In this document: piece after piece, positions 1 through 48,263 of the stretch
How positions within the stretch are numbered: position 1 is the stretch's first letter
How the letters are laid out: every line of letters begins with the position of its first letter
Virus record (IMG/VR): IMGVR_UViG_2534681708_000006
Span: 1-48,263 of that record
DNA from: a virus
Taxonomy: Duplodnaviria; Heunggongvirae; Uroviricota; Caudoviricetes
Reading direction: 5' to 3' (one strand)
Length of the DNA: 48,263 nt
Translations under genes and position numbers: made by a program
Notes under the pieces: generated by a model
Databases searched by the model: none
The model's input: only the letters and a program-made list of their open reading frames with translations
What the model was told of the DNA's origin: nothing

Positions 1-1236
1 CTACGATAACCGCGCATTCAACATAGCTACCTGTTCGTCGTTCATGTCATCAATCCACATACCGTAAATTTCATACACCATCTGCGCAGTTTCATGCCCC
101 ATCTGGCTGGCTATAAATGCCGGGTTCGCTCCTGCCGTCAACAGCCAGCAGGCAAAAGTATGTCGCGTATGGTACGGATTACGGCGGCGAATACCAGCAC
201 GTTTTACTGCTGCATTCCATCTTGCACCCAAACTGCTTACCGAGTAATAAGGTTTCTGTTTTCCGTTACACACTCTGGGCATGAAAACAAAATGCAGTTT
301 TTGCTTTTCGGTTCTGCCGTACTCCCGATGATAAAAAGTGATTTCGCTTTTGCGATGATGCCCGGTCAGTTTGTATTGCTCCTTCAGTGCTTCAAGAGCA
401 GGCTGCAGTAGTGTTACCGTCCGGATCCCCGCATTTGTTTTTGGGGGACCGAACATATCAAGTATCGTCAGGTTTCTTCTGACATTCACAATTCCCTTCT
501 CGATATCCACATCCTCCCACGCCAGAGCAGCCAGTTCCCCGTGACGAAGCCCGGAGTAAACGGCAAATTTCCACAAGTTCTGGCTCTGTCCTTTTTCACT
601 TTCCATTAATGCATTGAATTCTGTTTTAGATAACGGGTCAGGCTTTATTCTGTTTCTCTGTAATTTTTTTACTCCTTCAAATGGTTTGGTTGATATAAAT
701 CCCGACTGATACGCAAAACGTAACAACGAACAGAGCAGAGCGATATAGTTATCAACTGTGCGCACGGTTCTTCCTTTTTTGTTGGATCTTGGATTATCCA
801 GGTAAAGCGTTTCTCCATGCAGCAGTTCATTCCGGTAGTTTAAGATATCGCTATAACGAATATGCGATATCGGGGTACTCTCACAAATTATTATCCTGAG
901 TGTTTTTAATTGTGATTTCGTTTTCTTCATTGTGTTTGTTGTTAACTCTGTTTCTTTAATTTTTGTCCAGATATCACAAAGCTCCCCGAACGTTTTTATG
1001 ACACTCGTTGTCACCATTTTTGCCCCAGTGCTGGACTGGGGAAAACGTCTTAAATACTCAAATTCACCGGAATTGATTTCATGAACTATCAACGCTCTTA
1101 AATTCCCGGCTTTTTTAATGTTACTGTTAGTAACCTCCCAGCCTTTCAATGTTTCCCGACATCGTTTTCCTCGAAACATGAACCAGATGCGAATGTATTT
1201 ACCTCGAATCTCGACACCTGTTGGTAATTTAGACAT
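1..1236 (-). CDS. int: Tyrosine recombinase / phage integrase (Rac-type)
   Basis: 411-aa ORF; C-terminal region has the R...HxxR...Y pattern of tyrosine recombinases (NPYHTRHTFACWLL...YEIYG); followed by an excisionase-like gene. Stop codon at 1..3. Confidence 0.9.
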   Translation of the reverse strand: MSKLPTGVEIRGKYIRIWFMFRGKRCRETLKGWEVTNSNIKKAGNLRALIVHEINSGEFEYLRRFPQSSTGAKMVTTSVIKTFGELCDIWTKIKETELTTNTMKKTKSQLKTLRIIICESTPISHIRYSDILNYRNELLHGETLYLDNPRSNKKGRTVRTVDNYIALLCSLLRFAYQSGFISTKPFEGVKKLQRNRIKPDPLSKTEFNALMESEKGQSQNLWKFAVYSGLRHGELAALAWEDVDIEKGIVNVRRNLTILDMFGPPKTNAGIRTVTLLQPALEALKEQYKLTGHHRKSEITFYHREYGRTEKQKLHFVFMPRVCNGKQKPYYSVSSLGARWNAAVKRAGIRRRNPYHTRHTFACWLLTAGANPAFIASQMGHETAQMVYEIYGMWIDDMNDEQVAMLNARLS

Positions 1237-1237
1237 A

Positions 1238-1477
1238 TCATGAGTCTTTGATAAACTGATTTATCTTTGGATAGTTGTACCAGATAATCCCTCGCTTACT
1301 GTCTGGCTTCCCTAAAGGAGATACTCGTTTGAAGTGGAAGCCTTCCACCCAACAGTTCTGGCGGTATGCTTCAATTTGTCTGGCCCCAAGTCCAGTGCGA
1401 AGCATCAGGCCGTATTCAACCATCCACTCTTCATTAAAGATTACTTGTGCCATCGCATCACCTCTGGCAGGCGCCAA
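1238..1477 (-). CDS. xis: Excisionase-like small DNA-binding protein (YdaQ/Xis-like)
   Basis: 79-aa ORF immediately upstream of int on the same strand; sequence recalled as Rac YdaQ-like. Confidence 0.6.
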
Positions 1478-1552
1478 TGTTAGACTGAAATTGACGCCCG
1501 ATGTTGATTATTAATAATCAGCTATGAAGTTTTAATTTGAATACAATGCAAT

Positions 1553-1741
1553 TCACGAGGACTGAAGTTTCTCGCAATTAAAATTTATCAGTTTTACTTT
1601 CTGCTCTCTGGAAACGCCTGCTTCTTTTTTACCTGAGAGCATTTTTTCGCATTCTGATTTGGTTAATTTTGTTTTTGAGTACCTTGTCCAGTTAGTAGGA
1701 GTGCCACCTTCCTTTTCAATAGTGGCAGTAATTTTATACAT
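1553..1741 (-). CDS. Small hypothetical protein (YdaC-like position)
   Basis: ORF-track frame 1553..1810; internal ATG (MYKITAT...) is preceded by GGAGGTG and overlaps the lar stop by 8 nt, so chosen as start. Confidence 0.4.
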   Translation of the reverse strand: MYKITATIEKEGGTPTNWTRYSKTKLTKSECEKMLSGKKEAGVSREQKVKLINFNCEKLQSS

Positions 1742-1928
1742 GAACACCTCCATTATTATTTCCAGTAGTTCGTTTATTCCATCTTTCGAGTGCTTCTTTT
1801 TCACTTCCACTATAGCCAGTTCGGGATTCGCATCCGTTACACTTTGCGCGGTAATATCCTGAAATGGCTTTCACCGTTACTGATGGACAACCACAAAACG
1901 GACATGGTTTGACTTTTTCATACCGCAT
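1734..1928 (-). CDS. ralR: Restriction alleviation protein, Lar family (zinc-ribbon CPFCGC...CNGC)
   Basis: 64-aa translation MRYEKVKPCPFCGC...KCNGCESRTGY with two CxxC pairs; position upstream of the recombination genes as in Rac. Start taken at second ATG of ORF 1734..1943. Confidence 0.65.
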   Translation of the reverse strand: MRYEKVKPCPFCGCPSVTVKAISGYYRAKCNGCESRTGYSGSEKEALERWNKRTTGNNNGGVHV

Positions 1929-1991
1929 TGTCTTTTCTCTCATAAAATAAAGTTTTGTTATGGCGGTGAGGCTACACCGCCATAGTAAATA

Positions 1992-3044
1992 TCAGGAGCC
2001 GATATATTCTGGTTTCATATCTGTCAGTGTCGTTTTATACGCCTCATATAATTCTCCCAGATGTGGTCGTGCAGCATTCAGCGTATTTTCCAGAGCAGTA
2101 AATTTTTGTTCTGCTTCTGGATCACCTGATGAAGGCAGGTCATTTATCATCTTCTCAATACGGGCAATAGCATTGAGACGGTGATGACGCTGAACCACTT
2201 TTCCTTTAAGTTCTGTGTAGAGAGCGCCAAGTGTATTTTTATGATCTTCCACTTCTTGGCGAAGTGCTGTTGTTTCTCCGGTGCTTTGTGCCTGCTCAAT
2301 ACGTTCACGGAAAGCACTGATCCAGTTTTCCCCGGCATCCTGCTCAATAATTGTTGTTTCACGTTCCGCACGGCAGGCGGATGTGTTTTTATGTTCCTGA
2401 ACCGGATTAATGATTTTTTCCTGTGGTTCGTCCAGTTCGTCCCGGGTGTACACTCCAAGAATCACTTCAGGGCAATAAAGGCGCGCCCAGCGTTTCAGAG
2501 CCAGATAGGCAAGCTGCTGGCGAGGATCATCGGCCCATAACGTTGAGTTACGTGTTCTGGCCTGCGCCAGAAGTAACTCCAGTACGCGTGGCTTGCTCTC
2601 TCCGCGTAGTGTTGCCTGGACGCGAACACCGATCCCGTTTTCATCGGCCAGCTTCCAGCCAGGTACACGATATTCTTTCCCCTTGTCGTTCTTCCTGATT
2701 TCAAATTTCCCGATAATTTTTTCCCACGGCCCGAACCAGTCATATTCAATACGCCCGGTTAGCGGCCCACGAGTACTGATTACGGCATTAACCAGTTGCG
2801 CTTCATATCCGAGCACACCATTCACAACGAAAGTTTTCTGAGCTACTGCGTAAGGGTTCATTTGCCACTGCATCGCCTGCATGGTGATGGCCATGCAGTC
2901 TGATGGATTTCCCCGGAGGTGTTCCGGTACAGTAGCCATGCCGGAAGCCATTACCTGGGAAAATGTCTGAATTGCAGCCAGGGACTGAGGGCTGAAAACC
3001 GCAACATTAGAGTTAATATTTTCTTGTTGAGTTAATTCGTTCAT
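1992..3044 (-). CDS. Single-strand annealing protein, RecT/Red-beta superfamily (partner of RecE-like exonuclease)
   Basis: 350 aa; segment QWQMNPYAVAQKTFVVNGVLGYEAQ resembles the Red-beta core QYGLNPWTKEIYAF..NGIVPVVGVDGW; sits directly downstream of the exonuclease gene. Confidence 0.55.
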   Translation of the reverse strand: MNELTQQENINSNVAVFSPQSLAAIQTFSQVMASGMATVPEHLRGNPSDCMAITMQAMQWQMNPYAVAQKTFVVNGVLGYEAQLVNAVISTRGPLTGRIEYDWFGPWEKIIGKFEIRKNDKGKEYRVPGWKLADENGIGVRVQATLRGESKPRVLELLLAQARTRNSTLWADDPRQQLAYLALKRWARLYCPEVILGVYTRDELDEPQEKIINPVQEHKNTSACRAERETTIIEQDAGENWISAFRERIEQAQSTGETTALRQEVEDHKNTLGALYTELKGKVVQRHHRLNAIARIEKMINDLPSSGDPEAEQKFTALENTLNAARPHLGELYEAYKTTLTDMKPEYIGS

Positions 3045-3055
3045 TGTGTCCTTCC

Positions 3056-6000
3056 TCAGATGCTCAGTGCTTCAAGACGACGAAGATCAAAGTCGTTTAA
3101 TTCGGCGGTATAACTTTCGGTAATCGGTGCTGGCCAGTTGTTTGTCTCCAGAGCTTCATTTATCTGTCGTAGCGTCCGGCGATATTCCTGTCGACCAAGT
3201 TCCAGGAGTTCCTGCGAGGCTTCCACGACGGCCACCCAGTGATAGCCAGCATCTTTGTTGACGAAGATCCAGAAAAATTTGTCCAGGTTTGCCACATCGC
3301 AATACATTGCTGCGCTGAGGTGATAATCACGCTCAATAATTTCACGGTGCAGGCGATCTTTCAGTCGTTCCTGTCGCACATAACCGAGGCTGACTGACTT
3401 CACGTCGGCGCAAATGCTTTCGTATGGCAGCCGGATTTCGATATCAGGACGGACCCTGATTTCCAGCCCGGTTTCTTCATCAAAACCGAAATAGCTGATT
3501 TCAGATTTGCGATCCGGGTGGTTGAGTAGCCTTGCTGCATCGGTATTGTTTTGCAGTGCAGCGTGAATATTTTTTGCCTGTTCATACATATCCGGACTGA
3601 TAAACGTTTTCCCGGCGTTTTCTTCTTGCTGGCGTTTTTGCCAGTCTTCCAGTGTCACCAGTTCCGGGCGAATTTTCCGTGCGATTTCGGTTAATTGCTC
3701 TTTTGTGCCACTGATGTTGTAAGGCAAAGATTTAGCACGTTCTTTTTTTGCCAGTTCTGGATCTACAGTTTCAATTTGCTCCAGAAGTTGCTCCCGTGAT
3801 CCACTGGTTTTCAACAGAGGAGGGAGGTTTGCGTTGTATTCTTTAATACAGGCTTTCATTGCTGATGCTGTGTGTTTTTCCCCCTCAGGAATACGCCGGA
3901 ATTCCTCCGGAAGCGAACCGTAAAGGATGCCCGTTTCTTCGGCCCCGGCACTTACCGACAGTGGCTGTATAAGAGTGCTGTTGTAGCTTTCGATCCACTC
4001 TTTCATCTGTTCTGGTGTCATCGGTGCTGGCAGACTGGCATTGTGTTTTTTAATGATGGCGATCAGTTCGTTAGAAGTAGTAACCACATATTCAGGAACC
4101 GGTACCGGAATGGCATACTCATCAGCGAATTTATCCGTTTCCAGAACATAGCTGTGAATAATCCGTCCACGCAGCAATGCATCACTTTCCTCGCCCGGAA
4201 TAGTTCCGGCAATGTGCCGTCCGTGGTAATACATCAGGCTGATGCGGGCATCCTTCAGCATTGTGCTGCTTATGCCGTTGGCGGAGTGATAAACCTCGTT
4301 CGGGAGGTTTTCATAGCGGCCAGGCTCGAAATATGACGGCCACATGATTTCAGTTGCTACATGAGCTGACGCTTCACCAGTTTCATCACTGCAATCGTGA
4401 TGCGGATGGTTGCCAGCGTTCTCCTTGTGCGGATGTTCAGCGCCTTCCATTTCCTCCGGATCATTTTCCTTAGCTTCAACCTGATTCTCTTCATCGAATG
4501 TTTCCTGGTATGTTGCGTCGCCCATTACCGCACCACAGTCAGGGCAGTTATCCCCGCCAGTCTGACCGCAGGCATTGCAGACTATTTCCGGTTTCTGTTG
4601 CACTACTGGCTCAGGTTGTTTCACATCCGGGCTGGTTTTTACAGTTTCTGGCGTGTTTTGTTCCGTTTCTGGCTGGTTCTGGTACACAGAGTCGCGAGTC
4701 TGGATCCCCTTTACCCATTTCGGATCGTTCGGGTCGCTAATCCCTTCAACGAACTCACCACGCGAGGCAGCCAGCAATTTGTCGGCATCGACAGGATTTT
4801 TTGATGGAATGTTTTTCCGGGCTTCATGGAGTTCTGCCCGCAGTTCCTGATATTTCGCATCAGCAGAATTTACCTGTGACTGAGCATCCAGCGGCTGCGT
4901 GTCCTGATGATGTTCAGTTGCATCCGGTTCCACTGTTTCAGCCGTTGCCTGTTCATCTGCCATTGCGCAAGATGGTTGCAGTTTTTCTTCATCATCCTGT
5001 TTTTCTTCTTCTGTTACACGCTGCGGCATCGGGGCAGAGGAACGACCGCAGGCAATATCCACGATTACCGGATCAGGGTTGGCATGATCAGTTTCAGTCA
5101 GTACTTTGTTCAGATATTCAGTGACGTGTGCGGGGATAACCTCGATCCCAATTGGTGCTTCTTTTACGGACGCAACCACGATGGCGCGGGAATAATCCAG
5201 CCCGCCAGGCATGGTGATGAATTTGTCGCGAAAAACAGAAAAGGGCGGTTTATTTTCAGCGATAATTTCCTCGACACGTTTAGCGTGTGCCGGATGAAGG
5301 TTATAAATGTCCACGTCCATTGAACGAGCCAGTACGCCAGTGGCTACGTCGCGCGCCAGTGACGTCAGATCGTGAACGAAACCTTCGCCGCGATCGGTGA
5401 GGTTCCCGCCGCCAGCATTAGCGCCGGAAGCTGTGCGCGTGATGCGTGAAACACGATTTCCTTTCATCCACTCTTTTGTCAGCAGACTGCGATCGGTGTA
5501 GTCTGCGTCCAGGCATGCTTCGAAAAAAGCAGTCATCAGCCCCAAGCTTGAATTGCCTGGATTAGGGAAAACGCTGTCAGTATCACGCACCAGTTTGTGG
5601 AGATCGCGAATTTCCAGTGGATCGAGCAGGCTGGTTTTGTGGGAAACAGCCAGGGCTGTAACAGCTGGTAGTTCCTCAGCCCGTGCAATGTGTAATGCCT
5701 GGAGTTCGTCGCGTGAAACGTGCGTTACCGGTTTTTCGCTGCCGTGTTGAGCAAGCCAGCGAATGGGAAGCTCCTGGCCAGAAATCGGGAGTAGCATATT
5801 CTCCTCAATCTCCGTCATGTCTTCGCCATTAACATTGGTATTGTCAGTGCTGGCTGGTTTGTCCTGCGCAGAGGGTGAGGGCGCGATAAATACCATTGTG
5901 ATGCCATCTTCCCCGCCTTTTTCGTAACGGTTGCAGAATTCCGTATCAAATACGCCTTCTGGCGGGAGGTCATCAACAACGGGCAAATTGACGCGAACAG

Positions 6001-6181
6001 GTTTTTTGAAGTCATCTTCATCGTATCCAGCATCGTCAATCGCAACAGCACCACGGGAGATGGCAATGGATAATTTTTTCGCTTCAGCCCAGTAAAAACC
6101 GCCTTTAATACCGAGACGTTTTCTTACTTTGTCATTTTTTGCTTCGTAATACAGTGGGTAAACTTGTTTGTCGGTGCTCAT
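3056..6181 (-). CDS. recE: RecE-like exodeoxyribonuclease VIII with divergent C-terminal PD-(D/E)xK nuclease domain
   Basis: 1041 aa; N-terminal ~600 aa match my memory of E. coli RecE ([40 protein letters not shown]...); C-terminal part differs but keeps a D...E.K nuclease pattern (RPDIEI...ADVKSV). Confidence 0.8.
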
Positions 6182-6204
6182 TGTTTTTTAACCTCAACTC
6201 ATAT

Positions 6205-6501
6205 TCAGTTTGCATAAAAGAAATGAACTGATGATGCGATGCCTGAGAGTTCTTTCTGTCGTTGATAACTGATGCCGTATTTCTTGTCAGCCTCTTCAAT
6301 ACGAGCTGCGAGTAATGCGACTTCTTTAATAGCACACACATAACAATCAAATGTTCCCAGAACGTAACCGCCATCAATAATTACCGTAACGTTTTCTTTT
6401 TGGGAAATCTGAATAAAACCATGTAATGTATTCCCACATTTGAATTCGGCGAGAGAATCGTTAATGACATTAAGTTCAATTTCACATTCAATAATGCTCA
6501 T
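6205..6501 (-). CDS. Hypothetical protein (RacC position)
   Basis: ORF 6205..6549; start set at internal ATG (MSIIECE...) preceded by GGAAACAG; no recognisable motif. Confidence 0.4.
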   Translation of the reverse strand: MSIIECEIELNVINDSLAEFKCGNTLHGFIQISQKENVTVIIDGGYVLGTFDCYVCAIKEVALLAARIEEADKKYGISYQRQKELSGIASSVHFFYAN

Positions 6502-6575
6502 TTCTGTTTCCTTTTTTAAGATTGAGTGAATCCCTGCCATTGCTGGCATAAATTCAGTTTCGAATAGTCAGTTAA

Positions 6576-6752
6576 TTAAAGTTCGTGTGCCATCTGGTCT
6601 TTTTCGGCACAAGCTTCACTGCAATATTTTCTCGGTTCGTCTTTTGATAAAGTCCCGTGCATGAAGTGAAGCATTCTTTCAATAGCTTTGCTTTCTTCAA
6701 CGTCTTTTTTGCAAAGGTGGTAAGCACATTTTATTTTCTTATCTATCACCAT
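6576..6752 (-). CDS. Small zinc-binding protein (YdaE-like), 58 aa
   Basis: Below the 60-aa cutoff of the ORF track; hand-translated as [58 protein letters not shown] with paired Cys; start overlaps the kilR stop. Confidence 0.45.
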
Positions 6753-6967
6753 GACTCTGCTTTTACAGGTAAACCATCACGACCGAGGAAGACTTTAATC
6801 ATGCGGTCAGAAATGCATGTTTTTGTAGTCAGGCTCCGAATATAAAGTTTTCGCTTTTTAATATTGTTTGCCGAGGCGATATATGTCCGACCTTCATGAA
6901 GAACATAATCGCCAGGGGTCACACACTGACGTGGTATTTCATCAGTTCCGAAGTGATGAGCAATCAT
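6746..6967 (-). CDS. kilR: KilR-like cell-division (FtsZ) inhibitor
   Basis: 73-aa product from internal ATG ([21 protein letters not shown]...) with GGAGAT RBS; recalled as Rac KilR; position between recE and the immunity region. Confidence 0.6.
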
Positions 6968-7302
6968 AATTATCTCCATTTTTACAAATGAATTTTGTCG
7001 ATGCGGTGCCTGGTGCCTCCAGGTGACGTTAACCAGTTAACAATTAACGCCGGATAATCCACCCATAACACTGATGCTTTTAACTGTGCCGCGTGCGCTT
7101 AGCCGCATTCACCGCATCACAAAATTCACTTTAAAAAGGGCAGACATCAGTCGTACTTCAAGAAAAAACTGATGCCGCCAAGACTACACACAGCAGTGTT
7201 GTTATTCACAACCGGAGGCGCACTCCCACCATTTAAATTTCACAGACAAGACCGACTCTTTATGGATACCGGAAATGCGCCTTCGTGTTGTATGCCTGTC
7301 TT

Positions 7303-7330
7303 TTTACCACTTCAGGCTCGGTGGTATACT
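7303..7330 (+). promoter_or_regulatory. Candidate sigma-70 promoter (TTTACC -N16- TATACT) for the plus-strand small gene
   Basis: Hexamers read directly about 35 nt upstream of ATG 7363; coordinates approximate. Confidence 0.35.
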
Positions 7331-7362
7331 GGAGTTCTCACACAACCAGTAAGGAATTGCTT

Positions 7363-7596
7363 ATGCCTATTCAATCTCAACACAAAAATATTGATTATCT
7401 TTCCGCCAGATTAGAGGCTACCACGCTTGTTCTTGAAGAATTTGTTAAACTTCTTACGCCAGAGCAGCGTGAAAAACTGAATCTGGCAATTGCCGGGCGT
7501 TGTCCGGGCGTGAAAAATGCGTCTCTCAGGAATAGAAATTCTCCCGCATATCAATTATTACAGTTCATCAATGATGGCGTCCGCAGCAGCGATTAA
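7363..7596 (+). CDS. Small hypothetical protein (77 aa), convergent with the early-left operon
   Basis: ATG with AGGA RBS inside ORF 7285..7596; occupies the slot where Rac/lambda carry sieB; soluble, no TM segment, so not SieB itself. Confidence 0.4.
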   Translation: MPIQSQHKNIDYLSARLEATTLVLEEFVKLLTPEQREKLNLAIAGRCPGVKNASLRNRNSPAYQLLQFINDGVRSSD

Positions 7597-7863
7597 TTTT
7601 TCTAATGCCTCTTCGACATGATAATTGTATGGTTGTAGTGACCTGACATCTGTAATTGCATTAGCCAGGATTCGTGCCATTACGGCTGGTGCGATTTTTT
7701 TTGCTACTGATACCCGGCTGGCGAGTTCCAGTGCGAGACGTGCCTGCCTTGGAGTTAGCTCTCTCTCCTTTGCCATTGTTGATGCTTGTACAGACAATTC
7801 ATACGCCAGGCAAAATACAGCATTATTCGTTTCTGGCGGGTCAATACTCTGAGTAAATGTCAT
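7558..7863 (-). CDS. Hypothetical protein, first gene of the leftward early operon
   Basis: 101 aa; strong RBS AAGGGGAGAG; immediately downstream of a TTGACT-N17-TAATAT promoter. Confidence 0.5.
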   Translation of the reverse strand: MTFTQSIDPPETNNAVFCLAYELSVQASTMAKERELTPRQARLALELASRVSVAKKIAPAVMARILANAITDVRSLQPYNYHVEEALEKLIAAADAIIDEL

Positions 7864-7930
7864 CTTATCTCTCCCCTTAACGCCGGGTGGCGGAACTAAA
7901 ACCTACAGCGCCGTGCTGTTCTTGATAGAA

Positions 7931-7959
7931 ATATTAGTAATACGGATATTTCAAGTCAA
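7931..7959 (-). promoter_or_regulatory. pL-like early-left promoter (TTGACT -N17- TAATAT on minus strand)
   Basis: Near-consensus -35/-10 with 17-nt spacer upstream of gene 7558..7863. Confidence 0.5.
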
Positions 7960-8056
7960 CAGTGTGACGTATGATGTTTTTGATTTGGTAACTAAGTAAA
8001 TGTTTTTTCAAGGGAAAAATATTAGTTATACAGCTGATTTGCAGAAGTTATGGCAC

Positions 8057-8087
8057 AAAAAAACCGACTAAGACGTCGGTTTTTTTT
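8057..8087. terminator. Bidirectional intrinsic terminator (A7 - CCGAC/GTCGG hairpin - T8)
   Basis: Short GC stem flanked by an A-run and a T-run, just downstream of the racR stop. Confidence 0.5.
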
Positions 8088-8113
8088 GTTGTGGATTGGG
8101 TAGTGAGCGGTGG

Positions 8114-8575
8114 CTACTGGTTGCGTTTCTTTAGTGCCAGCATGTTCTCGAAGGCTTCCTCGTAGAGCTTGTTTAGTCCACGTAGCTGGTTAAGGAGTTT
8201 GGCTTTTTCTGACGCAGGTAGAATCTCGAAGAGGTTAAGTAACTCTGCCTGTTCTTCATTGACCAGCCTCCATCCTTTGCCTGAAAAGCTATCATCATAA
8301 GTATCTGATGATCTTACATAATTCATTAAGTCTTTAAGGTCTTCTCGAATGTCCTCTGGTTTTACCTTTAACAGAGCCGCAAATTTTAGCGCAGCGTCGG
8401 TATTTACCGGTATCTTGCCGTTCAGATACTGACTAACGGTGCCTTGAGATTCGAATCCCAACAACTCAGCCGCCAGCTCTTGAGTCAGCTTCAGCTCTTT
8501 TTTTCTTGCATTCCATGCGGCTTTTAAATTCTTGCTCGCTTCTGGAGTTGCAATCACGTCACGTGTTTTTTTCAT
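8114..8575 (-). CDS. racR: RacR-like prophage repressor (N-terminal HTH)
   Basis: 153 aa; HTH segment LTQELAAELLGFESQGTVSQYLNGK; divergent from a Cro-like gene. Confidence 0.8.
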   Translation of the reverse strand: MKKTRDVIATPEASKNLKAAWNARKKELKLTQELAAELLGFESQGTVSQYLNGKIPVNTDAALKFAALLKVKPEDIREDLKDLMNYVRSSDTYDDSFSGKGWRLVNEEQAELLNLFEILPASEKAKLLNQLRGLNKLYEEAFENMLALKKRNQ

Positions 8576-8581
8576 ACATAG

Positions 8582-8609
8582 AGTTTATTTGTTTTACCAA
8601 TATTATCAA
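8582..8609 (-). promoter_or_regulatory. pRM-like promoter for racR (TTGATA -N16- TAAACT), predicts leaderless racR mRNA
   Basis: -10 hexamer ends 6 nt before the racR ATG and no SD is present. Confidence 0.4.
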
Positions 8610-8632
8610 AGATAGTCTGACTATTGATCTTT
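8608..8632. promoter_or_regulatory. Candidate operator: palindrome ATAGTCTGACTAT within a longer imperfect inverted repeat (AAAGAT...ATCTTT)
   Basis: 13-bp perfect palindrome between/overlapping the divergent -35 elements. Confidence 0.4.
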
Positions 8633-8652
8633 AAAATTAGTGGGGCTAATAT
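8624..8652 (+). promoter_or_regulatory. pR-like promoter for ydaS/ydaT (TTGATC -N17- TAATAT)
   Basis: Read directly; about 30 nt upstream of the ydaS ATG. Confidence 0.5.
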
Positions 8653-8682
8653 TTACTCGAGACATAACGTAGAAGGTTGGCT

Positions 8683-8958
8683 ATGAACTTAAGAGACTAT
8701 TTAAAAGAGAAAAATATCACCCAGCTACAGTTTGGGAAGCTAACGGGTTTATCTCAGGTGCATGTAAGTCGAGTGCTGGGGGGCTATGAAAGATTCAGCC
8801 CTGAAAAAGCATTACGTGTTGCTGAAGTAACGAATTTCGAGGTTACACCTCATGAACTCCGGCCTGATATCTACCCGAATCCGACCGATGGTTTACCTGT
8901 TGGATGTAAGGCTAACACACAAAATGCACAGGAGTTGATTCATGAAAATCAGGCATGA
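8683..8958 (+). CDS. ydaS: Cro-like HTH protein (YdaS family)
   Basis: 91 aa from ATG with AAGG RBS; HTH ITQLQFGKLTGLSQVHVSRVL; divergent from repressor. Confidence 0.7.
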   Translation: MNLRDYLKEKNITQLQFGKLTGLSQVHVSRVLGGYERFSPEKALRVAEVTNFEVTPHELRPDIYPNPTDGLPVGCKANTQNAQELIHENQA

Positions 8959-9364
8959 GCACATTGAATCAGTGCTGTTAGCCCTGGCCGCTGAAAAAGG
9001 GCAGGCATGGGTAGCCAATGCAATTACTGAAGAATATCTGCGCCAGGGGGGCGGCGAATTGCCCCTGGTACCAGGCAAGGACTGGAACAATCATCAGAAT
9101 ATCTATCACCGTTGGTTGAAAGGTGAAACGAAAGCGCAAAGGGAAAAAATTCAGAAACTGATCCCTGCGGTTCTGGCAATTCTTCCGCGCGAGCTGCGTC
9201 ACCGACTCTGCATCTTCGATACCCTGGAACGCCGTGCATTACTGGCGGCGCAGGAAGCGTTGAGTACGGCAATTGATGCGCATGATGACGCAGTCCAGGC
9301 CGTTTACCGTAAAGCGCATTTCAGCGGCGGCGGGTCTTCCGACGATTCTTTCATTGTTCATTAA
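8942..9364 (+). CDS. ydaT: YdaT-like protein (Rac prophage YdaS/YdaT module)
   Basis: 140 aa, MKIRHEHIESVLLALAAEKGQAWVANAITEEYL...; start overlaps ydaS end; GGAG RBS. Confidence 0.7.
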   Translation: MKIRHEHIESVLLALAAEKGQAWVANAITEEYLRQGGGELPLVPGKDWNNHQNIYHRWLKGETKAQREKIQKLIPAVLAILPRELRHRLCIFDTLERRALLAAQEALSTAIDAHDDAVQAVYRKAHFSGGGSSDDSFIVH

Positions 9365-9427
9365 GCAAAAGTTTCCATGCTGTTTGTGCTTATTGTAAGC
9401 CACCGGGCAGCATCATACGGGGCAATT

Positions 9428-10447
9428 ATGGCCGCATTACCATACATGCAACTGTACATAGCTGATTACCTGGCTGACACCATGCATTTGTCAGCAGAGG
9501 AGCACGGTGCGTATTTGTTGCTGATGTTCAATTACTGGCAAACAGGAAAGCCAATACCCAAAAACAGGCTGGCAAAAATTTCCCGTCTGACTAACGAGCG
9601 ATGGGCTGATGTGGAACCATCCTTGCGGGAGTTTTTTTGCGATAACGGCGATGAATGGGTGCATCTTCGGATTGAGGAAGATCTGGCATCAGTCAGGGAA
9701 AAATTAACCAAAAAATCAGCCGCCGGAAAAGCATCTGTTCAAGCCAGAAGAAGCAGAAAGGAAGCAGATATTCAAAAAAAACAAGAGAGAGATTTAACAG
9801 GTGTTCAAACAAATGTTGGTGTGGTGTTTGAACATGACGCAAACACAAAAGCAACTAATAAAGATACAGATACAGATCTAAAAGAATTAAACCCCACACA
9901 TAGCGCGCGCGTGCGCGAGAGTGCTCCGACCAGTGAGTCGAATGGTTTGCCGTTGCAGGCAGCGGAACCTGATTACCTGGAAGGCCTGAGCGAACCTATC
10001 GGAAAATTTCCGATGACCGACGGCTGGAATCCGTCGCCGGATTTCCGACGACGGGCTGCACTGTGGGGAGCGGCTCCGCCAGAGCCGGAATTTACACCTG
10101 CTGAACTTGCCGCCTTCCGGGACTACTGGGCAGCGGAGGGGAAAGTTTTCACGCAGGTTCAGTGGGAACAGAAATTCGCCCGTCACGTAAATCACGTCAG
10201 GGCGCAGGTTAAACCAGTCAGCAAGGGGGTGAACCATGCAGCAAAGCCAGGTGGCACTGCATCACGGGCAGTTCAGGAAATTCGGGCAGCACGTGAGCAG
10301 TGGGAACGTGAAAATGGATTTATCCGCGACGGAAACGGCGTGGAAACTGTGGGAACTCATGGGGGAGGTTTATTCGAACCGCTGGACCCAGAAGAACGGG
10401 GCCGCACCTTCGAAGCTCTGGATTGCACAGATTGGCGCGATGACTGA
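9428..10447 (+). CDS. YdaU-like DUF1376-type replication-associated protein
   Basis: N-terminus MAALPYMQLYIADYLADTMHLSAEEHGAYLLLMFNYWQTGK; start at internal ATG of ORF 9377..10447; 3-prime 211 nt overlap the next ORF. Confidence 0.55.
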   Translation: MAALPYMQLYIADYLADTMHLSAEEHGAYLLLMFNYWQTGKPIPKNRLAKISRLTNERWADVEPSLREFFCDNGDEWVHLRIEEDLASVREKLTKKSAAGKASVQARRSRKEADIQKKQERDLTGVQTNVGVVFEHDANTKATNKDTDTDLKELNPTHSARVRESAPTSESNGLPLQAAEPDYLEGLSEPIGKFPMTDGWNPSPDFRRRAALWGAAPPEPEFTPAELAAFRDYWAAEGKVFTQVQWEQKFARHVNHVRAQVKPVSKGVNHAAKPGGTASRAVQEIRAAREQWERENGFIRDGNGVETVGTHGGGLFEPLDPEERGRTFEALDCTDWRDD

Positions 10448-10901
10448 GCAGCAAATCCGTCAGGTCTGCCGCCAGTGCATGGACCGCTGCCGGACGGGTG
10501 AAACATGGCCTCCGGACCTGGCTGAGTTTGTGGCGCTGATTTCGGAGAGTGGGGCAAATCCATTTGGTCTGACGGTGGATGCTGTGATGGAGGAGTACCG
10601 CCGCTGGCGCAATGAGTCCTGGCGATACGACGGAAGTGATAAGTACCCGTGGTCTCAGCCTGTGCTGTATCACATTTGCCTCGAGATGCGTTCAAAGGGG
10701 ATTGAGCGCCAGATGACCGAAGGGGAGTTAAAACGGCTTGCAGAACGGCAACTGACGAAATGGGCAAAGCATGTTGGTAATGGCCTGAGCGTTCCGCCAG
10801 TCCGGCGACAACTGGCGGCACCCAAACGCCCGTCGGGGGCAACGCCAATTGAGTTGCTGAAACAGGAATATGAACGCCGGAAAGCGGCTGGTTTTGTTTG
10901 A
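10236..10901 (+). CDS. Replication protein P-like (putative helicase loader)
   Basis: 221 aa; ATG preceded by AGGGGG; segments MTEQQIRQ...[10 protein letters not shown] and C-terminus resemble recalled lambda P. Alternative starts 10314/10359/10440. Confidence 0.45.
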
Positions 10902-10935
10902 GTTGAGAAGTGATTTTTACCGGGAGGAAATTTTA

Positions 10936-11697
10936 ATGGAGACTGTTTTTGACGCACTGAAAGCAATGGGGAAAGCCACGTCGGTAGAACTGGCTGCGCG
11001 ACTTGATATCAGTCGTGAAGAAGTGCTGAACGAGCTGTGGGAACTGAAAAAGGCTGGTTTCGTTGATAAAAGCGTATACACCTGGCGTGTGGCTGATAAC
11101 AACGTTCAGCAGGAACAGACCGCACCGACAGAACAGCCGGAAGAAACCACCACGGCAACAGTCGCGAAAATTTCGGAGAGCGATTTAACTGCGACGATTG
11201 AACAACGTGGCCCACAAACGGCGGATGAACTGGCTACATTGTTCGGTACCACATCACGCAAAGTGGCTTCAACGCTGGCTATGGCAATCAGCAAAGGACG
11301 CCTGATTCGCGTAAATCAGAACGGTAAATTTCGTTACTGCATACCGGGCGATAATTTACCAGCAGAGCCGAAAGTTGTATCGGTAGTGAAAACACCTGGT
11401 AAAGCCTTTCCTCAGCGAGCCGGTGTTGCGTTACCAGTACAGGAAGCGGCAACACAGGAAGATATTAAAACAGAAACTATGGCGGACATTGTGCAGTCGC
11501 TGCCATCGTTTACCGAAACGCGGGCGGATGGCCTGATTTTACTATCGCTGCACATGGCTAACCGTGAGCTGCGCCGGGCGAAAAGTCATGTCCAGAAGTG
11601 GGAGCGAGTCTGCGCCGCGCTGCGGGAGCTGAACAAGCACCGGGATATTGTCCGACAGATTGTCGATTCCTCCAGTCGTATTGTGTCGGAAAAGTGA
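10936..11697 (+). CDS. Hypothetical protein with N-terminal winged-helix-like segment
   Basis: Start METVF... with GGGAGG RBS inside ORF 10870..11697. Confidence 0.5.
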
Positions 11698-11713
11698 TTC
11701 CAGGGGAGGGCTT

Positions 11714-12136
11714 ATGGCAAAAGTATCTACACAGGAAGAGCGAGAAAAAATTAAAGGGCAGGTTGTTGAACTCGTACGCCAGAGTGGGCGTGAGACGTTA
11801 CGACAACTGGAAGCGAAAACAGGTGCGACAAGATATCTGATGAGCGTTCTCGCCAGAGAGCTGGTTGCCAGTGGCGATGTATACAACTCTGGTTACGGGT
11901 TATTTCCGTCTGAACAGGCGCGTAAGGACTGGCAAAACGCCCGCAAAAAACTCTCAAGGGCAAAGGTGAAGAAAACGGCTGTGGTTGATCCGGACCTCAT
12001 CAGGTCATTACCAGACGGAGAAATACGCCGCTACGACAGGAGCCAGAACATAATCTGTCGCGAGTGCCGGAAAAGCGAAGTTATGCAGCGTGTACTGGCG
12101 TTTTATCGGGGAAACTTTCAGGAGGTGCTGTTTTGA
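11714..12136 (+). CDS. Hypothetical protein (140 aa) with C-terminal CxxC
   Basis: Start MAKVSTQ... with GGGGAGGG RBS inside ORF 11648..12136. Confidence 0.5.
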   Translation: MAKVSTQEEREKIKGQVVELVRQSGRETLRQLEAKTGATRYLMSVLARELVASGDVYNSGYGLFPSEQARKDWQNARKKLSRAKVKKTAVVDPDLIRSLPDGEIRRYDRSQNIICRECRKSEVMQRVLAFYRGNFQEVLF

Positions 12137-12296
12137 GCCAAATTAATAATCGGAACTTCGTGAAGTGAAAGAGAAAGCATAATCCAAATCTGAATAATTA
12201 AATTCAGCACTGTGAATAAAATAGAGTCCTTAACCTGAGGGATTTCTGCACCCTCAGAACAGCAGGAGGCCGCCCGAAAGGGCGGTGGAGATAATA

Positions 12297-12818
12297 ATGG
12301 AAATAACTAAAGAACGATTATTGGAAATAGCAAATCTTAGTGATAGGGCATTAAGTGATGGGAGAATTATTTCTCCTGATGCTTATGAATCAGTTACAAG
12401 TATAGAAATAATAACGATGGCTAGAATGCTTCTTGCGCGCTTCAAAGAAGAATATAAAAAACAGGTAGATAGCAATGCTAATATATATGATACTTTGGAC
12501 AGTTGGGGAGCCTGGGCTGTAGCTGGAAATAGTTCTATTGATTGGCAGGAAATAGCTGATAAATATAAAAATGTTGTCCCTCATGGTAAAAAATCACGTC
12601 GTCAGTGCAGCAATGATGAAGGGCGAGTTATTGACATTAGTATCCTTAGGTTAGAAAGATATAAGCAACAAGAATATGAGTTAATTGTTGCTCATTTCGT
12701 GATTGGTTTATCTCTTCGTGCTATTGCAAAACAACAAGGATGTTCAGATGGAACAATTCGTAAAAGATTGCAAAAAGCCTTAGGTTTTTTGACTGGATAT
12801 ATAGCAATTACCAGTTAA
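12297..12818 (+). CDS. Q-family antiterminator-like protein (second paralog) with C-terminal sigma-region-4-like HTH
   Basis: 173 aa; WGAW motif and C-terminal LSLRAIAKQQGCSDGTIRKRLQKALGFL resemble my recollection of the 933W/phage-82 Q family; RBS GGTGGAG; stop shares the TTAA tetranucleotide with the convergent gene. Confidence 0.4.
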   Translation: MEITKERLLEIANLSDRALSDGRIISPDAYESVTSIEIITMARMLLARFKEEYKKQVDSNANIYDTLDSWGAWAVAGNSSIDWQEIADKYKNVVPHGKKSRRQCSNDEGRVIDISILRLERYKQQEYELIVAHFVIGLSLRAIAKQQGCSDGTIRKRLQKALGFLTGYIAITS

Positions 12819-13456
12819 GAGTCAGCGGGTTTTTTACCAGTGTAATGGTATAAGGATACTCCCATGTGTCTTACATGATATGGAAGTGCTGTTGCTGGAT
12901 GCTTTGTGATACTCTTAAAGCGGAGGGGAGAGCCTTCCGCTTCAATTTCTGCGTCCGAAACGGTCGTAGAGAAAAATTCTTTCCATTCATTGAATTTTAC
13001 TGCTGATTTGTCAGACTTTATATAAATTAGAATTCCTCCATGATCGTCACGTGACGTACCCGTGCCGTAACGTTCGGTTAGCTGAATCCAGCCATTATGA
13101 ATAGATTTTGGGCCTCTCCATAATTTTGCTTCACCGATCCATTCGAATTTTCCGAATTGATGTTTAACTAATAAATCAACGTGACCGCCATGTTGAGTAT
13201 CATGTTCAACATCATAAAACCTACCTTTCAGGAAATTTTTGATCGACGCTGTTAGCTCGTCCTCTCCCCACTTAGCATCTTGATAGAAGTGTTTGTCATT
13301 TTCTAAATTCTGAATAGCGTCGTCTAAATCTTCATAGAGTTGCTTTACAAAAATATTTTTGTCTGCAGCTAATTTTCTTTGAACCATTCCCCTAAATTCA
13401 GGATCCATTCTAATTAATGATTGAAGGTCTGCAGTACAGATGTTTACATCACTCAT
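12815..13456 (-). CDS. Uncharacterised protein with PD-(D/E)xK-like motif (operon gene 3)
   Basis: 213 aa from ATG with GGAGAG RBS; segment GHVDLLVKHQFGKFEWIGEAK fits the D...ExK nuclease core; overlaps gene 2 by 8 nt. Confidence 0.5.
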   Translation of the reverse strand: MSDVNICTADLQSLIRMDPEFRGMVQRKLAADKNIFVKQLYEDLDDAIQNLENDKHFYQDAKWGEDELTASIKNFLKGRFYDVEHDTQHGGHVDLLVKHQFGKFEWIGEAKLWRGPKSIHNGWIQLTERYGTGTSRDDHGGILIYIKSDKSAVKFNEWKEFFSTTVSDAEIEAEGSPLRFKSITKHPATALPYHVRHMGVSLYHYTGKKPADS

Positions 13457-13877
13457 GCAGACTCTCCAAAAGACTCGAAGGAGTAAAGTATGGATAAAGA
13501 TACTGGCTAAAATTATCAACCAATTCGCCAGTTTCTGGATGGTAAAAACTTCCTGTGTCTAAAGCATAGGAAATAAGATCATCTTCAACTGGTATTGGTT
13601 CTTCCGTTAAATTATCAATGTATTGAAAATGCATATCCAATAGGTGTGCTTTATAGCTAGATAAATAATCAGTTGCTTTTATTAGCAGGATATAGTCATC
13701 TTTCGTATCAGTTAGATAGGTCAAACCATTGATAAGGGTTTTGTATGTAAAGTGATTGATATTTTTAGCATCTTTACTAACCAGAAAAAGAAAAAGATCA
13801 CGACACACACTGCGAACAGGATCATTAAAATCCTGCTCTATTTGCGTGATAATGTCGTGATATATACTCTTTTTCAT
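13449..13877 (-). CDS. Uncharacterised small acidic protein (operon gene 2)
   Basis: 142 aa; ATG overlaps the stop of gene 1 (ATGA). Confidence 0.5.
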   Translation of the reverse strand: MKKSIYHDIITQIEQDFNDPVRSVCRDLFLFLVSKDAKNINHFTYKTLINGLTYLTDTKDDYILLIKATDYLSSYKAHLLDMHFQYIDNLTEEPIPVEDDLISYALDTGSFYHPETGELVDNFSQYLYPYFTPSSLLESLHE

Positions 13878-14965
13878 TTATGGCCTGATGATCTCGCTCT
13901 TCTTTTCTCTTCACAGGACTTAACAGAATCCAATATTTTTTCAACAATAAATATAATCGAATCAATGTTGTTACAGTTCTTCGCAATTGCTTCATGCAAC
14001 CTAATTCTAGGATTATCAAGCATTGTCCTTTTCCCTGGTAATATTAACTCTACTGATAAAATATGTGAAGAACTTTGTGGTAAATCCCAAATTTTTCCCA
14101 ACTTAAACTTTGTCAATATTGGGCTTGCGGACTCTCCACTATGATGGTAAACATCTTGACGCAAACACTTTTGACTTGGTTTGAGTTTTAAAGAACTTGT
14201 ATTGCCATCTGAGGTGATAAAAGATACATGAGAAATTCTGCCATCTACTTTTTCGTAAAGATCTTGTATTGAACCAAATAACTCAAGGGGATTGTTTAAA
14301 ATAACGCCAGCTTCTTTTTTTATAAATTTAGCCACAAGGTATTGTTGAGGCTGTGATTCACTTCTTGGAAGGATAGATAAATCAATCGTAAGAATTAATA
14401 TTTTTTCTGCAGGCATTAGCATGATGGTATTAAAGCATTGCGTGACTTGGCGTGTTTTGCATTTTATTTCTCCACCATTAGCACGTAATTCCATACCCGC
14501 ATCGCTAAGATGTGTTGGGTCAAGCTCTATCACTTCAGTGTAATACGCTTTGGATAAAAAAACAGCAGTGTCAATTTGTTTATCACGAATGATATCTTGA
14601 CGTAGTTCAGCAAAATGCAGCTCAGTATCAGCAACTAACAGCTCCTCTCTGGATAAAGGAGTTGGGTATTTTTCTGAGAAGGGGCTATTGTCCTTTTTCT
14701 GATTTGTGAAAATTGTTTGTAATTTTGCTACGTCTTCATCGGTGATTCTATAAATAGAAAGTAATCGATTCCCGCTAAAAATTAAACCTTTCCAGAAATC
14801 GTCGATTCTATCTTTTAGGTCGGGATTATGCTGAACTACACTATTTACACGTTCAATAAAAAGGGGTAATCCTTGGGCCGTTACACCCAGTGATGAACCA
14901 AGAAGCTTACGGGTGTTGCGCCAGCCAAAGCGTGAATTGATGTTTTTTACTGTTTGCTCAAGCAT
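13874..14965 (-). CDS. Uncharacterised protein (operon gene 1, 363 aa)
   Basis: ORF 13874..14971; start taken at ATG 14965 preceded by AAGGAAG; no Walker or other named motif found. Confidence 0.5.
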   Translation of the reverse strand: MLEQTVKNINSRFGWRNTRKLLGSSLGVTAQGLPLFIERVNSVVQHNPDLKDRIDDFWKGLIFSGNRLLSIYRITDEDVAKLQTIFTNQKKDNSPFSEKYPTPLSREELLVADTELHFAELRQDIIRDKQIDTAVFLSKAYYTEVIELDPTHLSDAGMELRANGGEIKCKTRQVTQCFNTIMLMPAEKILILTIDLSILPRSESQPQQYLVAKFIKKEAGVILNNPLELFGSIQDLYEKVDGRISHVSFITSDGNTSSLKLKPSQKCLRQDVYHHSGESASPILTKFKLGKIWDLPQSSSHILSVELILPGKRTMLDNPRIRLHEAIAKNCNNIDSIIFIVEKILDSVKSCEEKRRARSSGHK

Positions 14966-15252
14966 TAACACTTCCTTAATTTTTCCTTAACAATTTAGGG
15001 TGCTAAACTTCTTTGCGCAGTTTACACAAAAAAATAGTGCGTACGCAAAAACTATCTAACATGATGAGCTTTAACCGGGAAATTTGTATATGTTGTGAGC
15101 ATAAAGTTGGCTGAGAAATCTAAAACGGGTCGAATGACTACGGGTGCTTGAGGCTATCTGCCTCGGGCATGCCACCAAAGGCCGATAGAGAAAAGTCCCA
15201 GTTAACATTACGCGTCCTGCAAGACGCTTAACATTAATCTGAGGATATATCT

Positions 15253-15312
15253 ATGACTTGCACCTATAGGTTACCTCTTACGTGCCGAAAGGCAAGGAGA
15301 AGCGGGCTATGA
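15253..15312 (+). CDS. mok-like leader ORF (19 codons) translationally coupled to hok
   Basis: ATG with GAGGA RBS; its TGA stop overlaps the hok ATG (ATGA). Confidence 0.3.
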   Translation: MTCTYRLPLTCRKARRSGL

Positions 15313-15464
15313 AGCAGCAAAAGGCGATGTTACTCGCTCTAATCGTCATCTGTTTAACCGTCATAGTGACGGTACTGGTAACGTGGAAAGACCTCTGCGA
15401 GGTGCGAATCCGAACCGGTCAGACGGAGATCGCTGTCTTCACAGTTTACGAACCTGAGGAGTAA
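15309..15464 (+). CDS. hok: Hok/Gef-family type I toxin (small membrane host-killing peptide)
   Basis: 51-aa translation MKQQKAMLLALIVICLTVIVTVLVTWKDLCEVRIRTGQTEIAVFTVYEPEE, near-identical to my recollection of HokD/HokC; AAGGAG RBS. Confidence 0.85.
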   Translation: MKQQKAMLLALIVICLTVIVTVLVTWKDLCEVRIRTGQTEIAVFTVYEPEE

Positions 15465-15740
15465 GAGACCCGGCGGGGAGAAATCCCCGTCACCTCTGAT
15501 GTGTCAGGCATCCTCAATGCACCCGATTTTGCCCCTCTCGATATTTTGTTTTTAATTAATAAATATTATTAAACAGAATGTACAATGTCATAATGTTCTC
15601 ATTGTTGTTTTTTATATCACGCGCAGTTTACCTTGTATTCTTAATTTATATGTTTTATATATTGTTGTGTTTTCTTGGTTATTGCCTCATGTGAAATATT
15701 AATTAGAATCCTTTGGGCTTGATTTGCGCGCAGGGAGAAG

Positions 15741-15965
15741 ATGGATGGCCCCCGTAAAGGGGAACGCTATTTACCTGGAAGGATTCTAATGAAGAGTTTT
15801 GATAAATTGCGTGAAGCTTTGAGTGAAAATGGACTCTATGCGGTGCGTATCGAAAATGGAGAAATAATTTACACAACTGTAATCCCGGAAGATCATATAA
15901 TTTTATCTGTTGAAGCTTTTATCGAATACATTGAAAGGATTGGTTTTAAGGTCATACGGGATTGA
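15741..15965 (+). CDS. Small hypothetical protein (74 aa, or 58 aa from ATG 15789)
   Basis: Two candidate starts each with an RBS; a TTGCCT-N16-TAGAAT promoter-like sequence lies about 40 nt upstream; function unknown. Confidence 0.4.
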   Translation: MDGPRKGERYLPGRILMKSFDKLREALSENGLYAVRIENGEIIYTTVIPEDHIILSVEAFIEYIERIGFKVIRD

Positions 15966-16024
15966 GTTATAATCTATAAGCCAGCCTGAACAACTGGCAA
16001 CCTACAGCGCCATTGGAGAATGCA

Positions 16025-16624
16025 ATGGCGCATATACAACTGGTCAAACAAACATCTTCTGGATTACTTCTCCCGGCGACACCGGAGAGTTGTGATTTCC
16101 TGCATCAAATAAAGATAGGTGAGTGGATACACGCTGATTTTAAGCGCGTTCGTAACTACGCATTTCACAAGCGTTTTTTCAAACTCCTGCAACTCGGATT
16201 TGATTACTGGACTCCGGTCGGTGGGGCGATCACGTCCCGCGAACGAAAACTGGTGTCCGGTTTCGTTGATTATCTGTGTGACTCAGTCGGCAGGGAACAT
16301 ACGCCAGCCCTGAGTGATGCCGCAGAACAATATCTGAATACCATTGCGATACACAGAACCTGCGATACGGCATTGCTAAAGTCATTTGATGCTTTCCGTG
16401 AATGGGTAACTATTGAGGCCGGATTTTACACCGAGCATTTTTATCCGGACGGTAACCGCGGGCGCAGAGCGAAATCCATCGCTTTTGCGAACATGGACGA
16501 TACCGAGTTTCAGCAGGTTTATAAATCCGTACTGAATGTGCTTTGGAACTGGATTCTGTTCCGAAAATTTTCCTCTCCTAAGGAAGTAGAAAATGTGGCC
16601 GCACAGCTACTGGAGTTTGCGTAA
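16025..16624 (+). CDS. nin-region phage protein (DUF1367-like by recollection)
   Basis: 199 aa from ATG with GGAGA RBS; stop overlaps next gene start (TAATG). Confidence 0.45.
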   Translation: MAHIQLVKQTSSGLLLPATPESCDFLHQIKIGEWIHADFKRVRNYAFHKRFFKLLQLGFDYWTPVGGAITSRERKLVSGFVDYLCDSVGREHTPALSDAAEQYLNTIAIHRTCDTALLKSFDAFREWVTIEAGFYTEHFYPDGNRGRRAKSIAFANMDDTEFQQVYKSVLNVLWNWILFRKFSSPKEVENVAAQLLEFA

Positions 16625-16914
16625 TGGTGGACTTACGTAAAGCGGCGCGGGGGCAGATGTGCACCGTCAGAATTCCTGGCTACTGCAATCACGATCCGGA
16701 AACGTCTGTGCTGGCGCATTACCGACTGGCGGGAACGTGCGGAACAGCGATAAAGCCACACGATATGCAGGCAGCGATTGCTTGTAGCTCGTGCCATGAT
16801 TTAATCGACGGGCGGGTAAAAAACAGCGATTACACCAAAGAAGAATTACGCCTGATGCATGCAGAAGGTGTTTTTCGCACACAAGAAATCTGGAGAAAGG
16901 AGGGATATTTATGA
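16624..16914 (+). CDS. YbcO-like DUF1364 protein (Cys/His-rich, putative nuclease)
   Basis: 96 aa; CTVRIPGYC...CSSCHDLIDGR resembles recalled DLP12 YbcO. Confidence 0.55.
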   Translation: MVDLRKAARGQMCTVRIPGYCNHDPETSVLAHYRLAGTCGTAIKPHDMQAAIACSSCHDLIDGRVKNSDYTKEELRLMHAEGVFRTQEIWRKEGYL

Positions 16915-17453
16915 TTTACCCAACGCATACAGGAAAAAGCGGAGAACACCTTCGTCTCAACACGCTGGAAAGTGTCTGGATTCAGGGAAAACTACGTATG
17001 TGGGGGCGCTGGTCGTATATTGGCGGCGGTAGATCAGGGAATATGTTCAATCAGTTGCTGGCGTCAAAAAAGTTGACGAAAACAGCCATCAATGAAGCCC
17101 TGTTTAGAATGAAAAAAGCGGGAATAGAGAAACCTGAACTGGAATCATTTTTGCGAGAAATTATCAATGGCAAGCAAAAGAGCTGGCTGGTGCATTGTAC
17201 TGATGCCGAGGCGCTATGCATTGATCGGGTGATTAGTGAAGTGCTGGCAGATCATCCGGGGTTGATTTGTATCCTCCAGCAGCGGTATGAAGGACGGGGG
17301 ATGACTAAGCGCAAAATGGCTGAATTGCTGAATGATGCACACCCAGAGTGGTGTTTTAGCACATGTGAAAAGCGAATTGCTAATTGGTTGGCTGTTGCTG
17401 AGTATGCGCTATACATTCCCATGCGAGAATCACTTGCTCAAAAAATAGCTTGA
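16911..17453 (+). CDS. Late-gene antitermination protein Q (Q-family) at canonical position
   Basis: 180 aa; AGGAGG RBS; WGRW motif and C-terminal ...CFSTCEKRIANWLAVAE pattern parallel the other Q-like ORF; immediately upstream of a tR-prime-like terminator and the toxin/lysis genes. Confidence 0.55.
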   Translation: MIYPTHTGKSGEHLRLNTLESVWIQGKLRMWGRWSYIGGGRSGNMFNQLLASKKLTKTAINEALFRMKKAGIEKPELESFLREIINGKQKSWLVHCTDAEALCIDRVISEVLADHPGLICILQQRYEGRGMTKRKMAELLNDAHPEWCFSTCEKRIANWLAVAEYALYIPMRESLAQKIA

Positions 17454-17535
17454 TTTTTTACGCACAAACTGCTTCAATTTCGCTACGCTTCGCAAAGCTG
17501 TATCGCGAGGTGAGTCTGCGCAGGAACTTTAATAG

Positions 17536-17562
17536 AACCCGCCTTCGAGCGGGTTTTGTTTT
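17536..17562 (+). terminator. tR-prime-like intrinsic terminator downstream of Q (AACCCGC-loop-GCGGGTT + T-run)
   Basis: GC stem followed by TTTTGTTTT about 85 nt after the Q stop. Confidence 0.55.
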
Positions 17563-17840
17563 ATTCATACGTCCGTAGTATACACTTCTGATTATATTTT
17601 CACATTCTGACTGTTCCTGTTAAATAAAGATTGTATTAATTTTAATATTTTGTTGAATACATGGTGTTTCTTATTTAATTAGCGCGGGATGTGATGGTGG
17701 TATGTTTCTGGTTAATTAAATGAGTAAATAGATGTCAGCTAACCATGGAGGACAGCAACTCTCTGATTGACTTTTAATTATTTCTTAGATTTATTTTGAT
17801 GGAGGCGTTGCTATTATTTTTAAGTAAGAGGTGAAATATT

Positions 17841-26907: not shown

Positions 26908-28210
26908 AGTGGCAGAACGCATCAGGGACGGAACCGTACCGTCTCCGGTGAAATTCTCCAACATGTGGCTGGTGAATTTGCGCATAACCGGAACCGGGCT
27001 TGCCTATCGCGCCGGGCTGAAAGAGCACGTCTGGCGTGATCCAAAGCTCTATCTGAACGAGGAGTTTTTAAGGCGATGCAATGGCCTTCCGGTTATCGCA
27101 AACCATCCTGACGACGCAGTTCTGACGGAGGAGGACTTTAAATCGCGGATCGTCGGTAGCGTCATGCTGCCGTATATCCGGGGTGATGAGGTATGGGCGG
27201 TGTGCCGCGTTTACCTCCAGAGCATTGTTGAAGAAATCACTGAGGGGGATGTTTCGACAAGCCCGTCGGTGGTGTTCAACAGCACATCAGGAAATGTGGA
27301 AGTACAGGAAGGTGACACCAATTTTTTAATCGAAGGCGTTCCTTTCCTGGTTGATCACATCGCCCTGGTGACGAAAGCCCACGGCTCGCTGGGCGTGTGG
27401 GATAAAGACCGGATCCCCGCAGGGGTTGAAGTGACAAACACAGGTGAAATCGAGATGGAAAAAGAAGAACTCCAGGCCCTGTTACAGGGGGTGGTGAACG
27501 ATGCCCTGAGCGGCATTAATCAGAAAATCGATGGAGTAGTCACGCGCATGGACTCACTGGAACAGCGGGACAAAGCGCGGGCGGATGCCGAAGAGCAGGC
27601 GAAAAAAGAGGCCGAAGAAAAGGCCAAAGCCGATGAAGCCGCAGAGGAACAGCGTAAAGCTGATGAAGCTGCAGCAAAGGAGGCGGAAGAAAAAGCCAAA
27701 GCTGACGAGGCAGCAGCCAAAGATGCTGAGGAGAAAGCAAAGGCTGATTCCGAAGCAGAAGAACAGCGTAAGGCCGACGAGGAGGCAGAAAAAGAACGCA
27801 ATGATTCTGCCCTGGCAGAAGCGCAGGCAAAAGCCGACTCCGCATTCAGTGCCTGCGGTAAAAACGCGCCAGCACCGTTTTCTGGTGAAAATGCGCTGGA
27901 CTACCGCAAGCGTGCGCTAATCGCTATGCAGAAACACTCTCCAGCACACAAGGACGTCAATATTCGCGCGATTGCGGATTCTGCAACGCTGGCTGTGCTT
28001 GAGGACGCAATTTTCAGTGCCGCCCGTCAGTCCATCGAAAAAGAAATGATGAGTACGCAGGGGCAACTGCATAAACGTATCCGCAACGATGAAGCCGGGC
28101 GTCGCATTACTGAATATCAGGGCGATCCGAACGTCTGGCTGAGTGCCTTCAAAATTCCGGGGCGTCGTCTGGCAAAAATTAACACTCAAGGGAGCCTGAA
28201 CAATGGCTGA
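26888..28210 (+). CDS. Putative scaffold/prohead protein with Ala-Glu-Lys coiled-coil repeats
   Basis: GTG start with GGAGAAGGG RBS; internal EEKAKADEAA-type repeats. Confidence 0.4.
   Translation: MSLTELEVAERIRDGTVPSPVKFSNMWLVNLRITGTGLAYRAGLKEHVWRDPKLYLNEEFLRRCNGLPVIANHPDDAVLTEEDFKSRIVGSVMLPYIRGDEVWAVCRVYLQSIVEEITEGDVSTSPSVVFNSTSGNVEVQEGDTNFLIEGVPFLVDHIALVTKAHGSLGVWDKDRIPAGVEVTNTGEIEMEKEELQALLQGVVNDALSGINQKIDGVVTRMDSLEQRDKARADAEEQAKKEAEEKAKADEAAEEQRKADEAAAKEAEEKAKADEAAAKDAEEKAKADSEAEEQRKADEEAEKERNDSALAEAQAKADSAFSACGKNAPAPFSGENALDYRKRALIAMQKHSPAHKDVNIRAIADSATLAVLEDAIFSAARQSIEKEMMSTQGQLHKRIRNDEAGRRITEYQGDPNVWLSAFKIPGRRLAKINTQGSLNNG
27580..27800 (+). repeat. Imperfect tandem repeats (about 33-42 nt units) encoding EEKAKADEAA / EEQRKADE
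   Basis: Read in DNA and protein. Confidence 0.6.
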
Positions 28211-28820
28211 TATTAACTTTCATCCGTTTAAAAACCGTGGAGCATTTGGTGGCCTTTTTAACGTCGAATCCCGTGGGCTGATGCAGGGGGATGCGCAGGA
28301 TGATCCGGCAATTCGTCTGCAACTTTGCTCCGGTCGACTGGACAGCAAAATCACTGAACCGGTATGGGGTGGCGTTGGAGTTATGGAGTGCATTGCTCCC
28401 GCGAAAGACAGCGTTAACGGCGCGGTAATTAAACAAGCCACGAAGGACGCCTGTAACGCCTTTACTGTCTTTAATCAGGCATTTCATGGCATTACCACGC
28501 CGGATAATCCGGTGCCGTTATATCTCGCGGGTGGCTTTGTTCACTATTACCGCGTTGGCTCAGGTGCCCGCATTCCTCTCCCTGTCAGTGCAGAAGTTGT
28601 TGCGCTGGCTGATGGAAATAACACCGTTGCTGCCAGTGGTTTTGTGTGGGATCTGACGAAAAACATGGTTGATGTTTATTCGGGATCACCCGGCGCTAAT
28701 CCGAAAGTGGATATTAAGCTGCTGATGATTTCAGTTGACGGAAACCTGACGGTGAAAAAAGAGGATGGCGGTAACGTTGTCTGGGAAATCGGCAAACCGT
28801 GCGGCCTGTTTTTAATTTAA
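28203..28820 (+). CDS. Hypothetical head protein
   Basis: 205 aa, GGAG RBS; position. Confidence 0.4.
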   Translation: MADINFHPFKNRGAFGGLFNVESRGLMQGDAQDDPAIRLQLCSGRLDSKITEPVWGGVGVMECIAPAKDSVNGAVIKQATKDACNAFTVFNQAFHGITTPDNPVPLYLAGGFVHYYRVGSGARIPLPVSAEVVALADGNNTVAASGFVWDLTKNMVDVYSGSPGANPKVDIKLLMISVDGNLTVKKEDGGNVVWEIGKPCGLFLI

Positions 28821-28834
28821 GGGGATATTAATTA

Positions 28835-29863
28835 ATGAGCGCATTTACTCCTGCGACTACTATTGTGTCGCCGTCAATGGTGCTGCCGGAAATGATCGTG
28901 CAACAGAGCATGGCTTCCGGGGCGTTTGAAGTCCTGGCTGGTGGTACTCCAGCGGTAAAAATCAGTTCCAGTGATTTGATGGTCTATCAGAAATATCTGC
29001 GCATGACCTCGCAGGCGCAGGTCAGCCAGTCTCTGCCGGGTCAGTTACCGTCTTCCAGTATCTCTGGCGGCTATGACGGAATGATGACTTACCGAATTTC
29101 TTCCCGCTCGCAATACAGCTATCTCGATACTGATGCAGCAGATCGCTGGGGCTATTCTCTGATTGAAGGCCTGCGCCTGGCTAACCGTCAGGGACACGCT
29201 CAAATGTTGCGTAATATGCTGCTGTATGGCGTGAATGCAGCTAATAACGAGGGGATCACCAACTCACCGAACGCAGTGACGCTGAATCTGGGCAACGACA
29301 GCAAAGGTAACGATTCGTACACCACCTGGGATTCCGGCGAGATGGCTAAATTTATGCTTGGCCTGATTGCTGACCAGAAAACCCGCATGTTGCTGCTGGG
29401 GCAGCCATTAACGACTGTTATTCTGAGCCCACAGCGATTCATGAAGGCTCTGGAGTGGACAGGAATTGTTGAGCTGACCAGTTATCAGCGTCCTGGTGGT
29501 GGTACCGGAACGGTGGGAACGATGGTTAAAGATGTCGCCGATAAGGCGACAGGCGACGACATCATTTTCTGCCAGGACGACACGCTGATCGGTAAAGGCG
29601 CTGGTGGTAATGACCTGATCATCGTTACGAACCCGACGATTGAGGTTCCGGAAGCGCGTCACACCATTAACACCAATATTTTCTCCACGCTGGTACCTAA
29701 CCAGCAGGCCGTCAACGTGATGTTCTGTGATATGGCAGCGCCGACGGAAATCCCGTCCCCTATGCCGGATGGCGGCCTGACCACGTTGTATACCATGCGC
29801 GCGACGCCGGGCTGGAACTTCCGCCCTGAGGGGATCACCCTGTTGTCTGCCAAATACGCATAA
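28835..29863 (+). CDS. Putative major capsid protein
   Basis: 342 aa; followed by a strong intrinsic terminator as expected for a highly expressed capsid gene. Confidence 0.5.
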   Translation: MSAFTPATTIVSPSMVLPEMIVQQSMASGAFEVLAGGTPAVKISSSDLMVYQKYLRMTSQAQVSQSLPGQLPSSSISGGYDGMMTYRISSRSQYSYLDTDAADRWGYSLIEGLRLANRQGHAQMLRNMLLYGVNAANNEGITNSPNAVTLNLGNDSKGNDSYTTWDSGEMAKFMLGLIADQKTRMLLLGQPLTTVILSPQRFMKALEWTGIVELTSYQRPGGGTGTVGTMVKDVADKATGDDIIFCQDDTLIGKGAGGNDLIIVTNPTIEVPEARHTINTNIFSTLVPNQQAVNVMFCDMAAPTEIPSPMPDGGLTTLYTMRATPGWNFRPEGITLLSAKYA

Positions 29864-29882
29864 ACGTTCAATCTGATAATGC

Positions 29883-29907
29883 GGGGAGCTAAATGCTCCC
29901 CTTTTTT
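29883..29907 (+). terminator. Intrinsic terminator (GGGGAGC-TAAAT-GCTCCCC + T6)
   Basis: Perfect 7-bp GC stem plus T-run right after the capsid gene. Confidence 0.65.
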
Positions 29908-29920
29908 GTGGGAAAAATTT

Positions 29921-30391
29921 ATGAAGCTCTACATCGCTAACTGCTCACGTCAGCCGCACACGTTCAACTACAAACTCCCCGAAAAAACGCAGTCGTTCGG
30001 TGTGACAATTCCGTCCGGACGTCAGCATATGATCGAAAATCAGTCCGATATTATCGACCACATCATCCGACAGCATGAGCCTTACGGATTCCAGCGTTGT
30101 GACAAGGTGGACAAGAATTTTTCCGGTATCTGCTATTCCATCGATAAACCTGTGAGCGTCGGTCGCATTGAGGATTGCGCGGAGCAGAAAACGGAAAATC
30201 TGGAATCCCTGTCAGAAGAAATTCTCGCAGCCAGCGCCGTATCGCTGAATAACGCAGTGGATCAGGCAGTGATTCAGAGTGGCGAAAAACCTCAACCGGG
30301 TGGCATTGAAATGGAAATCACCGGGGAAGCGATTAACACTGAACAGGAAAATCCGCCCAGCACAAAGCGAAATATTAAGGTTAAAAAATAA
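29921..30391 (+). CDS. Hypothetical structural protein
   Basis: Start at MKLYIANCS; the upstream ATG 29879 lies inside the terminator hairpin. Confidence 0.45.
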   Translation: MKLYIANCSRQPHTFNYKLPEKTQSFGVTIPSGRQHMIENQSDIIDHIIRQHEPYGFQRCDKVDKNFSGICYSIDKPVSVGRIEDCAEQKTENLESLSEEILAASAVSLNNAVDQAVIQSGEKPQPGGIEMEITGEAINTEQENPPSTKRNIKVKK

Positions 30392-30831
30392 TGACCTTGC
30401 GTCCGTCACTGGAGGGATTTATTCGCTTTGTTCGTGACGACATGAAAGTACCGGTTCATGCTATTGCTGACGATGATCCGACGCTGGAATGTTGCTTTCA
30501 GTCTGCGATGGAGCTAATCCCTCATGATCAGGGGCTGGAGCGTTTACCCATCATCTATGTGCGAACGGTTTATAACGCTGCCGCCTCATTTCTCCTGAAT
30601 TTCGCTCCCGGCTCGTGGTTTGCCGACCTGAGAAAAAAACTCAACCTTGGGAAACTGGCTACCGGGCTTGTCAGTGCGGCAGCAGACCAGGGGACATCGG
30701 GTTCGATCACCATCAGCGATGCGCTGAGTAATCTGTCTTTGCTGGATTTGCAGATGTTACAGGATCCGTATGGACGACAGGTTGTTGCGGTGCTGATGCA
30801 GATGGGCACGGTATGGGGTTACACGCCATGA
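30391..30831 (+). CDS. Hypothetical head-tail joining protein
   Basis: Position; overlapping start/stop with neighbours. Confidence 0.4.
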   Translation: MTLRPSLEGFIRFVRDDMKVPVHAIADDDPTLECCFQSAMELIPHDQGLERLPIIYVRTVYNAAASFLLNFAPGSWFADLRKKLNLGKLATGLVSAAADQGTSGSITISDALSNLSLLDLQMLQDPYGRQVVAVLMQMGTVWGYTP

Positions 30832-31268
30832 AATTTTGTTTTGGGGTTATCGACCAGCCGTATGACTACGGCGACGAACCGGGAAAAACCACGTTTGACG
30901 TGGCCTGTGACCTCGAGGAACGATACGAAATTTTTACGCACTTCTGGGAAATGCATAAGGACGAGATTATCCAGGAGGCAGGTACTGAACTGGCGTACCA
31001 GTTGGTCAATCACTTCAAGTATAAGGCTCCGCTACCTGGCGAGCATTTTCTGGAAGGGACCGGGAAGATTTTCCATATATTTCTTGAAACCGAAGAAATG
31101 GCCGGAATGACGATCAACGGAAATCAGGTCCCAACCCAGGCTGCGTTACTGGGTGTTAACTCAAGGCTTAAGGACAAATATACCGGGGAGCGGCGCCCGT
31201 CATTCATAGATGGCGGCCTGTTTAAGGGCAGCTTTATAGCGTGGATAGATAACAATGCCGAGTCTTGA
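30828..31268 (+). CDS. Hypothetical structural protein
   Basis: ATG overlapping previous stop (ATGA). Confidence 0.4.
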   Translation: MKFCFGVIDQPYDYGDEPGKTTFDVACDLEERYEIFTHFWEMHKDEIIQEAGTELAYQLVNHFKYKAPLPGEHFLEGTGKIFHIFLETEEMAGMTINGNQVPTQAALLGVNSRLKDKYTGERRPSFIDGGLFKGSFIAWIDNNAES

Positions 31269-32199
31269 GGAATTAGCTGAACAGCACAGTTCGCAGCTCT
31301 CGTCCGTTCTTAAATCCGCAGTGGAAACTATCTCGTCAGACCAGGAAATCACGTTCAGGCTCTATGTCCGGCAGGTTCTGCCGCTGGATGGCTTTGTCTA
31401 TTGGGTTAATGCGGAAATCATCAGTTGCGATGAACTGTGTCGCCTGAATATTGAGTCACCAACTCGTCTGAAAATCAAAGGCAGTCTGCATCGTCAGGTT
31501 ATTGCGATTCAGGACGAGTCTGTCTCGAAGGATGTGAACAACATTATTTTCACGCCTGTTCAGCAGGTTGATGATTTTAATGTGGAAAATCCCGATGCGA
31601 TCTATCTCGGTGAGTACGGCGGCGTCCAGTTTGCTTTTTCTCGAATGGAGAGCCGTTATCAGCAGTCGGGTATTTTTCATTATCGCGGTATGGCGATTTT
31701 ACCAACCATGCGCTCTCAGATTATCGACTGCGAGGAGGATATCAGCGACGAGCAGATCATCTCCAACAGCATCCCGATCTGGCTGCAAATGAAAGATGCC
31801 GCGACCGTGTATCCGTCTTACCTGGTACCGCAGAACCTTCGCCCTCCGTATATCGCGGTGGATGTTCGCAACAGTATTTCGTTGCAGGTGGCTCCCGTTG
31901 TTTTCGGCGGTGAGCGGTTCCAGCTAGTCCAGGATTCGGTTCGCCTGACGCTTTACGGATTCAGCAACAAAATGGCGCTGGATCTTGTCGACTCGGTGGT
32001 GAACAGGGCGTTGGAGGAGGAAAAGTTTGGTGTAACCAATATTCCGGTGGTTCAGGACGCAAAGTCGGGACAGGTTGAAATCAACGCTCTGGCGAAGAAA
32101 AAGATTGTCGATTTTGACGTGAATTACTACCAGAGCACAGCCCGGGAAATATCCCGGCAGTTGATTGAAAAAGTTATTTGTAAATATGAGGTTAAATAA
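31255..32199 (+). CDS. Hypothetical structural protein
   Basis: 314 aa; position before sheath gene. Confidence 0.4.
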   Translation: MPSLEELAEQHSSQLSSVLKSAVETISSDQEITFRLYVRQVLPLDGFVYWVNAEIISCDELCRLNIESPTRLKIKGSLHRQVIAIQDESVSKDVNNIIFTPVQQVDDFNVENPDAIYLGEYGGVQFAFSRMESRYQQSGIFHYRGMAILPTMRSQIIDCEEDISDEQIISNSIPIWLQMKDAATVYPSYLVPQNLRPPYIAVDVRNSISLQVAPVVFGGERFQLVQDSVRLTLYGFSNKMALDLVDSVVNRALEEEKFGVTNIPVVQDAKSGQVEINALAKKKIVDFDVNYYQSTAREISRQLIEKVICKYEVK

Positions 32200-33536
32200 T
32201 GGGATTTAATATCGTCACGGTGAATGTGTCCCAGACCATCGGGGTCATACCCTCGAATCTGCAGCAGATGTCTGCGGTTCTCTCGTTTGGCTCCACGACT
32301 CATGAACCGGGGAAGCCTGTATTACTCACCAGCAATCAGGATATTAACGATCTGGTTAAAAATCCGATTGCTGCGTTGTCGGCGGCTGCCGCAGGAAAAT
32401 CTGCGGCAAACGTCACCGTTACGATGACGCTTCCGGAAGGGAGCAACATCCGACGCGAAAACAGTTCTGAGGTGAAAATTGTTGTTTCCGGGTGTTTGCC
32501 CGACGCGTGGAATGGCGAATATACTGCTACCGTCACGGATGAAAAAACACTGACCTGGACGATTGCTGATTCTCAGCTTTCCGGTTCGCCAGTGACACTG
32601 GGGCAGTTTTCCATTGTCGGCAGTGAAAATCTGGTGACGGCAGTAAACACGTTTTTTGCCCAGGGAAATTCAGTTGGGATTTACCTGCTGGAGCTGGGAG
32701 TACAGAAAGGCGGGGTCAGTAAGGAAATCGCTGCACTGAAAGCTTATATGGAAGATCCGCTCCTGCGTTTTTACGCGTATCTGGTGCCGCAGTCGTGGGA
32801 TGGTGACGCGGAGTTTATCAGTCTGGCAAAACTCCACACCGCCAACGAAGCGATGCAGTATTTCTTCGTGCTGACGAAAACGCCGGACGACACGAATTAC
32901 GTTTCGCCTTATGCCGGTATTAAGTCGGTTATTGCAACGGCGGATGATACGTACCCGGCGACAAACGCGGCAGCAGCCGTAATGTGGAACTATGTTTCCG
33001 CATCACCTTCAGAAATCAACAAGGTGCCGCCGATGGCATTTCGCTATCTGCAGGCGGTAAACGCCCACAAGGGCAAAAATTCCATTCTGGCCACGATGAC
33101 GAAGCAGAATATTAACTACGTCGAAACGGGGGCTGAGGGCGGAATCTCCAACACGATCCTGGTGAAAGGCGTTACCAGTGACGGTAACGATATGACGTAC
33201 TGGTATTCCGTGGACTGGGTGCAGATTAATGTCGATATGCAGCTCGCCAACACGGTGATCAACGGCAGCAATAACCCAATTAACCCGCTTTACTACAACC
33301 AGGACGGGATCGACCGTCTACAGCAGGTCGCACAGGCGGTGTTCAATACGGGCGTATCTTACGGCCTGGTCAACGGCCAGCCTGTCGTCGATGCAGTGCC
33401 TTTCCGCCAGTATATCAACACGAATCCGAATGATTACGGTATCGGGCGTTATGCGGGCCTTTCGGCCTCCTATACGCCGATGCGCGGATTTGTCGAAATC
33501 ATTTTTAACATCAATGTGACAATGCAGCTTTCGTGA
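32199..33536 (+). CDS. Putative tail sheath protein
   Basis: 445 aa followed by a 147-aa tube-sized gene, chaperone pair and tape measure. Confidence 0.5.
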   Translation: MGFNIVTVNVSQTIGVIPSNLQQMSAVLSFGSTTHEPGKPVLLTSNQDINDLVKNPIAALSAAAAGKSAANVTVTMTLPEGSNIRRENSSEVKIVVSGCLPDAWNGEYTATVTDEKTLTWTIADSQLSGSPVTLGQFSIVGSENLVTAVNTFFAQGNSVGIYLLELGVQKGGVSKEIAALKAYMEDPLLRFYAYLVPQSWDGDAEFISLAKLHTANEAMQYFFVLTKTPDDTNYVSPYAGIKSVIATADDTYPATNAAAAVMWNYVSASPSEINKVPPMAFRYLQAVNAHKGKNSILATMTKQNINYVETGAEGGISNTILVKGVTSDGNDMTYWYSVDWVQINVDMQLANTVINGSNNPINPLYYNQDGIDRLQQVAQAVFNTGVSYGLVNGQPVVDAVPFRQYINTNPNDYGIGRYAGLSASYTPMRGFVEIIFNINVTMQLS

Positions 33537-33547
33537 GGGACTGAACC

Positions 33548-33991
33548 GTGCCTAATCCAATGATCCCCGTTGGCACCCTTAACCGGGTTCGCGCCAGCGT
33601 TAAATTCACCTCTCATTCCGAACTGAATGTGTCCGCCTCATTTCTGGCAAAAGAAGGCGTCGAATTGTCCTTTCAGGGCAATATCACGGAGTTTTTACCC
33701 GCCATGACGGGAGCCGTGCAGTCGCCGCAGCCATACATGATTTTACAGGCGCGTGTTCATCTGCTGCGTAGCCAGGCGCTGGGGAAACAATTCAAGGCGC
33801 AATGGGAAAAGAACGCCACGATCGGCGACGCAAAAGTGTATAGCGACAGCACGGTGTTCGGTGACTTCGATATCTATAACACGGCGATCACCAACGTGCA
33901 GGATATGACCTTCGCCGGGGGCGAGCCGGGTGTGGCCATCACCATTACCGGTACGTATTACATCAACTCTGAAATGTGGGATTTGGTATGA
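33548..33991 (+). CDS. Putative tail tube protein
   Basis: Size and position. Confidence 0.45.
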   Translation: MPNPMIPVGTLNRVRASVKFTSHSELNVSASFLAKEGVELSFQGNITEFLPAMTGAVQSPQPYMILQARVHLLRSQALGKQFKAQWEKNATIGDAKVYSDSTVFGDFDIYNTAITNVQDMTFAGGEPGVAITITGTYYINSEMWDLV

Positions 33992-34605
33992 AAATCGCGC
34001 GAAATTTAAACCTGATTATTCCTGTCCAGACCGAGAAAGGTAAAGCCTGGATTCACGCCACGCCGATCAGCAAAGAGGTGTTTAAAGAGCATTTCTTCAT
34101 CCTGAGTAAAACCTTTTCTGCCATTTTTTCTGAAGGTCTTGGCGTCGTTGCGGGTCCGCGTATCGCTTTTCTGATGCTGGAGCGGATCTCGCGTGATTCC
34201 GGTATCTGGGACGATGATAAGGGAGTTCGTAATACGCTGGTGAACGAAATAATTCGCCTGGCAAACCTTGTTTATCCGGTGGAGGGCAAAGGTTACGACA
34301 CAATCCCTCTTGATATGGCGCTGGAGCGTGAAATCGTTGAGCTGGATGATGTTGCGGGTGAACTCGTTTTTTTTACATGCGTCTCGTCGATAAATTCACC
34401 GGAGCAGGCGAAGGGGACTATGGATGTGGTCAATGGAATATGGAGCACTCAATGCTCGTCATTGAATCTTACGGAATGGATCGCTTCATTGCCGACATTG
34501 AAATCAGCCGCCAGTTCTGGCGCGACGGCGAACACGTCATCAGCGACATCCTCGACTACTCAGCCGGAGCCGGATTCAGAGACATCTGTGCAGATTCCGG
34601 TCTGA
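33976..34605 (+). CDS. Putative tail assembly chaperone (zero-frame product)
   Basis: Lies between tube and tape measure; contains a T8 slippery run at 34367..34374. Confidence 0.45.
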   Translation: MGFGMKIARNLNLIIPVQTEKGKAWIHATPISKEVFKEHFFILSKTFSAIFSEGLGVVAGPRIAFLMLERISRDSGIWDDDKGVRNTLVNEIIRLANLVYPVEGKGYDTIPLDMALEREIVELDDVAGELVFFTCVSSINSPEQAKGTMDVVNGIWSTQCSSLNLTEWIASLPTLKSAASSGATANTSSATSSTTQPEPDSETSVQIPV

Positions 34606-34670
34606 ATGTAAAAACGGCAGCTCAGTTTCGTGAGCTGCTCAAATTCAAAAATCCCGCAGGAGTATTGTGA
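34377..34670 (+). CDS. -1 frame extension ORF (candidate frameshift fusion product with the chaperone)
   Basis: -1 frame opens at 34362 just before the T8 run and ends at the tape-measure start; no RBS of its own. Confidence 0.35.
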   Translation: MRLVDKFTGAGEGDYGCGQWNMEHSMLVIESYGMDRFIADIEISRQFWRDGEHVISDILDYSAGAGFRDICADSGLNVKTAAQFRELLKFKNPAGVL

Positions 34671-36709
34671 TGGCTGGTAACCAGATGCCAGTTCTGACGC
34701 TGGATGTTAATGAAGAACACCTCAAGCGGCTTGAGGCGATATTTGAAAAGTATCGCAATGGTCTGATGATTGGCCCTGCCGGAACGCCAATGAAAATTCC
34801 GGGGCAGAGTGGGCGCGGCGTGGGCGCTGGTTTGCCCGTGGCGGCAAATTCTGGTCGGACAGGACCGGATGTATCCGGGAGAGTGAGGGACGAAAAAGGG
34901 CGCTTTGTTGGCAGCGGAAAAACACCTGATTCGCTGGTGAGCAACTATAAAGGTCGCGGCGAAACGATGTTTGATAAGTATCTCAGTAGTCTGGGTAAAA
35001 ACGCTCAGGGGACGCTGAAAACTTACAAGCAGATCAATTCTACGCTACAGACGACCACTTCGAGATTAAACAACCTGTTTAAAACCACCGTATCGTGGGG
35101 GACAAAACTTGCAGTTATGGGCGTTGCCGGGCCGTTTGGCTTTGGCATGATGGCTCGTAATGTTGTAGAGAAACAGAAAAATGCTGATGAATTGCAGGCA
35201 ACGCCAGGAGAGTTAAAGGCGGCAGAAAGCACTTATTCGCCTTATTTTTCCGGTGTTGGTAATTTGCTCAATACACTGGCAGCCGCGCAGAATGACACTC
35301 AGCATCCTGCCTACAACGGGCTAATTGGGTTAGGGATAAATCCTAAAAAAGGGGCAGCAGAAAATCTCCCTGTGTTGTTAGAAAGAGTTGCTGCTCTTGC
35401 AAAGGAGTATGAGGGAACAGGATTAACTCAAGGGATGTTAAACGGGAGGGGGCTGGGTTGGGTTAACTTTGGCTTTGCTAACCAGTTAGTCAAATATCAG
35501 GACAAAATACCTGAACTCAACAAAGAGTTTTTATTGCGGGCTTCTCAGAATGACTCGTTGCTCACATCTGGACATACAAGTCAGTATCAGAATCTTACCA
35601 GTAACTTAGAAAATAACTGGGACCGGCTTACCAGCGGATTTCAGGGAGCGCTGGCCGGGAATGCAGACGCTTTAATCAGAATTTCTGATGGTACTACGAA
35701 TGCTGCCCTGAATTTCATGAATGGTGAGAACTTTAAAAGGATTCTGACAGATGTAGAAACGGGGCTGGATAAACTTGGTAAGTACGTTAATGGCCCGGAT
35801 TTTAATAACGACCTGAACAATTTTGCCGAAAACGTTGCAAAGGTCACCAAAGCTCTTGGCGGATTTGTTGGCTTTGCGGTTGAACATCCCTGGCTTTTTG
35901 GGGCCGCAGTGCTTGCCGGGCCATCAAGAGTTGGTGCTGTGGCAGCTACAACAACCGGAGTTGCCGCCCGTGTTGTAGGCGGAAGCCTTCTAGGGGCTAC
36001 AGCTGGAACAGTAGCAGGATTGGCTATTCCTACGAATAACACACCTACCACCAGTGAGGAAATGAAAGGGCTGGAAGGCCGTTTTAATTTTGAATATTTT
36101 AATGAAGTGCAGGAGTGGCAAAAAAACAATCCTGGCAAGGTCTGGCCTGGAGGATTGCAGAAATATTCGAACAATGTAAACAGATCAACATATTTATCCA
36201 GAGGGATCAGGAATAACAATCCCGGAAACCTTAATTTCGCAGGACAAAAAGGGGCTACTCTGGAATCAGGGCCAAATGCCCGTTTTGCCAGCTTCCCGAC
36301 GATGCTGGAAGGTATCGCCGCCTTAGATCGGCAGGTCATGCTATACCTGAAACGAGGCAAAAATACGATTGATCAGATTATTGATATTTATGCCCCTTCA
36401 TCTGATGGAAATAACACATCGTCCTATAAAAGCTATCTCTCTCAGTACACTGGATTAGGTGTTAAGGAGAAAATCGATGGTTCTAATTTTGAGCTAATGA
36501 GAAAGCTAATTCAGGGCATTATTAACCATGAAAATGGGGCCGCCGCTCGTGCTGTAAGTGGCGATGATGTGATGCGGGCGCTGGCAATGAACCGGGGGAA
36601 CGTATATTCACCAAATAATGCTTCTCAGGTAATCAGGCTCGAAGTTCAACAAAAACCAGGTTCAGATATACTGGCACAACTCGCCGGAATGCAACAAATA
36701 CCGGGGTAA
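34670..36709 (+). CDS. Putative tail tape measure protein
   Basis: 679 aa, Gly/Ala-rich hydrophobic central segments; AGGAG RBS; ORF track start GTG 34667. Confidence 0.55.
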   Translation: MAGNQMPVLTLDVNEEHLKRLEAIFEKYRNGLMIGPAGTPMKIPGQSGRGVGAGLPVAANSGRTGPDVSGRVRDEKGRFVGSGKTPDSLVSNYKGRGETMFDKYLSSLGKNAQGTLKTYKQINSTLQTTTSRLNNLFKTTVSWGTKLAVMGVAGPFGFGMMARNVVEKQKNADELQATPGELKAAESTYSPYFSGVGNLLNTLAAAQNDTQHPAYNGLIGLGINPKKGAAENLPVLLERVAALAKEYEGTGLTQGMLNGRGLGWVNFGFANQLVKYQDKIPELNKEFLLRASQNDSLLTSGHTSQYQNLTSNLENNWDRLTSGFQGALAGNADALIRISDGTTNAALNFMNGENFKRILTDVETGLDKLGKYVNGPDFNNDLNNFAENVAKVTKALGGFVGFAVEHPWLFGAAVLAGPSRVGAVAATTTGVAARVVGGSLLGATAGTVAGLAIPTNNTPTTSEEMKGLEGRFNFEYFNEVQEWQKNNPGKVWPGGLQKYSNNVNRSTYLSRGIRNNNPGNLNFAGQKGATLESGPNARFASFPTMLEGIAALDRQVMLYLKRGKNTIDQIIDIYAPSSDGNNTSSYKSYLSQYTGLGVKEKIDGSNFELMRKLIQGIINHENGAAARAVSGDDVMRALAMNRGNVYSPNNASQVIRLEVQQKPGSDILAQLAGMQQIPG

Positions 36710-36712
36710 ACC

Positions 36713-37381
36713 ATGTCACTTAATTACTTTGGACAAGCTTTCAAACTGGCGTTTGAAGTATCGCCCATTCTTTTAGTTGATGGCATAGCGTCGAAAATTC
36801 CCGGCGGGGTGATGCCGATTGCTGTTTTGACCGAAGGCCTAAGCATTGCGAATGGTCTACTGCATGGCGAGATACGCACACGCTTGATGGCGGCATTTAC
36901 CCCGATGGCGGGGACAACGTTAGTCCAGCAGGATATTTGCAACCTGAATTTCTATAACCAGGTAACGGCAGCGAATGCGACCGTCAGGAAGCCTAACCGG
37001 GTAGTCATGCAGATGATCCGTCCGGCATCAACGGAGGACGGTGGCTACACCACGAAGGGAATGACGTTCACGGCGCTGAAAATGGCGCTTGATATGCATA
37101 ATCAGTATGGCGGTTGTTACACCGTTCTGACTCCGTCGTTTATCTATACGCGTTGCCTGATGCGGTCGTTTATCGATACATCCGGTTTCTCTGAGCAGAA
37201 CAAGCAAGTGCAGCATACCTGGCAGATTGAATTTGAGCAACCATTGTCATCTGTCGAACAAACAGTAAAGACGCTGGCGAGCGTTCTGGATAAATTTGAT
37301 AAAGGGATGCAGTCAGACGGGCCGCTATCGTGGTCAGGTATTAAGAACCAGGTCGTGCAGGAGTTTGGTATTGGCTTATGA
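36713..37381 (+). CDS. Putative tail protein
   Basis: Position. Confidence 0.4.
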   Translation: MSLNYFGQAFKLAFEVSPILLVDGIASKIPGGVMPIAVLTEGLSIANGLLHGEIRTRLMAAFTPMAGTTLVQQDICNLNFYNQVTAANATVRKPNRVVMQMIRPASTEDGGYTTKGMTFTALKMALDMHNQYGGCYTVLTPSFIYTRCLMRSFIDTSGFSEQNKQVQHTWQIEFEQPLSSVEQTVKTLASVLDKFDKGMQSDGPLSWSGIKNQVVQEFGIGL

Positions 37382-37644
37382 CAACGTTAATTCCTTTCAA
37401 ACCGGACGGGCGAGGTCCGTTTCAGTTCACGGCCAGAATTGGAGAATATGAAACATTCGCCCGCGTTCCGTTTAATCTGTATGCAAATCGTTACTACCTG
37501 GAACTGAAAGACAGTTCTGGCGACGTGATTGTGTACATGCCGTTGATCGCGTCACCTGACAATTACGACATCAATCTGGCGCTGCCTTGTTCACCGGGGA
37601 AACTTGTTTTTCGCGAAAGTACGAATCAGTTTGAGGTTTCGTAA
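37378..37644 (+). CDS. Putative tail protein
   Basis: Position; overlapping start/stop. Confidence 0.4.
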   Translation: MTTLIPFKPDGRGPFQFTARIGEYETFARVPFNLYANRYYLELKDSSGDVIVYMPLIASPDNYDINLALPCSPGKLVFRESTNQFEVS

Positions 37645-38651
37645 TGCGTTATTACCGACTGGAAATTATTAATCCTAAAACAGGCAAGCCGCCTGTGGAT
37701 AGCAATGGAAAACCCATTGGACCTTTTGATACCAGTGAAACACCAGGATGTGGATTGCATGTCGAATTTGACTTTGAAGTAACTGGTTTGGATGTAGTCT
37801 GTTCGGGTACGATGCTGACGATCTATGGATTACCAATTGACATGCTGAAGCAAAGCGTGAGTTTGCAGGGTTGTCTGGTCCGTATGAAAGCAGGCTTTGT
37901 TCAGGGATTACCACTGGCAAATAAGGATCAACAGGGGGAGGTAATCTATGGTGAAATTTATCTGGCCTATGCCAACTGGATCGGTACGAACCAGACTTTG
38001 AACCTGGTAATAAATCCAAGCATACGCAAAACCGATGACGGTAAACCTTTTTCAATTGAGGGGCAGGGGGAAGCAGGGGAAAGGGTAGGCGATGTTTTAG
38101 TCCGCGCTTTGCAAAAAGCATATCCCAATAAATTGATTGATTGCACAGTCAGCGACAACCTGGTTTTGCCAGAGCCGTGGACGGGAAAATATACGGAGAT
38201 TGGTTCTCTGGCTATGGTCGTAAAAAACGCCTCTATTGCGATGATGCGTAATGAAAGGTATAGCGGAATCGCCATCAGTATTCTTTCCGACAGAATACGA
38301 ATTTACGATAACGCGTCAGCAAAGTGGGGTGAGCCAAAAACAATTCATGCCCATGAACTGGTCGGGCAGCCGACATGGATAGCACCGTTTACCGTCAGTT
38401 TCAAATGTCCTATGAGAGGCGATATCAGATGTGGTGATGTGGTTAAACTGCCGGAGGGGCTATATTCTGGCGCTGCGTCGATTGTGATGGCTAATACAAC
38501 GGCACCCAGCGTTATCGCAAAAAATTCGACCACGTTCACCGGGAAATTTCTTGTGAAATCGGTCAGACACATTGGTTCGTATCTGACAGCTGATGGCGAT
38601 GCCTGGGTGACGGTATTTGAGGCATATGCTGAGAACTGGGCGAGGGTGTAA
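37644..38651 (+). CDS. Putative baseplate hub/tail protein
   Basis: Position. Confidence 0.4.
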   Translation: MRYYRLEIINPKTGKPPVDSNGKPIGPFDTSETPGCGLHVEFDFEVTGLDVVCSGTMLTIYGLPIDMLKQSVSLQGCLVRMKAGFVQGLPLANKDQQGEVIYGEIYLAYANWIGTNQTLNLVINPSIRKTDDGKPFSIEGQGEAGERVGDVLVRALQKAYPNKLIDCTVSDNLVLPEPWTGKYTEIGSLAMVVKNASIAMMRNERYSGIAISILSDRIRIYDNASAKWGEPKTIHAHELVGQPTWIAPFTVSFKCPMRGDIRCGDVVKLPEGLYSGAASIVMANTTAPSVIAKNSTTFTGKFLVKSVRHIGSYLTADGDAWVTVFEAYAENWARV

Positions 38652-39364
38652 TGTCAAACGCTCAAAAATTACCGTTTCTCCGAACGCTGTCGGAGATGAT
38701 GACCAGTTCTGGCAACCAGCAAGCCGAGCTTAAAGGACGCGAATTGCCCTGCCATGTTGTCGATGTCAGTGGGCAGATAGTGACCGTTCAGTTTGATATG
38801 TTGCCAGAGGGGATCAACTTTCCGCAGATAACAATCCCTGTCGCCACATTCCCGTATATTCGTTACCCGATACAGCCGGGCGATCGAGGAGTAACAATTG
38901 CCGCAGATGTATCACTGCGCGGTGTGTCCGGATTGGGAACCGGTATGGCGACGCTCTCTTACTCGATGTCACTCACTCCACTGTTTTTCGTGCCACTGGC
39001 AAACAAGGACTGGTCCGACGAAGATCCGCAAAAAATCGTTTTGTACGGTCCGGATGGCGCGATCCTCAAAACAGAGGACGGCAGTAGCTCGGTAACGGTG
39101 GCACCGGAAGAAATCAGGCTAAATTCGAAAGCTGTTTACCTCGAGGCCGAAGATATTTTCCTGAACGGGAAAATTCACCTCAACGGTCCAATCGTCCAGG
39201 ACAAAGCCCAGATGAAGGATACAACAGCTTCGCTGATTGGCCCTCTCAAGGTCGAGAAGGATGCAGTTATCAACGGCGTGAGCGCCAGCGGCCACAGCCA
39301 TGATGTGACCGGCGTTCAAAGCGGCAACAGCACGATCACGTCGAAGAAACCAAATCCGGGTTAA
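38651..39364 (+). CDS. Putative baseplate spike protein (gpV-like)
   Basis: 237 aa; position before W/J/I-like genes. Confidence 0.4.
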   Translation: MSNAQKLPFLRTLSEMMTSSGNQQAELKGRELPCHVVDVSGQIVTVQFDMLPEGINFPQITIPVATFPYIRYPIQPGDRGVTIAADVSLRGVSGLGTGMATLSYSMSLTPLFFVPLANKDWSDEDPQKIVLYGPDGAILKTEDGSSSVTVAPEEIRLNSKAVYLEAEDIFLNGKIHLNGPIVQDKAQMKDTTASLIGPLKVEKDAVINGVSASGHSHDVTGVQSGNSTITSKKPNPG

Positions 39365-39403
39365 TACCGGTTCATTTCACTTTAAATTCTATCCATAAAG
39401 CGA

Positions 39404-39440
39404 AAGCCCCGAACTGTTGCAGCAGTCGGGGCTTTTTGTT
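39404..39440 (+). terminator. Intrinsic terminator (12-bp stem with one bulge + TTTTTGTTT)
   Basis: Read directly after the spike gene. Confidence 0.6.
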
Positions 39441-39469
39441 TCTGACCTTGAATAAGGCAAGGAGAAGTC

Positions 39470-39607
39470 GTGTTTGATTTTAGCAAACTGATTCGGGAGA
39501 TTCGAGTTATGGCTGAAAAATTATCCACCTGGAAGTTTTTGCTTATTTGGTTGGTCTTTCTGATTCTGGCGTCTGGTTATTTTGTTGGCCAGATCCGATG
39601 GTGGTGA
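39470..39607 (+). CDS. Small hydrophobic peptide (45 aa, single predicted TM)
   Basis: GTG with GGAG RBS; hand-translated; below the ORF-track cutoff. Confidence 0.25.
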   Translation: MFDFSKLIREIRVMAEKLSTWKFLLIWLVFLILASGYFVGQIRWW

Positions 39608-39614
39608 GGGCACG

Positions 39615-39962
39615 ATGAGAACATGGGGCCGCGTCACTGACGCGAACGGCAACAAAAAATGGGTTGCAGTAGAATCTGACACCAGCGGTGATTTCTCCTA
39701 CGGCTGGCTGACGACGCTCATTCAGACGTTAAAGCTGGGGTTGGGGGAGTCGCCGTTTTACGCGAATTACGGCATTCCTGCGCAGCAGTGCATCGTGCAG
39801 CAGATTTACCCGGACTACTATGTGAACATGGTTCAGCAACAGTTTGCCGGGTATTTTGCATCGCTGGCAATTTCAAAGGTAGATGGGGCAGAGAACCCCA
39901 CCTATAACATCGATGTTGTGTTTTTTAACGGAACCAGTTACCGGACGCAGGTTCCGGTTTGA
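39615..39962 (+). CDS. Hypothetical protein (gpW-like baseplate position)
   Basis: 115 aa from ATG inside ORF 39582..39962. Confidence 0.4.
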   Translation: MRTWGRVTDANGNKKWVAVESDTSGDFSYGWLTTLIQTLKLGLGESPFYANYGIPAQQCIVQQIYPDYYVNMVQQQFAGYFASLAISKVDGAENPTYNIDVVFFNGTSYRTQVPV

Positions 39963-40498
39963 GGCAAGTTTTCGGGTATCAATTGGGCCAGTGGCGTATT
40001 AAGAAGTTCATCGCGTGGCATGACAATCCATCCACTTTTGCGTAGTAAGTGAATTGCCCATTCTGTGGTTATAACTGAGCCTGATTTGTGGTGCTCAATG
40101 TGGGTAACCGATCCGTTTCTGACGCGCATGATGATGTCAACATTCAGAGGGGGTTGTGTGCTGGTAGTTTCTTCGCGTAGTTTCTTCTCGCACTCGATGA
40201 AGTATCGGCGGATCTGGCGGCCTTTTTCGTTGCGTTCGACCATAGCCAGCTCTTTGGCGGTGTCCAGGGTGAGATGGTAGTCTTTGGCTGGTCTGCCTCT
40301 ACCGATTTTTTCCCGATTTTGGGAAATAATCAAAAAGTCCTGATTTTCTACGAATTCATACTCGCTGATTCGTTCGGTAATCCAAGTGGCAAAGCGTTTA
40401 CCTACTTCGAGAAAGGCATGCAGATCGCGAGCGTTGCATAGAAGGATGGTTTCGTTCGAAATGGTTCCGTTGAACACGGTGATGAGTTGGGTGGTCAT
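39938..40498 (-). CDS. Antirepressor (AntA-type N-terminal domain)
   Basis: 186 aa from MTTQLITVFNGTISNETILLCNARDLHAFLEVGKRFATWITERI; AAGAGG RBS; opposite strand within tail module. Confidence 0.6.
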   Translation of the reverse strand: MTTQLITVFNGTISNETILLCNARDLHAFLEVGKRFATWITERISEYEFVENQDFLIISQNREKIGRGRPAKDYHLTLDTAKELAMVERNEKGRQIRRYFIECEKKLREETTSTQPPLNVDIIMRVRNGSVTHIEHHKSGSVITTEWAIHLLRKSGWIVMPRDELLNTPLAQLIPENLPQTGTCVR

Positions 40499-40835
40499 AG
40501 TAACCTCTTTTGGCTTTTTTCGAATTGCCACTAACGTAGTGGCGCCGGGAGGTTCGAAACGGCCCAAAAGATACCGCGGACTTATTCCCCTTTCGGGTGT
40601 TGTATTCGTCGCCCTCCCGACATTGATCGGGGTTGTGATCGCACATATTGCCATCACAAAAAAAAGGCATAAAAAAACCAACACATTGTAGGGTGCTGGG
40701 TAATCAGCTTTTGGGGGAGGTTTCGACGCCTCATGCGTCCAATCATACTCAACTGGGCGCGGTTGTAAAGTATGAACTTGAACAGACATTAAGAATGGGT
40801 AAAATTTGTTCTCCTGTTTTATAAGGAGATTAAGG

Positions 40836-41582
40836 ATGTCTAAGTTAAAATTATTTGTAGTGTTTACCTTTTTATTACAAATAGGAACTGCGAATGCAGT
40901 ATCTTTTGATTGCTCGAAAGCTAAATCATATTCTGAAAAGTTAATTTGCAACAACAGTGAATTATCTGAACTTGATGATAAATTAAATTCTTTATATCAA
41001 AAAGTAAAGTTAGAGAGCACTGATAAGAAAGCTTTTAGAAAAATTGTTTCAGACTTGTGGAATGAAAGAGAGAAGTGCAAAACAGAATCATGTGTTCGAC
41101 AATGGTATTCTAATGCATTCAGGGAATATTCATCTTTAAATGAAATTAATGAGAACATAATCAATGAATCAGAGAATTACGCTGAATGGTATATTGATGG
41201 TGCGCTGATAATATTACCTCCATTGGAAGGTGTTAGTAAAAATAGATTCCTGATGTATGGCGATGATGGAACAATAGCTATTTTTATTGCTTCAAAATCT
41301 AAAGGTAATGGATTTTGCGATAATTCAGTGCAAATTGATGGCCCATTAGAATATCCACCAATTTTGATTAATGGTGAATATTATAAAACTTATAAATCAT
41401 GCTTGTATGGAAATGGTTTTATAGTGCCAAAAACTGAAATTGGTAAAGCAGTTCTGAAAGAGTTGGTTATGAAAATGAAGCCTATAAAAATTTCTTTTGG
41501 AGACGGCGATGAATTTAACTATCCTCCATCAAATGTAAAAAGAATGCTTGAGAGGGTGGAAAAAATGAAACAGGCAAAATAA
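40836..41582 (+). CDS. Secreted protein with N-terminal LprI/DUF1311-like domain
   Basis: Signal peptide MSKLKLFVVFTFLLQIGTANA; Cys pattern C...C...C with LNSLYQK as in DUF1311; AT-rich; AAGGAG RBS. Confidence 0.55.
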   Translation: MSKLKLFVVFTFLLQIGTANAVSFDCSKAKSYSEKLICNNSELSELDDKLNSLYQKVKLESTDKKAFRKIVSDLWNEREKCKTESCVRQWYSNAFREYSSLNEINENIINESENYAEWYIDGALIILPPLEGVSKNRFLMYGDDGTIAIFIASKSKGNGFCDNSVQIDGPLEYPPILINGEYYKTYKSCLYGNGFIVPKTEIGKAVLKELVMKMKPIKISFGDGDEFNYPPSNVKRMLERVEKMKQAK

Positions 41583-41590
41583 GTTAACTT

Positions 41591-41611
41591 AAAACCGCTT
41601 CGGCGGTTTTT
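41591..41611 (+). terminator. Intrinsic terminator (AAAACCGC-TTCG-GCGGTTTT)
   Basis: Read directly. Confidence 0.6.
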
Positions 41612-41624
41612 ATATAGGGGATAT

Positions 41625-42851
41625 ATGTCAGAAATACCAATTACTATGACCAGTGCGGGTGCGCAGCCTACGCCACCCAATGATTTGCTCGCGAATCTTA
41701 TCACCAGAGTTGCTGAAAAAGTACCTGGATATACAGCCAACCTTCCGGCAGGACTTATTACAGACCTTGCCAGCACGGCAGTAGGGGCGCTGGCATTAAT
41801 AGACCAGGCGCGGGTGGACCTTATTAACTCTGTAAGCCCATACGGCGCGAATATTCCGTTACTGATGCAACTCGGAAACATATATGGAGCACAGAAGGGA
41901 TTAAGTACAAATACGGCGGTATACGTGGTGTTTGAGGCGTTACCGGGGTTTGGTATCCCTAAAGGATTTGTGGTTGGTGACGGTAACTACCAGTATGCAG
42001 TTTCCCGCGATACGGTGGTTCCGGAAAGTGGGCAGACTGAACCAGTCTACTGTGTGGCCACTACGTCAGGCTCATGGGCTGTACCGGAAGGGACCGTGAC
42101 GCAGGTCATTACATCAGTACCAAAAGACCAGCCTGTAAAATGCACGAACCTAACCGCAGGGATGCCAGGTCAGGAGGCGCAAACGTGGGCATCTTACCGC
42201 GCCGAAGTCATGGAGTCCGGCATGTTTGGTGTGCAGGGAACACCGGATTGCTTTAAAGCGATGCTCAAATCAGTAAACGGTGTGCGAGAAAACCTGATTT
42301 CTTTTCGGCAGTCGTCGCTGGGGAAATGGGTTGCGGTTGTTGGTGGCGGTGATCCGTATGATGTGGCTTATGCGATTTACAAATCTGTACCGGATATTTC
42401 GAAACTGACCAACGATGTAAGCAATCCATCCGGTGCGGCAGTGGAAAAACGCACGGTTTCAATAACCGTTTCGCCGGACGTTTATCAGGTGCCGTTCGTT
42501 ATCCCGTCATCACAAAACGTCATGGTGCTAATCACCTGGAACACGGTGTCTGATGATTATGTTGATCCGGCGGGTATTGCTATGGCTGTGCAGCAAAACG
42601 TTGCTGATTACATCAATTCAATTGAAGTCGGACACCCGATAAATCTTCTGCGTATCCAGGATATTTTTACCAGTTCCGTCAGGTTGCTGGTTGATGCGAC
42701 GTTGATCTCAACAATCAGTGTGAGCATTGGTATTAACGGCCATATTGTTCTTCCGGCGAAAGACACAAGCCTGGTTTATGGCGATACCTATTCCTATTTT
42801 TCAACGGTGGCATCACAGGTTCAGGTCAACAAGCATGCAATATCTGACTGA
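41625..42851 (+). CDS. Baseplate J-like protein
   Basis: 408 aa; position and size consistent with P2 gpJ family. Confidence 0.55.
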   Translation: MSEIPITMTSAGAQPTPPNDLLANLITRVAEKVPGYTANLPAGLITDLASTAVGALALIDQARVDLINSVSPYGANIPLLMQLGNIYGAQKGLSTNTAVYVVFEALPGFGIPKGFVVGDGNYQYAVSRDTVVPESGQTEPVYCVATTSGSWAVPEGTVTQVITSVPKDQPVKCTNLTAGMPGQEAQTWASYRAEVMESGMFGVQGTPDCFKAMLKSVNGVRENLISFRQSSLGKWVAVVGGGDPYDVAYAIYKSVPDISKLTNDVSNPSGAAVEKRTVSITVSPDVYQVPFVIPSSQNVMVLITWNTVSDDYVDPAGIAMAVQQNVADYINSIEVGHPINLLRIQDIFTSSVRLLVDATLISTISVSIGINGHIVLPAKDTSLVYGDTYSYFSTVASQVQVNKHAISD

Positions 42852-43461
42852 GAAAATTCTCCCTGCTTATCCATTTGCGCAGTACAGAGATGATCCGAAT
42901 GTTGTTGCGTTCTTTGATGCATACAATGAAATTGCTCAGGAATACCTCGATTCACTCAACAATCTGGCATTGCCATGCTGGACATCGGAATCAATAACCG
43001 GGCAATTACTGGACTGGATTGCACTCGGGATTTATGGCGTTGAAAGGCCTTTACTACAGGTTTCCGAGGAGGCTATTGCACGCGGCGCATACGATACCAT
43101 TGAATACAATACAATCCCTTATGCGGCAATGCGGAATTACGTTCCAGGGCAGGCATCGTATGTCCCTGATGATTATTTCAAACGAATATTAACGTGGAAT
43201 TTTTATAAGGCTGACGGTTCGCATTTCTGCATTGACTGGTTAAAGCGCCGTGTGGCGCGGTTCATTCATGGGAAAAACGGAATAGACCCGCCGTTGCAGC
43301 ACACTTTTGATGTGAGCGTGACTGTATCGGAAAGTGTTTTTTCTATTCAGATACCAGAATATGGTGATGGTATAGGCTATTTTCTGAAAGATGCCATTGA
43401 CCAGAAATATGTAAAACTCCCTTTTATTTATTCCTATGCAACAACGGTGATTCAAAAATGA
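42835..43461 (+). CDS. Putative tail/baseplate protein (gpI position)
   Basis: ATG overlapping previous stop. Confidence 0.45.
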   Translation: MQYLTEKILPAYPFAQYRDDPNVVAFFDAYNEIAQEYLDSLNNLALPCWTSESITGQLLDWIALGIYGVERPLLQVSEEAIARGAYDTIEYNTIPYAAMRNYVPGQASYVPDDYFKRILTWNFYKADGSHFCIDWLKRRVARFIHGKNGIDPPLQHTFDVSVTVSESVFSIQIPEYGDGIGYFLKDAIDQKYVKLPFIYSYATTVIQK

Positions 43462-44840
43462 TTCTTGGATTCGGCAATAACGTTGTTTCAGCACTGGCTG
43501 GTGATATTACGACGATTCAGACTGATATTCCGGTGATGCCGGGCACGGGAGCTAAATTTGCAAAATTGCTTTCTGCCGATTTTGAAAATAAATCGAACGG
43601 GCAACGCGTCTATGCAAAAATTACGCTTACCGATAATAAAGAGTCTGCATTTGAGATTTGTCACCTGGTATCGGTAAGCGGTGATGTGTTGAAAGTCATT
43701 CGTGGGCAGGAAGGAACGACCGCGAAAGGTTGGTCCCTTAATGACGTTGTGGCTAACTTTGCCACGCGTGGTTCGGAAAACTATTTCGTACAGATAGCGC
43801 AGCTTCAGAGCGGTCATTATGTTGCGGGTGTTGCTGGTGGCACTGCAAACGCACTGACGCTGGAACTTCCCTCGACGTTTTTTGTTAATGGAGGTACAGA
43901 CTGGACGCTACGAACCCCGATTATCGTTTTCCCCGTTCAGAACAATACCAACGCGGCGACACTTCAACTAACACTAGGCGGAAAGGTTCTTGGCACGTTC
44001 CCACTTTATAAGGGGAACAAGTCCGGGTTGGTAGCGAATGATATCATTAAGGGTATTCCTTTGATTTGTCTTCTTGATAGCGAGAAAAGCTATTTCAGCG
44101 TGATAAACCCTGGAAATATCTATTCAGATTTTGATCTGCGATATGTAAAAAAATCTGGTGATTTGATGACCGGGGAGCTGAAAATCCGTGGTGTTAATGC
44201 GCTGAGGATTTTCAACGACGCTTTTGGCCTTATTTTTCGTCGTTCGGAAGAGTGCCTGCACCTTATCCCTACCAGTGAAGGTCAGGGCGAGAATGGCGAT
44301 ATTGGTCCACTTCGCCCGTTCACTATTAATCTGCGGACGGGTGAAATATCCATGTCGCATAAAGTGTCTGTTGGCGGTGGTTCTCAGGTCAATGGTGCGC
44401 TGGGTATCGGCGTTCAGAACGCGCTGGGCGGAAACTCAATTGCAATTGGTGACAGTGATACTGGCTTTAAACAGAATGGTGACGGCCTGCTGGATGTTTA
44501 TGCCAATGGACAGCATGTATTCCGTTTTCAGAATGGCGCGTTACAAAGCAATCGGGCGGTGAACGTTACAGGGCGGGTAACACCGTCAGACTACGGAAAC
44601 TTTGATGCACGTTACCAGACGAAATCAGGGAGCGTGCAGAATTTTCAGTATACCAACGAGGTGTTTCACAATCCCGGAGGAAACGAAATCACGTGGACGT
44701 TTCGTGCTCCTTCAGGTTGTGTTTTATCTGGTATTTACGTTCAGGAAACGGGAAGCAGGTCAGCAGATAATATTGGTGGTGTGTATTACAAACAGGCTCA
44801 GATTTATATTGATGGCGCATGGCGCTCCGTATCAGGTTAA
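43458..44840 (+). CDS. Tail fibre protein
   Basis: 460 aa, Gly-rich C-terminal repeats; followed by an assembly chaperone. Confidence 0.55.
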   Translation: MILGFGNNVVSALAGDITTIQTDIPVMPGTGAKFAKLLSADFENKSNGQRVYAKITLTDNKESAFEICHLVSVSGDVLKVIRGQEGTTAKGWSLNDVVANFATRGSENYFVQIAQLQSGHYVAGVAGGTANALTLELPSTFFVNGGTDWTLRTPIIVFPVQNNTNAATLQLTLGGKVLGTFPLYKGNKSGLVANDIIKGIPLICLLDSEKSYFSVINPGNIYSDFDLRYVKKSGDLMTGELKIRGVNALRIFNDAFGLIFRRSEECLHLIPTSEGQGENGDIGPLRPFTINLRTGEISMSHKVSVGGGSQVNGALGIGVQNALGGNSIAIGDSDTGFKQNGDGLLDVYANGQHVFRFQNGALQSNRAVNVTGRVTPSDYGNFDARYQTKSGSVQNFQYTNEVFHNPGGNEITWTFRAPSGCVLSGIYVQETGSRSADNIGGVYYKQAQIYIDGAWRSVSG

Positions 44841-44854
44841 TTATGGAGAAAATA

Positions 44855-45385
44855 ATGGAGCTAAGAAACATTACGCGTTATTACCCTGAAGAGATGCCTT
44901 ATGGAGAAGGTATTCAGTATTTCCGCAGTGAAGACGGGCAGGATTTTTATGAGTCACTGGATAAGTTCACGAAGAAATACAAATTATGTATTCACCCTGA
45001 AACCGGGGTGATTTATTCAGTGGCGGAAGACGTATCCCGTCTTTATCCCGTGGGTTTTACCATCGTGGAAGTGGATGCGTTACCGGAAGGTTTTGGCATT
45101 GAAGCATGCTGGTATTATATGGACGGTGAAGTTCTTCCTGTGCCTGTTGACTACCGACAACAGGTGGAGTCGGAGAGAGCTCGTCTTATATCTCTTGCTG
45201 AACGGGAAATATCTGATAAGAAAATGGATTTACTGCTTGGGCTAATCAGCGAGCAGGATAAGGAAAAACTGAAAATCTGGCGTATTTACGCGAAATCGCT
45301 GCAGGCGATGGATTTCAGCGCCATTACTGATAAAGCCTCATATAACGCCATTGAGTGGCCCGTTTCTCCGGAAATCTCTTCCTGA
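44855..45385 (+). CDS. Tail fibre assembly protein
   Basis: 176 aa; position. Confidence 0.55.
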   Translation: MELRNITRYYPEEMPYGEGIQYFRSEDGQDFYESLDKFTKKYKLCIHPETGVIYSVAEDVSRLYPVGFTIVEVDALPEGFGIEACWYYMDGEVLPVPVDYRQQVESERARLISLAEREISDKKMDLLLGLISEQDKEKLKIWRIYAKSLQAMDFSAITDKASYNAIEWPVSPEISS

Positions 45386-45408
45386 TTTAATTTGTTGAGA
45401 GAATAACT

Positions 45409-48263: not shown

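Follow-up and report, generated by a model that had tools for sequence, protein, structure and literature searches.

Two-component phage recombinases of the RecET/SynExo kind combine a 5'->3' double-stranded DNA exonuclease with an annealing protein (annealase, or SSAP). In the RecE/RecT pair of Escherichia coli K-12, the RecE nuclease domain alone can genetically replace the full protein (PMC11611040), and a structure is available for RecE residues 606-866 (3h4r). Lambda Exo/Redβ follows the same two-component logic and is represented by structures of the Redβ N-terminal domain (NTD; 7ujl) and of the complex between the Redβ C-terminal domain (CTD) and Exo (6m9k). Other members include the recET genes of the Salmonella prophages Gifsy-1 and Gifsy-2, whose derepression suppresses the recombination defects of recB mutants (PMC3121763), and the corresponding gene pairs of the coliphages mEp237 and HK225, of Salmonella phage SPN3UB and of Klebsiella prophages.

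The locus described here lies in IMG/VR record IMGVR_UViG_2534681708_000006, of which the entire 48,263-nucleotide stretch that was analysed is referred to as the window. DNA matches of its flanks to K-12 Rac identify the window as a Rac-family prophage: positions 1-1949 are 96% identical to K-12 Rac, positions 4372-5843 are 92.3% identical to Rac/recE, and the interval between them, 1950-4371, has no DNA match in K-12 Rac (blastn). Gene order is as in K-12 Rac (int-xis-rcbA-ralR-SSAP-recE-...), and the two-gene recombinase module would be part of the leftward early operon. A promoter and terminator scan of positions 1500-8800 returned counts at chance level. Both open reading frames on which a first-pass annotation of this DNA had been built are present, and the features of the module are as follows.

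1950..1991, minus strand: left end of the replaced block; K-12 homology stops at 1949 (blastn)
1960-1983: hairpin with a 9-bp stem, ATGGCGGTG-TAGCCT-CACCGCCAT, directly 3' of the annealase stop codon, read from the sequence
1992..3044, minus strand: annealase (SSAP) gene, 350 aa, an open reading frame with Pfam and PHROG matches
1995..2375, minus strand: helical C-terminal domain of the annealase in the structure model, aa 224-350, candidate partner-docking domain
2376..3044, minus strand: N-terminal DNA-annealing core of the annealase, aa 1-223
3045..3055, minus strand: 11-nt spacer GGAAGGACACA between the recE stop codon and the annealase ATG, Shine-Dalgarno-like, read from the sequence
3056..6181, minus strand: chimeric recE, 1041 aa, stop codon 3056-3058, an open reading frame with NCBIfam and Pfam matches
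3056..4371, minus strand: replacement nuclease domain, here called type B (Gifsy/mEp237-type), aa 604-1041, without K-12 DNA match
3398..4156, minus strand: span of the catalytic residues as placed by MAFFT across five nuclease domains
4154-4156, 3443-3445, 3404-3406 and 3398-3400, minus strand: codons of the predicted catalytic residues H676, D913, D926 and K928
3617..4039, minus strand: helical insertion of about 140 aa, aa 715-855, from the MAFFT alignment of nuclease domains
4372..5843, minus strand: Rac/K-12-type RecE N-region, aa 113-603
5844..6181, minus strand: divergent 5' patch of recE, aa 1-112, without blastn match to K-12 recE

The block at 1950-4371 codes for the nuclease part of RecE and for the entire annealase, and the module is a mosaic in which these two parts have been swapped as one contiguous piece. 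Its upstream joint corresponds to K-12 RecE residue 585, at the start of the nuclease domain, and the crossover is in frame; the last peptide common to the two RecE proteins is CSDETGE (window aa 597-603, K-12 aa 579-585). The joint coincides with a functional boundary, since the nuclease domain alone suffices genetically (PMC11611040). A single block of about 2.4 kb would have replaced the K-12-type block comprising recT and the recE nuclease domain, a direction of exchange that we infer. The product is a chimeric RecE with a Rac-type N-region fused to a Gifsy-type nuclease. In the proposed mechanism, the nuclease domain would resect the 5' strand at a double-stranded DNA end, and the annealase would be loaded on the emerging 3' single strand and then anneal it to the complementary strand. 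Judged from its sequence, the pair is very probably a functional two-component recombinase of the RecET/SynExo kind that was block-replaced within a Rac prophage.

Comparison of the chimeric protein with RecE reveals different histories along its length. It matches the NCBIfam exodeoxyribonuclease VIII equivalog NF007259 over aa 1-1040 (1554 bits, cut-off 1269), a score to which the N-region contributes much, and Pfam places Exonuc_VIII at aa 52-189 and DUF3799/PDDEXK at aa 854-1019. Identity with K-12 RecE is 21% for aa 1-57, 35% for aa 58-117 and 91.6% for aa 118-603; after aa 604 it drops to 29% over 133 aa (BLASTP). The first-pass annotation, which had described the first 600 or so residues as close to RecE, was therefore right for about 485 of them (aa 118-603) and wrong for aa 1-117. 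Its view that the C-terminal catalytic region differs from that of RecE agrees with both the protein and the DNA comparisons, and the blastn and BLASTP results bear out the mosaic module that it had proposed. Close collinear similarity to K-12 RecE was confined to aa 118-603, and the alignments with RecE and RecT gave no full-length collinear identity. Among IMG/VR relatives, the 5' patch of recE occurs as at least two or three alternative alleles, and RecE N-regions in general are patchworks of alternative segments. For example, the N-region of mEp237 RecE shares only about 29% identity with that of the window, which is of the Rac/K-12 type.

The replacement nuclease domain shares 50-52% identity over about 428 aa with the exonucleases of mEp237, HK225, Gifsy-1/2 and pAEv1818. 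It matches Pfam DUF3799 (4e-13), and RecE (3h4r) is its best match in sequence (phmmer, E 1e-5) as well as the best PDB match of its AF2 model (Foldseek, E 2e-6, probability 1.00). Models of the single proteins have a mean pLDDT of 68-69, which gives moderate confidence only; on the modelled structure, the replacement nuclease still has the RecE fold. In the alignment of five nuclease domains, H676, D913, D926 and K928 coincide with K-12 RecE H652, D748, D759 and K761, which form the active site of that enzyme. The conserved motif is accordingly H...D...D-x-K, rather than the D...E.K pattern given earlier. Fold, H/D/D/K residues and two-component logic are thus common to the window and K-12 RecE/RecT, whereas the window nuclease differs by its low identity, its conserved C-terminal tail and its insertion of about 140 aa. 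The insertion is missing from K-12 RecE and from the TL-2011b exonuclease and is all-helical in the AF2 model (pLDDT 80-90). Motifs that recur inside it look like HeH/SAP elements; with Pfam matches below threshold (SAP_new25, E 0.076; Ish1, E 0.11), a make-up of HeH/SAP DNA-binding repeats is speculative. The dN/dS ratio of the type-B domain is 0.06-0.08.

The annealase gene is separated from recE by an 11-nt gap, in contrast to the 8-nt overlap of the K-12 genes, and this spacing recurs in most related loci. The CTD-coding end of the gene is the one facing away from recE. By its match to Pfam PF03837 (3.5e-43; 148 bits, gathering score 24; model positions 2-190 out of 198), the protein is a member of the RecT/Redβ superfamily; RecT reaches 189 bits and Bet 116 bits with the same model. 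It further matches PHROG 561 (4e-145), belongs to a 90% identity cluster of 855 sequences that carries the name 'RecT family recombinase', and has a dN/dS ratio of 0.06-0.10.

Placement within this superfamily is less clear. Similarity to K-12 RecT is not significant (BLASTP, E 0.36), and the RecT models TIGR00616 and NF007351 give no match even at E<=10, although K-12 RecT reaches 416 and 465 bits with them, and the SSAP of pAEv1818 reaches 98 and 124 bits. The Bet model TIGR01913 likewise gives no match at E<=10; it scores lambda Bet at 170 bits and even K-12 RecT at 23.5 bits. Against lambda Bet, only a 34-aa motif aligns (BLASTP, E 0.02). In hhalign comparisons, which rest on thin profiles because the relatives retrieved with K-12 RecT were 99-100% identical copies only, E was 0.0055 to Redβ and 0.22-0.65 to RecT. 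Annealase and Redβ also have weak matches to PHROGs 10056 and 4171 in common. The annealase model resembles Redβ alone among solved annealases, with 7ujl as its top Foldseek match (E 0.14), and sequence and profile searches of the PDB returned nothing relevant. These signals are consistent with one another, each is insignificant alone, and together they weakly suggest that the annealase is nearer Redβ than RecT. The earlier statement that the partner is not a canonical RecT thus holds, while its description as Red-beta-like survives as a weak leaning only. In terms of the whole module, the window shares two-component logic and the annealase superfamily with lambda Exo/Redβ, but its exonuclease is RecE-type and not lambda Exo-type.

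The cassette is well represented in public genomes. Of 5426 complete E. coli genomes, 159 (about 3%) contain near-identical copies (95-99.5% DNA identity), which are annotated as 'recE exodeoxyribonuclease VIII' and 'RecT family recombinase'. Essentially the same allele is found in these genomes (e.g. O145:H28), in the Rac-like phage record Rac-SA53 (KU052037) and in 'Actinobacillus phage vB_Apl-pPE4' (PP818812), with nuclease domains 97.5-97.7% identical to that of the window at the protein level. A second annealase allele, with 57-59% identity in the core and 76-79% in the CTD, accompanies a 97-98% identical nuclease in Rac-SA53 and in about 12 IMG/VR loci. At greater distance, Gifsy-1/2, mEp237, HK225, SPN3UB and the Klebsiella prophages have the window's nuclease type, including insertion and tail, annealases of the window's type over their full length (48-53%, core and CTD), and the same adjacency and spacing of the two genes. 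The window follows the Gifsy/mEp237 arrangement, in which the SSAP directly after a type-B nuclease carries the matching CTD. A chance pattern and an assembly chimera were ruled out by the presence of the same arrangement in 159 independent complete genomes, and a pseudogene by dN/dS ratios of 0.06-0.10.

The clearest regularity among these relatives concerns the annealase CTD. It is all-helical in the model (pLDDT about 86) and spans 127 aa, compared with a tail of about 35-45 aa in K-12 RecT; no similarity to the Redβ CTD was detectable. Matches to this CTD were found in 21 phage records, 20 of which also encode a type-B nuclease (>=50% identity), and all 20 phage records with a type-B nuclease at that threshold carry the CTD. 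Among 80 non-truncated IMG/VR loci chosen by their nuclease domain alone, an SSAP gene lies immediately downstream of the nuclease in every case and a recognisable window-type CTD is present in 77, although many loci are closely kin and the independent events are few (some three kinds of core, with L075 as the one exception). In pAEv1818 and loci L050-L054, a canonical-RecT-type core is joined to a window-type CTD beside a type-B nuclease, and in L065 the window-type CTD follows a PHROG-3657 core. Conversely, in TL-2011b and 80 of 80 relatives the nuclease is K-12-type and the window-type core is attached to an unrelated CTD. Across the loci compared, the CTD follows the nuclease type even where the annealing core differs. 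For annealases paired with the K-12-type nuclease, a comparison of RecT with the TL-2011b SSAP found no shared CTD (z -0.8), and the rule as read from these sequences applies to one nuclease type.

That the CTD tracks the nuclease type despite differing cores suggests a docking pair. Based on co-occurrence, aa 224-350 of the annealase most likely dock on the type-B nuclease domain, and docking is proposed as the reason for their joint inheritance. A precedent exists in the Redβ CTD, which binds its exonuclease (PMC11611040). Linkage of adjacent DNA could nevertheless yield some co-inheritance without interaction. An extension of the docking idea treats the CTD and the type-B nuclease domain, including insertion and C-tail, as a portable 'plug and socket' around which annealing cores of at least three kinds (window-type, canonical RecT-type and PHROG-3657-type) and RecE N-regions in many patchwork alleles are freely exchanged; we give this about an even chance.

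Other readings of the locus were also considered. The first-pass annotation pointed to a mosaic across families: a RecE-family exonuclease with a Redβ-family (lambda Bet-like) annealase as its new partner, an unusual and possibly mismatched combination. This is improbable: beyond the failure against the Bet model, the Redβ signals all fall short of significance, confidence in the NTD model is modest, and strong purifying selection acts on both genes. Moreover, the pairing is neither new nor improvised, as the same nuclease and annealase types regularly adjoin in Gifsy-1/2, mEp237, HK225, SPN3UB and phages of Klebsiella.

Decay would offer a different explanation, with the chimeric recE as a recombination accident in a non-functional prophage remnant whose genes are disused. 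K-12 Rac is indeed a cryptic prophage in which recET is silent unless activated (sbcA), and in-frame recE-SSAP deletion fusions occur in databases (P0248, P0254, P0256, P0260). In the window, however, both open reading frames are intact with their catalytic residues conserved, dN/dS stays at 0.06-0.10 where dS reaches about 1.5, and the allele is kept in the 159 complete genomes; in addition, Rac-SA53 covers 61% of the window's first 25 kb at 95.5% identity. Decay is thus very unlikely, and even less credence can be given to the idea that the 350-aa protein is a toxin rather than a recombinase. That idea stems from the label 'enterohemolysin' on relatives in NCBI/UniRef (P0015, P0023, P0033, P0063, P0064; H1; SPN9TCW). 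Against it, the 350-aa protein has a Pfam RecT/Redβ core and its gene always adjoins an exonuclease gene, and the probability is negligible.

Read as a functional RecET-type recombinase, the module is a real mosaic, yet an ordinary, common and previously annotated prophage variant. The gene pair itself adds little, being an annotated allele with genetically studied relatives in Salmonella. Its value lies in a clean natural domain swap, with the crossover exactly at the boundary between RecE N-region and nuclease, the annealase travelling with the nuclease domain and, across phages, the annealase CTD keeping to the nuclease type and not to the core. This pattern points to the parts that mediate exonuclease-annealase specificity in RecET, which is useful for the design of recombineering tools. 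A 2023 review lists as open the question of whether annealases besides Redβ bind their exonuclease via the CTD; if true, the 'plug and socket' would answer it for the RecE family by comparative genomics and would provide a design rule for chimeric recombineering pairs. Long CTD-bearing proteins (456-756 aa) were also considered as new architectures and rejected, as they are recE-SSAP deletion fusions.

The recombination module sits in a Rac-family prophage, within the leftward early operon, and its two adjacent minus-strand ORFs were found exactly where the first-pass annotation had placed them:

1992-3044, minus strand: annealase ORF, 350 aa
3056-6181, minus strand: RecE-like ORF, 1041 aa
3617-4039, minus strand: ~140-aa helical insertion in the RecE-like protein (aa 715-855; pLDDT 80-90)

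The 11-nt spacer between the two ORFs, GGAAGGACACA, resembles a ribosome-binding site. To the left, positions 1-1949 (integrase, excisionase, rcbA, and ralR with the RalA sRNA) are 96.3% identical to the Rac prophage of E. coli K-12, and the ydaE/kilR region (6498-7325) is 90.5% identical. RalA, the antitoxin to the RalR toxin (1557-1735, plus strand; Rfam RF02694, 219 bits), is antisense to the small ORFs that directly follow the annealase, an arrangement also present in K-12 Rac. Among phages, Escherichia phage Rac-SA53 matches the first 25 kb best (61% coverage, 95.5% identity). PP818812.1 ('Actinobacillus phage vB_Apl-pPE4') has 48% of the first 25 kb in common at 93.8% DNA identity (window 1504-25000 compared); its RecT and RecE-domain protein are 99.4% and 97.7% identical to those of the window's E. 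coli Rac-like prophage, and its host assignment looks doubtful.

The earlier description of a mosaic module is borne out by a gap in K-12 Rac homology at 1950-4371 (blastn), between flanks of 92-96% identity. Right of the gap, 4372-5843 is 92.3% identical to K-12 recE (blastn). The proposed close resemblance of the first ~600 residues to RecE holds for aa 118-603 (91.6%), but is lost in aa 58-117 (35%) and aa 1-57 (21%), and full-length collinear identity is absent. The last peptide in common is CSDETGE (aa 597-603 in the window, 579-585 in K-12), downstream of which similarity, now within the nuclease domain, drops to 29% over 133 aa. The crossover thus sits where the N-terminal region of RecE meets the nuclease domain. 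The RecE nuclease domain comprises residues 564-866 and genetically substitutes for the whole protein (review, PMC11611040). The left joint is 42 nt past the annealase stop codon. One ~2.4-kb block, carrying the nuclease domain and the complete annealase gene, thus occupies the place of the K-12 block, in which recT and the recE nuclease domain span 1683 bp. The 42 nt at the left joint are non-K-12 sequence and contain, directly 3' of the annealase stop, a hairpin with a perfect 9-bp stem (1960-1983; minus strand ATGGCGGTG-TAGCCT-CACCGCCAT), with no T-run after it.

In related loci with 96-99% identity to the window in the nuclease domain, N-region identity is anywhere between 62% and 96%. This region (window 4372-6181, minus strand; IMG/VR loci L005-L046) is a patchwork, with alternative segments at ~aa 1-100 or 1-220, 250-460 and 490-610. 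The window's RecE chimera is thus one among many combinations, and crossovers recur in the zone immediately upstream of the nuclease domain. Another annealase allele, 367 aa long, has a core 57-59% and a C-terminal domain (CTD) 76-79% identical to the window's. The nuclease domain beside it is 97-98% identical to that of the window (L012, L015, L017, L018, L020, L028, L030, L032, L036, L037, L045, L046 and KU052037, Rac-SA53), so exchange occurs between the two genes as well, with the CTD type kept. The start of this allele overlaps the recE stop, in contrast to the 11-nt gap in the window.

The pairing itself is a standard, previously characterised type, and the window carries a real variant that is already catalogued. 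The same nuclease and annealase types adjoin in Gifsy-1, Gifsy-2, mEp237, HK225, SPN3UB, FSL SP-016, PHB10 and several Klebsiella prophages; in these phages, identity to the window is 50-52% for the nuclease domain (~428 aa) and 48-53% for the full-length annealase. Derepressed Gifsy-1/2 recET orthologs suppress the recombination defects of recB mutants (PMC3121763). Of 5426 complete E. coli genomes, 159 carry a near-identical cassette (95-99.5% DNA identity, at least 80% coverage) and 1728 carry the K-12 cassette. Both genes are under strong purifying selection (dN/dS 0.06-0.10, dS up to 1.5). Together, the genome copies and this selection exclude both an assembly artefact and a decaying remnant. 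PGAP names the cassette copies recE and 'RecT family recombinase', the annealase cluster at 90% identity holds 855 member sequences, and some relatives are named 'enterohemolysin' in databases.

The replacement domain (here type B; aa 604-1041) is still a RecE-family PD-(D/E)XK nuclease. It matches Pfam DUF3799 (4e-13), and its only PDB sequence match is 3h4r, the crystallised RecE fragment (E 1e-5), which is also the best fold match of an AlphaFold2 model with mean pLDDT 68 (E 2e-6, probability 1.00). In alignment, H676, D913, D926 and K928 line up with K-12 H652, D748, D759 and K761, the active-site residues of K-12 RecE; the motif is thus D..D.K rather than the D..E.K first read. Compared with K-12 RecE and the TL-2011b exonuclease (273 aa), the type-B domain adds the ~140-aa all-helical insertion and a conserved C-terminal tail. 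The insertion holds four to five short repeats reminiscent of HeH/SAP DNA-binding motifs, with Pfam SAP/Ish1 matches below threshold only.

By sequence comparison, the annealase forms a third subfamily within the RecT/Redβ superfamily. Pfam PF03837 scores it at 148 bits, but also scores K-12 RecT at 189 bits and lambda Bet at 116 bits, and the 'RecT family' label therefore denotes the superfamily. Neither curated subfamily model matches it, even at E<=10, whereas among the controls RecT and the pAEv1818 annealase match TIGR00616 and Bet matches TIGR01913. The view that it is not a canonical RecT therefore stands (BLASTP E 0.36 to RecT), while 'Redβ-like' survives only as a weak leaning: it is consistently but insignificantly nearer Redβ than RecT. 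BLASTP gives E 0.02 to Bet, over 34 residues (W..P...L..A) at the core's end; a 28-sequence hhalign profile gives E 0.0055 to Bet and 0.22-0.65 to RecT-type sequences, with RecT-type against Bet at 0.005. Its PHROG is 561, and weak secondary matches to PHROGs 10056 and 4171 are common to Bet, not RecT.

Comparison at the level of CTD, core and nuclease is the most informative result. In phage TL-2011b, as in 80 of 80 relatives from IMG/VR, a K-12-type nuclease (in TL-2011b 49% identical to RecE 595-862) goes with a window-type core (48%) and an unrelated CTD. The RecT and TL-2011b CTDs have nothing detectable in common. Aeromonas phage pAEv1818, loci L050-L052 and L054, and representative protein P0243 carry a nuclease of type B (50-69% identity for the phage and loci), a canonical RecT-type core (31-33% to K-12 RecT; passing TIGR00616) and a window-type CTD (36-51%; shuffle z = 22.5). 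In L065, this CTD is joined to a PHROG 3657 core with no Pfam match or known function, possibly a type of annealing core so far unrecognised; the 414-aa protein (L065:5302-6546, UViG_3300011855_000048) lies directly downstream of a type-B RecE, with PHROG 3657 in its N-terminal 280 aa and the CTD in its last ~130 aa.

Among loci selected by the nuclease domain alone, 77 of 80 have the window-type CTD downstream, a rule shown for one nuclease type only and with many of the loci closely related; the exceptions are two truncated contigs and L075, where no CTD match is detectable. The phage collection has 82 records with the window-type core and 21 with the CTD. Twenty of these 21 are exactly the 20 records with an at least 50% identical nuclease; the remaining one is incomplete and breaks off within the annealase gene. 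A search with the CTD of 1.84 billion representative proteins gave only 50 matches at E<=0.001; among those listed, every alignment reaches the protein C-terminus or within ~60 residues of it. Intact full-length matches examined are annealases, and the long ones are recE-annealase deletion fusions. In P0248, P0254, P0256 and P0260 (456-756 aa), RecE pieces (N-region and/or nuclease domain) continue in frame into the final ~40-90 core residues and the CTD of the annealase; these appear to be deletion fusions in degraded prophages.

CTD type tracks nuclease type and not host (Aeromonas phage versus E. coli phages), which favours docking to the exonuclease over binding to host SSB as the constraint on the CTD. 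The complex of the Redβ CTD with lambda Exo is the precedent for such docking, and a review lists similar use of a CTD by RecT-like annealases as unknown (PMC11611040). The annealase CTD and nuclease domain would then form the specificity-determining pair, and the interest of the locus rests mainly on this testable proposal.

Elsewhere in the prophage, a sok antitoxin RNA (15142-15314, plus strand; Rfam RF01794, 91.5 bits) indicates a hok/sok-type toxin-antitoxin locus, and the late region holds an sRNA-Xcc1 match (40536-40621, minus strand; Rfam RF02221, 72.5 bits against a gathering score of 53).

Follow-up and report, generated by a model that had tools for sequence, protein, structure and literature searches.

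The window (the whole stretch of 48,263 nucleotides analysed in this study) is, judged from its sequence, a Rac-like lambdoid prophage, and phage Rac-SA53 is 98% identical to it. Two small genes, named rac10 and rac11 in Rac-SA53, converge here: rac10 (7363-7596, plus strand) encodes 77 amino acids, rac11 (7558-7863, minus strand) encodes 101, and they overlap by 39 nt at their 3' ends (7558-7596), as the initial annotation had reported. rac11 is the first coding sequence of a probable early-left operon, for which a promoter scan predicts a pL-like promoter TTGACT-17-TAATAT (7928-7959, minus strand). This predicted promoter overlaps operator-like repeats, as a 15-nt repeat, AAATATTAGT[A/T]ATAC, occurs at 7929 and 8017 and a palindrome spans 7928-7952; these sites may be operators at which the repressor acts. 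To the right of the cassette, the immunity region is defined by a gene for a DicA/RacR-type HTH repressor (8114-8575, minus strand; Pfam HTH_3, 1e-9), annotated dicA in Rac-SA53. The same cassette was found beside three repressor types, of 153, 139 and 162 amino acids, which indicates that it is independent of immunity type.

In K-12 Rac the corresponding position, between kilR and the repressor, holds sieB (plus strand), ydaF (minus) and ydaG (minus), and in lambda sieB is convergent with N. Comparison with K-12 Rac, lambda, P22 and HK620 places rac10 in rightward orientation between kil/ral and the first early-left gene, and rac10 occupies the sieB slot. The earlier suggestion of a sieB-equivalent position, convergent with the early-left operon, thus agrees with the gene order of K-12 Rac and lambda, and it is more than positional, since the control element upstream of rac10 shares homology, in its 5' part, with the leader region of sieB in lambda and P22 (see below). 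Homology to K-12 Rac restarts exactly at the start codon and 5' UTR of rac11. This 5' UTR (7864-7899, minus strand), with a small hairpin CGCC-ACCC-GGCG and a ribosome-binding site, is conserved, being 100% identical to that of an unrelated ydaG-like gene in K-12 Rac and kept in loci L006, L007 and L018.

rac10 encodes a conserved, soluble protein

The plus-strand ORF of the initial annotation is present together with its AGGA ribosome-binding site, the Shine-Dalgarno sequence being AAGGA (7351-7355), 7 nt before the ATG. The proposal had been staked on conservation of this ORF, which is what was found: none of the 31 cassette loci has a disrupted frame, comparison with a copy about 18% diverged in nucleotides (41 of 234 nt) gives a dN/dS of 0.24, and homologues extend across genera. 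The family comprises about 30 protein clusters in Enterobacterales (Escherichia, Salmonella, Enterobacter, Klebsiella, Pantoea and Yersinia), among which protein identity is 46-49% across genera while the DNA is near saturation. This pattern of intact frames and purifying selection shows that rac10 is a genuine protein-coding gene.

Its product is basic (pI 9.0) and predicted to be soluble and all-helical, with four helices in the AF2 model (pLDDT 72). A hydropathy scan detected no transmembrane segment, and the maximal Kyte-Doolittle hydropathy over 19 residues was 0.87 for Rac10 versus 2.19 for K-12 SieB. Membership of the SieB family was rejected based on this lack of hydrophobicity, the length of 77 amino acids and the absence of a SieB match in Pfam, NCBIfam and PHROGs, so that the description of Rac10 as short, soluble and distinct from SieB stands. 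The homology and structure checks suggested at the outset were also run. Searches of Rac10 and Rac11 against Pfam, PHROGs, PADLOC and NCBIfam returned sub-threshold noise alone (LTXXQ, NrfF, dehydrogenases), the best E-value of a PDB profile search was not below 0.9, and Foldseek searches of both AF2 models against the PDB retrieved generic or designed helical bundles, none at E <= 0.001. For Rac10, no homology was found to a known defence, toxin or antitoxin family or to a known non-defence regulator, and a literature search by protein accession numbers gave no match. The LTXXQ (CpxP/Spy) family, PF07813, was rejected: the score was 16.3 bits against a cutoff of 24.3, the match consists of the motif LLTPEQREKL alone, and the match to a 378-amino acid LTXXQ repeat protein depends on the same motif. 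Proteins of the CpxP/Spy type are periplasmic and carry a signal peptide, whereas the N-terminus of Rac10 is not hydrophobic.

A sieB-type control element precedes rac10

The approximately 70 nt upstream of the rac10 ATG (7294-7362, plus strand) form a conserved control element. In its 5' part GCCTG (7294-7298) pairs with CAGGC (7313-7317) and ACCAC (7306-7310) pairs with GTGGT (7321-7325), the two pairings being interleaved. The promoter TTTACC-N16-TATACT that had been proposed from inspection was recovered by the promoter scan, with the -35 at 7303-7308, a spacer of 16 nt and an extended -10, TGgTATACT (7322-7330), composed of TG at 7322-7323 and TATACT at 7325-7330. As 1.8 kb contained seven promoter-like sites versus 3.6 +/- 1.7 in shuffles, a single site is not above chance, and the predicted rac10 promoter is meaningful because of its conservation across genera and cargos rather than its scan score. 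The pattern TTNNCC-N16/17-TGGTATNCT recurs in several genera upstream of rac10 homologues and of other cargos, and the 24-nt promoter core occurs once in the window, where chance would give 0 matches. Carrying its own predicted extended -10 promoter, opposite to the surrounding operon, rac10 appears to be a moron, an accessory gene carried by this prophage in its sieB slot.

A second hairpin (hairpin 2) pairs ACTGG (7328-7332) with CCAGT (7346-7350) around the loop AGTTCTCACACAA. Across loci, 19 different arm sequences were found, all still complementary, with a mean stem of 5.1 bp versus 3.06 in shuffles, and this covariation connects the -10 with the Shine-Dalgarno sequence. It was counted by an anchored script; a MAFFT alignment misplaced stems of unequal length. 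Counts of G:U versus A:C pairs (21 versus 20) do not discriminate which strand folds. Since thermodynamic folding of 7286-7368 was no better than shuffles on either strand (z = 0.30 and -0.02), it is covariation, and not folding energy, that supports structure in the element. Rfam contained no family matching at the element.

The element is 94-95% identical to those of Pantoea and Yersinia loci, where the coding sequence shows 58-59% nucleotide identity and the upstream flank is unrelated. The same element lies ahead of small cargo genes from at least 28 families that are unrelated to one another, and its distance to the ATG is fixed. A loose pattern scan of genome contigs gave mostly chance matches; nine resembled the element, and in eight of these, in or near Enterobacterales, a cargo ORF follows. 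Between 7293 and 7325 the window is 94% identical to the region upstream of sieB in lambda and P22, the shared 5' part reading GCCTGTCTTTT-ACCAC-N-TCAGGCTCG-GTGGT. These alignments show both conservation of the control element and its homology to the leader of sieB. After GGTGGT, the lambda/P22 element continues with TCTCG..CGAGA hairpins with CCCCTACAG loops, whereas that of the window carries a single covarying hairpin and a TATNCT -10. As the lambda/P22 sequence differs at the place of the -10, the predicted promoter would be specific to this variant of the element.

On the early-left transcript, positions 7286-7368 (minus strand) are the predicted template of a sas-like antisense RNA, complementary to the start codon, Shine-Dalgarno sequence and leader of rac10; by construction, any leftward transcript over 7368-7286 covers the Shine-Dalgarno sequence and start codon. 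The sas RNA of P22 is 127 nt long (PMC13397905 Table 2), and the published sequence is the reverse complement of P22 DNA across the sieB start codon, the leader and the ACCAC..GUGGU..AAAAGACAGGC block. Homology of the window to P22 sas is limited to the 3' domain (7293-7325, 94%), which in the antisense RNA could form an H-type pseudoknot, ACCAC-CGA-GCCUG-AA-GUGGU-AAAAAGA-CAGGC. A scan of 7290-7460 detected no leftward promoter or terminator. From its likeness to sas, such an RNA may be made in this prophage.

The convergent partner co-varies with the cargo

Rac11 is modelled by AF2 as a 4-helix bundle (pLDDT 75, pTM 0.67) and is under purifying selection (dN/dS 0.30). It divides into an N-terminal half (7702-7863, minus strand), an exchangeable module of two helices, and a C-terminal half (7558-7701, minus strand; approximately residues 55-101), likewise of two helices. 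A role as N-type antiterminator was rejected because Rac11 is a folded, acidic protein and because, in a Yersinia locus, Phage_N_antitermin is encoded separately, downstream of the pair. The overlap, through which an opposite-strand gene reaches into a gene of the lytic operon, is of constant length, with an identical 39-nt overlap in Enterobacter, Salmonella, Pantoea and Yersinia loci. Within it, the substitutions that separate diverged copies all change the Rac10 protein and leave Rac11 unchanged.

Where the two halves of rac11 meet, a T8 run (7695-7702, read as A8 on the minus strand) is a hotspot for frameshifts. T9 and T10 variants cut rac11 to 67 or 36 amino acids while rac10 remains at 77, and rac11 is frameshifted at this run in many genomes, compared to none of the 31 cassette copies with a broken rac10. 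The run also belongs to a terminator-like hairpin found by scan (7672-7703, plus strand) downstream of rac10 and inside the rac11 coding sequence. This hairpin occurs in the E. coli copies, but L006 and other genera lack it; a plus-strand terminator was therefore rejected as a defining part of the cassette.

Comparison of the loci that share the element shows that the cargo of the sieB slot is swapped among unrelated families. Cargos vary widely in size and fold and include membrane proteins and zinc ribbons, and searches of the other cargos and partners against Pfam and PHROGs returned families of unknown function, a zinc ribbon and a ClpX-type zinc finger alone. The same comparison shows that the cargo co-varies with the C-terminal half of its partner. 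After removal of the residues encoded in the overlap, no partner C-type was shared between any of 16 cargo clusters (AMI 0.95), while three N-types were each common to three or four clusters (AMI 0.77). Leaving aside the 13 residues that the overlap encodes, co-variation extends over approximately 40 more, and a rac11-C-like tail accompanies rac10-family cargo even beside a different N-terminal type (L034, L182). As its C-terminal half follows the cargo in this way, rac11 appears to be more than an innocent neighbour. The distribution of C-types is that of cognate pairs of the Tha/Ith or Tai/Ati type, a pattern that physical linkage could also give. What these alignments add to earlier work is a portable element before many unrelated cargos, and a cargo-specific C-terminal half of the partner joined to shuffled N-terminal halves.

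A tentative model for rac10 and rac11

We tentatively favour, with confidence a little below even, a reading in which rac10 is exclusion or defence cargo expressed by the lysogen, the C-terminal half of Rac11 neutralises its product, and a sas-like antisense RNA acts as an additional off-switch. In the lysogen, rac10 would be transcribed rightward from the extended -10 promoter within the element, as suggested by promoter orientation and by the intact ORF in prophages with a broken rac11. Transcripts starting there would be without the 5' arm of hairpin 2, so that their Shine-Dalgarno sequence would be free. Rac10 might then exclude incoming phages or abort their infection. Upon induction, or during the development of a related phage, leftward early transcription would turn rac10 off. 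This transcription would collide with that of rac10 and would yield a structured antisense RNA that spans the leader of rac10 and its start codon and is a homologue of P22 sas over the 3' part of the latter. It would also produce Rac11, the C-terminal two-helix half of which is a candidate cognate partner of Rac10, possibly contacting it physically. Neutralisation of Rac10 by this half would spare the phage's own lytic cycle. The repeated loss of rac11 by homopolymer slippage, while rac10 is never lost, fits a gene that benefits the lysogen and a partner needed for lytic growth only.

Comparison with known exclusion and immunity systems

The logic proposed for Rac10 and Rac11 would be that of SieB/Esc/sas, Tha/Ith and Tai/Ati. 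In the summaries that PMC12197685 and PMC7067206 give of the SieB/Esc/sas system (Ranade & Poteete 1993), Esc is an in-frame truncated SieB. Like rac10, sieB of P22 and lambda is a rightward gene in the same slot, convergent with the first early-left genes and preceded by an element with a homologous 5' part, which in P22 belongs to the sas RNA that covers the sieB leader and start codon; the combination of lysogen exclusion factor, self-escape factor and antisense off-switch would also be shared. Unlike Rac10, which has no similarity to it, SieB is a membrane-associated protein of 162-192 amino acids, and the candidate neutraliser of Rac10 is not a shortened form of the effector but the C-terminal half of what another gene, convergent with rac10, encodes.

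Prophages of Staphylococcus aureus encode Tha, a HEPN RNase that tail proteins trigger and whose inhibitor is described as 'a small overlapping antisense gene' (PMC11087260). Here the likeness is one of architecture, as Rac10 has no recognisable domain and no sequence or fold relation to Tha. In phi80 and relatives, Tai and Ati form a noncontiguous operon in which cognate pairs bind each other; the Tai-type immune gene is constitutively expressed from the prophage and lies in opposite orientation in a lytic operon, with the adjacent gene encoding the cognate counter-defence (PMC11364771). rac10 is similarly located on the opposite strand of a lytic operon beside a candidate counter-defence gene, and its expression may also be constitutive. 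However, Tai and Ati are located in the late operon upstream of the packaging genes, their proteins are unrelated to Rac10 and Rac11, and neither a portable control element nor a chimeric partner is described there.

The exchangeable N-terminal and type-specific C-terminal parts of Rac11 call to mind a further class of systems. In polymorphic toxin-CT/immunity pairs (CdiA-CT/CdiI, Rhs-CT), an exchangeable N-part is joined to a hypervariable C-part that matches an adjacent small gene, just as the C-type of Rac11 matches the adjacent small cargo. In contrast to these pairs, rac10 and rac11 are convergent and overlapping rather than in tandem, the variable part spans only approximately 45 residues, the constitutive-type predicted promoter belongs to the small gene rather than to the larger, and no toxin domain is detectable. 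Finally, the IS10 transposase is known for a 'protection from outside transcription' hairpin. In hairpin 2, similarly, the 5' arm lies upstream of the predicted start and overlaps the -10, and the 3' arm abuts or includes the Shine-Dalgarno sequence. Since the 5' arm would be outside the gene's own transcript, only read-through transcripts could occlude the ribosome-binding site, with the caveat that the complementarity of hairpin 2 exists in the antisense RNA too.

Alternative interpretations

It is possible, though on balance unlikely, that the association reflects linkage only. rac10 would then be an accessory gene expressed in the lysogen with another role, for instance in host physiology or regulation, functionally unrelated to rac11, and the C-terminal half of the partner would co-travel because of the overlap and because the nearest recombination joint falls midway along the partner gene. 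Lambdoid early-left genes indeed commonly have mosaic joints between domains (Erf in the phage L paper). Some cargo families, such as cargo cluster 2, are without an overlapping partner, and locus L249 combines a full-length rac11-like protein with a different cargo, without overlap. Linkage would also accommodate the intact rac10 beside frameshifted rac11, which implies that rac10 does not need Rac11 in the lysogen. However, co-variation over some 40 residues beyond the 13 of the overlap speaks against linkage alone, as does the strict separation of C-types among the 16 cargo clusters, across which N-types are freely shared. The overlap, moreover, has kept its 39 nt across genera despite the low protein identity, and the arrangement is, by analogy, that of experimentally proven defence/anti-defence pairs.

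Less probable is a reverse polarity, in which Rac11-type proteins would be early lytic effectors with a polymorphic C-terminal domain and the small plus-strand gene a lysogen-made inhibitor, directed against leaky expression or against the early protein of superinfecting relatives. A constant-type N-half, a variable C-half and a small adjacent cognate gene are the signature of polymorphic toxin/immunity systems, and the cargo gene has a constitutive-looking predicted promoter. Yet an immunity gene left without its toxin should decay, whereas rac10 is intact where rac11 is frameshifted; two helices of about 45 residues are also small for an effector, and the great diversity of the cargos in size and fold, membrane proteins and zinc ribbons included, also speaks against this polarity. 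That the ORF is untranslated and acts through an antisense RNA against the rac11 3' end and the early-left transcript is very hard to credit: such a transcript would run antisense to 39 nt or more of rac11 (up to approximately 140 nt if ending at 7672-7703) and constraint in the overlap follows the rac11 frame, but outside the overlap dN/dS in the rac10 frame is 0.20-0.24 with stops in the other frames, the protein is conserved across genera, the Shine-Dalgarno sequence is kept at a fixed distance from the ATG, and no copy is disrupted.

Implications of the lysogen-defence reading

If rac10 is lysogen-expressed defence cargo countered by Rac11, the sieB slot of enterobacterial lambdoid prophages could be a plug-and-play site. 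A single element of approximately 70 nt, comprising the promoter, a hairpin occluding the Shine-Dalgarno sequence and, on the opposite strand, a pseudoknotted sas-like antisense RNA, would serve dozens of unrelated small effector genes, each with a matching 'key' of about 45 residues at the C-terminus of the first early-left protein. Rac10 and Rac11-C would be the commonest of at least 16-28 specificities of polymorphic lock-and-key pairs for defence and self-immunity. This generalisation is speculative, and we would sooner doubt it than assert it.

Should it hold, the 30-year-old SieB/Esc/sas paradigm of P22 would be widened from a single gene to a general regulatory cassette, and the C-terminal domain of the convergent early protein would become predictable from the cargo type. 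The motif CCACNTCAGGC-N2-3-GGTGGTATNCT would offer a search handle for small proteins expressed from prophages and their likely cognate inhibitors, and one scan with it could yield dozens of uncharacterised candidate exclusion/anti-exclusion pairs in E. coli, Salmonella, Klebsiella, Yersinia and relatives. Cargos in the sieB slot are often missed by annotation; in Cronobacter phage phiES15, for example, the plus-strand gene that follows the element was left unannotated.

A replacement cassette at the sieB position

The region is the early-left arm of a Rac-like lambdoid prophage, with 98.3% identity over 7100-7900 to phage Rac-SA53. To the right of the cassette lies a DicA/RacR-type repressor gene (8114-8575, minus strand), followed leftward by a 101-aa ORF (7558-7863, minus strand), kilR, ydaE, racC and a 1041-aa recE; the rightward genes are cro-like/ydaS, ydaT and ydaU. 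The 77-aa plus-strand ORF of the initial annotation is present at 7363-7596, with AAGGA 7 nt before its ATG. The promoter claimed for it (TTTACC-N16-TATACT) lies at 7303-7330 and carries a TG extended -10, and the described 39-nt overlap of its 3' end with the 101-aa ORF was borne out. Both ORFs are annotated in Rac-SA53 as hypothetical proteins, rac10 (plus) and rac11 (minus). As this AT-rich region holds seven promoter-like matches against 3.6 ± 1.7 expected, a single match is not above chance, and the promoter is meaningful because it is conserved rather than because of the match itself.

Placement at the sieB position also holds, as the kilR-racR interval of K-12 Rac contains sieB (plus), ydaF (minus) and a ydaG-like gene (minus); in a further E. 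coli strain this backbone lacks sieB. Homology to K-12 Rac is strong to about 7291, degenerate to 7325, and picks up again for 39 nt at 7861-7899, a stretch that coincides exactly with the rac11 start codon and 5' UTR. These breakpoints therefore delimit 7326-7860 as a discrete segment that replaces sieB-ydaF-ydaG. Few genomes have the whole cassette, which occurs in 18 of 5,426 complete E. coli genomes and one of 50,697 phage records, with no match among the plasmids searched. Since three different repressor types adjoin it in different loci, the cassette is independent of the immunity module.

Several features of the surroundings were also recorded. recE (3056-6181, minus strand) has a long acidic, low-complexity central region; its counterparts in some related loci are shorter, at 823-904 aa. 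A perfect 12-bp inverted repeat at 8057-8086, flanked by A7 and T8 (AAAAAAACCGAC / GTCGGTTTTTTT), is situated between the inferred pL and the repressor gene and resembles a bidirectional terminator at which the repressor transcript would end. In L006, which among the E. coli-type copies is the most diverged, an extra 69-aa ORF (5666-5875, plus strand) sits just upstream of the control element, where the window has Rac backbone.

rac10 is a real gene

rac10 is a real gene at the sieB slot. Every one of the 31 collected cassette copies has it intact at 77 aa, and its dN/dS against L006 (about 18% nucleotide divergence; 41 of 234 nt) is 0.24 in its own frame, with one to five stops in each of the other five. 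Profile searching against 1.8 billion representative proteins retrieved relatives of 78-90 aa. With a second such search the family comprises about 30 clusters, distributed over Escherichia, Salmonella, Enterobacter, Klebsiella, Pantoea and Yersinia and sharing the conserved core RLEA..LVLEEL..LL(T/S)PEQR.KL..AI..R.P.VKNAS...YQL. The protein is basic (pI 9.0) and no hydrophobic segment was found in it, in agreement with its earlier description as short and soluble. Homology and structure checks thus found an ORF conserved across genera and no known family or fold, with no meaningful match in Pfam, PHROG, PADLOC, NCBIfam, PDB sequences or Foldseek. In its AF2 model, which is of modest confidence (pLDDT 72), the protein has four predicted helices. 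A weak match to the LTXXQ family was rejected, as it consists of the LLTPEQREKL motif only.

A portable control element

The most conserved part of the locus is the control element upstream of rac10 (7294-7362). Over its 63 nt from -72 to -10, the window shares 94-95% identity with Pantoea and Yersinia loci, whereas the rac10 coding sequences there show only 58-59% nucleotide and 46-49% protein identity and the DNA further upstream is unrelated. A core-motif search of public contigs gave 155 loci where this element stands ahead of small ORFs (58-164 aa) from at least 28 unrelated families, at a nearly fixed distance from the ATG. The rac10 family is the commonest cargo (31 loci), and the cargo families tested are all of unknown function. 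The sieB-type control element is therefore portable between cargos, and our literature search returned no report of sieB/sas element portability across at least 28 cargos. Hairpin 2 (ACTGG / CCAGT in the window) occurs with 19 different arm sequences, all still complementary (e.g. GCTGG/CCAGC, TCTTGG/CCAAGA, CCTTTTA/TAAAAGG and CCTTCTT/AAGAAGG), with a mean stem of 5.1 bp against 3.06 in shuffles. Its 5' arm covers positions 4-6 of the -10 hexamer and its 3' arm lies next to, or includes, the Shine-Dalgarno sequence.

By BLAST, the 75-nt element matches 140 phage records, including lambda, P22, HK620, SfII and SfV. In lambda and P22, sieB follows the block GCCTGTCTTTTAACCAC(A/G)TCAGGCTCGGTGGT after about 50-100 nt. 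In P22, sas is a 127-nt RNA whose sequence is given in a 2026 small-RNA survey (PMC13397905); two further papers describe it as an antisense RNA that redirects translation of sieB from SieB to Esc, the inhibitor of SieB (PMC12197685, PMC7067206). The published sas sequence is the reverse complement of P22 DNA from the sieB start codon through the conserved block. Because the element is shared with the lambda/P22 sieB leader and overlaps sas, the window's copy of the sieB control region is a shorter variant. The two variants part after GGTGGT: the window type continues with a TATNCT -10 and one covarying hairpin, and the type of lambda, P22 and K-12 Rac with TCTCG..CGAGA hairpins that have CCCCTACAG loops. 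Read leftward, the block could fold into an H-type pseudoknot whose loop lengths are favourable (ACCAC-CGA-GCCUG-AA-GUGGU-AAAAAGA-CAGGC), and K-12 Rac has a compensatory GCCCGG/CCGGGC version. Nested folding energies of the element were unremarkable, and G:U counts did not identify the folding strand.

In the HK620 record, terminator tL1 (1995-2018, minus strand) lies inside the 5' part of the sieB-like gene and, read leftward, just before the conserved element; leftward sas-like transcription would therefore need antitermination there. Cargos of the sieB slot are under-annotated in published phage genomes. The Cronobacter phage phiES15 has the element (about 1801-2140) with no annotated plus-strand gene after it and only a convergent 96-aa partner annotated, and in the Shigella phage SfII (1801-2062) a 64-aa hypothetical protein follows it.

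The C-terminal half of the convergent partner follows the cargo

In every genus, rac10 homologues are convergent with a gene of 92-101 aa, overlapping by 36-39 nt. Every substitution between diverged copies in the overlap is silent in the rac11 frame and changes an amino acid in the rac10 frame. The convergent partners in the set of 155 loci are chimeric, with a few N-terminal types (the rac11-N type, 'MEFKDLPxEVQ' and 'ELKHVIALLLEDAKR') joined to C-terminal halves that follow the cargo. After removal of overlap-encoded residues, no C-type was common to any two of 16 cargo clusters (AMI 0.95), whereas three N-types were each common to 3-4 clusters (AMI 0.77). One cargo cluster (cluster 5) has a single tail on three N-types, and two loci with a rac10-family cargo (L034, L182) have a rac11-C-like tail despite a foreign N-half; the exception, L249, has a rac11-like protein beside a different cargo without overlap. 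The cargo is thus tied to the C-terminal half of the first early-left gene, with which it converges, and the literature searched held no report of a cargo-specific C-terminal domain on a chimeric early protein. AF2 predicts Rac11 as a 4-helix bundle built of two helical hairpins, in keeping with the two modules.

The rac11 5' UTR (7864-7899, minus strand; TTAACGCCGGGTGGCGGAACT) has a CGCC-ACCC-GGCG hairpin just before the ribosome-binding site. It is identical in K-12 Rac though the downstream gene is unrelated, is kept in two other collected loci (L006, L007) and a Pantoea prophage, and may be a conserved early-left leader element, e.g. a processing or nut-like site.

A possible immune/anti-immune pair

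The locus would belong to a known kind of system, a prophage moron at the sieB position organised as an immune/anti-immune noncontiguous operon. We tentatively favour, at somewhat less than an even chance, a scheme in which rac10 would be transcribed from its own promoter in the lysogen and Rac10 would act against incoming phages; early-left transcription would shut off rac10 by collision and a sas-like antisense RNA, and the C-terminal half of Rac11 would bind and neutralise Rac10. This scheme is proposed because three experimentally established precedents share the architecture of rac10/rac11: SieB/Esc/sas of P22; Tha/Ith, with an anti-immune protein from 'a small overlapping antisense gene' (PMC11087260); and Tai/Ati, a noncontiguous operon with cognate binding (PMC11364771). 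The literature searched contained no description of the Rac10 and Rac11 families, and the original work of 1993 (Ranade & Poteete) may describe the P22 promoter and the sas ends in more detail. Alternatively, the association with Rac11 could be pure linkage and rac10 could have some other lysogenic function, which is possible but unlikely.

The decay of rac11 bears on polarity. The two rac11 halves join at an A8 run (T8 on the plus strand, 7695-7702), which is also the tail of a terminator-like hairpin after rac10. A9 and A10 variants, recurrent in E. coli genomes, cut Rac11 to 67 or 36 aa. The shorter-by-one-half product of 36 aa aside, the 67-aa form is widespread among E. coli assemblies and is listed in 55 collection blocks. 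The homopolymer may act as a switch prone to slippage or may be no more than a hotspot of decay. All loci with a truncated Rac11 keep rac10 intact, which fits a gene retained for the lysogen with a partner needed only for lytic growth. The same pattern argues against rac10 as a mere antidote to a Rac11 toxin, so that reverse polarity, with the C-terminal half of Rac11 as effector and Rac10 as immunity, is improbable. A non-coding antisense role, set beside an ORF kept at full length, is hardly credible.

Neighbouring small RNAs

Between kilR and the cassette, the early-left strand has two candidate small RNAs that score under their gathering thresholds: a DicF-like RNA with a terminator hairpin (7138-7192, minus strand; 37.2 bits against 48) and an STnc100-like RNA (6960-7148, minus strand; 40.7 bits against 47). 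Thousands of E. coli prophages match the first 42 nt of the 7100-7900 query, and in one phage record the matching stretch is labelled DicF. Matches above the gathering score were obtained for the RalA antitoxin sRNA of the RalR/RalA type I toxin-antitoxin of Rac (1557-1735, plus strand; 218.7 bits), for the sok antitoxin RNA (15142-15314, plus strand; 91.5 bits), which implies a hok/sok module, and for sRNA-Xcc1 (40536-40621, minus strand; 72.5 bits).

Follow-up and report, generated by a model that had tools for sequence, protein, structure and literature searches.

The stretch of DNA analysed here (48,263 nucleotides, called the window below) contains a lambdoid on/off control region, which consists of a repressor gene, an opposing cro-like gene, promoters and operators. 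Judged from its sequence, the segment 7900–8935 represents the immunity cassette in a Rac-type lambdoid prophage that appears intact, and its mode of action most likely resembles that of lambda cI and Cro. The same type of switch has already been mapped in phage lambda, in the Rac prophage of K-12 and in CP-933P, and the present case is a new sequence variant of it. We will show that the leaderless repressor mRNA proposed for this region is well supported by comparison with related loci, while the identification of the repressor as RacR and the role of a central palindrome as the single shared operator are not.

The segment 7900–8935 is a heteroimmune cassette exchanged into a Rac backbone. 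It has no DNA similarity to K-12 Rac, its flanks are 95–100% identical to that prophage, and the boundary is clean. The cassette region is 98% identical to the enterotoxin LT-IIa phage Rac-SA53, which also carries it, and blocks matching Rac-SA53 extend over most of the 48-kb window. A literature search on this phage did not find a study of its immunity region. The cassette is present in about 180 of 5,426 complete E. coli genomes, many of them from Shiga-toxin-producing strains of animal and food origin. The gene order is that of an HTH repressor, a divergent YdaS-family Cro and then a YdaT/CII-like protein:

8114–8575, minus strand: immunity repressor, 153 aa, with a lambda cI-like N-terminal HTH and DicA-like C-terminal helices, without S24 peptidase domain
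8683–8958, plus strand: Cro-like YdaS-family regulator, 91 aa, with Shine-Dalgarno AGAAGG at 8671–8676
8942–9364, plus strand: YdaT, CII-like activator, its gene lying within a block 95.6% identical to K-12 Rac DNA
8935–8952, no strand assigned: inverted repeat of the YdaT type, TTGATTcatgaaAATCAG, where ydaS and ydaT meet; a candidate for a CII-like site that would serve an establishment promoter

The repressor and cro-like genes are 107 bp apart, and both pRM and pR are located between them. Divergent repressor and Cro-like genes around a short intergenic region with both promoters are what is expected of a lambdoid switch.

The repressor had originally been named racR, and this identity has to be abandoned. 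A BLASTP comparison with K-12 RacR gives E = 27, that is, no protein similarity, and the cassette DNA differs as well; the missing protein similarity together with the clean cassette boundary rules out membership of the RacR family. Residues 12–78 match PDB entries 3kz3 and 1lmb (E = 3e-4 to 1e-3), as expected for a cI-type HTH, and there is a Pfam HTH_3 match. Residues E33 and E37 align with E34 and D38 of lambda cI, the positive-control residues of lambda, and both positions are acidic in 9/9 aligned family members. The C-terminal 42 aa are 38% identical to DicA (E = 7e-6). With the DicA subfamily model (NCBIfam NF007257), residues 18–152 align to profile positions 7–132 of 135, which is nearly the full length, at a score of 35.1 bits versus a curated cut-off of 101, and the protein thus falls outside the subfamily as curated. 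PaaR2 shows no significant overall similarity (E = 7.6) and has only an ELLxLFxxLP-type C-terminal motif in common with it. In relatives with repressors 91–92% identical overall, the HTH region is unchanged (shown for P0007/L017).

No match to a Peptidase_S24 domain with its cleavage site was found in the repressor, which is only 153 aa long; PF00717 is present in more distant proteins that have the same HTH domain. Since the repressor has no autocleavage domain, induction would probably proceed through an antirepressor. Homologues of Rem (15789–15965) and Ant (39941–40498) are encoded in the window.

The two downstream proteins fall within their families. The Cro-like protein scores 30.9 bits against YdaS (PF15943), for which the Pfam gathering cut-off is 30, and YdaT scores 44 bits against PF06254 (cut-off 21), with a PHROG match to a CII-like activator at E = 3e-36. 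The YdaT-type repeat is located inside a 34-nt block common with CP-933P, where a YdaT footprint has been reported at TTGATT-N6-AATCAA (PMC9986795).

The promoter and operator assignments for the cassette are inferred from motifs and from their conservation in a comparison set of 15 related loci that represent some seven lineages. The promoters and the terminator are the following:

7931–7959, minus strand: pL promoter, -35 TTGACT (7959–7954), N17, -10 TAATAT (7936–7931)
8624–8652, plus strand: pR promoter, -35 TTGATC, N17, -10 TAATAT
8582–8609, minus strand: pRM-like promoter, -35 TTGATA (8609–8604), N16, -10 TAAACT (8587–8582), then 6 nt (CTATGT) and the ATG
8057–8087, both directions: intrinsic terminator, A7 (8057–8063), stem CCGAC/GTCGG with a 6-nt loop, T8 (8080–8087)

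The original prediction of divergent pL- and pR-like promoters with the same -10 hexamer holds, both motifs being present with the spacing given, but the description near-consensus is generous, as pL scores 9/12 and pR 8/12, below the threshold of the scanner. Promoter matches are not significantly enriched in the 1.5-kb region, with 5 sites versus 2.9 ± 1.7 in shuffles. As the listed motifs are not significant singly, their reality rests on their conservation at fixed positions in the related loci, and this position-for-position conservation argues that they are real. A TTGAYN-N16-18-TAATAT promoter is found at the place of pL, after the repressor terminator, in 15 loci, and the TTGAYN and TAATAT of pR are kept in all relatives. 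The predicted pL start is near 7923–7925, from where it would drive the leftward operon (first ORF 7558–7863), and that of pR is near 8659–8660, which would give a leader of 23–24 nt. An Rfam search on the pL and pR leaders returned no known RNA family, and a hairpin in the pL leader is not more stable than shuffles.

The bidirectional A-run/hairpin/T-run terminator that had been described after the repressor gene is indeed there, 27 nt past the stop codon. On either strand its folding is favorable (z = -5.1 for the minus and -4.4 for the plus strand), and a hairpin with a T-run occupies this position in all relatives. The consensus scanner did not report this terminator, solely because the scanner lengthens the stem into the A/T runs.

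Very probably, the repressor gene is transcribed into an mRNA without a leader, as the arrangement upstream of it suggests. The -10 hexamer of pRM (score 9/12) ends 6 nt before the ATG, close to the 7 nt or so originally given, and the predicted start is the A of that ATG, at 8575, so that the maintenance mRNA would have no leader. A start codon further upstream is impossible, because TAAACT itself begins with the stop codon TAA in frame with the gene; the protein is expected to begin with MKKTR. No Shine-Dalgarno sequence was found for the repressor: the 20 nt upstream pair with the anti-SD at +1.6 kcal/mol, compared to -5.8 kcal/mol for the cro-like gene. A -10 placed for a start at the A of the AUG, together with a missing Shine-Dalgarno, is the arrangement of the leaderless class.

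The related loci support this strongly. A TAnnnT -10-like hexamer is located 6–7 nt before the repressor ATG in 15/16 loci, and the neighbouring cro genes keep a Shine-Dalgarno, the control values for the cro genes holding for a subset of the loci only. TAAACT is invariant across four close relatives, and the spacing of 6–7 nt is retained in some seven lineages with differing surrounding sequence. In L017/L018 the pRM -35 is reduced to the weaker TCGATT, which would be expected if the promoter is activated. A leaderless repressor transcript has been mapped in lambda. In CP-933P, 5' RACE together with N-terminal sequencing showed that transcription starts on the A of the ATG (PMC8630535), and the main transcript of K-12 racR is likewise leaderless, although two of its three mapped starts are leadered (PMC9638921). 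With the present repressor, the small set of E. coli prophage repressor families with a leaderless mRNA grows to four, the support for the new one being comparative.

Another option considered was that the repressor is made mainly from leadered transcripts, either from other intergenic promoters or from a YdaT-dependent establishment promoter, with TAAACT being incidental. The leadered K-12 starts speak in favor of this, and possible sources are a second minus-strand TAATAT at 8605–8600 and the YdaT-type site at 8935–8952. However, this TAATAT has no -35 and becomes TTTTAT in L017/L018, and it was therefore rejected as a second, leadered pRM. Moreover, a leadered transcript would still be without a Shine-Dalgarno, and neither the invariance of TAAACT nor its constant distance to the ATG fits an incidental hexamer. 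We consider this scenario very unlikely, and the leaderless transcript from pRM is retained as the predicted maintenance mRNA.

The candidate operators, with distances given relative to the repressor ATG and no strand assigned, are the following:

7932–7948: OL1 operator TATTAGTAATACGGATA, core TTAGT-N3-ACGGA, centre 7940, overlapping the pL spacer and -10
8020–8036: distal OL site, tentative, TATTAGTTATACAGCTG, a 93% direct repeat of OL1, 88 bp away
8586–8602: OR3-position operator TATTTGTTTTACCAATA, centre 8594, 19 nt upstream of the ATG
8610–8626: OR2-position element with the palindrome ATAGTCTGACTAT (8612–8624), centre 8618, 43 nt upstream of the ATG
8635–8651: OR1-position operator AATTAGTGGGGCTAATA, core TTAGT-GGG-GCTAA with 1 mismatch, centre 8643, 68 nt upstream of the ATG

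Repeated operator-like sites over pR and pRM, related to one at pL, are what a lambdoid switch should have, and they are found in the sequence. OL1, the distal OL site and OR3 were linked by a repeat search without a prior model. OL1 is part of a 25-bp imperfect palindrome (7928–7952), and its block AATATCCGTATTACTAATATT is kept in L017/L018 while the flanks diverge. OR3 lies over the spacer of pRM and reaches 2 nt into the -10, and it matches OL1 better (13/17) than anything else in the surrounding 5.4 kb apart from OL1 itself; a site is present at the same offset in 15/15 loci. OR1 overlaps the pR spacer and -10, with a site at offset 66–70 in 15/15 loci. Its match to OL1 within the window is modest, 10/17, and comes partly from the shared -10 hexamer. 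When the OL1 17-mer of each locus is used on its own locus, the best matches are at offsets 19–20 and 66–70 in all 15 loci, and these are usually among the top few in 5.4 kb.

The half-sites appear to be the constrained part. In relatives with a 91–92% identical repressor they are retained, and the changes fall in the spacers and the central 3 nt; in OR1 of L017, for example, the centre CCC becomes TAT between conserved half-sites. The pattern TTAGT-N3-ACTAA has 17 matches in the window, of which 4 are within 268 bp of regulatory DNA (binomial 2e-6, for a pattern that was chosen from these very sites). On the left side, conservation of the distal OL site is limited to its AATATTAGT half, with L017/L018 keeping only ACTAATATT, and no convincing second or third OL operator was found beside OL1 at a spacing of about 24 bp. 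A GTCA-N6-TGAC dyad at 7955–7968, considered as a further OL operator, is not kept in L003/L017 and was discarded.

The central element is the least certain of the sites, since the palindrome, unlike OR3 and OR1, does not resemble OL1, and pL is without a copy of it. The palindrome, ATAGTC-T-GACTAT, is placed between the -35 hexamers of pRM (8609–8604) and pR (8624–8629), with a 1-nt overlap with the latter. Its match to OL1, 8/17, is at background, as 450 positions in 5.4 kb score as well, and no copy was found near pL with up to 4 mismatches allowed. The palindrome as such is not significant either, with 22 perfect 6-1-6 palindromes in the window and about 11 in shuffles. A YdaT site in the central region was also considered, but the gap in its ATCAA-N14-TTGAT is 14 nt, compared to 6 nt in the footprinted sequence, and the assignment was rejected.

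The original prediction had this palindrome as the one operator common to the divergent promoters, so that a single dimer would control both pR and pRM. It is indeed the only perfect dyad of the intergenic region, located exactly between the two -35 hexamers, and L003, L017 and L018 retain most of its half-site sequence, the changes in L017/L018 falling mostly in the central 3 nt. Against this, in none of the lineages do the matches to the pL operator coincide with the palindrome; they are at offsets 19 and 68 throughout. The palindrome has no copy near pL either, so that one site cannot account for control of pL together with pR. Palindromes of this kind are, as noted, common in the window, and the L004/L005 lineage is without a central dyad. 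The palindrome is thus present where it was described, but its role as the sole shared operator is highly improbable.

We also considered the case in which OR1, OR3 and OL1 are the repressor operators and the palindrome is of another class, read by YdaS or some other factor, or is a by-product of the back-to-back -35 hexamers without binding role. Its ATAGTC half-sites are unlike those of the AATATTAGT type found at the remaining four sites, it matches OL1 no better than background, pL has no copy of it, and its outer bases are in any case constrained by the pR -35 through the conserved TATTGA. On the other hand, the core TAGT-N3-ACTA is held in common, and the central sites of L013/L014 (13/17) and L006/L008 (10/17) resemble the OL1 of their own locus. 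A dyad at offset 42–43 recurs in most lineages, and the dyad-symmetry profile averaged over lineages has weak peaks at 19, 22, 42 and 67–70 nt. The comparison with Rac-type operators that had been suggested points the same way: the footprinted O2 of K-12 Rac abuts the ydaS -35 in the same manner (PMC9638921). The missing dyad in L004/L005 speaks against an operator at this position. In our judgment a separate class is rather unlikely, and the best fit for the palindrome is the OR2 position, in the middle of a three-part OR.

The mechanism suggested by these elements would be as follows. Repressor dimers would bind sites of about 17 bp with a TTAGT-N3-ACTAA-like core at OL1 and OR1, and occupancy of these would silence the leftward and rightward early operons. 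OR3, over the spacer and -10 of pRM, could serve for negative autoregulation at high repressor concentration or for repression by the Cro-like YdaS. A protein bound at the palindrome, at the lambda OR2 position (43 vs 42 nt), would make the pR -35 inaccessible and might contact region 4 of sigma-70 at pRM. Transcription from pRM would begin at the A of the ATG, giving the leaderless maintenance mRNA, and the bidirectional terminator would insulate the repressor gene from the pL region. YdaT probably acts at the inverted repeat 8935–8952, and induction is probably effected by an antirepressor.

The importance of the cassette itself goes little beyond annotation. A correct map of promoters, operators and the leaderless start could help in predicting immunity groups and the induction of toxin-carrying or Rac-type prophages.

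Compared to lambda, the geometry is very similar. The repressor-cro gap is 100 bp in lambda and 107 bp here, the -10 is followed by 6 nt and the ATG in both cases (TAGATT and TAAACT, respectively), and the site centres are 19/42/66 nt from the ATG in lambda and 19/43/68 nt here. Both switches have a 2-nt overlap of OR3 with the pRM -10, and both have pL and an operator beyond the repressor gene. The HTH domain of lambda cI is detectably similar to that of the repressor (E = 3e-4), with acidic residues at the E34 and D38 positions, and the N-terminal domain is nearer to lambda cI than to DicA. The differences are that lambda cI has 237 aa, while the present protein has 153 aa, no S24 autocleavage domain and a DicA-like C-terminus; that Cro is of the YdaS family and YdaT takes the place of CII; that one strong OL site was found instead of three adjacent ones; and that the terminator follows directly after the repressor gene, without rexAB.

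CP-933P likewise uses YdaS as Cro and YdaT as CII (PMC8630535, PMC9986795). It has the same -10/ATG spacing (GATAAT, 6 nt, ATG), operators with TTAGT half-sites, a short repressor without cleavage domain, the same junction blocks flanking the cassette, and a YdaT inverted repeat, TTGATT-N6-AATCA(A/G), also at the ydaS/ydaT junction. In contrast to the present case, its PL and PR are identical in both the -35 and the -10 rather than in the -10 only, its palindromes are of 18 bp with an even core, with four repeats reported (PMC8630535, PMC9986795), and a paaA2-parE2 toxin-antitoxin pair stands behind the repressor, which is absent from the cassette here.

K-12 Rac (PMC9638921, PMC5700373) has its switch in the same backbone and at the same position. 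Its ydaS -10 is TAATAT, and it has three inverted-repeat operators with a 3-nt spacer (PMC9638921). As here, (G)CTAATAT marks the overlap of O1 with the -10, and CTATTGA the contact of O2 with the -35; the O2 sequence next to the ydaS -35 is GCCTATTGACA, compared to GACTATTGATC here (PMC9638921). However, the repressors are unrelated in sequence and the YdaS proteins only 32% identical, the half-site is TTAGGC rather than TTAGT, O3 is on the ATG with O2 and O1 at 61 and 87 nt rather than 19/43/68, and the region upstream of racR contains AGGAG while the present repressor has no Shine-Dalgarno. The DicA/DicC system of Qin (bioRxiv 10.1101/2023.04.14.536235) also has a short HTH repressor without cleavage site and a Rem antirepressor, of which a homologue is in the window; the palindromes between dicA and dicC are TTAGT-N4-ACTAA, whereas the core spacing here is N3.

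Four repressor families with little or no detectable sequence similarity, namely lambda cI, RacR, PaaR2 and the present cI-HTH/DicA-tail hybrid, would accordingly have one fixed geometry in common (leaderless mRNA, the pRM -10 covered by an operator, and a further site some 42–43 nt upstream), and the latter three together with DicA share TTAG-type half-sites. It is conceivable, but in our judgment quite unlikely, that this reflects cross-regulation between co-resident prophages of the Rac, Qin and CP-933P types, or that the palindrome belongs to a class of its own, recognised by a YdaS-type Cro; if this protein rather than the repressor recognised it, the switch would be wired otherwise than that of lambda. 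The family-wide retention of the lambda-like 19/43/68-nt operator geometry, despite another oligomerisation domain, is a neat but unsurprising case of the modular evolution of immunity regions.

DNA similarity to K-12 Rac is limited to three blocks, 6498-7325, 7861-7899 (39 nt, 100% identity) and 8936-9883 (95.6% identity), and the sequence at 7900-8935 is unrelated to K-12 Rac throughout. This interval is therefore a heteroimmune cassette within a Rac backbone. The cassette of CP-933P is bordered by the same two junction blocks: CP-933P shares 91-94% identity with the stretches 7872-7904 and 8931-8964, which overlap the K-12-like blocks. The junction blocks 7861-7899 and 8931-8964 look like conserved recombination joints for swapping immunity modules. 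Phage Rac-SA53 is 98% identical to this stretch, which is present in about 180 of 5,426 complete E. coli genomes; a literature search on the cassette found no study of it. Its features are as follows, the further neighbours being replication genes with DUF1376/DnaT and lambda-P-like domains.

7959..7931, minus: early promoter pL, TTGACT-N17-TAATAT
8057-8087, both strands: terminator, A7 / CCGAC-loop-GTCGG / T8
8575..8114, minus: repressor ORF, 153 aa
8587..8582, minus: -10 of the repressor promoter pRM, TAAACT, then CTATGT, then the repressor ATG
8609..8604, minus: -35 of pRM, TTGATA
8612-8624: palindrome ATAGTC-T-GACTAT, between the pR -35 and the leftward -35
8624-8652, plus: early promoter pR, TTGATC-N17-TAATAT
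8683-8958: Cro-like protein, YdaS family
8942-9364: YdaT/CII-like protein

The original prediction named the repressor RacR, but it is a different protein (BLASTP against RacR, E = 27). Residues 12-78 are similar to the N-terminal domain of lambda cI (E = 3e-4) and the last 42 residues to DicA (E = 7e-6), with a DicA model score of 35 bits, under the cut-off of 101. A domain search of the 153-aa protein found no S24 peptidase domain, and PaaR2 has no significant similarity to it. Residues E33 and E37 align with E34 and D38 of lambda cI, the positive-control residues of lambda, and all nine aligned relatives have an acidic residue at each of the two positions. The HTH domain is also found, at 43-60% identity, in proteins of 234-259 aa (P0024-P0030), where it is fused to Peptidase_S24; one DNA-binding module thus comes with a C-terminus that is either cleavable or DicA-like.

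The divergent pL and pR, predicted to share the -10 TAATAT, were indeed found, as was the bidirectional terminator after the repressor gene, which folds far better than shuffles on either strand (z = -5.1 and -4.4); a consensus terminator scanner overlooked it because the scanner extends the stem into the A/T runs. Judged individually, the promoters and the palindrome are not remarkable: the match to consensus is 9/12 for pL and pRM and 8/12 for pR, the region holds five promoter-like matches vs 2.9 +/- 1.7 in shuffles, and the window has 22 perfect 6-1-6 palindromes. A promoter-like plus-strand match, TTGATA-N17-GATATT, overlapping pL in the opposite direction (7922-7950), is probably incidental.

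A repeat search without a prior model linked AATATTAGTAATAC over the pL -10 (7930-7943) to two further copies, one direct (8018-8031) and one inverted (8591-8604), the latter within pRM. The pattern TTAGT-N3-ACTAA, with at most two mismatches, occurs at 7934-7946, 8588-8600, 8612-8624 and 8637-8649; four of its 17 window matches fall within 268 bp (binomial 2e-6), a value that overstates the case since the pattern was picked after the sites were seen. A fairer test uses a per-locus 17-mer defined solely by its position at pL. The comparison set consists of 15 loci encoding repressor relatives (43-98% identical), from Escherichia albertii, Enterobacter, Salmonella, Raoultella, Shimwellia, Citrobacter, Rouxiella, Pseudescherichia and Yersinia, a sequencing-run assembly, three Enterobacterales MAGs and a distant Competibacteraceae MAG (L015). 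In 15 of 15 loci the best intergenic matches lie 19-20 and 66-70 nt upstream of the repressor start codon, usually ranking among the top few in 5.4 kb, and the sequences vary by lineage (TATGAGCCACATTCATA in Salmonella, TATTAGTATCACGAATA in Raoultella). Relatives with a 91-92% identical repressor keep the half-sites and differ in the spacers and in the central 3 nt, the repressor being unchanged across the HTH region, as shown for P0007 at locus L017; among these relatives the centre of OR1 goes from CCC to TAT and that of the palindrome from CAG to CAA. Measured from the ATG, the centres of the three intergenic sites are at 19, 43 and 68 nt, compared with 19, 42 and 66 nt for lambda OR3, OR2 and OR1. 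No convincing second or third operator adjoins OL1, the site at pL. A 6-4-6 palindrome in the OL region, TTTTTCAAGGGAAAAA at 8004-8019, is not kept as such in L017 and is probably incidental.

The 13-bp perfect palindrome proposed as the shared operator is present between the divergent -35 elements, at the OR2 position, but no copy was found near pL, and it is the sites at 19-20 and 66-70 nt that match the pL 17-mer. Of the three intergenic sites it is the weakest: as a whole it matches the pL operator at 8/17 positions, no better than background, and a dyad at this offset is missing from the Salmonella-type lineage (L004/L005). It could instead belong to a different class of site, for instance one preferred by YdaS, to which we give roughly one chance in five. 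On the other side, it has the TAGT-N3-ACTA core in common with the other sites and is largely kept in close relatives, and a dyad at offset 42-43 is found again in most lineages, resembling the locus's own OL1 in L013/L014 (13/17) and L006/L008 (10/17). It abuts the pR -35 (GACTATTGATC); in K-12 Rac the footprinted RacR operator O2 lies against the ydaS -35 in the same way (GCCTATTGACA; PMC9638921). We read the palindrome as a putative OR2-position site.

We now turn to the repressor mRNA, predicted to be leaderless. The TAA within TAAACT is an in-frame stop of the repressor reading frame, which leaves no possible start codon ahead of the ATG. In 15 of 16 sequences, window included, 6-7 nt separate a TAnnnT hexamer from the repressor ATG downstream of it (the exception is L015, the most distant locus); the surrounding sequence varies between lineages. 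Upstream of the ATG the pairing with the anti-SD is weak (+1.6 kcal/mol in the window), compared with -4 to -10 for the neighbouring cro genes. The 6-nt spacing from TAAACT to ATG is that of lambda cI (TAGATT) and of the CP-933P repressor (GATAAT); mapping of the CP-933P transcript placed its 5' end at the A of the ATG, and the protein N-terminus was sequenced as well (PMC8630535), and the main K-12 racR transcript is leaderless (PMC9638921). By comparison, the hexamer spacing, the weak pairing and these precedents strongly support the predicted leaderless mRNA. An A-rich run directly follows the ATG (8575..8564, ATGAAAAAAACA), as in paaR2 (ATGCAAAAAAAAGAA, L016 2134-2145) and lambda cI (ATGAGCACAAAAAAGAAA, L019), whose leaderless transcripts have been mapped.

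In the mechanism that we propose, repressor at OR1 and the central site would block pR, and at OL1 it would block pL. The central site would be positioned for contact with RNA polymerase at pRM, whose -35 is weak in the window and weaker again in L017/L018. OR3 would give negative autoregulation and is probably where the Cro-like protein acts. At the ydaS/ydaT junction, the inverted repeat TTGATTcatgaaAATCAG (8935-8952) has 11 of 12 positions of the footprinted CP-933P YdaT operator TTGATT-N6-AATCAA, located at the same junction (PMC9986795); more speculatively, it probably serves a CII-like establishment promoter. Induction is probably by antirepressor, because the repressor has no cleavage domain. 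Two homologues are candidate inducers for such a repressor, and in the Qin prophage Rem relieves DicA repression (bioRxiv 10.1101/2023.04.14.536235).

15789-15965, plus: Rem homologue, 100% identical to Rac-SA53 Rem
39941-40498, minus: Ant-type antirepressor homologue, 85% identical

The pL leader (minus strand) carries the hairpins ACAGC-ACGGC-GCTGT (7905-7919) and CGCC-ACCC-GGCG (7881-7892), both kept in the heteroimmune relatives L004, L005, L017 and L018; more distant relatives (L006-L014) have a boxB-like GTCCG-GAAAGA-CGGAC at the corresponding place. These hairpins may represent a nut-like element or a leader RNA element. Their predicted stability is no better than shuffles (z = -0.1), and an Rfam search of the leaders found no known family. 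Further along the minus strand there are sub-threshold Rfam matches to DicF (7138-7192; 37 bits, gathering score 48, E = 8e-6) and STnc100 (6960-7148; 40.7 bits, gathering score 47). The segment 6960-7192 corresponds by homology to kilR-kilS of K-12 Rac, and the leftward operon may therefore encode a DicF-like small RNA.

The region shares its architecture with lambda, CP-933P and K-12 Rac, each mapped experimentally. What is new is a repressor of hybrid domain make-up whose specificity is uncharacterised and, as judged from the sequence comparison, that the predicted leaderless geometry and the operator offsets hold across this family of repressors.

Follow-up and report, generated by a model that had tools for sequence, protein, structure and literature searches.

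The gene at 12297..12818(+) of the window, by which we mean the whole 48,263-nt stretch of DNA analyzed here, truly belongs to the Q21 family of antiterminators (PF06530) and is intact, and it is paired with a single palindrome that lies beyond a convergent operon of exchangeable cargo genes. That palindrome is probably the binding element of this clade of Q proteins. Gene and palindrome go back to a module made up of a late Q and a late promoter, and the gene is not decaying. Judging from comparisons between loci, the gene most likely controls its neighboring cargo genes, and not the late genes. The Q-family label itself was already known, as the NCBI annotation (PGAP) calls the product an "antiterminator Q family protein"; what is new is the pairing of this Q clade with one palindrome on the other side of an exchangeable cargo.

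A long-form member of the Q21 family

The open reading frame listing gives 12285..12818(+), and PGAP starts the gene at the ATG at 12297, which has a GGAG ahead of it, for a protein of 173 aa (stop codon included in the coordinates). An earlier, sequence-only reading of this DNA had made the Q-family call, and profile searches bear it out. The protein matches PF06530 (Phage_antitermQ) with E=2.1e-31 and 108.7 bits (the cut-off is 26), over 110 of the 118 profile positions, and it matches PHROG 79 ("anti-termination protein Q-like") with E=6e-34. Compared to the Q21 chains 6p18/6jnx, the E-value is 1.4e-3 using the single sequence and 5.6e-6 using a profile, over Q21 residues 19-99. The core that in Q21 contacts RNA polymerase is conserved, with residues in common with Q21, 933W Q, and QuuD. 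The C-terminal part is a sigma-R4-like helix-turn-helix (12666..12791, + strand, residues ~124-165; PF08281/PF04545/TIGR02937) with recognition helix CSDGTIRKRLQKALG. Its resemblance to sigma-70 region 4 has a TIGR02937 E-value of 2.4e-8 (residues 119-165), and the PF08281 match (E=1.6e-5, 24.9 bits) falls slightly below the 25.7 cut-off. When long and short forms of the protein are aligned, residues C149, S150, D151, G152, R155, and K156 are invariant or nearly so. The AlphaFold2 model of the 173-aa protein, obtained from an alignment of 58 sequences, is poor (pLDDT 55).

The gene comes directly after the replication and DUF977 genes, and not at the usual place of a late Q before the lysis genes. 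That canonical place is held by another Q-like gene, DUF1133, at 16911..17453, whose product matches PF06576 (DUF1133) with E=3e-104 and PHROG 753 ("Q-like"). The sequence-only reading had taken both genes as Q-like and as paralogs of each other. The Pfam profile is clear for 12297..12818 and borderline for 16911..17453 (PF06530, 26.7 bits vs. a cut-off of 26), and "paralog" is an overstatement for two products that are not detectably similar (BLASTP E=0.2). As for the two Q sequences that it named as models, 933W Q does belong to PF06530, with 37% identity to the window protein, but phage 82 Q belongs to PF06323 (PMC9388147). The late Q that accompanies the long form is of three or more distinct kinds.

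Relative to the short-form late Q proteins (113-117 aa), the long form has an additional N-terminal helical module of ~60 aa (12297..12476, + strand), and the short forms align to it just from residue ~60 onward. The module corresponds to PHROG 3323, of unknown function, and it also heads unrelated proteins of 189-207 aa. In other prophages, a DUF7167 gene follows the same leader as the Q-like gene; we considered the module as a fused copy of it, and found no similarity.

That leader is a conserved stretch of ~120 nt with three hairpins (12175..12296, + strand), kept behind at least six different upstream genes. The last hairpin (12269..12286) is GC-rich, has a GAAA loop, and adjoins the GGAG ribosome-binding site. 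The leader RNA has a predicted fold of -37.8 kcal/mol (z=-3.5); on the other hand, the changes observed in the stem are just one-sided C>U, and they do not demonstrate a functional RNA structure. An Rfam scan of 9000..19000 reports sok alone. It assigns the leader to none of its RNA families, and no nut-like or put-like elements are detected in the same region. Since the identical leader also precedes unrelated genes in prophages without the Q-like gene, it belongs to the phage backbone. No promoter or terminator is predicted in the leader (12175..12296), and therefore we infer the timing of expression of the Q-like gene from its orientation alone.

The protein evolves under constraint. For the C-terminal part, omega (dN/dS) is 0.12-0.36, with saturated dS values of 0.55-2.0, and for the N-terminal part it is 0.23-0.62. 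The gene is found in 68 complete E. coli genomes, with most copies intact and a few frameshifted (L044-L048). E2348/69 and STEC367 are natural carriers of the module. The idea of a "remnant of another phage", one of the options in the sequence-only reading, thus stands with respect to an origin in a late module, and fails with respect to decay. There is a recombination breakpoint within the gene, such that the N-terminal two-thirds moves with the phage backbone, and the last ~60 codons move with the cargo. We rejected the recent import of each long-form C-terminus together with its cargo from a short-form locus, as the long-form C-terminal parts are about equally distant from all short forms (62-73% identity to all), even though cargo families are common to both.

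The cargo slot and its palindrome

The Q-like gene and the operon that faces it share the TTAA at 12815..12818, where the TAA stop on the + strand is 12816..12818, and the TAA stop on the - strand is the complement of 12815..12817. The sequence-only reading had described this shared stop without a terminator in between, and the AT-richness of the gene, and we agree with both: scanning both strands we find no terminator-like site near the 12815..12818 junction, and the GC content is 0.35-0.40 over 12100..15100 vs. 0.50-0.59 upstream. The AT-rich cargo operon (12815..14965, - strand) has three genes, at 12815..13408/13519, 13449..13877, and 13874..14965, which correspond to three PHROGs without a known function (9664, 11490, and 12777). 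The operon genes (12815..14965) match neither Pfam nor NCBIfam families, and we recognize no known defense system or domain in them, the one PADLOC match being a weak one of gene 3 to PDC-S54 (E=0.002). Distant homologs of cargo genes 2 and 3 occupy the slot behind short-form late Q genes.

When loci are compared, we observe that the content of the slot is freely exchanged between the same conserved flanks. There are at least six cargo types behind long-form Q genes and more than 20 behind short-form ones (66 protein clusters at 80% identity), for an overall count of more than 25 types, AT-rich and mostly on the minus strand. The sequence between the Q stop and the palindrome has 30-41% GC, and its genes are almost always on the minus strand. 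Recognized defense genes in related slots include KwaB of Kiwa (E=2e-126) and a ThsB-like TIR with a caspase, and there are further matches to a HEC-04 ATPase with a cytosine methylase, to PDC-S33, and to PDC-M53A. With unrelated gene sets between the same flanks, and known anti-phage systems among them, the slot is a prophage defense hotspot. We found no description of a Q/late-promoter defense slot in the literature searched; most subscription journals were outside that search, and a prior description is possible. To the right of the long-form module there is invariably a hok/sok type I toxin-antitoxin (40 of the 40 loci reaching that far), which in the window is at 15142..15464(+) (Rfam sok RF01794, 91.5 bits). 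A small peptide reading frame between the palindrome and hok was discarded, as its frame is not conserved.

The palindrome, TGCGTACGCA followed by AAA (15038..15050), includes the 8-mer GCGTACGC followed by AAAA. The 48-kb window has one exact copy of it, 2.2 kb from the Q-like gene, on the far side of the convergent operon. One copy is present in 40 of 42 long-form loci (the remaining two end within ~850 bases of the gene), and in almost every short-form locus that extends far enough. In 40 long-form and ~70 short-form loci, GCGTACGC occurs once, 0.6-3.8 kb past the Q stop. Among species-representative genomes that continue far enough downstream, 31/33 have the order Q gene, cargo, palindrome, and they come from more than 15 enterobacterial genera (order Enterobacterales). 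As a negative control, the palindrome is absent where prophages have this leader and hok without the Q-like gene. The 12-nt motif is invariant amid otherwise unalignable DNA, the long form having the full 10-bp palindrome TGCGTACGCA, and the short forms CGCGTACGCA.

The short-form modules tell us what kind of element this palindrome is likely to be. Their order is Q gene, antisense cargo slot, late promoter cassette. Past the 8-mer, these cassettes have a TAAGAG (65/66) and a terminator (52/66), and then come holin genes. The late promoter start is not fixed to one site, because the short-form consensus allows the -10 in two registers, offset 6 or offset 11; the TAnnnT at 11 bp past the 8-mer holds in 68/68 cassettes and also fits 933W. 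As an example, the order in the K-12 prophage DLP12 is quuD(+), nmpC(-), cassette, essD, with the palindrome inside the late promoter cassette. The DLP12 Q is reported to control the lysis cassette, in the work of Rueggeberg et al. (2013 and 2015) as cited in PMC7918800.

Across five Q clades with near-identical cassettes, the palindrome alone changes, and it does so tracking the recognition helix of the Q protein. The helix CSDGTIRK goes with GCGTACGC, CSDGYIGK (QuuD, ev207) with ACGTACGT, CSDTCIGK (933W, VT1-Sakai) with ACGATCGT, RSDCWVGR with ACAATCGT, and K[SD]EK[AL]IRIE (cdtI, Stx2_12E129) with GCGGTCCGC. It is because of this covariation between helix and palindrome that we take the palindrome as the probable Q-binding element (QBE).

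The palindrome is also part of a predicted leftward promoter for the cargo. In the window, the -35 TTGCGT (15048..15043, - strand) is inside the palindrome and its A-tract, and the -10 TAAACT (15019..15024, - strand) is 18 bp away. Among 61 distinct flanks, 48 have a TAnnnT at 16-18 bp from TTGCGT (17 bp in 40, 18 in 6, 16 in 2), vs. about two flanks (~3%) at any other offset. This promoter is kept in five of the six long-form types, with type D having no clear leftward -10. The palindrome sits at about -31..-24 of the rightward promoter, and at about -33..-26 of the leftward one. The candidate binding site thus overlaps a core element, the -35, of the predicted sigma-70 cargo promoter, which is the placement of a repressor site.

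The rightward side has been lost to a large extent. What remains of the late promoter cassette in the window (15051..15141, + strand) is degenerate, with a TAACAT at 15057..15062, no TAAGAG box, and no terminator. Out of eight long-form cassettes, one has a -10 at the fixed offset, one has a TAAGAG, and a convincing terminator is missing from all eight. In the window, a search of 15000..16100 gave no terminator on the + strand.

Proposed control of the cargo promoter

We propose that gene, cargo, and palindrome are a single module, descended from a widespread late-gene module that had the palindrome between two back-to-back promoters. The rightward one would be the late promoter, with an invariant TAAGAGTGG box downstream and an intrinsic terminator after it; the leftward one would be a sigma-70 promoter (-35 TTGCGT, 17 bp, TAnnnT) that drives any cargo present in the slot. 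In the long form of the window, the rightward elements have decayed, and the protein remains under selection together with its palindrome and the leftward promoter. Upon induction, the early operon would be transcribed, the Q-like protein made, and the palindrome bound, with the cargo promoter being shut off or otherwise re-programmed. Shutting off is proposed because the palindrome overlaps the -35 of that promoter. The expression of a defense-type cargo would thereby be tied to the prophage's own lytic decision. We infer both the DNA binding of the 173-aa protein and the sign of its effect, and we give this reading, in which a Q protein has become a regulator of the cargo promoter, a little less than an even chance. 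It does make "regulator of the island" the best supported of the options that the sequence-only reading had offered, by a route which it did not foresee, namely a candidate site (15038..15050) that overlaps the -35 of the operon promoter.

There are reasons for caution about the sign. The conserved polymerase-contacting core counts against a plain repressor, which would have no need of it. And occupancy of the palindrome need not mean repression, because in short-form phages the palindrome must suit an active rightward promoter. The protein could be an activator or antiterminator of the cargo operon, with a protomer that faces leftward and loads onto the polymerase leaving the cargo promoter, perhaps helping it, in analogy with RfaH, through an AT-rich operon prone to Rho and H-NS. 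Such an activator would be in agreement with the polymerase-contacting core, with a palindrome nearly equally placed relative to both promoters, and with the full 10-bp palindrome of the long form vs. the CGCGTACGCA of the short forms. We find it unlikely all the same, as the leftward promoter (TTGCGT, 17 bp, TAnnnT) appears to be self-sufficient, the cargo leaders are cargo-specific and have no conserved pause element or terminator, and a short-form Q is made late only, whereas defense cargo should be on in lysogens. Facing the other way, the protein could still be a rightward antiterminator that loads at a promoter beside the palindrome and takes transcription past hok/sok and on through the nin genes and the DUF1133 late regulator. 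Early transcription would in this way be spared from crossing the antisense cargo. That is how the ancestral short-form module is organized, and some types do keep pieces of it (TATTGT and TAGGAG in type F, the TAACAT at 15057..15062 in type A). But the decay of the long-form cassettes (TAAGAG and fixed-offset -10 in 1/8 each, convincing terminator in 0/8), the lack of a + strand terminator in 15000..16100, and the company of at least three kinds of late Q, each presumably with its own promoter, make it rather improbable.

Transcription reading through from the gene, the silencing idea of the sequence-only reading, could lower the expression of the operon by collision or by RNA pairing, with the protein being irrelevant. 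The geometry permits it (common stop TTAA, no terminator), and across loci the cargo types are convergent with Q at gaps of -4 to ~30 nt. Antisense silencing is, however, not required by any conserved feature, and it leaves the purifying selection, the invariant palindrome, and the helix-palindrome covariation without explanation. An untranslated antisense transcript is moreover expected to be ended by Rho, and we consider this explanation improbable. Alternatively, a piece of a late module might have been captured in the early region and retained merely as the flank of a recombination hotspot. A passive relic would go well with the breakpoint inside the gene and with the few frameshifted copies; with omega far under 1 across deeply diverged alleles, most copies intact, and a 12-nt motif that stays invariant where the DNA around it cannot be aligned, we hold it to be very improbable. 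Finally, a decoy Q expressed in the lysogen could sit on the identical QBE of incoming or co-resident short-form-Q phages and keep their late genes from being transcribed, which would be a kind of superinfection exclusion. The recognition helix and the motif are shared with those phages, and a defense-type neighborhood with hok/sok adjoining would suit a decoy. But no promoter is predicted for lysogenic expression, and a decoy leaves the constant retention of a palindrome in cis unexplained; to us it is hardly credible.

Going back to a Q-derived regulator of the cargo promoter, a broader version of it would cover 933W Q, QuuD, and the short-form Q proteins. With a palindromic element between two promoters, their late switch might also control the defense slot, and the long form would have given up antitermination to survive only as an induction-coupled off-switch of the cargo, by which the prophage would be immune to the defense genes that it carries. 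This version is possible, and we offer it with more than a little doubt.

If the palindrome is the binding element, then the 933W-type Q proteins, which drive Shiga toxin 2 expression, gain a testable candidate QBE, TTTACGATCGTAAA. A very common defense slot of lambdoid prophages in Enterobacterales would become definable by a PF06530 gene plus a palindrome, and these two landmarks would provide a practical search for new defense genes, such as those in the three-gene operon of the window. It would also provide a testable answer to how a cargo of the abortive-infection type coexists with the phage's own lytic cycle, by having a late or early regulator act on the cargo promoter. And should the long form turn out to act purely as a repressor, we would have in it a case where an antiterminator became a regulator that binds an operator.

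Comparison with known systems

The Q protein of phage 21 (Q21; PF06530; PDB 6P18, 6JNX) belongs to the same Pfam family as the window protein (profile match E=5.6e-6), and the two have in common the WGAW...C..DD.G core as well as a DNA-binding region that resembles sigma R4. Both the candidate palindrome of the window and the QBE mapped in phage 21 are inside a promoter, upstream of the -10. The two proteins have 26% identity, and the window protein has a canonical helix-turn-helix without the 9-residue loop of Q21 (helix-turn[loop]-helix). For its QBE, Q21 has a tandem direct repeat, ATTGAGCA AATGAGCA, unlike the palindromic candidate element in the window. Unlike in phage 21, the window gene is away from the late genes, has the extra N-terminal module, and its candidate site is not followed by a pause box or terminator.

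Closer to the window protein are 933W Q (from an Stx2 phage) and QuuD (YbcQ, from K-12 DLP12), which are in the same PF06530 clade, likewise lack the loop insertion, and are 37% and 33% identical to it. In the same position, their cassettes have a palindrome plus A-tract (ACGATCGT for 933W, ACGTACGT for DLP12), and in DLP12 the antisense cargo gene nmpC is between Q and the cassette, as in the window arrangement. They differ in that their genes are in the canonical late position, that their cassettes keep the TAAGAGTGG and the terminator before the stx or lysis genes, and that they have neither the N-terminal module nor a hok/sok neighbor. The short-form Q modules (P0067 and P0086, for example) have 57% core identity, nearly the same recognition helix, an identical GCGTACGC followed by AAAA, and the same convergent AT-rich slot, which likewise has the leftward promoter built in and receives related families of cargo. 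The short-form Q is, however, the only Q of its phage, and lysis genes come after it, while the window long form is followed by hok/sok and by a second, unrelated late regulator. We also considered AntQ of Gifsy-1 (PMC4825925) as a precedent for a second Q, and set it aside, as it appears to be the ordinary late Q of that phage.

Finally, the defense hotspots of P2 and P4 (Rousset et al. 2022, PMC9122126) likewise have conserved flanks around exchanged anti-phage systems in a temperate element. In contrast to those hotspots, the flanks in the window are a regulator gene and its own candidate binding site, and the slot itself provides the promoter.

The Q-like gene and its family

The open reading frame listed at 12285..12818 (+) of the window contains an ATG at 12297 that is preceded by GGAG, and PGAP, the NCBI annotation pipeline, places the start there when it annotates identical E. 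coli genomes, for a product of 173 aa. The sequence-only reading had assigned this gene to the Q antiterminators, and a profile search bears this out: the gene matches PF06530 (Phage_antitermQ) with 108.7 bits (E = 2e-31; the cut-off is 26 bits). The product also matches PHROG 79 'anti-termination protein Q-like', and the solved Q21 protein, for which a single-sequence search gives E = 1.4e-3 and a profile 5.6e-6. Its residues ~119-165 resemble sigma-70 region 4, which agrees with the reported relation of the Q21 fold to ECF sigma region 4 (bioRxiv 10.1101/651190). The family was already on record, since the PGAP product name, 'antiterminator Q family protein', is public. There are three families of Q proteins, Q21 (PF06530), Q-lambda (PF03589) and Q82 (PF06323) (PMC9388147). 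Thus, the likeness that the sequence-only reading had drawn to the 933W and phage 82 proteins was apt for 933W, whose Q is in PF06530 and 37% identical, but not for phage 82, whose Q is in a separate family. The other presumed Q, at the canonical position (16911..17453), is a DUF1133 gene with a merely borderline PF06530 score, and a pairwise comparison of its protein with the Q-like protein finds no similarity (E = 0.2).

The window is prophage DNA, inserted at the Rac site (ttcA/intR) in a Shiga-toxin-type E. coli. From the left, we find replication genes, DUF1627, DUF977 (Ren-like), the Q-like gene, three minus-strand genes (12815..14965, the cargo) and a complete hok/sok locus (15142..15464; Rfam sok, 91.5 bits), followed by DUF1367, YbcO, DUF1133, toxin genes and lysis genes. 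The AT-richness claimed for the Q-like gene extends beyond it: from ~12100 to 15100 the GC content is 0.33-0.40, down from 0.50-0.59. Two AB5-type toxin gene pairs come soon after the DUF1133 regulator (17841..19059 and rightward; 27091..30803 in L004, a locus from the STEC367 prophage), one a scabin-related ADP-ribosyltransferase with a subtilase-family B subunit, the other an enterotoxin A/B pair, flanking lysis genes. They sit downstream of the late promoter, the classic cargo position. In L004, which matches the structural region of the window, PGAP names the gene directly after the large terminase (33252..34688) 'anti-CBASS protein Acb1 family protein'; this name may mislead, because the portal protein is usually encoded at that spot.

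The Q-like protein is a long form, with an N-terminal helical module of 60 aa (12297..12476). The ~55-aa pattern ERLxEIAxL...SDGxIIxPDAY..V.S.EI...AR.LL also opens unrelated proteins of 189-207 aa (P0124, P0126-P0128), for which a search for a Pfam family returned none. The long-form gene is an early-region gene, and the conserved leader that precedes it (12175..12296; fold z = -3.5) has three hairpins. A GC-rich hairpin with a GAAA loop abuts the ribosome-binding site, and its sole changes are C>U, with G-U pairs kept. Elsewhere this leader stands before unrelated small genes (DUF7167 and others), in ~90 other E. coli genomes as well as in phage vB_EcoM-606R7. It is backbone sequence, and may serve as a processing site, attenuator or nut-like element.

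An exchangeable cargo slot

The same Q-like gene is present in other E. coli prophages (among 5,426 complete E. coli genomes, 68 have it), followed by quite different minus-strand genes and then hokD. Across 38 IMG/VR loci and the genome loci, we observe six unrelated cargoes behind the long form: a set of three genes, the window's own type; 159 + 304 aa (DUF6731); 493 + 352 aa; 410 + 398 aa; 182 + 94 + 241 aa; and 199 + 311 aa. All six have 32-38% GC, lie on the minus strand, adjoin the Q stop with a gap of -4 to ~30 nt, and have hok/sok after them. Wherever a long-form locus extends far enough, hok/sok lies on the right of the module. A recombination breakpoint lies inside the Q-like gene, such that codons 1-105 move with the backbone (dS 0.03-0.45) and codons 106-168 with the cargo (dS 0.55-2.0).

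Short-form homologues (113-117 aa, ~57% identical over the core) are very common, with 582 IMG/VR stretches, and occupy the canonical late position between RusA/DUF968 and holin; convergent AT-rich cargo is found behind these genes as well. Among the recognised cargo found elsewhere in the slot are Kiwa KwaB (E = 2e-126), a ThsB-like TIR protein together with a caspase, an HEC-04-type ATPase accompanied by a cytosine methylase, PDC-S33 and PDC-M53A. Long-form and short-form slots have cargo families in common. For two of the long-form cargo types, D and E, the relatives across slots are 40-80% identical, and window cargo genes 3 and 2 have relatives (33% and 27% identical) in a three-gene cargo of 240/130/350 aa that lies behind the late Q gene of short-form loci L058, L062, L069 and L086. 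By eye, window gene 3, the last cargo gene (12815..13519, minus), reads ...GHVDLLVKH...IGEAKLW..., resembling a D...E.K nuclease motif.

The palindrome and the cargo promoter

When the right-hand junctions of the six long-form cargo types are aligned, a single invariant block stands amid unalignable DNA, TGCGTACGCA then AAAA (15038..15050). It is paired with the gene: there is one copy in the whole window and one per long-form locus extending far enough, and the motif is absent from prophages that have the same leader and hok without the Q-like gene. The first cargo start codon lies 55-77 nt downstream of the palindrome in 5/6 cargo types. From the palindrome to the hok mRNA start there are 104-107 bp of poorly conserved DNA in 4/6 types. 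Likewise, GCGTACGC occurs once per locus in ~70 short-form loci, 0.6-3.8 kb past the Q stop, and once beyond Q in 31 of 33 species-representative genomes of >15 genera, from Klebsiella to Providencia. The exceptions, L211 (Klebsiella sp. BIGb0407) and L233 (Dryocola sp. BD613), have a short-form Q and no [ACGT]CGTACG[ACGT]AAA in the ~7 kb downstream.

On the minus strand the motif reads TTTTGCGTACGC. In 40 of 61 distinct left flanks, the spacing from TTGCGT to a TAnnnT hexamer is 17 bp; it is 18 bp in 6 and 16 bp in 2, and any other offset occurs in ~2. Past this hexamer the DNA differs cargo by cargo. Because this spacing is kept and the DNA beyond is cargo-specific, the slot appears to supply a sigma-70 promoter for any insert. 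In the window, the predicted -35 (TTGCGT, 15048..15043, minus) and -10 (TAAACT, 15024..15019, minus) would start transcription near 15012, ~47 nt ahead of the cargo ATG (14965), and the palindrome overlaps the -35 and upstream spacer of this predicted leftward promoter.

In short forms, the palindrome sits in a strongly conserved cassette, aAAAAnnCTAAC GCGTACGC AAAAAcTATtG TAnnnT Gt TAAGAGTGGTtACTtcG.CAC ... hairpin + T-run, and the next gene is holin. TAnnnT lies 11 bp past the 8-mer in all 68 unique cassettes, and TAAGAG and a terminator are present in 65/66 and 52/66; the cassette is laid out like a Q-dependent late cassette. The base preceding the 8-mer is C in 64/68 short forms and always T in the long form, which makes a 10-bp palindrome. 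Long-form cassettes have TAAGAG in 1/8, the fixed -10 in 1/8, and no convincing terminator; the rightward late-promoter parts are gone. The palindrome is retained in 6/6 cargo types, and the leftward promoter in 5/6.

The palindrome is probably a Q-binding element (QBE). Among Q clades the cassette is near-unchanged apart from the palindrome, which co-varies with the recognition helix: CSDGTIRK (window long form and short forms) goes with GCGTACGC, CSDGYIGK (QuuD, ev207) with ACGTACGT, CSDTCIGK (933W, VT1-Sakai) with ACGATCGT, RSDCWVGR (PhiR40_1) with ACAATCGT, and K[SD]EK[AL]IRIE (cdtI, Stx2_12E129) with GCGGTCCGC. Two-fold symmetry is kept in 3/4 variants, and broken in ACAATCGT alone. In 933W the palindrome reaches 14 bp, TTTACGATCGTAAA, without a leftward promoter there, so the symmetry is not merely that of two divergent -35 hexamers.

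Proposed role and known systems

On the best-supported reading, the gene encodes a putative DNA-binding protein derived from Q, and the target left to it is the cargo promoter. We infer its binding to the palindrome, and the timing and sign of its effect, as follows. Expressed from the early rightward operon, the protein would be made on induction, bind the palindrome at the cargo-promoter -35 and repress the cargo, which would keep defence/abortive-infection genes from hindering the prophage's own lytic growth. Two features favour repression on induction: the overlap of the site with the -35, and the place of the gene in the early rightward operon. The need for self-immunity is documented for BstA (PMC8585504).

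Because the polymerase-contacting core is conserved, two other roles compete with this one. The protein may be a cargo antiterminator loading onto leftward-moving polymerase, or may have a residual rightward role; the late genes of long-form prophages are served by a different late regulator. A further alternative is antisense read-through from the Q-like gene into the cargo. As the sequence-only reading had noted, both stops lie within one TTAA (TAA 12816..12818, plus; the complement of 12815..12817, minus), and a search around the junction finds no terminator-like site at it. The gene may also be a passive relic, or its product a decoy Q. Both parts of the gene are under purifying selection (omega 0.23-0.62 for codons 1-105, 0.12-0.36 for codons 106-168), and most copies are intact, with few frameshifted.

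In the searchable literature, we did not find the arrangement of a Q gene, a promoter-equipped antisense cargo slot and a palindromic element in the late promoter, nor helix-palindrome co-variation in Q proteins, nor a long-form Q keeping only the cargo-promoter half. The parts can be compared with known late promoters. The annotated phage 21 record has the -35, QBE (ATTGAGCA AATGAGCA, -27..-12), -10, start site, pause element TAAGCTG and terminator within ~85 bp. DLP12 of E. coli K-12 is arranged like the short-form loci: quuD (+), nmpC (-), cassette, essD. Its lysis cassette is reportedly controlled by DLP12 Q (Rueggeberg et al. 2013, 2015, as cited in PMC7918800). In 933W and VT1-Sakai, the cassette comes straight after Q, with the slot empty, and is annotated as putative pR'/tR' ahead of stx. 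Perfect 14-bp palindromes, TTTACGATCGTAAA and TTTACGTACGTAAA, occupy the -35 region of the late promoters, annotated or presumed, in these Stx phages and DLP12 (933W, L248 1323..1336; VT1-Sakai, L253 3923..3936; DLP12, L130 6196..6209); those of the Stx phages are candidate QBEs for the Q proteins driving stx expression. Finally, the window/933W/QuuD clade is without the loop of 9 residues that Q21 has in its helix-turn[loop]-helix, and its absence fits a different, symmetric mode of DNA binding that this clade would have in comparison with Q21.

Follow-up and report, generated by a model that had tools for sequence, protein, structure and literature searches.

Positions 15141-15525 of the window, the whole 48,263-nucleotide stretch of phage DNA analysed here, hold what is very probably (about 90%) a type I toxin-antitoxin module, hok/mok/sok, of the hokD/hokW clade. 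Neither this kind of system nor the clade is new, and even the sequence is nearly known already. Homology and covariation support the initial annotation of this region as a hok/sok-type locus with a mok-like leader, mRNA ends that fold back on each other and an antisense Sok RNA. The locus is situated in the nin region, upstream of a Q-like antiterminator gene, of a Rac-type lambdoid prophage. Its features, in the order of their coordinates, are as follows.

15107-15135, plus strand: hok promoter, with -35 box TTGGCT (15107-15112), a 17-nt spacer and -10 box TCGAAT (15130-15135).
15142-15525, plus strand: hok (mok-hok) mRNA of ~383 nt, 5ʹ end placed by homology and 3ʹ end approximate.
15142-15153, plus strand: tac (translational activator), GGGUGCUUGAGG, predicted to pair with fbi in the full-length mRNA.
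15150-15164, plus strand: 5ʹ local hairpin GAGGC-UAUCU-GCCUC, the metastable/tac hairpin of the R1 model.
15180-15201, plus strand: ucb/anti-SD region, GGCCGAUAGAGAAAAGUCCCAG, with the allele-specific changes 15183 A>C and 15196 C>T.
15191-15261, minus strand: predicted Sok RNA, 71 nt, starting at G 15261, mapped from the annotated sokW of phage 933W.
15241-15244, plus strand: mok Shine-Dalgarno (SD) sequence GAGG, 8 nt ahead of the mok ATG.
15253-15312, plus strand: mok ORF (ATG 15253, TGA 15310-15312), 19 codons, MTCTYRLPLTCRKARRSGL.
15268-15295, minus strand: sok promoter, with -35 box TTGCCT (15295-15290), a 16-nt spacer and -10 box TAACCT (15273-15268).
15294-15299, plus strand: hok SD sequence AAGGAG.
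15309-15464, plus strand: hok CDS (ATG 15309, TAA 15462-15464), 51 aa, MKQQKAMLLALIVICLTVIVTVLVTWKDLCEVRIRTGQTEIAVFTVYEPEE.
15394-15398, plus strand: dcb-like box UCUGC inside hok, the consensus-fold partner of ucb.
15472-15491, plus strand: GC-rich hairpin GGCGGGGA-GAAA-UCCCCGUC, just past the hok stop codon.
15512-15524, plus strand: fbi (fold-back inhibition), CCUCAAUGCACCC, the complement of tac apart from a bulged U at 15518.

The 51-aa ORF was recognized from the outset as a Hok/Gef peptide, and profile searches agree. It matches Pfam HOK_GEF (PF01848) with an E-value of 3.3e-20 and 71.8 bits against a cutoff of 22, as well as PHROG 251, 'MokW-like host killing' (8.5e-30), while its match to the NCBIfam Hok family falls under the cutoff of that model. 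The peptide contains the motif DLCEV, with the conserved cysteine of the family's ...LCE... signature. At the RNA level, the Rfam family RF01794 ('sok') matches 15142-15314 of the plus strand over its full length with 91.5 bits (gathering score 59); because the match lies on this strand, what the model captures in practice is the leader of the hok mRNA. None of the PADLOC models matches Hok or the neighbouring ORFs.

Copies of the module are abundant. A 461-bp query spanning 15100-15560 has 10,585 matching places, spread over 4,709 of the 5,426 complete E. coli genomes, the majority of them labelled hokD or Hok/Gef. One RefSeq E. coli genome carries a copy that is 100% identical over the entire query and annotated as Hok/Gef; in that record the Hok CDS stands alone, and mok and Sok features are absent. 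Among phages, the module is related to mok/hok of Rac-SA53 (92% identity) and to mokW/hokW/sokW of 933W and VT2-Sakai (89.5%). The reading that short ORFs and complementary ends resemble such a locus by chance, with no dedicated RNA biology behind them, is accordingly of negligible probability: the Rfam, Pfam and PHROG matches are all well over threshold, homologous places number in the thousands across E. coli genomes, and the long-range helix described below is backed by covariation. No point in favour of chance resemblance was found, and it is already refuted.

The surrounding genes are those of a Rac-type prophage integrated at ttcA, with intR, xisR, ralR, recT and recE. Immediately upstream of hok lies a 365-aa minus-strand ORF, and on the other side are rem-like, DUF1367, DUF1364 and Q-like genes. 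The window was also considered as the CFIAFB20190172 prophage itself, an identification that was rejected: BLAST shows a mosaic relative, with blocks of 88.6-98.7% identity and some segments unshared.

The predicted hok mRNA can pair at its two ends. In the window, CGGGTGCTTGAGG (15141-15153) is complementary to CCTCAATGCACCCG (15512-15525) with a single bulged T at 15518. The complementarity had first been described as lying about 165 nt upstream of hok and about 50 nt after its stop codon with one bulge, distances that come to 167 nt for tac and 47-48 nt for fbi. When the 16-nt 5ʹ element is paired with the 150 nt that follow the hok stop, the energy is -21.5 kcal/mol, against a best of -19.9 and a mean of -13.9 for control segments from the window. 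Folding of 15142-15524, which had been proposed as a check, gives a minimum free energy structure that closes both ends on each other, at -143.1 kcal/mol with z = -4.46 (100 shuffles, none as good).

Conservation of this pairing was assessed in 79 loci encoding Hok relatives, taken from one genome per species with a four-member Hok protein alignment as the query. Of the mRNAs in these loci, 55 that differ from one another and whose 5ʹ element can be recognised made up the conservation set; they come from Escherichia, Kluyvera, Photorhabdus, Pantoea, Erwinia, Sodalis, Klebsiella, R1-type plasmids and others. Each 16-nt tac probe was tested against 150-nt segments with in-locus controls; duplex folding of long 5ʹ and 3ʹ flanks was dropped, as it gave long spurious duplexes. 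The segment that pairs best with the 5ʹ element is found 40-57 nt beyond the hok stop codon in all 55 loci, and the mean cognate pairing energy is -21.1 kcal/mol versus -14.2 for 675 control segments. The exceptions are degenerate loci: L010 and L015, which have the K-12-type relBE-hokD arrangement, no leader and no tac; L024, an IS186-disrupted hokC; and L009, a mutated copy.

The helix is also maintained by compensatory changes. In the 36 different tac/fbi combinations, position 4 of tac is U:A in 18, C:G in 15 and U:G in 2, position 12 is G:C in 23, A:U in 11 and G:U in one, and further exchanges occur at positions 7-11. RNAalifold on the MAFFT alignment of these mRNAs (A4) pairs columns 2-6 with 439-443, an independent closure of the ends. 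The named 12-bp tac/fbi helix is 88.5% paired, a figure that drops to 57% or less once the partner is shifted by 1-3 columns, and its covariation score of 0.216 (0.156 in shuffles) is reached by none of 500 shuffles. The distal half of the helix is mis-registered by MAFFT in loci that have no bulge, so the per-pair alignment table understates pairing at columns 8, 10 and 12, and the per-sequence duplex table is the better count of tac/fbi pairs. A lack of conservation in homologous loci had been named as an observation that would tell against the end pairing; what is found instead is a fixed position with compensatory changes, and because it is conserved in this way, the pairing is taken to be real.

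The 5ʹ end of the mRNA at 15142 is supported by the RF01794 match, which begins there, and by alignment with R1-type and 933W loci. The -10 box of the hok promoter lies 6 nt from this position, and the placement of the promoter relative to the mRNA start is conserved among the 55 loci. A consensus promoter scan picked up neither the hok nor the sok promoter in the window, and both were therefore placed by homology. The scan for terminators likewise recovered no canonical terminator after fbi, so the 3ʹ end of the mRNA is given only approximately.

Within the mRNA, several further elements of the R1 model can be recognized; the names ucb and anti-SD follow PMC9841398. The 5ʹ local hairpin corresponds to RNAalifold columns 9-13 with 21-25, in which pair 12/22 is GC in 20 loci, AU in 17 and GU in 16, and it is present in folds of the 3ʹ-truncated RNA. 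A helix between ucb and the dcb-like box (approximately 15181-15186 with 15394-15398) is formed by columns 61-66 with 290-294, and the GC-rich hairpin just after the stop codon by columns 373-380 with 392-399; both covary. Minimum free energy and partition-function folds of 3ʹ-truncated mRNAs showed no opening or increased accessibility of the mok initiation region. Because these folds did not reproduce the opening, the refolding step in the mechanism below is drawn from the R1 model only.

The leader ORF of the window differs from that of its close relatives. A 19-codon ORF with its own ribosome-binding site and a TGA over the hok ATG, as first reported, is present at the listed coordinates, the overlap reading ATGA. 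That report was mistaken in regarding the TGA/ATG overlap as the arrangement described for mok/hok: the mok genes of R1, 933W, Rac-SA53 and hokC are laid out differently. The annotated mok genes of 933W, Rac-SA53 and K-12 hokC encode 68-71 aa and are in-frame N-terminal extensions of hok, since they share its stop codon, and R1-type mok (L075), read in the +1 frame, has 70 codons that cover almost the whole of hok. A MokW of 70 aa, in frame with hok and sharing its stop codon, a trait of the hokW/sokW subgroup, is absent from the window, where mok is in the +2 phase. In alignments, one G is missing between 15273 and 15274 relative to all close relatives, and the 19-codon mok results because this 1-nt deletion shifts the frame of mok relative to 933W mokW. 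The deletion moves the mok ATG from 57 to 56 nt ahead of the hok ATG, and because every hok begins ATGA, a mok in the 56-nt phase terminates on the hok start codon.

Relative to the hok ATG, mok starts at -57 in 30 of the 55 loci, at -58 in 15, at -56 in five and at -60 in one, whereas four have no ATG at the mok start position; the mok start thus occurs in all three phases. The -56 spacing with a 19-codon mok is also found in L017, L022, L023 and L066, which represent three clades with indels at different places. Saturation mutagenesis of R1 showed that mok translation is needed up to the hok initiation region and not past the hok start (PMC9841398). Since mok is required only that far in R1, the 19-codon leader of the window, a frameshift-derived variant, would be expected still to couple to hok.

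A Sok antisense RNA had been anticipated opposite the leader at roughly 15190-15270. Its counterpart sokW of 933W (L001 1564-1634, minus strand) was transferred to the window through alignment A1, and this homology gives an RNA running from 15261 to 15191, with promoter and terminator hairpin now placed. The predicted RNA folds with a 16-nt free 5ʹ tail, a long hairpin at 15196-15245 and a UUUU 3ʹ end (-21.6 kcal/mol, z = -3.18), and its start G lies 6 nt from the sok -10 box. The -11 A (15272) and -7 T (15268) of this box are invariant in 55 of 55 loci, and the 16-nt spacer of the window is one base shorter than that of all 54 others. The 71-nt sokW RNA was detected by northern blot (PMC8621323), and sokW was silenced by mutating the same -10 box with primers YO-421/422 (Takada et al. 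2021, PMC8621323). At the level of sequence, then, the locus appears to specify a cis-encoded Sok with its own promoter and terminator hairpin.

The way in which these parts would work together can be proposed step by step by homology to R1 hok/sok and Sp5 hokW/sokW. An mRNA of ~383 nt would start at about 15142, and pairing of tac (15142-15153) with fbi (15512-15524) would lock it in a state that hides the mok ribosome-binding site (15241-15255). Slow trimming from the 3ʹ end would strip off fbi, allowing the 5ʹ end to refold and mok to be translated. Ribosomes would then cross the 19 codons to the UGA over the hok AUG and open the hairpin that holds the hok SD, so that hok translation is coupled to that of mok, and the 51-aa Hok would enter the inner membrane and kill or lyse the cell. 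The short-lived 71-nt Sok, made from the TTGCCT-N16-TAACCT promoter, would pair with the mok start region and trigger decay by RNase III. Because Sok is short-lived and directs RNase III decay, toxin would be made only once Sok is no longer replenished, for instance when the element has been lost, when an infecting phage shuts off transcription, or when the prophage is induced. What the analysis shows directly is the presence of each sequence element, along with how it is conserved or covaries. Peptide toxicity, neutralisation by Sok, dependence on RNase III and differing RNA stabilities have been demonstrated in the relatives R1 and hokW/sokW (PMC8621323 for the latter).

Whether the copy in the window does this is a separate question from what it is, and on balance the allele is probably transcriptionally attenuated or inert. 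The main reason is the hok promoter. All 54 other loci have an A at -11, whereas the window has a C (15131), which gives a -10 box, TCGAAT, that departs from the TANNNT form. This departure bears on the activity of the copy and not on its family membership, which is by descent. In R1, both A-11C and A-11G emerged as mutations that eliminate Hok toxicity (PMC9841398). What the C at -11 does in the window is extrapolated from R1 and from what is generally known of sigma-70 promoters; because it replaces an otherwise invariant base, the copy may be silent, although read-through from an upstream or prophage early transcript could supply hok mRNA.

Other changes are also peculiar to this allele. 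The C at 15183 makes the window the only sequence with a C.U mismatch at the ucb/dcb pair 64/292, and within the anti-SD element position 15196 is T, where all 54 other loci have C. In the peptide, residue 26 is tryptophan (TGG, 15384-15386), where all other recovered Hok ORFs have arginine. Together, the C at -11, the 16-bp sok spacer and the R26W substitution are the grounds on which the window copy is considered probably attenuated. The allele itself is found in five of the 5,426 complete E. coli genomes, and in four of these five an insertion of the IS421/IS186 family separates fbi from hok. In STEC367, the element interrupts the GC hairpin that directly follows hok, leaving fbi detached from the gene, and truncated matches in STEC306-308 indicate the same insertion. 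The IS186 beside hokC uses the same target as the STEC367 insertion.

One account of these observations, to which slightly better than even odds are given, is that the locus is a decaying remnant in which the toxin promoter is dead and what is left is a Sok-producing or inert relic, comparable to the chromosomal hok loci of K-12 that insertion sequences or mutations have inactivated. It draws on the unique changes in four functional elements (the hok -10 box, the sok spacer, ucb and Hok R26), on the rarity of the allele and its insertions in four of five genomes, and on the recovery in the same scan of a leaderless K-12-type hokD and an IS186-disrupted hokC (L010, L015, L024). Against decay, the ORFs are uninterrupted and the tac/fbi pairing of the window is perfect, a stable hairpin still forms with both altered positions of the Sok terminator stem (15196 and 15245), and a handful of point changes is no proof that function has been lost.

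A tentative alternative, held with clearly less than even confidence, is that the module is fully active and that its allele changes are neutral or mutually compensating; it might then, equally tentatively, act like Sp5 hokW/sokW in bringing about earlier lysis on induction, serve in stabilisation or abortive infection, or both. Both ORFs and every RNA element are intact, the four loci named above have the 56-nt mok phase too, with R1 data predicting coupling, and fbi is kept in the window, with the insertion in the 3ʹ hairpin being confined to four of the five genomes with the allele. Promoters recognized by sigma-70 work with spacers in a range that includes 16 bp, which makes the sok spacer workable. 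What counts against full activity is that the C at -11 is unique among the 55 loci and the same change in R1 abolishes toxicity, that R26W alters a residue that never varies among the other Hok ORFs recovered, and that the C.U mismatch disturbs the ucb/dcb helix while anti-SD pairing is weakened. That the copy still works as a toxin-antitoxin pair is, in the same measure, doubtful.

A third possibility, judged unlikely, is that attenuation arose as a naturally disarmed allele, in which one deletion gave both a minimal 19-codon mok and a shorter sok spacer, and a separate A-to-C change at -11 lowered toxin transcription, possibly compensating for a weaker Sok. If true, this, taken with a mok start that is fixed at 56-58 nt yet found in all three phases, would offer comparative evidence that selection acts on translation only as far as the hok start, and that the promoters of toxin and antitoxin evolve in concert.

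The appropriate annotation for the region is hok/mok/sok of the hokD/hokW type, and the locus represents a second type I toxin-antitoxin pair, besides ralR/RalA, in a Rac-like prophage that carries toxins. Two comparative points are mildly useful, namely that mok occurs in three interchangeable phases and that the tac/fbi helix covaries across genera. The window allele additionally exemplifies decay by point mutation and by IS insertion, both long reported for chromosomal hok loci. Beyond annotation and these comparative points, the locus is a textbook system.

An experimentally studied close relative is hokW/mokW/sokW of the Stx2 phage 933W and of the Sakai prophage Sp5 (AF125520), with 89.5% nucleotide identity over the module. 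HokW is toxic and is neutralised by sokW in a manner dependent on RNase III and Hfq, and upon induction the hokW/sokW locus makes lysis occur earlier and phage release twofold higher (PMC8621323). Common to 933W and the window are the 51-aa type of Hok, the tac sequence, the Sok hairpin, the sok -35 and -10 boxes and carriage by a lambdoid prophage, and the fbi of 933W equals that of the window except for the bulged base. The two differ in that mokW is a 70-aa in-frame extension of hokW and the sok spacer is 17 in 933W, compared with 19 codons and a spacer of 16 in the window, the outcome of the 1-nt deletion. Furthermore, 933W has TAGAAT as its hok -10 box where the window has TCGAAT, and residue 26 of Hok is arginine in the former and tryptophan in the latter. 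The 933W module adjoins a very large ORF near one end of its record, whereas that of the window is in the nin region.

Closer still are mok/hok of Rac-SA53 (KU052037), at 92% identity, and the 'hokD' of EPEC E2348/69, at 91.3-91.7%, which occupy the same slot, from the 365-aa minus-strand ORF to rem/DUF1367/DUF1364/Q. The promoter region of E2348/69 equals that of the window save at -11 (TAGAAT) and -2, and E2348/69 has a terminator after fbi. Rac-SA53 and the window have the sequence downstream of fbi in common. Both relatives differ from the window in having A at -11, the extra G, an in-frame 70-aa mok, a 17-bp sok spacer and arginine at Hok residue 26.

The hok/sok (parB) system of plasmid R1 is the paradigm of the family, is plasmid-borne and mediates post-segregational killing. 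Its architecture aligns with that of the window throughout, from promoter, tac, metastable hairpin, ucb, Sok target, mok and hok to dcb, GC hairpin and fbi, the R1-type sequence in alignment A4 being L075. R1 and the window have the same mok start spacing (56-58 nt) and the same sok promoter layout, although R1 Hok is only ~35% identical to the Hok of the window. The tac/fbi pair of R1, GGCGCUU.../...GAAGCGCC, is a covarying version of the helix formed in the window by GGGUGCUUGAGG and CCUCAAUGCACCC, and R1 carries a terminator after fbi.

Among the chromosomal loci of E. coli K-12, HokD (relF) is 90% and HokC (gef) 74% identical to the Hok of the window. K-12 hokC has annotated mokC and sokC in the same layout, with IS186 20 bp after its stop codon. 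K-12 hokD directly follows relBE and is devoid of tac, mok and sok; that relBE-hokD arrangement is not found in the window, which has a full leader and keeps the complete regulatory region.

Within the hok leader, variation is greatest in a single stretch (window 15245-15268; columns 134-160 of A4, our MAFFT alignment of 55 non-identical hok loci) that spans both the start of mok and the single-stranded 5ʹ tail of the predicted antisense RNA Sok, and the remainder is conserved. Paralogues of hok/sok occupy a median of 2 places per genome, with a maximum of 9, and variability in this stretch would fit insulation among paralogues sharing a genome.

The hok coding sequence itself contains a candidate editing site that is the same in all 55 loci:

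15447-15452, plus strand: TACGAA with the Tyr47 codon, within hok

A short covarying stem flanks this motif (A4 columns 338-340 with 350-355), and the column pair 338/355 is CG in 27 loci, UA in 15 and UG in 12. A tRNA-Arg-like site of A-to-I editing by TadA, reported to convert Tyr to Cys in hok mRNAs, is summarised in bioRxiv 10.1101/2025.08.07.668861. Judged by its sequence, the Tyr47 motif with its stem looks like such a site.

Downstream of hok, loci differ in how the module ends. In E. coli STEC367 (locus L086), which carries the window's rare hok allele, an element of the IS421/IS186 family begins at about position 806. The insertion point, following GGCGGGGAGAAATCCC, is the GC hairpin directly after the hok stop codon, and the element cuts fbi, the pairing 3ʹ end of the mRNA, off from hok. 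Its junction sequence is identical to that of the IS186 beside hokC in a K-12-like genome (L024). Truncated matches point to the same insertion after the rare allele in STEC306-308. No GC-rich terminator follows fbi in the window (15525-15560, plus strand) or in the phages Rac-SA53 and 933W; unlike these three, the hokD loci of E2348/69 and K-12 type have CCCGCTTCGGCGGGTTTTT directly after fbi. Similarity between loci ends immediately past GCACCCG, and this point marks the module boundary.

Four further features lie elsewhere in the prophage:

1557-1735, plus strand: RalA sRNA, full-length match to Rfam RF02694 (218.7 bits; gathering score 170)
12815-14971, minus strand: three successive ORFs of unassigned function (phrog_9664, phrog_11490, phrog_12777)
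17841-19059, plus strand: two ORFs that come straight after the Q-like gene (16911-17453)
40536-40621, minus strand: Rfam match to sRNA-Xcc1 (72.5 bits; gathering score 53)

The RalA match adjoins ralR; ralR/RalA is the second type I toxin-antitoxin pair of this prophage alongside hok/sok. The sRNA-Xcc1 match falls within the structural-gene region. Flanked by hok on one side and a Q-like/sigma-like gene (12285-12818) on the other, the minus-strand trio opposes the surrounding early operon in orientation; PADLOC returned no convincing match for these ORFs, and the one searched against Pfam (365 aa) had none. Of the plus-strand pair, one ORF encodes an ArtA-like ADP-ribosyltransferase of the pertussis type, whose 257.7 bits fall short of the equivalog cutoff (457), and the other encodes a PltB-like binding subunit of the AB5 kind, which scores 154 bits against a cutoff of 40. 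Their layout is similar to that of the annotated toxin cassette of Rac-SA53.

What the first reader, a model, noticed from the sequence alone, without database searches (positions are those of the whole stretch)
34362..34670. Candidate programmed -1 frameshift at a T8 run in the tail assembly chaperone gene (or a homopolymer length error)
The -1 frame opens at 34362, the slippery heptamer T_TTT_TTT lies at 34368..34374, and the -1 frame then runs to 34670, abutting the tape-measure start. This is the geometry of G/GT-type chaperone frameshifts. The zero frame continues into low-complexity S/T-rich sequence. A T9 in the true sequence would instead fuse both frames into one 231-aa protein.
Basis: partly seen in the sequence, partly recalled or inferred. 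Interest (0 to 1): 0.45.

Follow-up and report, generated by a model that had tools for sequence, protein, structure and literature searches.

The report
Frameshift in phage tail chaperone gene
A run of eight T's inside a prophage tail-assembly gene is a real, evolutionarily conserved signal that lets some ribosomes slip back one base and make a second protein with a different tail end; this is a well-known phage trick, here found in an unannotated gene family and with an unusually long stretch of DNA read in two frames.

Summary
T8 lies at 34367-34374. The heptamer T_TTT_TTT (34368-34374) is in the correct phase of the gene 33988-34605. The -1 frame opens at 34362 and runs 98 codons to TGA 34668-34670, overlapping by one base the ATG of the tape-measure-like gene.

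The homopolymer-error alternative is rejected. All 13 complete-genome relatives have T8. Of 84 phage and genome loci (38-98% protein identity), 81 have T8, one has T7 (the exact heptamer) and two have T9, always in the same phase. The 205-aa form occurs on thousands of contigs; fused forms are rare.

Both reading frames downstream are conserved and stop-free in every relative. The -1 ORF has no conserved start codon and always ends at the next gene. The best explanation is a G/GT-type (P2 E/E+E'-type) programmed -1 ribosomal frameshift. It would yield a 205-aa zero-frame protein and a 227-aa trans-frame protein.

It differs from lambda and P2 in three ways. The slip lies 76 codons before the zero-frame stop. 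It falls inside the predicted globular fold. It creates a 231-nt dual-coding overlap. The zero-frame tail is not junk: only its last ~35 residues are S/T-rich and disordered.

No protein or RNA data exist, and transcriptional slippage on T8 is not excluded. Verdict: a new member of a known kind, of moderate interest.

The parts
33988..34605 (+). Zero-frame gene for the short chaperone-like product ('G-like', 205 aa)
   Evidence: ORF. The same 618-nt CDS is annotated as 'hypothetical protein' in all relatives. It matches phrog_11810, function unknown. There are 626 representative homologues. AF2 gives pLDDT 95-98 for residues 8-170 and predicts disorder for 171-205.
34367..34374 (+). T8 run containing the slippery heptamer T_TTT_TTT (34368-34374); last T is at codon position 3
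   Evidence: In 84 loci: 81 T8, 1 T7 and 2 T9, with the same phase in every T7/T8 locus. F128 and F129 are invariant in alignment A2.
34374..34670 (+). -1 frame segment ('T-like' domain, 98 codons plus TGA), read after the slip. It begins with Tyr (TAC) and its stop overlaps the ATG of the next gene by one base
   Evidence: It matches phrog_14324, function unknown. It is conserved at z = 14-29 against distant relatives. It is predicted helical with pLDDT 67-78.
33988..34670 (+). Span of the predicted trans-frame product (129 + 98 = 227 aa; junction ...GELVFF|YMRLVDK...)
   Evidence: Inferred. P0001, a T9-type fusion, is 94% identical over its full length. Distant single-ORF N+T forms exist: P0125, P0133 and P0177.
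34375..34602 (+). Dual-coding overlap (76 zero-frame codons). Both frames are stop-free and conserved in all relatives
   Evidence: Codon-phase diversity changes from .054/.035/.266 upstream to .057/.108/.108 in the overlap. There are 0 stops in the zero and -1 frames against 1-9 in the +1 frame.
34606..34667 (+). Apparent 'intergenic gap' of existing annotations. It actually codes for the last 21 codons of the -1 frame
   Evidence: Searches show a gap of about 64 nt in every record. Searches show the -1 frame filling it.
32199..33536 (+). Tail sheath gene (context)
   Evidence: phrog_205 'tail sheath', E = 1.2e-54.
33548..33991 (+). 147-aa ORF in the tail-tube position (context; function inferred from position only)
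   Evidence: phrog_6566, function unknown. Synteny of a ~450-aa ORF, a ~147-aa ORF, the chaperone and an SLT protein is kept in distant relatives.
34670..36709 (+). Tape-measure-like protein with a C-terminal lytic transglycosylase domain (context)
   Evidence: phrog_2276 'tail length tape measure protein', E = 3.5e-30 over residues 481-628. Relatives are annotated with an SLT domain.

Best explanation
The gene 33988-34605 lies between the sheath and tube genes and the tape-measure gene of a temperate myovirus-type prophage. It is a tail-assembly-chaperone-like gene expressed as two proteins.

Most ribosomes read straight through and make a 205-aa protein. That protein is a globular domain of about 170 residues followed by a disordered S/T-rich tail.

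A minority of ribosomes slip back one base when the two tRNA-Phe occupy UUU UUU of U_UUU_UUU (34368-34374). They then read TAC ATG CGT... in the -1 frame to TGA 34668-34670. The result is a 227-aa protein made of the first 129 residues, a flexible linker and a helical domain of about 75 residues.

By analogy with lambda G/GT and P2 E/E+E', the shared N-terminal part would bind the tape-measure protein and the -1 domain would recruit the tube protein. The fixed ratio set by slippage would matter for tail assembly.

Shown here: the geometry, the authenticity of T8, conservation of the site and its phase, and conservation of both frames.

Inferred: that slippage occurs, that it is ribosomal, its efficiency, and the binding partners.
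For: 1. Geometry is exact.
2. T8 is genuine: 13 of 13 complete-genome relatives, 82 of 84 loci with T7 or T8 in phase, and the 205-aa form on thousands of contigs.
3. The site is kept down to 38-45% identity in Sphingomonadaceae and Acetobacteraceae MAGs. This includes a T7 that is exactly the heptamer (L016) and a T8 in L102.
4. V/I-F-F is invariant. The next zero-frame codon is always A[CT]N, so the -1 frame always starts with Tyr.
5. The -1 ORF is open for 97-109 codons in every locus and encodes a conserved motif (YG..F..DI...R.FWRDGEH..S..LDY..G.GF), with z = 14-29.
6. The ATG at 34377 has no SD and is replaced by CTG, AGT, TGT or ATC in distant relatives, so independent initiation is unlikely.
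7. The -1 stop abuts or overlaps the tape-measure start in all lineages.
8. Representative homologues align to the fusion query only up to residue ~130, which is the slip site.
9. Codon-phase diversity switches from a single-frame to a dual-frame pattern at the slip.
10. U_UU.U_UU.U belongs to the efficient H_HH.U_UU.Y class in E. coli (PMC4066793).
11. P2, a myovirus of the same host, uses T_TTT_TTG at the same gene position.
Against: - There is no protein, ribosome-profiling or RNA evidence of any kind.
- No stimulatory RNA structure lies downstream (z = +0.3 to +0.8; no consensus structure).
- The upstream SD-like GGGTGA (34356-34361) is not conserved in distant relatives.
- There is no sequence or significant fold similarity to any named chaperone family.
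- The slip lies inside the predicted fold of the short product, unlike lambda and P2.
- A T8 run could also support RNA polymerase slippage.
- Conservation of the zero frame in the overlap is only modestly above the non-coding +1 control in the most distant comparisons.
Confidence: 0.72

Rival explanations
1. Transcriptional slippage. RNA polymerase stutters on the T8 run and adds one U to a fraction of the mRNAs. Standard translation of those mRNAs then gives the same 227-aa protein. The biology (two products in a fixed ratio) is the same; only the level at which the frame changes differs.
For: 81 of 84 loci carry T8 rather than the minimal T7. UUUUUUU runs are avoided in all three frames of E. 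coli genes, which has been attributed partly to transcriptional slippage (PMC4066793). Runs of 9 A or T slip efficiently in bacteria (PMC5009743). No ribosomal stimulator was found.
Against: The run is 8, below the 9 cited for efficient slippage. L016 keeps only T7 in the exact heptamer phase, and L104 keeps only T6 (C_TTT_TTT), yet both retain an intact -1 ORF. The eighth T is the middle base of a hydrophobic V/I codon, so amino-acid constraint explains it. The phase is invariant.
Confidence: 0.17
2. Sequencing or assembly error. The true sequence has T9 and the gene is a single 227-aa ORF.
For: Homopolymers are error-prone. Fused forms exist (P0001 on 6 contigs; L080 and L014 with T9).
Against: T8 is found in 13 of 13 complete genomes from independent projects and in 81 of 84 other loci. 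The 205-aa form occurs on thousands of contigs. The zero-frame tail is conserved, stop-free and confidently folded. It stays intact in the other frame even in the T9 contigs.
Confidence: 0.02
3. Two independent genes. The -1 ORF is translated from its own start (ATG 34377) as a separate 97-aa protein, as some gene callers annotate it (phrog_14324, P0127).
For: An ATG follows the T run directly in the close relatives. A 97-position PHROG family exists.
Against: There is no SD upstream. The ATG is replaced by CTG, AGT, TGT or ATC in distant relatives with no other conserved start. The -1 frame opens only 4 codons before the slip. Single-ORF N+T forms occur.
Confidence: 0.05
4. The -1 ORF is not expressed, and its openness and conservation are a by-product of constraint on the zero frame.
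For: Overlapping frames inherit some conservation: the non-coding +1 frame also scores z = 4.6-12.
Against: The -1 frame scores highest of the three in the distant comparisons. It has no stops in any of 84 loci over ~100 codons, against 1-9 stops in +1. It extends 21 codons beyond the zero-frame stop, exactly to the next gene.
Confidence: 0.03

Closest known systems
Bacteriophage P2 gpE / gpE+E' (myovirus tail assembly chaperone pair; annotated -1 frameshift, AF063097)
   Same: - Same gene order: sheath, tube, chaperone, tape measure.
- A -1 shift on a U-rich heptamer in the same host (T_TTT_TTG in P2, T_TTT_TTT here).
- The -1 ORF ends overlapping the tape-measure start.
   Different: - No detectable homology (hhalign probability 0.2%).
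- The P2 slip is 7 codons before the E stop, against 76 codons here.
- P2 products are 91 and 142 aa; here they are 205 and 227 aa, so the trans-frame product is only slightly longer and replaces about 76 residues rather than adding to a complete short protein.
Bacteriophage lambda gpG / gpGT (Levin et al. 1993; Xu et al. 2004, 2013, 2014, as summarised in PMC5009743)
   Same: - Two products share an N-terminus through a low-level -1 shift just upstream of the tape-measure gene.
- The -1 ORF abuts the tape-measure start.
- No strong RNA stimulator is required.
   Different: - Lambda is a siphovirus with heptamer G_GGA_AAG.
- Its G/T overlap is only 19 nt, against 231 nt here.
- GT contains essentially all of G, whereas here the slip lies inside the predicted fold.
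- There is no sequence similarity and no Pfam Phage_TAC hit.
Transcriptional-slippage fusions on T/A runs (Shigella mxiE; Thermus dnaX; IS elements; PMC5009743)
   Same: A homopolymeric T run links two frames to give an extended product.
   Different: Those runs are 9 or longer. Here the run is 8, or 7 or 6 in some relatives, and always in ribosomal-heptamer phase.

Membership tests
G/GT-type tail assembly chaperone with programmed -1 frameshift (Xu et al. 2004 definition) | Gene located immediately upstream of the tape-measure gene and downstream of the major tail or tube gene | tested here: met
   The order is sheath (phrog_205, E = 1.2e-54), a 147-aa ORF, this gene, then a 680-aa SLT/tape-measure-like protein. 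The same synteny is seen in distant relatives. The tube identity is positional only.
G/GT-type tail assembly chaperone with programmed -1 frameshift (Xu et al. 2004 definition) | In-phase slippery heptamer X_XXY_YYZ within the upstream ORF, with an overlapping -1 ORF that extends to the tape-measure gene | tested here: met
   T_TTT_TTT lies at 34368-34374. The -1 ORF runs to 34670 and overlaps ATG 34670.
G/GT-type tail assembly chaperone with programmed -1 frameshift (Xu et al. 2004 definition) | Slippery site and two-ORF arrangement conserved among diverged homologues | tested here: met
   82 of 84 loci have an in-phase T7 or T8 and a -1 ORF of 97-109 codons, at 38-98% identity. L102 and L104 agree.
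G/GT-type tail assembly chaperone with programmed -1 frameshift (Xu et al. 2004 definition) | Slip site close to the 3' end of the upstream ORF, so that the long product contains essentially all of the short one | tested here: not met
   The slip is 76 codons before the stop, against 6 in lambda and 7 in P2. Residues 130-170 of the short product are part of its predicted fold. This feature is typical rather than strictly defining.
G/GT-type tail assembly chaperone with programmed -1 frameshift (Xu et al. 2004 definition) | Both products actually made at a fixed ratio and required for tail assembly; neither present in virions | not testable with these tools
   This needs proteomics, immunoblots and genetics.
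Named chaperone sequence or fold families (Pfam Phage_TAC_*, NCBIfam, PHROG 'tail assembly chaperone', solved or predicted TAC structures) | Significant profile match or fold match | tested here: not met
Programmed transcriptional realignment sites | Homopolymer run long enough for RNA polymerase slippage (9 or more A/T in bacteria), with the reading-frame phase irrelevant | tested here: inconclusive
   The run is 8 here and 6-7 in some relatives. The phase is invariant. RNA data are needed.

The most novel reading that the evidence does not exclude
This may be a distinct architectural variant of the chaperone frameshift. The slip sits inside the globular fold of the short product, so the two proteins carry alternative, separately conserved C-terminal modules encoded by a dual-coding stretch of about 230 nt. 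This differs from 'short protein' versus 'short protein plus extension'.

Rare distant relatives have the N+T protein in the zero frame and the intact G-tail in the +1 frame (L099/L100 in two independent assemblies, and L101). They hint that the default frame can flip between lineages, which would require +1 or -2 shifting there.
Probability: 0.3. Interest if true: 0.55.

Novelty: new member of a known kind. Interest (0 to 1): 0.4.

Why it matters
Annotation. The gene is labelled 'hypothetical protein' in every relative examined: two phage records, 11 of the 92 matching E. coli genomes (whose hit table lists only 'hypothetical protein' under the gene), and PHROGs with unknown function. A 64-nt 'gap' is left before the tape-measure gene. 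Recognising the frameshift names the gene, explains the gap, and adds a 227-aa product to a family with more than 600 representative clusters.

Biology. The family extends the G/GT rule to a chaperone family with no detectable similarity to the known ones. It also offers a clean case of long dual coding, in which constraint is partitioned between frames: the zero frame is conserved first, then the -1 frame. That is useful for testing how much of the chaperone fold is needed in the long product.

Practice. The result shows that this T8 should not be 'corrected' during assembly polishing.

Tried and rejected
- **Downstream stimulatory RNA structure.** Single-sequence folds were no better than shuffles. 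RNAalifold on 12 diverged sequences predicted no pairs.
- **Upstream SD-like stimulator, GGGTGA 34356-34361.** It is present in close relatives but absent in L048, L016, L017 and L014, so it was dropped as a conserved element.
- **Homopolymer error.** Rejected.
- **Independent initiation at ATG 34377.** Rejected because the start is not conserved and has no SD.
- **Fused 226-263-aa proteins as proof of a natural fusion.** This is weakened. P0002-P0004 are indels elsewhere. P0125 is a T9 with the other frame intact. All are singletons, and the longest member may be favoured as cluster representative.
- **Tool failures.** The search for related loci with the 30-sequence alignment failed for lack of a conserved stretch; a 7-sequence alignment worked. 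The afdb50 fold library was unavailable.
- **Literature.** A search for a T7 slippery site in chaperone genes gave nothing useful. 'Rac-SA53' appears in one unrelated paper.

Full report
**What is there**

The window carries a temperate phage with a lambdoid-like early region and a contractile-tail late region. About 80% of 24 kb of the late region is 96-97% identical to 'Actinobacillus phage vB_Apl-pPE4' and Escherichia phage Rac-SA53.

In the late operon the order is as follows:
- sheath, 32199-33536 (phrog_205, E = 1.2e-54);
- a 147-aa ORF in the tube position, 33548-33991;
- the gene in question, ATG 33988 to stop 34603-34605, 205 aa;
- a 680-aa protein with a C-terminal lytic-transglycosylase domain, partly matching tape-measure PHROGs, starting at GTG 34667 or ATG 34670.

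The T run is 34367-34374. The zero-frame codons are GTT TTT TTT ACA, so T_TTT_TTT (34368-34374) is an in-phase X_XXY_YYZ heptamer. The -1 frame is closed by TGA 34359-34361 and opens at 34362. From 34374 (TAC ATG CGT) it stays open for 98 codons to TGA 34668-34670, which shares its A with the ATG of the next gene.

The predicted trans-frame product is 129 + 98 = 227 aa from ATG 33988.

**Is it more than chance?**

Within the window alone the case is suggestive, not conclusive:
- three T>=8 runs occur in 48 kb;
- a -1 frame open for >=98 codons occurs at 0.9% of codon positions in long ORFs;
- it occurs in 3% of codon-order shuffles of this tail.

The comparative data settle it.

**Is T8 genuine?**

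Megablast found the region in 2 phage records and 92 complete E. coli genomes. Thirteen of these were retrieved, at 83-99.9% DNA identity. All have T8 followed by an identical 20 nt, while synonymous sites upstream vary freely.

A scan of IMG/VR and of one genome per species gave 83 further loci, and L014 came from a contig look-up. In the 84 loci that were scored:
- 81 have T8;
- one has T7, with CTG TTT TTT T, which is exactly the heptamer (L016, a Sphingomonadaceae MAG);
- two have T9 (L080, L014);
- in every T7 or T8 locus the last T is at codon position 3.

In the 5.8-billion-protein collection the 205-aa form sits on thousands of contigs; single clusters account for 1000+, 676, 248 and 229 contigs. 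Only four proteins of 226-227 aa cover the fusion, each on one to six contigs. Three of those four owe their frame change to indels elsewhere.

In the T9 contig L014 the other frame still encodes the full conserved zero-frame tail. The homopolymer-error reading is therefore rejected for the family and, by extension, for this window.

**Are both frames coding?**

A full HMMER scan of 1.84 billion representatives with a fusion query (P0001) gave 626 hits. About 130 of the best 150 are proteins of 180-200 aa that align to the query only up to residue ~130, the slip site.

Alignment of diverged members shows the following:
- V/I-F-F at the slip is invariant.
- The next zero-frame codon is always A[CT]N (Thr, Ile or Met), so the -1 frame always begins with Tyr.

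Downstream, both frames are conserved:
- zero frame: ...GLW.SQ.TSLN.TE[YW]..SLP..., then S/T-rich, ending [IL]P[VSG];
- -1 frame: YG..F..DI...R.FWRDGEH..S..LDY..G.GF...TA.QLRE.

Against the most distant relatives (31-46% identity) the whole -1 domain scores z = 15-29 and the whole zero-frame tail z = 4.6-20.

Within the overlap alone, the non-coding +1 frame scores z = 4.6-12.5, so some conservation is inherited between frames. In the same overlap the -1 frame scores z = 13.9-21 and is the highest of the three in the deepest comparisons. Both the zero and -1 frames have no stops in any locus, against 1-9 in +1.

Among 14 close relatives, per-site diversity at zero-frame codon positions 1/2/3 is .054/.035/.266 upstream of the slip and .057/.108/.108 in the overlap. 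That is the signature of a switch from single to dual coding.

AlphaFold2 results:
- With a 30-sequence alignment, residues 8-170 of the zero-frame protein have pLDDT 95-98. This includes residues 130-170, which are encoded after the slip. Only 171-205 are predicted disordered.
- The fusion model has a confident N-domain (8-134), a disordered linker (136-148) and a helical C-domain with pLDDT 67-78.

**How is the -1 domain expressed?**

- The ATG at 34377 has no Shine-Dalgarno sequence. It is replaced by CTG, AGT, TGT or ATC in distant relatives, and no other start is conserved.
- The -1 frame opens only four codons before the heptamer.
- The -1 stop abuts or overlaps the next gene's start in every lineage (TGATG, TAATG, TAG-GTG and similar). 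The zero-frame stop leaves an unexplained gap of about 64 nt in every existing annotation.
- A trans-frame N+T polypeptide is the only consistent reading.

**Mechanism**

The heptamer allows both tRNA-Phe to re-pair perfectly. In E. coli, U_UU.U_UU.U falls in the efficient H_HH.U_UU.Y class. It shows more than 0.1% shifting without stimulators and is under-represented in genes (PMC4066793). Earlier work ranks it below A_AAA_AAG (PMC5009743).

No downstream structure is predicted. The upstream SD-like GGGTGA is not conserved. A low, unstimulated efficiency would fit the G:GT paradigm, which is 30:1 in lambda (PMC5009743).

Transcriptional slippage on T8 would give the same protein and cannot be excluded. 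Three points argue for the ribosome:
- the T7 in L016 and the T6 in L104;
- the invariant phase;
- the eighth T is simply the middle base of a hydrophobic codon.

My estimates are: ribosomal -1 shift 0.72, transcriptional slippage 0.17, all other explanations together about 0.1.

**Comparison with known systems**

| Feature | This gene | P2 | Lambda |
|---|---|---|---|
| Heptamer | T_TTT_TTT | T_TTT_TTG | G_GGA_AAG |
| Slip to zero-frame stop | 76 codons | 7 codons | about 6 codons |
| Overlap of the two frames | 231 nt | short | 19 nt |
| End of -1 ORF | overlaps the tape-measure start by 1 nt | overlaps T by 8 nt | overlaps H by 8 nt |
| Source | | | |

P2 has the order FII (tube), E/E+E', T. 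The present locus shares position, direction of shift, U-rich heptamer and abutment with the tape-measure gene. It differs in having the slip inside the predicted fold of the short product and a 231-nt dual-coding overlap.

It has no detectable sequence or significant fold similarity to named chaperone families:
- Pfam, NCBIfam and PDB sequence searches were negative.
- hhalign against gpE gave 0.2%.
- BFVD gave only sub-threshold hits, several of them named 'tail assembly chaperone'.

Functionally I file it as a G/GT-type chaperone frameshift. Family membership by homology is not shown.

**Novelty and score**

The phenomenon has been known since 1993 and 2004. This gene family is unannotated: it is 'hypothetical protein' in every record examined, the PHROG functions are unknown, and none of those records annotates a frameshift. 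I rate it a new member of a known kind with an atypical geometry. Interest is 0.4. It is solid and useful for annotation, mildly surprising in its architecture, and not a conceptual surprise.

**Limits**

- There are no expression data.
- The tube identity is positional.
- The roles of the two C-termini are by analogy.
- The rare 'flipped' arrangements in metagenomic singletons may be assembly errors.

Noticed in passing
L099:1326-2075 and L100:1030-1779 (two Logan assemblies); L101:1501-2184: In these distant relatives the N-domain runs in the zero frame straight into the T-like domain (249 and 227 aa). They have only a T6 run (GTG TTT TTT ACT, and GTT TTT TAC). The conserved G-type tail sits intact in the +1 frame. 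Either these are assembly errors, or the default frame is flipped in these lineages and a +1 or -2 shift would be needed for the short product.
   Followed up: partly
L080 (IMG/VR UViG_2896595138_000001), L014:3398-3406, protein P0001 (6 contigs): T9 variants fuse the two frames into one 227-233-aa ORF while the alternative tail frame stays intact. It is unknown whether these are homopolymer sequencing errors or natural slippage (phase-variant-like) alleles.
   Followed up: partly
L007 and L009 (E. coli ETEC1749, STEC346 prophages), upstream of the chaperone gene: In these two prophages the chaperone gene is preceded directly by a DUF2213-domain protein instead of the sheath and tube genes. 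Homology to the window starts only at the chaperone ATG. This suggests a deleted or mosaic tail module.
   Followed up: no
window 20000-44000 versus PP818812.1: A phage deposited as 'Actinobacillus phage vB_Apl-pPE4' is 97% identical over 83% of this 24-kb stretch, and the chaperone region it shares is also found in 92 E. coli chromosomes. The stated host looks doubtful, or the phage has an unusually broad distribution.
   Followed up: no
window 43419-43425 (+): An in-phase C_CCT_TTT heptamer lies 13 codons before the stop of ORF 42727-43461. The -1 frame is open into the next gene (43458-44840). This is probably coincidental proximity to an ATGA-type gene overlap.
   Followed up: no
window 40658-40677 (A8 and A7 runs on +; T runs in ORF 39938-40954 on the - strand): Two in-phase T-rich heptamers (TTTTTTA, TTTTTTT) lie inside a 338-aa minus-strand ORF. 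They are followed by -1 frames open for 86-90 codons. Not examined further.
   Followed up: no
window 34356-34361: An SD-like GGGTGA (AGGTGA in some relatives) lies 6 nt upstream of the heptamer. It is conserved among enterobacterial relatives but absent in distant ones, so it is at most a lineage-specific stimulator.
   Followed up: partly

Follow-up and report, generated by a model that had tools for sequence, protein, structure and literature searches.

The question raised by this locus was what separates the V-like spike gene from the baseplate J gene in the tail module of a prophage: one accessory cassette interrupting the late operon, as a preliminary description had it, or more than one unit. 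The window (the whole stretch of DNA analysed, 48,263 nucleotides) was a full-length Rac-type lambdoid prophage, 99.9% identical to a prophage of porcine E. coli UMNF18 and 95% identical to Rac-SA53, with a Q homologue (16911-17441) and a Mu/P2-like order of baseplate genes (hub, V, W-like, J, I). The model that we favour, with a probability of roughly 0.65, is that the locus consists of a V-orf115-J core, two cargo slots, a c4-like RNA acting over ant and a secreted moron protein. The genes and terminators of the interval were as follows.

38651..39364, plus strand: V-like baseplate spike gene (237-aa ORF); left flank, not cargo
39404..39440, plus strand: intrinsic terminator opening slot A, a bulged GC-rich hairpin followed by the U-run UUUUUGUUU
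39470..39607, plus strand: orf45, a 45-aa tail-anchored single-pass membrane protein (GTG start, AAGGAG Shine-Dalgarno); slot A cargo
39615..39962, plus strand: orf115 (115 aa), core baseplate gene and candidate gp25/P2 W/TssE-like sheath initiator
39938..40498, minus strand: ant, AntA-family antirepressor of 186 aa (PF08346, anti-repressor PHROGs)
40836..41582, plus strand: gene for a 248-aa secreted protein (predicted signal peptide, DUF1311/LprI-like domain, orphan C-domain); slot B cargo
41591..41611, plus strand: terminator of the secreted-protein moron (-10.3 kcal/mol, z -2.3), hairpin ACCGC-UUCG-GCGGU with a U-run behind it
41625..42851, plus strand: baseplate J gene (PF04865, E 8e-8; phrog_6, baseplate wedge); right flank, not cargo

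Two cargo slots around a baseplate gene

Every feature named in the preliminary description (39404-41611) was found in the sequence. The single accessory cassette did not hold: it is split into two independent slots by orf115, a core baseplate gene which had been overlooked and sits mid-way in it. The V-to-J interval was compared in 58 related phage loci. The V-like gene (weak match to TIGR01644 phage_P2_V, E 6e-4; annotated as bppV in Rac-SA53) was present in 53 of them, and orf115 was kept in every relative that retains the region. V, orf115 and J were nearly contiguous and free of cargo in three distant relatives (L059-L061), where orf115 ended 2-13 nt before the start of J. Matches of orf115 to gp25-like folds were obtained, while Pfam GPW_gp25 (PF04965) gave no match at E up to 10 and a profile search of PDB sequences with the orf115 family found nothing. 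Since it is present in all relatives with the region, adjoins J in the distant ones and has a gp25/W-like predicted fold, orf115 is best classed as a core baseplate gene with a putative gp25/W-like fold, not as cargo. The size of its family also spoke for core status. The comparison indicates that V, orf115, J is the ancestral arrangement and that two cargo hotspots were opened in the E. coli clade, one on each side of orf115. The map of the apparent cargo region was corrected in this way; a baseplate gene, probably an essential one, was hidden in it, so the limits of tail-module hotspots are better drawn from relatives than by eye.

The accessory nature of the 45-aa gene, ant and the secreted-protein gene, proposed in the preliminary description, was borne out by the same comparison: the interval was variable in the 58 loci, the three distant relatives had no cargo, and about 15 versions were found of slot A, before orf115, and 13 of slot B, after it. 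Slot A started with a conserved terminator, followed by one to four genes for tiny tail-anchored membrane proteins, and in some relatives also contained a Rha-family gene. Depending on the relative, slot B had the Ant module, small proteins (secreted, lipoprotein or membrane) or both of these, or else a toxin pair of YafO type or a nuclease-like HSDR_N protein; 11 of its 13 variants encoded at least one envelope-targeted protein. The reading of the locus as one cassette in the late operon, with an LprI/DUF1311 lysozyme or endolysin inhibitor and an inverted repeat serving as a DNA control element, shares with ours the accessory status of these genes; it is improbable, as the supposed cassette contains orf115 and further evidence given below also stands against it.

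The terminator at 39404-39440, claimed from the sequence, was confirmed by its folding (-24.8 kcal/mol, z -4.5) and by its conservation through compensatory changes in the E. coli-clade relatives; it was absent from L059-L061. A simple terminator scanner missed both this terminator and that at 41591-41611, and its counts were equal to those in shuffled sequences; in the case of 39404-39440 the miss was presumably due to a bulge and a loop outside the scanner rules. Terminator calls were thus based on folding and conservation, not on the scanner. The slot A terminator also drew Rfam hits (rimP leader, sar, isrL and others), which were discarded, as all scored far below their gathering thresholds and matched no more than a hairpin. 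The terminator at 41591-41611 was present as described, weaker than that of slot A.

The 45-aa hydrophobic ORF proved to be a real gene. It matched phrog_6632 (E 2e-28), its hydrophobic segment spanned residues 22-41, and it was found in only some of the 58 related loci. A lambdoid copy, located between the endolysin and Rz genes, differed at 17 nucleotides and in just 4 residues, all conservative changes, which indicates that orf45 is under purifying selection relative to that copy. Orf45, the secreted protein or both could also be structural or assembly components of the tail: both genes are located between baseplate genes, and a full-length homologue of the secreted protein is encoded next to an SLT tape-measure gene in a tail module of Mu-like type. 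This is hardly credible, as both are missing from most otherwise near-identical tails, orf45 is found in lambdoid lysis cassettes too, and the secreted-protein gene has its own terminator, a GC content of 0.31 and a product with a Sec signal peptide.

The secreted-protein gene had the properties of a Hendrix-type moron: it was variable between conserved neighbours, deviant in composition and supplied with its own terminator, its promoter being only promoter-like. The Q antiterminator would presumably let late transcription pass the embedded terminators. PADLOC models gave no match to orf45, Ant, the secreted protein or five alternative cargo proteins, and Pfam, NCBIfam and PADLOC held no family for orf45 or for most of the alternative cargo proteins. 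The two slots form a compact set of uncharacterised envelope and tiny membrane proteins, candidates for exclusion or defence screens.

The antirepressor gene and its leader RNA

The minus-strand antirepressor gene (39938-40498) was confirmed by its match to PF08346 AntA at residues 22-90 (E 2.3e-28; 99 bits, cut-off 27). The target that Ant would inactivate is a repressor of CI/RacR type. The gene and orf115 share 25 bp at their 3' ends, and ant was present in 30 of the 58 loci. A 338-aa ORF with a TTG start (39938-40954) was rejected as a spurious upstream extension, the alignment of the leader family placing the start at the ATG at 40498. Between ant and the secreted-protein gene, the following elements were located.

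40778..40805, plus strand: promoter-like site for the secreted-protein gene (TTGAAC, 16 nt, TAAAAT; 9 of 12 consensus positions)
40742..40769, minus strand: promoter-like site for the RNA-ant transcript (TTTACA, 16 nt, TATGAT; 10 of 12 consensus positions)
40671..40726, minus strand: upstream leader with a1, b1 and a hairpin with a U7 run (hairpin and U7, 40699-40671)
40726-40720, minus strand: a1 site UCGAAAC, in the upstream leader
40715-40708, minus strand: b1 site CCCAAAAG, in the upstream leader
40536..40621, minus strand: 86-nt C4-like RNA (Rfam sRNA-Xcc1), closing stem 40621-40613/40552-40544
40571-40564, minus strand: b' segment, P3 loop UCUUUUGG, within the 86-nt RNA
40559-40553, minus strand: a' segment, junction (J3/1) UUUCGAA, within the 86-nt RNA
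40527..40543, minus strand: RNA hairpin GCCACUA-CGU-UAGUGGC (-10 kcal/mol, z -3.2)
40504..40524, minus strand: ant translation-initiation region with target sites a2 and b2, complementarity co-varying
40524-40518, minus strand: a2 site UUCGAAA, complementary to the junction a'
40513-40506, minus strand: b2 site CCAAAAGA, overlapping the Shine-Dalgarno AAGAGG (40509-40504)

The Ant module thus has the order promoter-like site, a1-b1, hairpin and U-run, 86-nt RNA, hairpin, a2-b2 with the Shine-Dalgarno, ant. Divergent promoter-like hexamers exist, as the single-cassette reading supposes; they were no commoner than in shuffled sequence, and so both sites are only suggestive. The inverted repeat of the preliminary description also exists, but about 4 nt away from the position given there, at 40527-40543. 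Its reading as a control element of the divergent region was replaced, since in the leader of the ant mRNA it forms an RNA hairpin that is conserved: a hairpin of at least 4 bp was found 3' of the RNA in 63 of 66 distinct family members, with different sequences (mean z -3.15) and at a fixed position in ant leaders, which argues against a DNA element. The repeat was also rejected as a transcription terminator, as no U-run follows it on either strand.

The 86-nt RNA matched RF02221 with 72.5 bits (gathering score 53) over model positions 1-87 of 87 (E 1e-12 to 2e-13), whereas Rfam C4 (RF01695) gave no match over 40440-40840, even at E up to 10. As there is no shared Rfam model, kinship with c4 is argued from architecture and context. 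The core motif was found in 119 phage loci, with an ORF start about 100-120 nt downstream, and 77 of the 85 distinct downstream proteins were of antirepressor type (25 P22_AR_N, 20 Bro-N, 14 KilA-N, 10 ORF6N, 7 AntA and 1 Rha). The family was likewise located upstream of ant in relatives of the window prophage. A hairpin followed by a U-run was common at the place of the upstream leader across the family, and the segment 3' of the RNA began with RCC in most members.

Evidence for pairing came from co-variation. The P3 loop showed a mean Watson-Crick pairing of 6.45 nt with its own ribosome-binding region (4.05 in mismatched loci) and the junction 6.64 nt with its own spacer (4.62 in mismatched loci); pairing of the upstream a1 and b1 sites with a' and b' amounted to 6.81 vs. 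4.81 and 6.51 vs. 4.90 respectively. The observed mean for own loci was reached in 0 of 10000 permutations in each comparison with mismatched loci, and 52 distinct loop sequences were counted among 64 leaders. These data indicate that the complementarity of a' and b' to a1/a2 and b1/b2 is maintained by co-variation in dozens of phages and before six antirepressor-type families.

The ant gene appears, by analogy, to be switched by a small RNA of the P1/N15 style. The window RNA would work like P1/P7 c4 RNA and N15 CA RNA: it would be excised from the ant transcript, perhaps through RNase P cleavage where the tRNA-like stem and the RCC tail lie, and the freed RNA would pair with the ant leader and hide the ribosome-binding site (b2); pairing might also promote termination at the upstream hairpin. 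With its ribosome-binding site occluded, Ant synthesis would be limited to a short time after infection, or to situations in which the RNA is outpaced, and immunity specificity would depend on the variable loops. Just one feature of the window favoured release by RNase P, namely the RCC(A/C) tail behind a tRNA-like closing stem; in the window, the hairpin at 40527-40543 opens with a tRNA-like GCCA directly after the closing stem.

The same complementarities could be those of a cis-acting leader, in which the P3 loop and the junction either mask the ribosome-binding site or bind a1/b1, making a translational switch with no trans RNA. All of these complementarities lie within one transcript, and in the fold of lowest free energy of the 261-nt leader UCUUUUGG is paired in cis with CCAAAAGA. 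We consider a purely cis-acting leader rather unlikely: the element has the closed stem and RCC tail of an RNase P-processed c4 RNA, members of the family have been detected as discrete small RNAs in Xylella and Xanthomonas, and duplicate target sets flanking the RNA are the arrangement of P1, P4 and N15 for a diffusible RNA. The cis and trans modes are, moreover, not mutually exclusive. Regulation of host genes in trans, as proposed for Xanthomonas sRNA-Xcc1 and the Xylella sXF RNAs, with the proximity to ant being incidental, is a further alternative, since published work presents the family as an sRNA that acts in trans, is controlled by HrpG/HrpX and has host targets predicted for it. It seems very improbable here, given that 77 of 85 downstream proteins were of antirepressor type at a fixed distance and that the loops co-vary with the adjoining ribosome-binding site.

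Returning to the c4-like reading, the phage sRNA-Xcc1 behaves, as judged from these alignments, as a c4-like riboregulator before at least six antirepressor-type families, with a readable two-site address code. The family had already been seen ahead of an ORF6N gene in APSE phages and ahead of symE in integron cassettes; no paper giving it this c4-like phage role was found in the literature searched, the original 2011 paper being outside its scope. An RNA catalogued as a virulence-linked sRNA of Xanthomonas would thus gain a concrete, testable role and, if this is true, prophage immunity (cross-repression) groups could be predicted from sequence, including those of Stx phages sharing the leader of the window.

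The secreted protein of slot B

The slot B gene had been described as an AT-rich gene for a signal-peptide protein with the cysteine pattern of LprI/DUF1311. Its GC content (0.307 vs. 0.474 for the window) and its four cysteines agreed with this, but the Pfam match was below threshold: LprI/DUF1311 (PF07007) was matched with E 0.016 and 16 bits (gathering 22) over model positions 1-47 of 106. Residues 1-21 form a predicted Sec signal peptide (K-rich n-region, hydrophobic core, ANA|VS cleavage motif), followed by a four-Cys helical DUF1311/LprI-like domain (about residues 22-105), in which C26, C38, C81 and C86 were invariant or nearly so among 68 homologues; 10 of the 68 passed PF07007 at E up to 0.001 (best 8e-18). 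Homologues of the N-domain numbered 3476 and had many different C-termini. AF2 modelled it as helical with pLDDT 89-98, and gave values below 50 to the C-terminal domain (about residues 112-248, 2 Cys), for which homologue searches returned merely about 5 clusters, hence the low values. The earlier statement that no family could be assigned to the C-terminal domain was upheld: it had none in Pfam, NCBIfam or PADLOC. Foldseek of the full-length model against PDB gave nothing significant, and nor did a profile search of PDB sequences with the N-domain family. Weak matches to GapR_DNA-bd, DUF6832 and A1S_1983 were rejected, all being below cut-offs and attributable to coiled-helix noise or to the shared N-domain. 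The gene was present in 12 of 5426 complete E. coli genomes.

The proposed role as a lysozyme inhibitor was not retained. The PGAP label of the protein is “lysozyme inhibitor LprI family protein” and the weak PF07007 match points the same way. In M. tuberculosis LprI, however, the MliC domain suffices for lysozyme resistance, and a deletion mutant of Salmonella ScwA, an LprI-domain protein, showed no role in lysozyme resistance (PMC7933661). MliC (PF09864) was absent from the window protein, with no match for the full protein at E up to 10 or for the C-domain at E up to 1. The PGAP label is thus an over-annotation which has spread to proteins without an MliC domain.

The other suggestions of the preliminary description, an exclusion factor or a host-fitness factor, are conceivable, and we would guess at a factor that acts in the envelope, for protection or exclusion. 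With a promoter and a terminator to itself, the AT-rich gene would form an autonomous moron, and its two-domain product would be exported to the periplasm. The conserved, disulfide-bonded DUF1311-like module would be a scaffold, and the swappable C-domain would bind a periplasmic target, e.g. a peptidoglycan hydrolase; this binding is a guess, and the weakest step of the proposed explanation.

A more specific proposal, which we regard as a long shot, is that the slot between the sheath-initiator and J genes is a hotspot for periplasmic exclusion proteins, and that the 248-aa protein is a modular inhibitor which blocks the muralytic enzyme on the tails of superinfecting relatives, or some other periplasmic step of theirs; if true, this would be superinfection exclusion through inhibition of a virion peptidoglycan hydrolase. 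Three observations hint in this direction: ETEC4090 carries the same N-domain with a different C-terminus in the same slot; the full-length homologue in the Mu-like tail adjoins the SLT tape-measure gene; and a role in immunity to lysozyme-like T6SS effectors has been proposed for LprI-domain proteins, and regulation of MltD for one of them.

Comparison with known systems

Taken as a whole, the locus is a case of ordinary moron hotspots together with a useful reinterpretation of an RNA family. Lambda bor and lom and HK97 gp15 are morons, i.e. promoter-gene-terminator units of deviant composition between tail genes, and such morons often encode envelope proteins protecting the lysogen; N15 cor, another classic moron, was present in the N15 annotation. 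The window cargo likewise consisted of deviant units among tail genes, but in two adjoining slots around a baseplate gene, with many alternative cargoes, and it fitted no characterised exclusion family. Of the features expected of a sheath initiator such as T4 gp25, P2 gpW or T6SS TssE, orf115 has the location between the V-like spike and J-like wedge genes, kept in all relatives.

M. tuberculosis LprI, ScwA and the LprI-domain T6SS orphan immunity proteins have in common with the window protein a cysteine-bearing helical domain of DUF1311/LprI type, putatively exported in the window protein too. The latter differs in having neither MliC domain nor lipobox, in its sub-threshold match to only the first half of the model and in its orphan C-domain; in ScwA, moreover, the LprI-type domain is C-terminal.

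P22 immI (mnt, arc, ant, sar RNA) is an antirepressor module with RNA-level control inside the late/structural region, and the ant module of the window is similarly embedded among late genes. P22 differs in relying on protein repressors (Mnt, Arc) and in that its RNA is truly cis-antisense; in the window, the single match of the Rfam sar model, at the slot A terminator, was at chance level.

In the N15 anti-immunity locus (CA RNA) and P4 (CI RNA), where it is processed, and in the window, a small RNA lies upstream of an antirepressor operon and is preceded by a leader element ending in a terminator-like hairpin. The N15 locus has isrK and C4 there, its RNA scoring 78.8 bits against C4 with the same tool as used for the window, whereas neither family matched the window. 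The P4 and N15 RNAs are said, in work attributed to Ravin and colleagues in 1999, to act via premature termination. Gifsy-1 (IsrK, orf45, anrP) also has a prophage RNA upstream of an antirepressor gene that controls the translatability of its mRNA (PMC4825925); IsrK belongs to another RNA family and activates rather than represses.

Another close parallel was with P1/P7 immI (c4, icd, ant), whose mechanism is summarised in PMC5320573, with c4 RNA processed by RNase P, and which has been linked to P4 and N15 (Barquist et al., PMC3632133). The window RNA differs in matching sRNA-Xcc1 instead of C4 and in having a' in the junction instead of a hairpin loop; no ORF resembling icd separates it from ant, Ant is of the AntA family, and processing by RNase P is putative. 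Both systems have a structured RNA upstream of an antirepressor gene in one transcript, a closing stem with two hairpins, a' and b' segments complementary to a1 and b1 upstream and to a2 and b2 downstream, with b2 over the ribosome-binding site, and variable loops, which set specificity in P1/P7 and may do so in the window.

The prophage and its tail module

Over the 4.3 kb around the cargo genes, the sequence shared 99.9% identity with the porcine E. coli UMNF18 chromosome and, cargo excepted, 95% with Escherichia phage Rac-SA53, a full-length Rac-type lambdoid prophage at ttcA carrying recET, kilR, a DicA-like repressor and a Q antiterminator. A Q homologue was encoded in the window at 16911-17441. 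Rfam matches above the gathering score were obtained for RalA, the RalR antitoxin RNA (1557-1735, + strand, 218.7 bits), and for sok (15142-15314, + strand, 91.5 bits); this prophage thus also has two type I toxin-antitoxin RNA loci. The tail region of PP818812.1 (L002), deposited in GenBank as “Actinobacillus phage vB_Apl-pPE4”, was 99.2% identical to an E. coli Rac-type prophage; judging from this identity, the host assignment looks doubtful, and the record may stem from an induced prophage of E. coli or from contamination.

The tail module began with a gene for a tape-measure-like protein (with a lytic transglycosylase domain according to the annotation of relatives), followed by two small genes, a hub-like gene and the features listed below. 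A 680-aa tail protein with a C-terminal muralytic domain was encoded at 34667-36709. Every element of the preliminary description was present in the sequence: the terminators, the 45-aa ORF, the antirepressor, the AT-rich gene and an inverted repeat.

Features of the cargo region and its flanks (coordinates, strand where assigned, feature)
38651-39364, V-like gene, after the hub-like gene and left of the cargo region
39404-39440, terminator: hairpin of -24.8 kcal/mol (z -4.5), then a U-run
39470-39607 (+), orf45, 45-aa ORF with a full-length match to phrog_6632
39615-39962 (+), orf115, 115-aa ORF
39938-40498 (-), ant, antirepressor gene (AntA, E 2.3e-28)
40836-41582 (+), gene for a 248-aa secreted protein, AT-rich (GC 0.307 vs. 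0.474 in the window and about 0.5 in the neighbours)
41591-41611, weaker terminator (-10.3 kcal/mol, z -2.3)
41625-42851, J, right of the cargo region, followed by an I-position gene and the tail fibres

Two cargo slots flanking orf115

Fifty-eight phage loci encoding a relative of J were compared, and each gene was located in each locus. Matches to this tail exist in about 1000 E. coli genomes. Accessory DNA had correctly been recognized in the tail module, but it had been described as a single cassette (39404-41611), with wrong boundaries and without the core gene orf115; two doubtful functional labels had also been attached to it. The comparison did not bear out one cassette: two hypervariable slots flanked orf115, slot A (V to orf115) with 15 versions and slot B (orf115 to J) with 13. 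orf115 was found in 56 of the 58 loci, and the remaining two also lacked V. In three distant relatives (J 34-47% identical) the entire V-to-J gap was just 531-884 bp, and orf115, 45-48% identical, ended 2-13 nt before J. The orf115 family comprised 3702 clusters in the protein collection. From its position between V and J, taken together with this conservation and family size, we conclude that orf115 encodes a W/gp25-type baseplate protein, an assignment for which the evidence from the fold is insufficient by itself. orf115 started 7 nt past the stop codon of orf45, and its 3' end overlapped that of the convergent ant gene by 25 bp (39938-39962), the final 8 codons of ant lying opposite the final codons of orf115, identically in Rac-SA53 and pPE4; the cargo boundary therefore falls within the 3' end of a core gene.

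Slot A always started with the same terminator, maintained via compensatory substitutions, followed by one to four tiny genes from several families encoding tail-anchored single-pass membrane proteins, and sometimes by an additional Rha-family gene. Five loci (L005, L006, L011, L051 and L052) carried tandem arrays of 2-4 different tiny genes (45-71 aa), whose products had an N-terminal amphipathic segment and then a C-terminal transmembrane helix; in a further locus (L054), slot A held a chimera joining two of these families. Together, the distal half of this terminator and orf45 (39415-39607) formed a unit that hundreds of E. coli genomes contained with 84% identity and that was shared with the endolysin-Rz junction of lambdoid lysis cassettes (compared at 3501-3696 of locus L181); in O111:H- 11128 it lay between endolysin and Rz of a lambdoid prophage, ending 1 nt before Rz. 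The two orf45 copies differed at 17 of 138 nt, almost all synonymous, and only four residues changed, all conservatively. This recurrence with few residue changes identifies orf45, at the sequence level, as a real and mobile late-operon gene, with a small membrane protein as its predicted product.

Slot B contained, in varying combinations, Ant, small secreted, lipoprotein or multi-pass membrane proteins, a YafO-toxin pair and a 391-aa HSDR_N nuclease-like protein, and 11 of its 13 versions encoded at least one envelope-targeted protein. Instead of Ant with the secreted protein, the versions typified by locus L014 (21 loci) and by L020 and L050 carried either the 391-aa protein, HSDR_N (PD-(D/E)xK-like), or a YafO-like toxin next to a protein of 190 aa; these are candidate defence or addiction cargo, and the slot B proteins gave zero matches to the PADLOC models. 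The gene for the secreted protein was patchily distributed: it occurred in 8 of the fetched loci, and among 5426 complete genomes of E. coli in 12. This, together with the hypervariability of both intervals, marks the two slots as moron hotspots and not one cassette.

The secreted protein carried a Sec-type signal peptide at residues 1-21 (MSKLK, a hydrophobic core and ANA|VS), and no lipobox was seen in it. Its N-terminal domain (residues 22-105; helical model, pLDDT 89-98) had four nearly invariant cysteines and 3476 relatives among the cluster representatives, nearly all sharing this module only, with unrelated C-termini or in tandem repeat. The C-terminal domain (residues 112-248; two cysteines) matched no family in any domain library searched and had about 5 relatives, two of them stand-alone secreted proteins of 157-158 aa. 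The label of lysozyme inhibitor was not accepted: in Mtb LprI, the MliC domain is enough to confer lysozyme resistance, and deletion of ScwA, a periplasmic LprI-domain protein, left lysozyme susceptibility unchanged (PMC7933661). LprI-domain proteins have also been suggested, solely on the evidence of neighbouring genes, to confer immunity to lysozyme-like T6SS effectors. In a related prophage of ETEC4090, the same slot held a protein of 356 aa with the annotation LprI family; the DNA match (84% identical) was limited to the leader and the part coding for the N-domain, and the 356-aa representative (P0003) shared 64% identity with residues 1-101 of the window protein but was unrelated past that point. 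A full-length homologue was encoded in a Mu-like tail module, where it directly followed the genes for the SLT tape measure and DNA circulation. Both cases are suggestive as context. In the working model, the secreted protein would be a periplasmic binding protein combining a constant scaffold with a variable specificity domain, and would protect the envelope of the lysogen or exclude other phages.

The RNA in the antirepressor leader

An 86-nt Rfam match to sRNA-Xcc1 (72.5 bits vs. a gathering score of 53) was found on the ant strand at 40621-40536, which places it 38 nt ahead of the ATG of ant. The same RNA preceded ant in all scanned relatives with Ant in slot B, and many Stx phage antirepressor genes were about 79% identical over the leader and the N-terminal coding part of AntA. 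When IMG/VR was scanned for this RNA's invariant core, 119 loci were obtained, in most of which an ORF started 100-120 nt downstream of the core. An antirepressor-type N-terminal domain was present in 77 of the 85 distinct downstream proteins (P22_AR_N, 25; Bro-N, 20; KilA-N, 14; ORF6N, 10; AntA, 7; Rha, 1). Seven loci (L062, L073, L097, L098, L113, L116 and L133) had the core motif and then an apparent Bro-N-type gene start at which no reading frame reached 50 codons; a long ORF appeared only about 350 nt downstream and encoded a tail L protein. From this arrangement they are probably decayed ant modules in tail regions. Locus L050 had tandem sRNA-Xcc1 copies (3942-4027 and 4155-4240, - strand) upstream of one ant gene. 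Five tandem copies, plus one run of sRNA-Xcc1, isrK and C4, have been reported in Xylella genomes. Two earlier papers recorded the position of sRNA-Xcc1 but did not explain it: in APSE phages it lies ahead of an ORF6N gene, and in Xanthomonas integron cassettes ahead of symE.

Side-by-side leaders showed two long-range complementarities varying in step: b', in the loop of the second hairpin, with b2, bases that adjoin or overlap the Shine-Dalgarno sequence; and a', at the junction after this hairpin, with a2, slightly upstream of b2. The RNA was preceded, at a distance of about 90-130 nt, by a second co-varying pair of sites, a1 and b1.

Pairing sites in the window (- strand)
40726-40720 (-), a1
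40715-40708 (-), b1
40571-40564 (-), b'
40559-40553 (-), a'
40524-40518 (-), a2
40513-40506 (-), b2
40509-40504 (-), Shine-Dalgarno sequence of ant

Complementarity was compared between own and mismatched loci in 64 non-redundant leaders, among which 52 different loop sequences occurred, and in none of the four comparisons did any permutation reach the own mean (0/10000 each).

Mean complementarity at own vs. mismatched loci
b' with the ribosome-binding region: 6.45 vs. 4.05 nt
a' with the spacer: 6.64 vs. 4.62 nt
b' with the upstream 150 nt (b1): 6.81 vs. 4.81 nt
a' with the upstream 150 nt (a1): 6.51 vs. 4.90 nt

The inverted repeat assigned to the divergent control region exists, at 40527-40543, but is a hairpin directly 3' of the RNA on the ant strand. 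This hairpin was conserved in structure, not in sequence (at least 4 bp in 63 of 66 distinct sequences, mean z -3.15), and usually started with RCC. Most family members had another hairpin, followed by a U5-U8 run, between b1 and the RNA (40671-40699, - strand, in the window); by analogy with P4 and N15, this suggests an attenuator that might be controlled by the RNA through pairing with a1 and b1.

Likeness to known systems

Late-operon morons and antirepressors under RNA control are already known kinds; the arrangement of two slots around the sheath-initiator gene and the orphan C-domain of the secreted protein are new. In P1 and P7, the loops a' and b' of the c4 RNA (about 77 nt, RNase P-processed) pair with sites in the transcript of the ant operon, where b' masks the ribosome-binding site (PMC5320573). 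P4 and N15 are known to have related systems based on RNA (PMC3632133). The C4 Rfam model gave no match to the window RNA even at E values up to 10, so this RNA is called C4-like in mechanism and not a member of the C4 family. The c4-like reading of sRNA-Xcc1 was not found stated in the literature searched. With the same tool, isrK followed by C4 was found upstream of the antirepressor operon of N15. The window leader has the same layout of RNA, a and b sites and ribosome-binding-site overlap as P1 and P7, and this likeness, with the co-varying sites, is evidence that sRNA-Xcc1 would act as a c4-type riboregulator, widely placed before antirepressor genes, a role that is new for this RNA.
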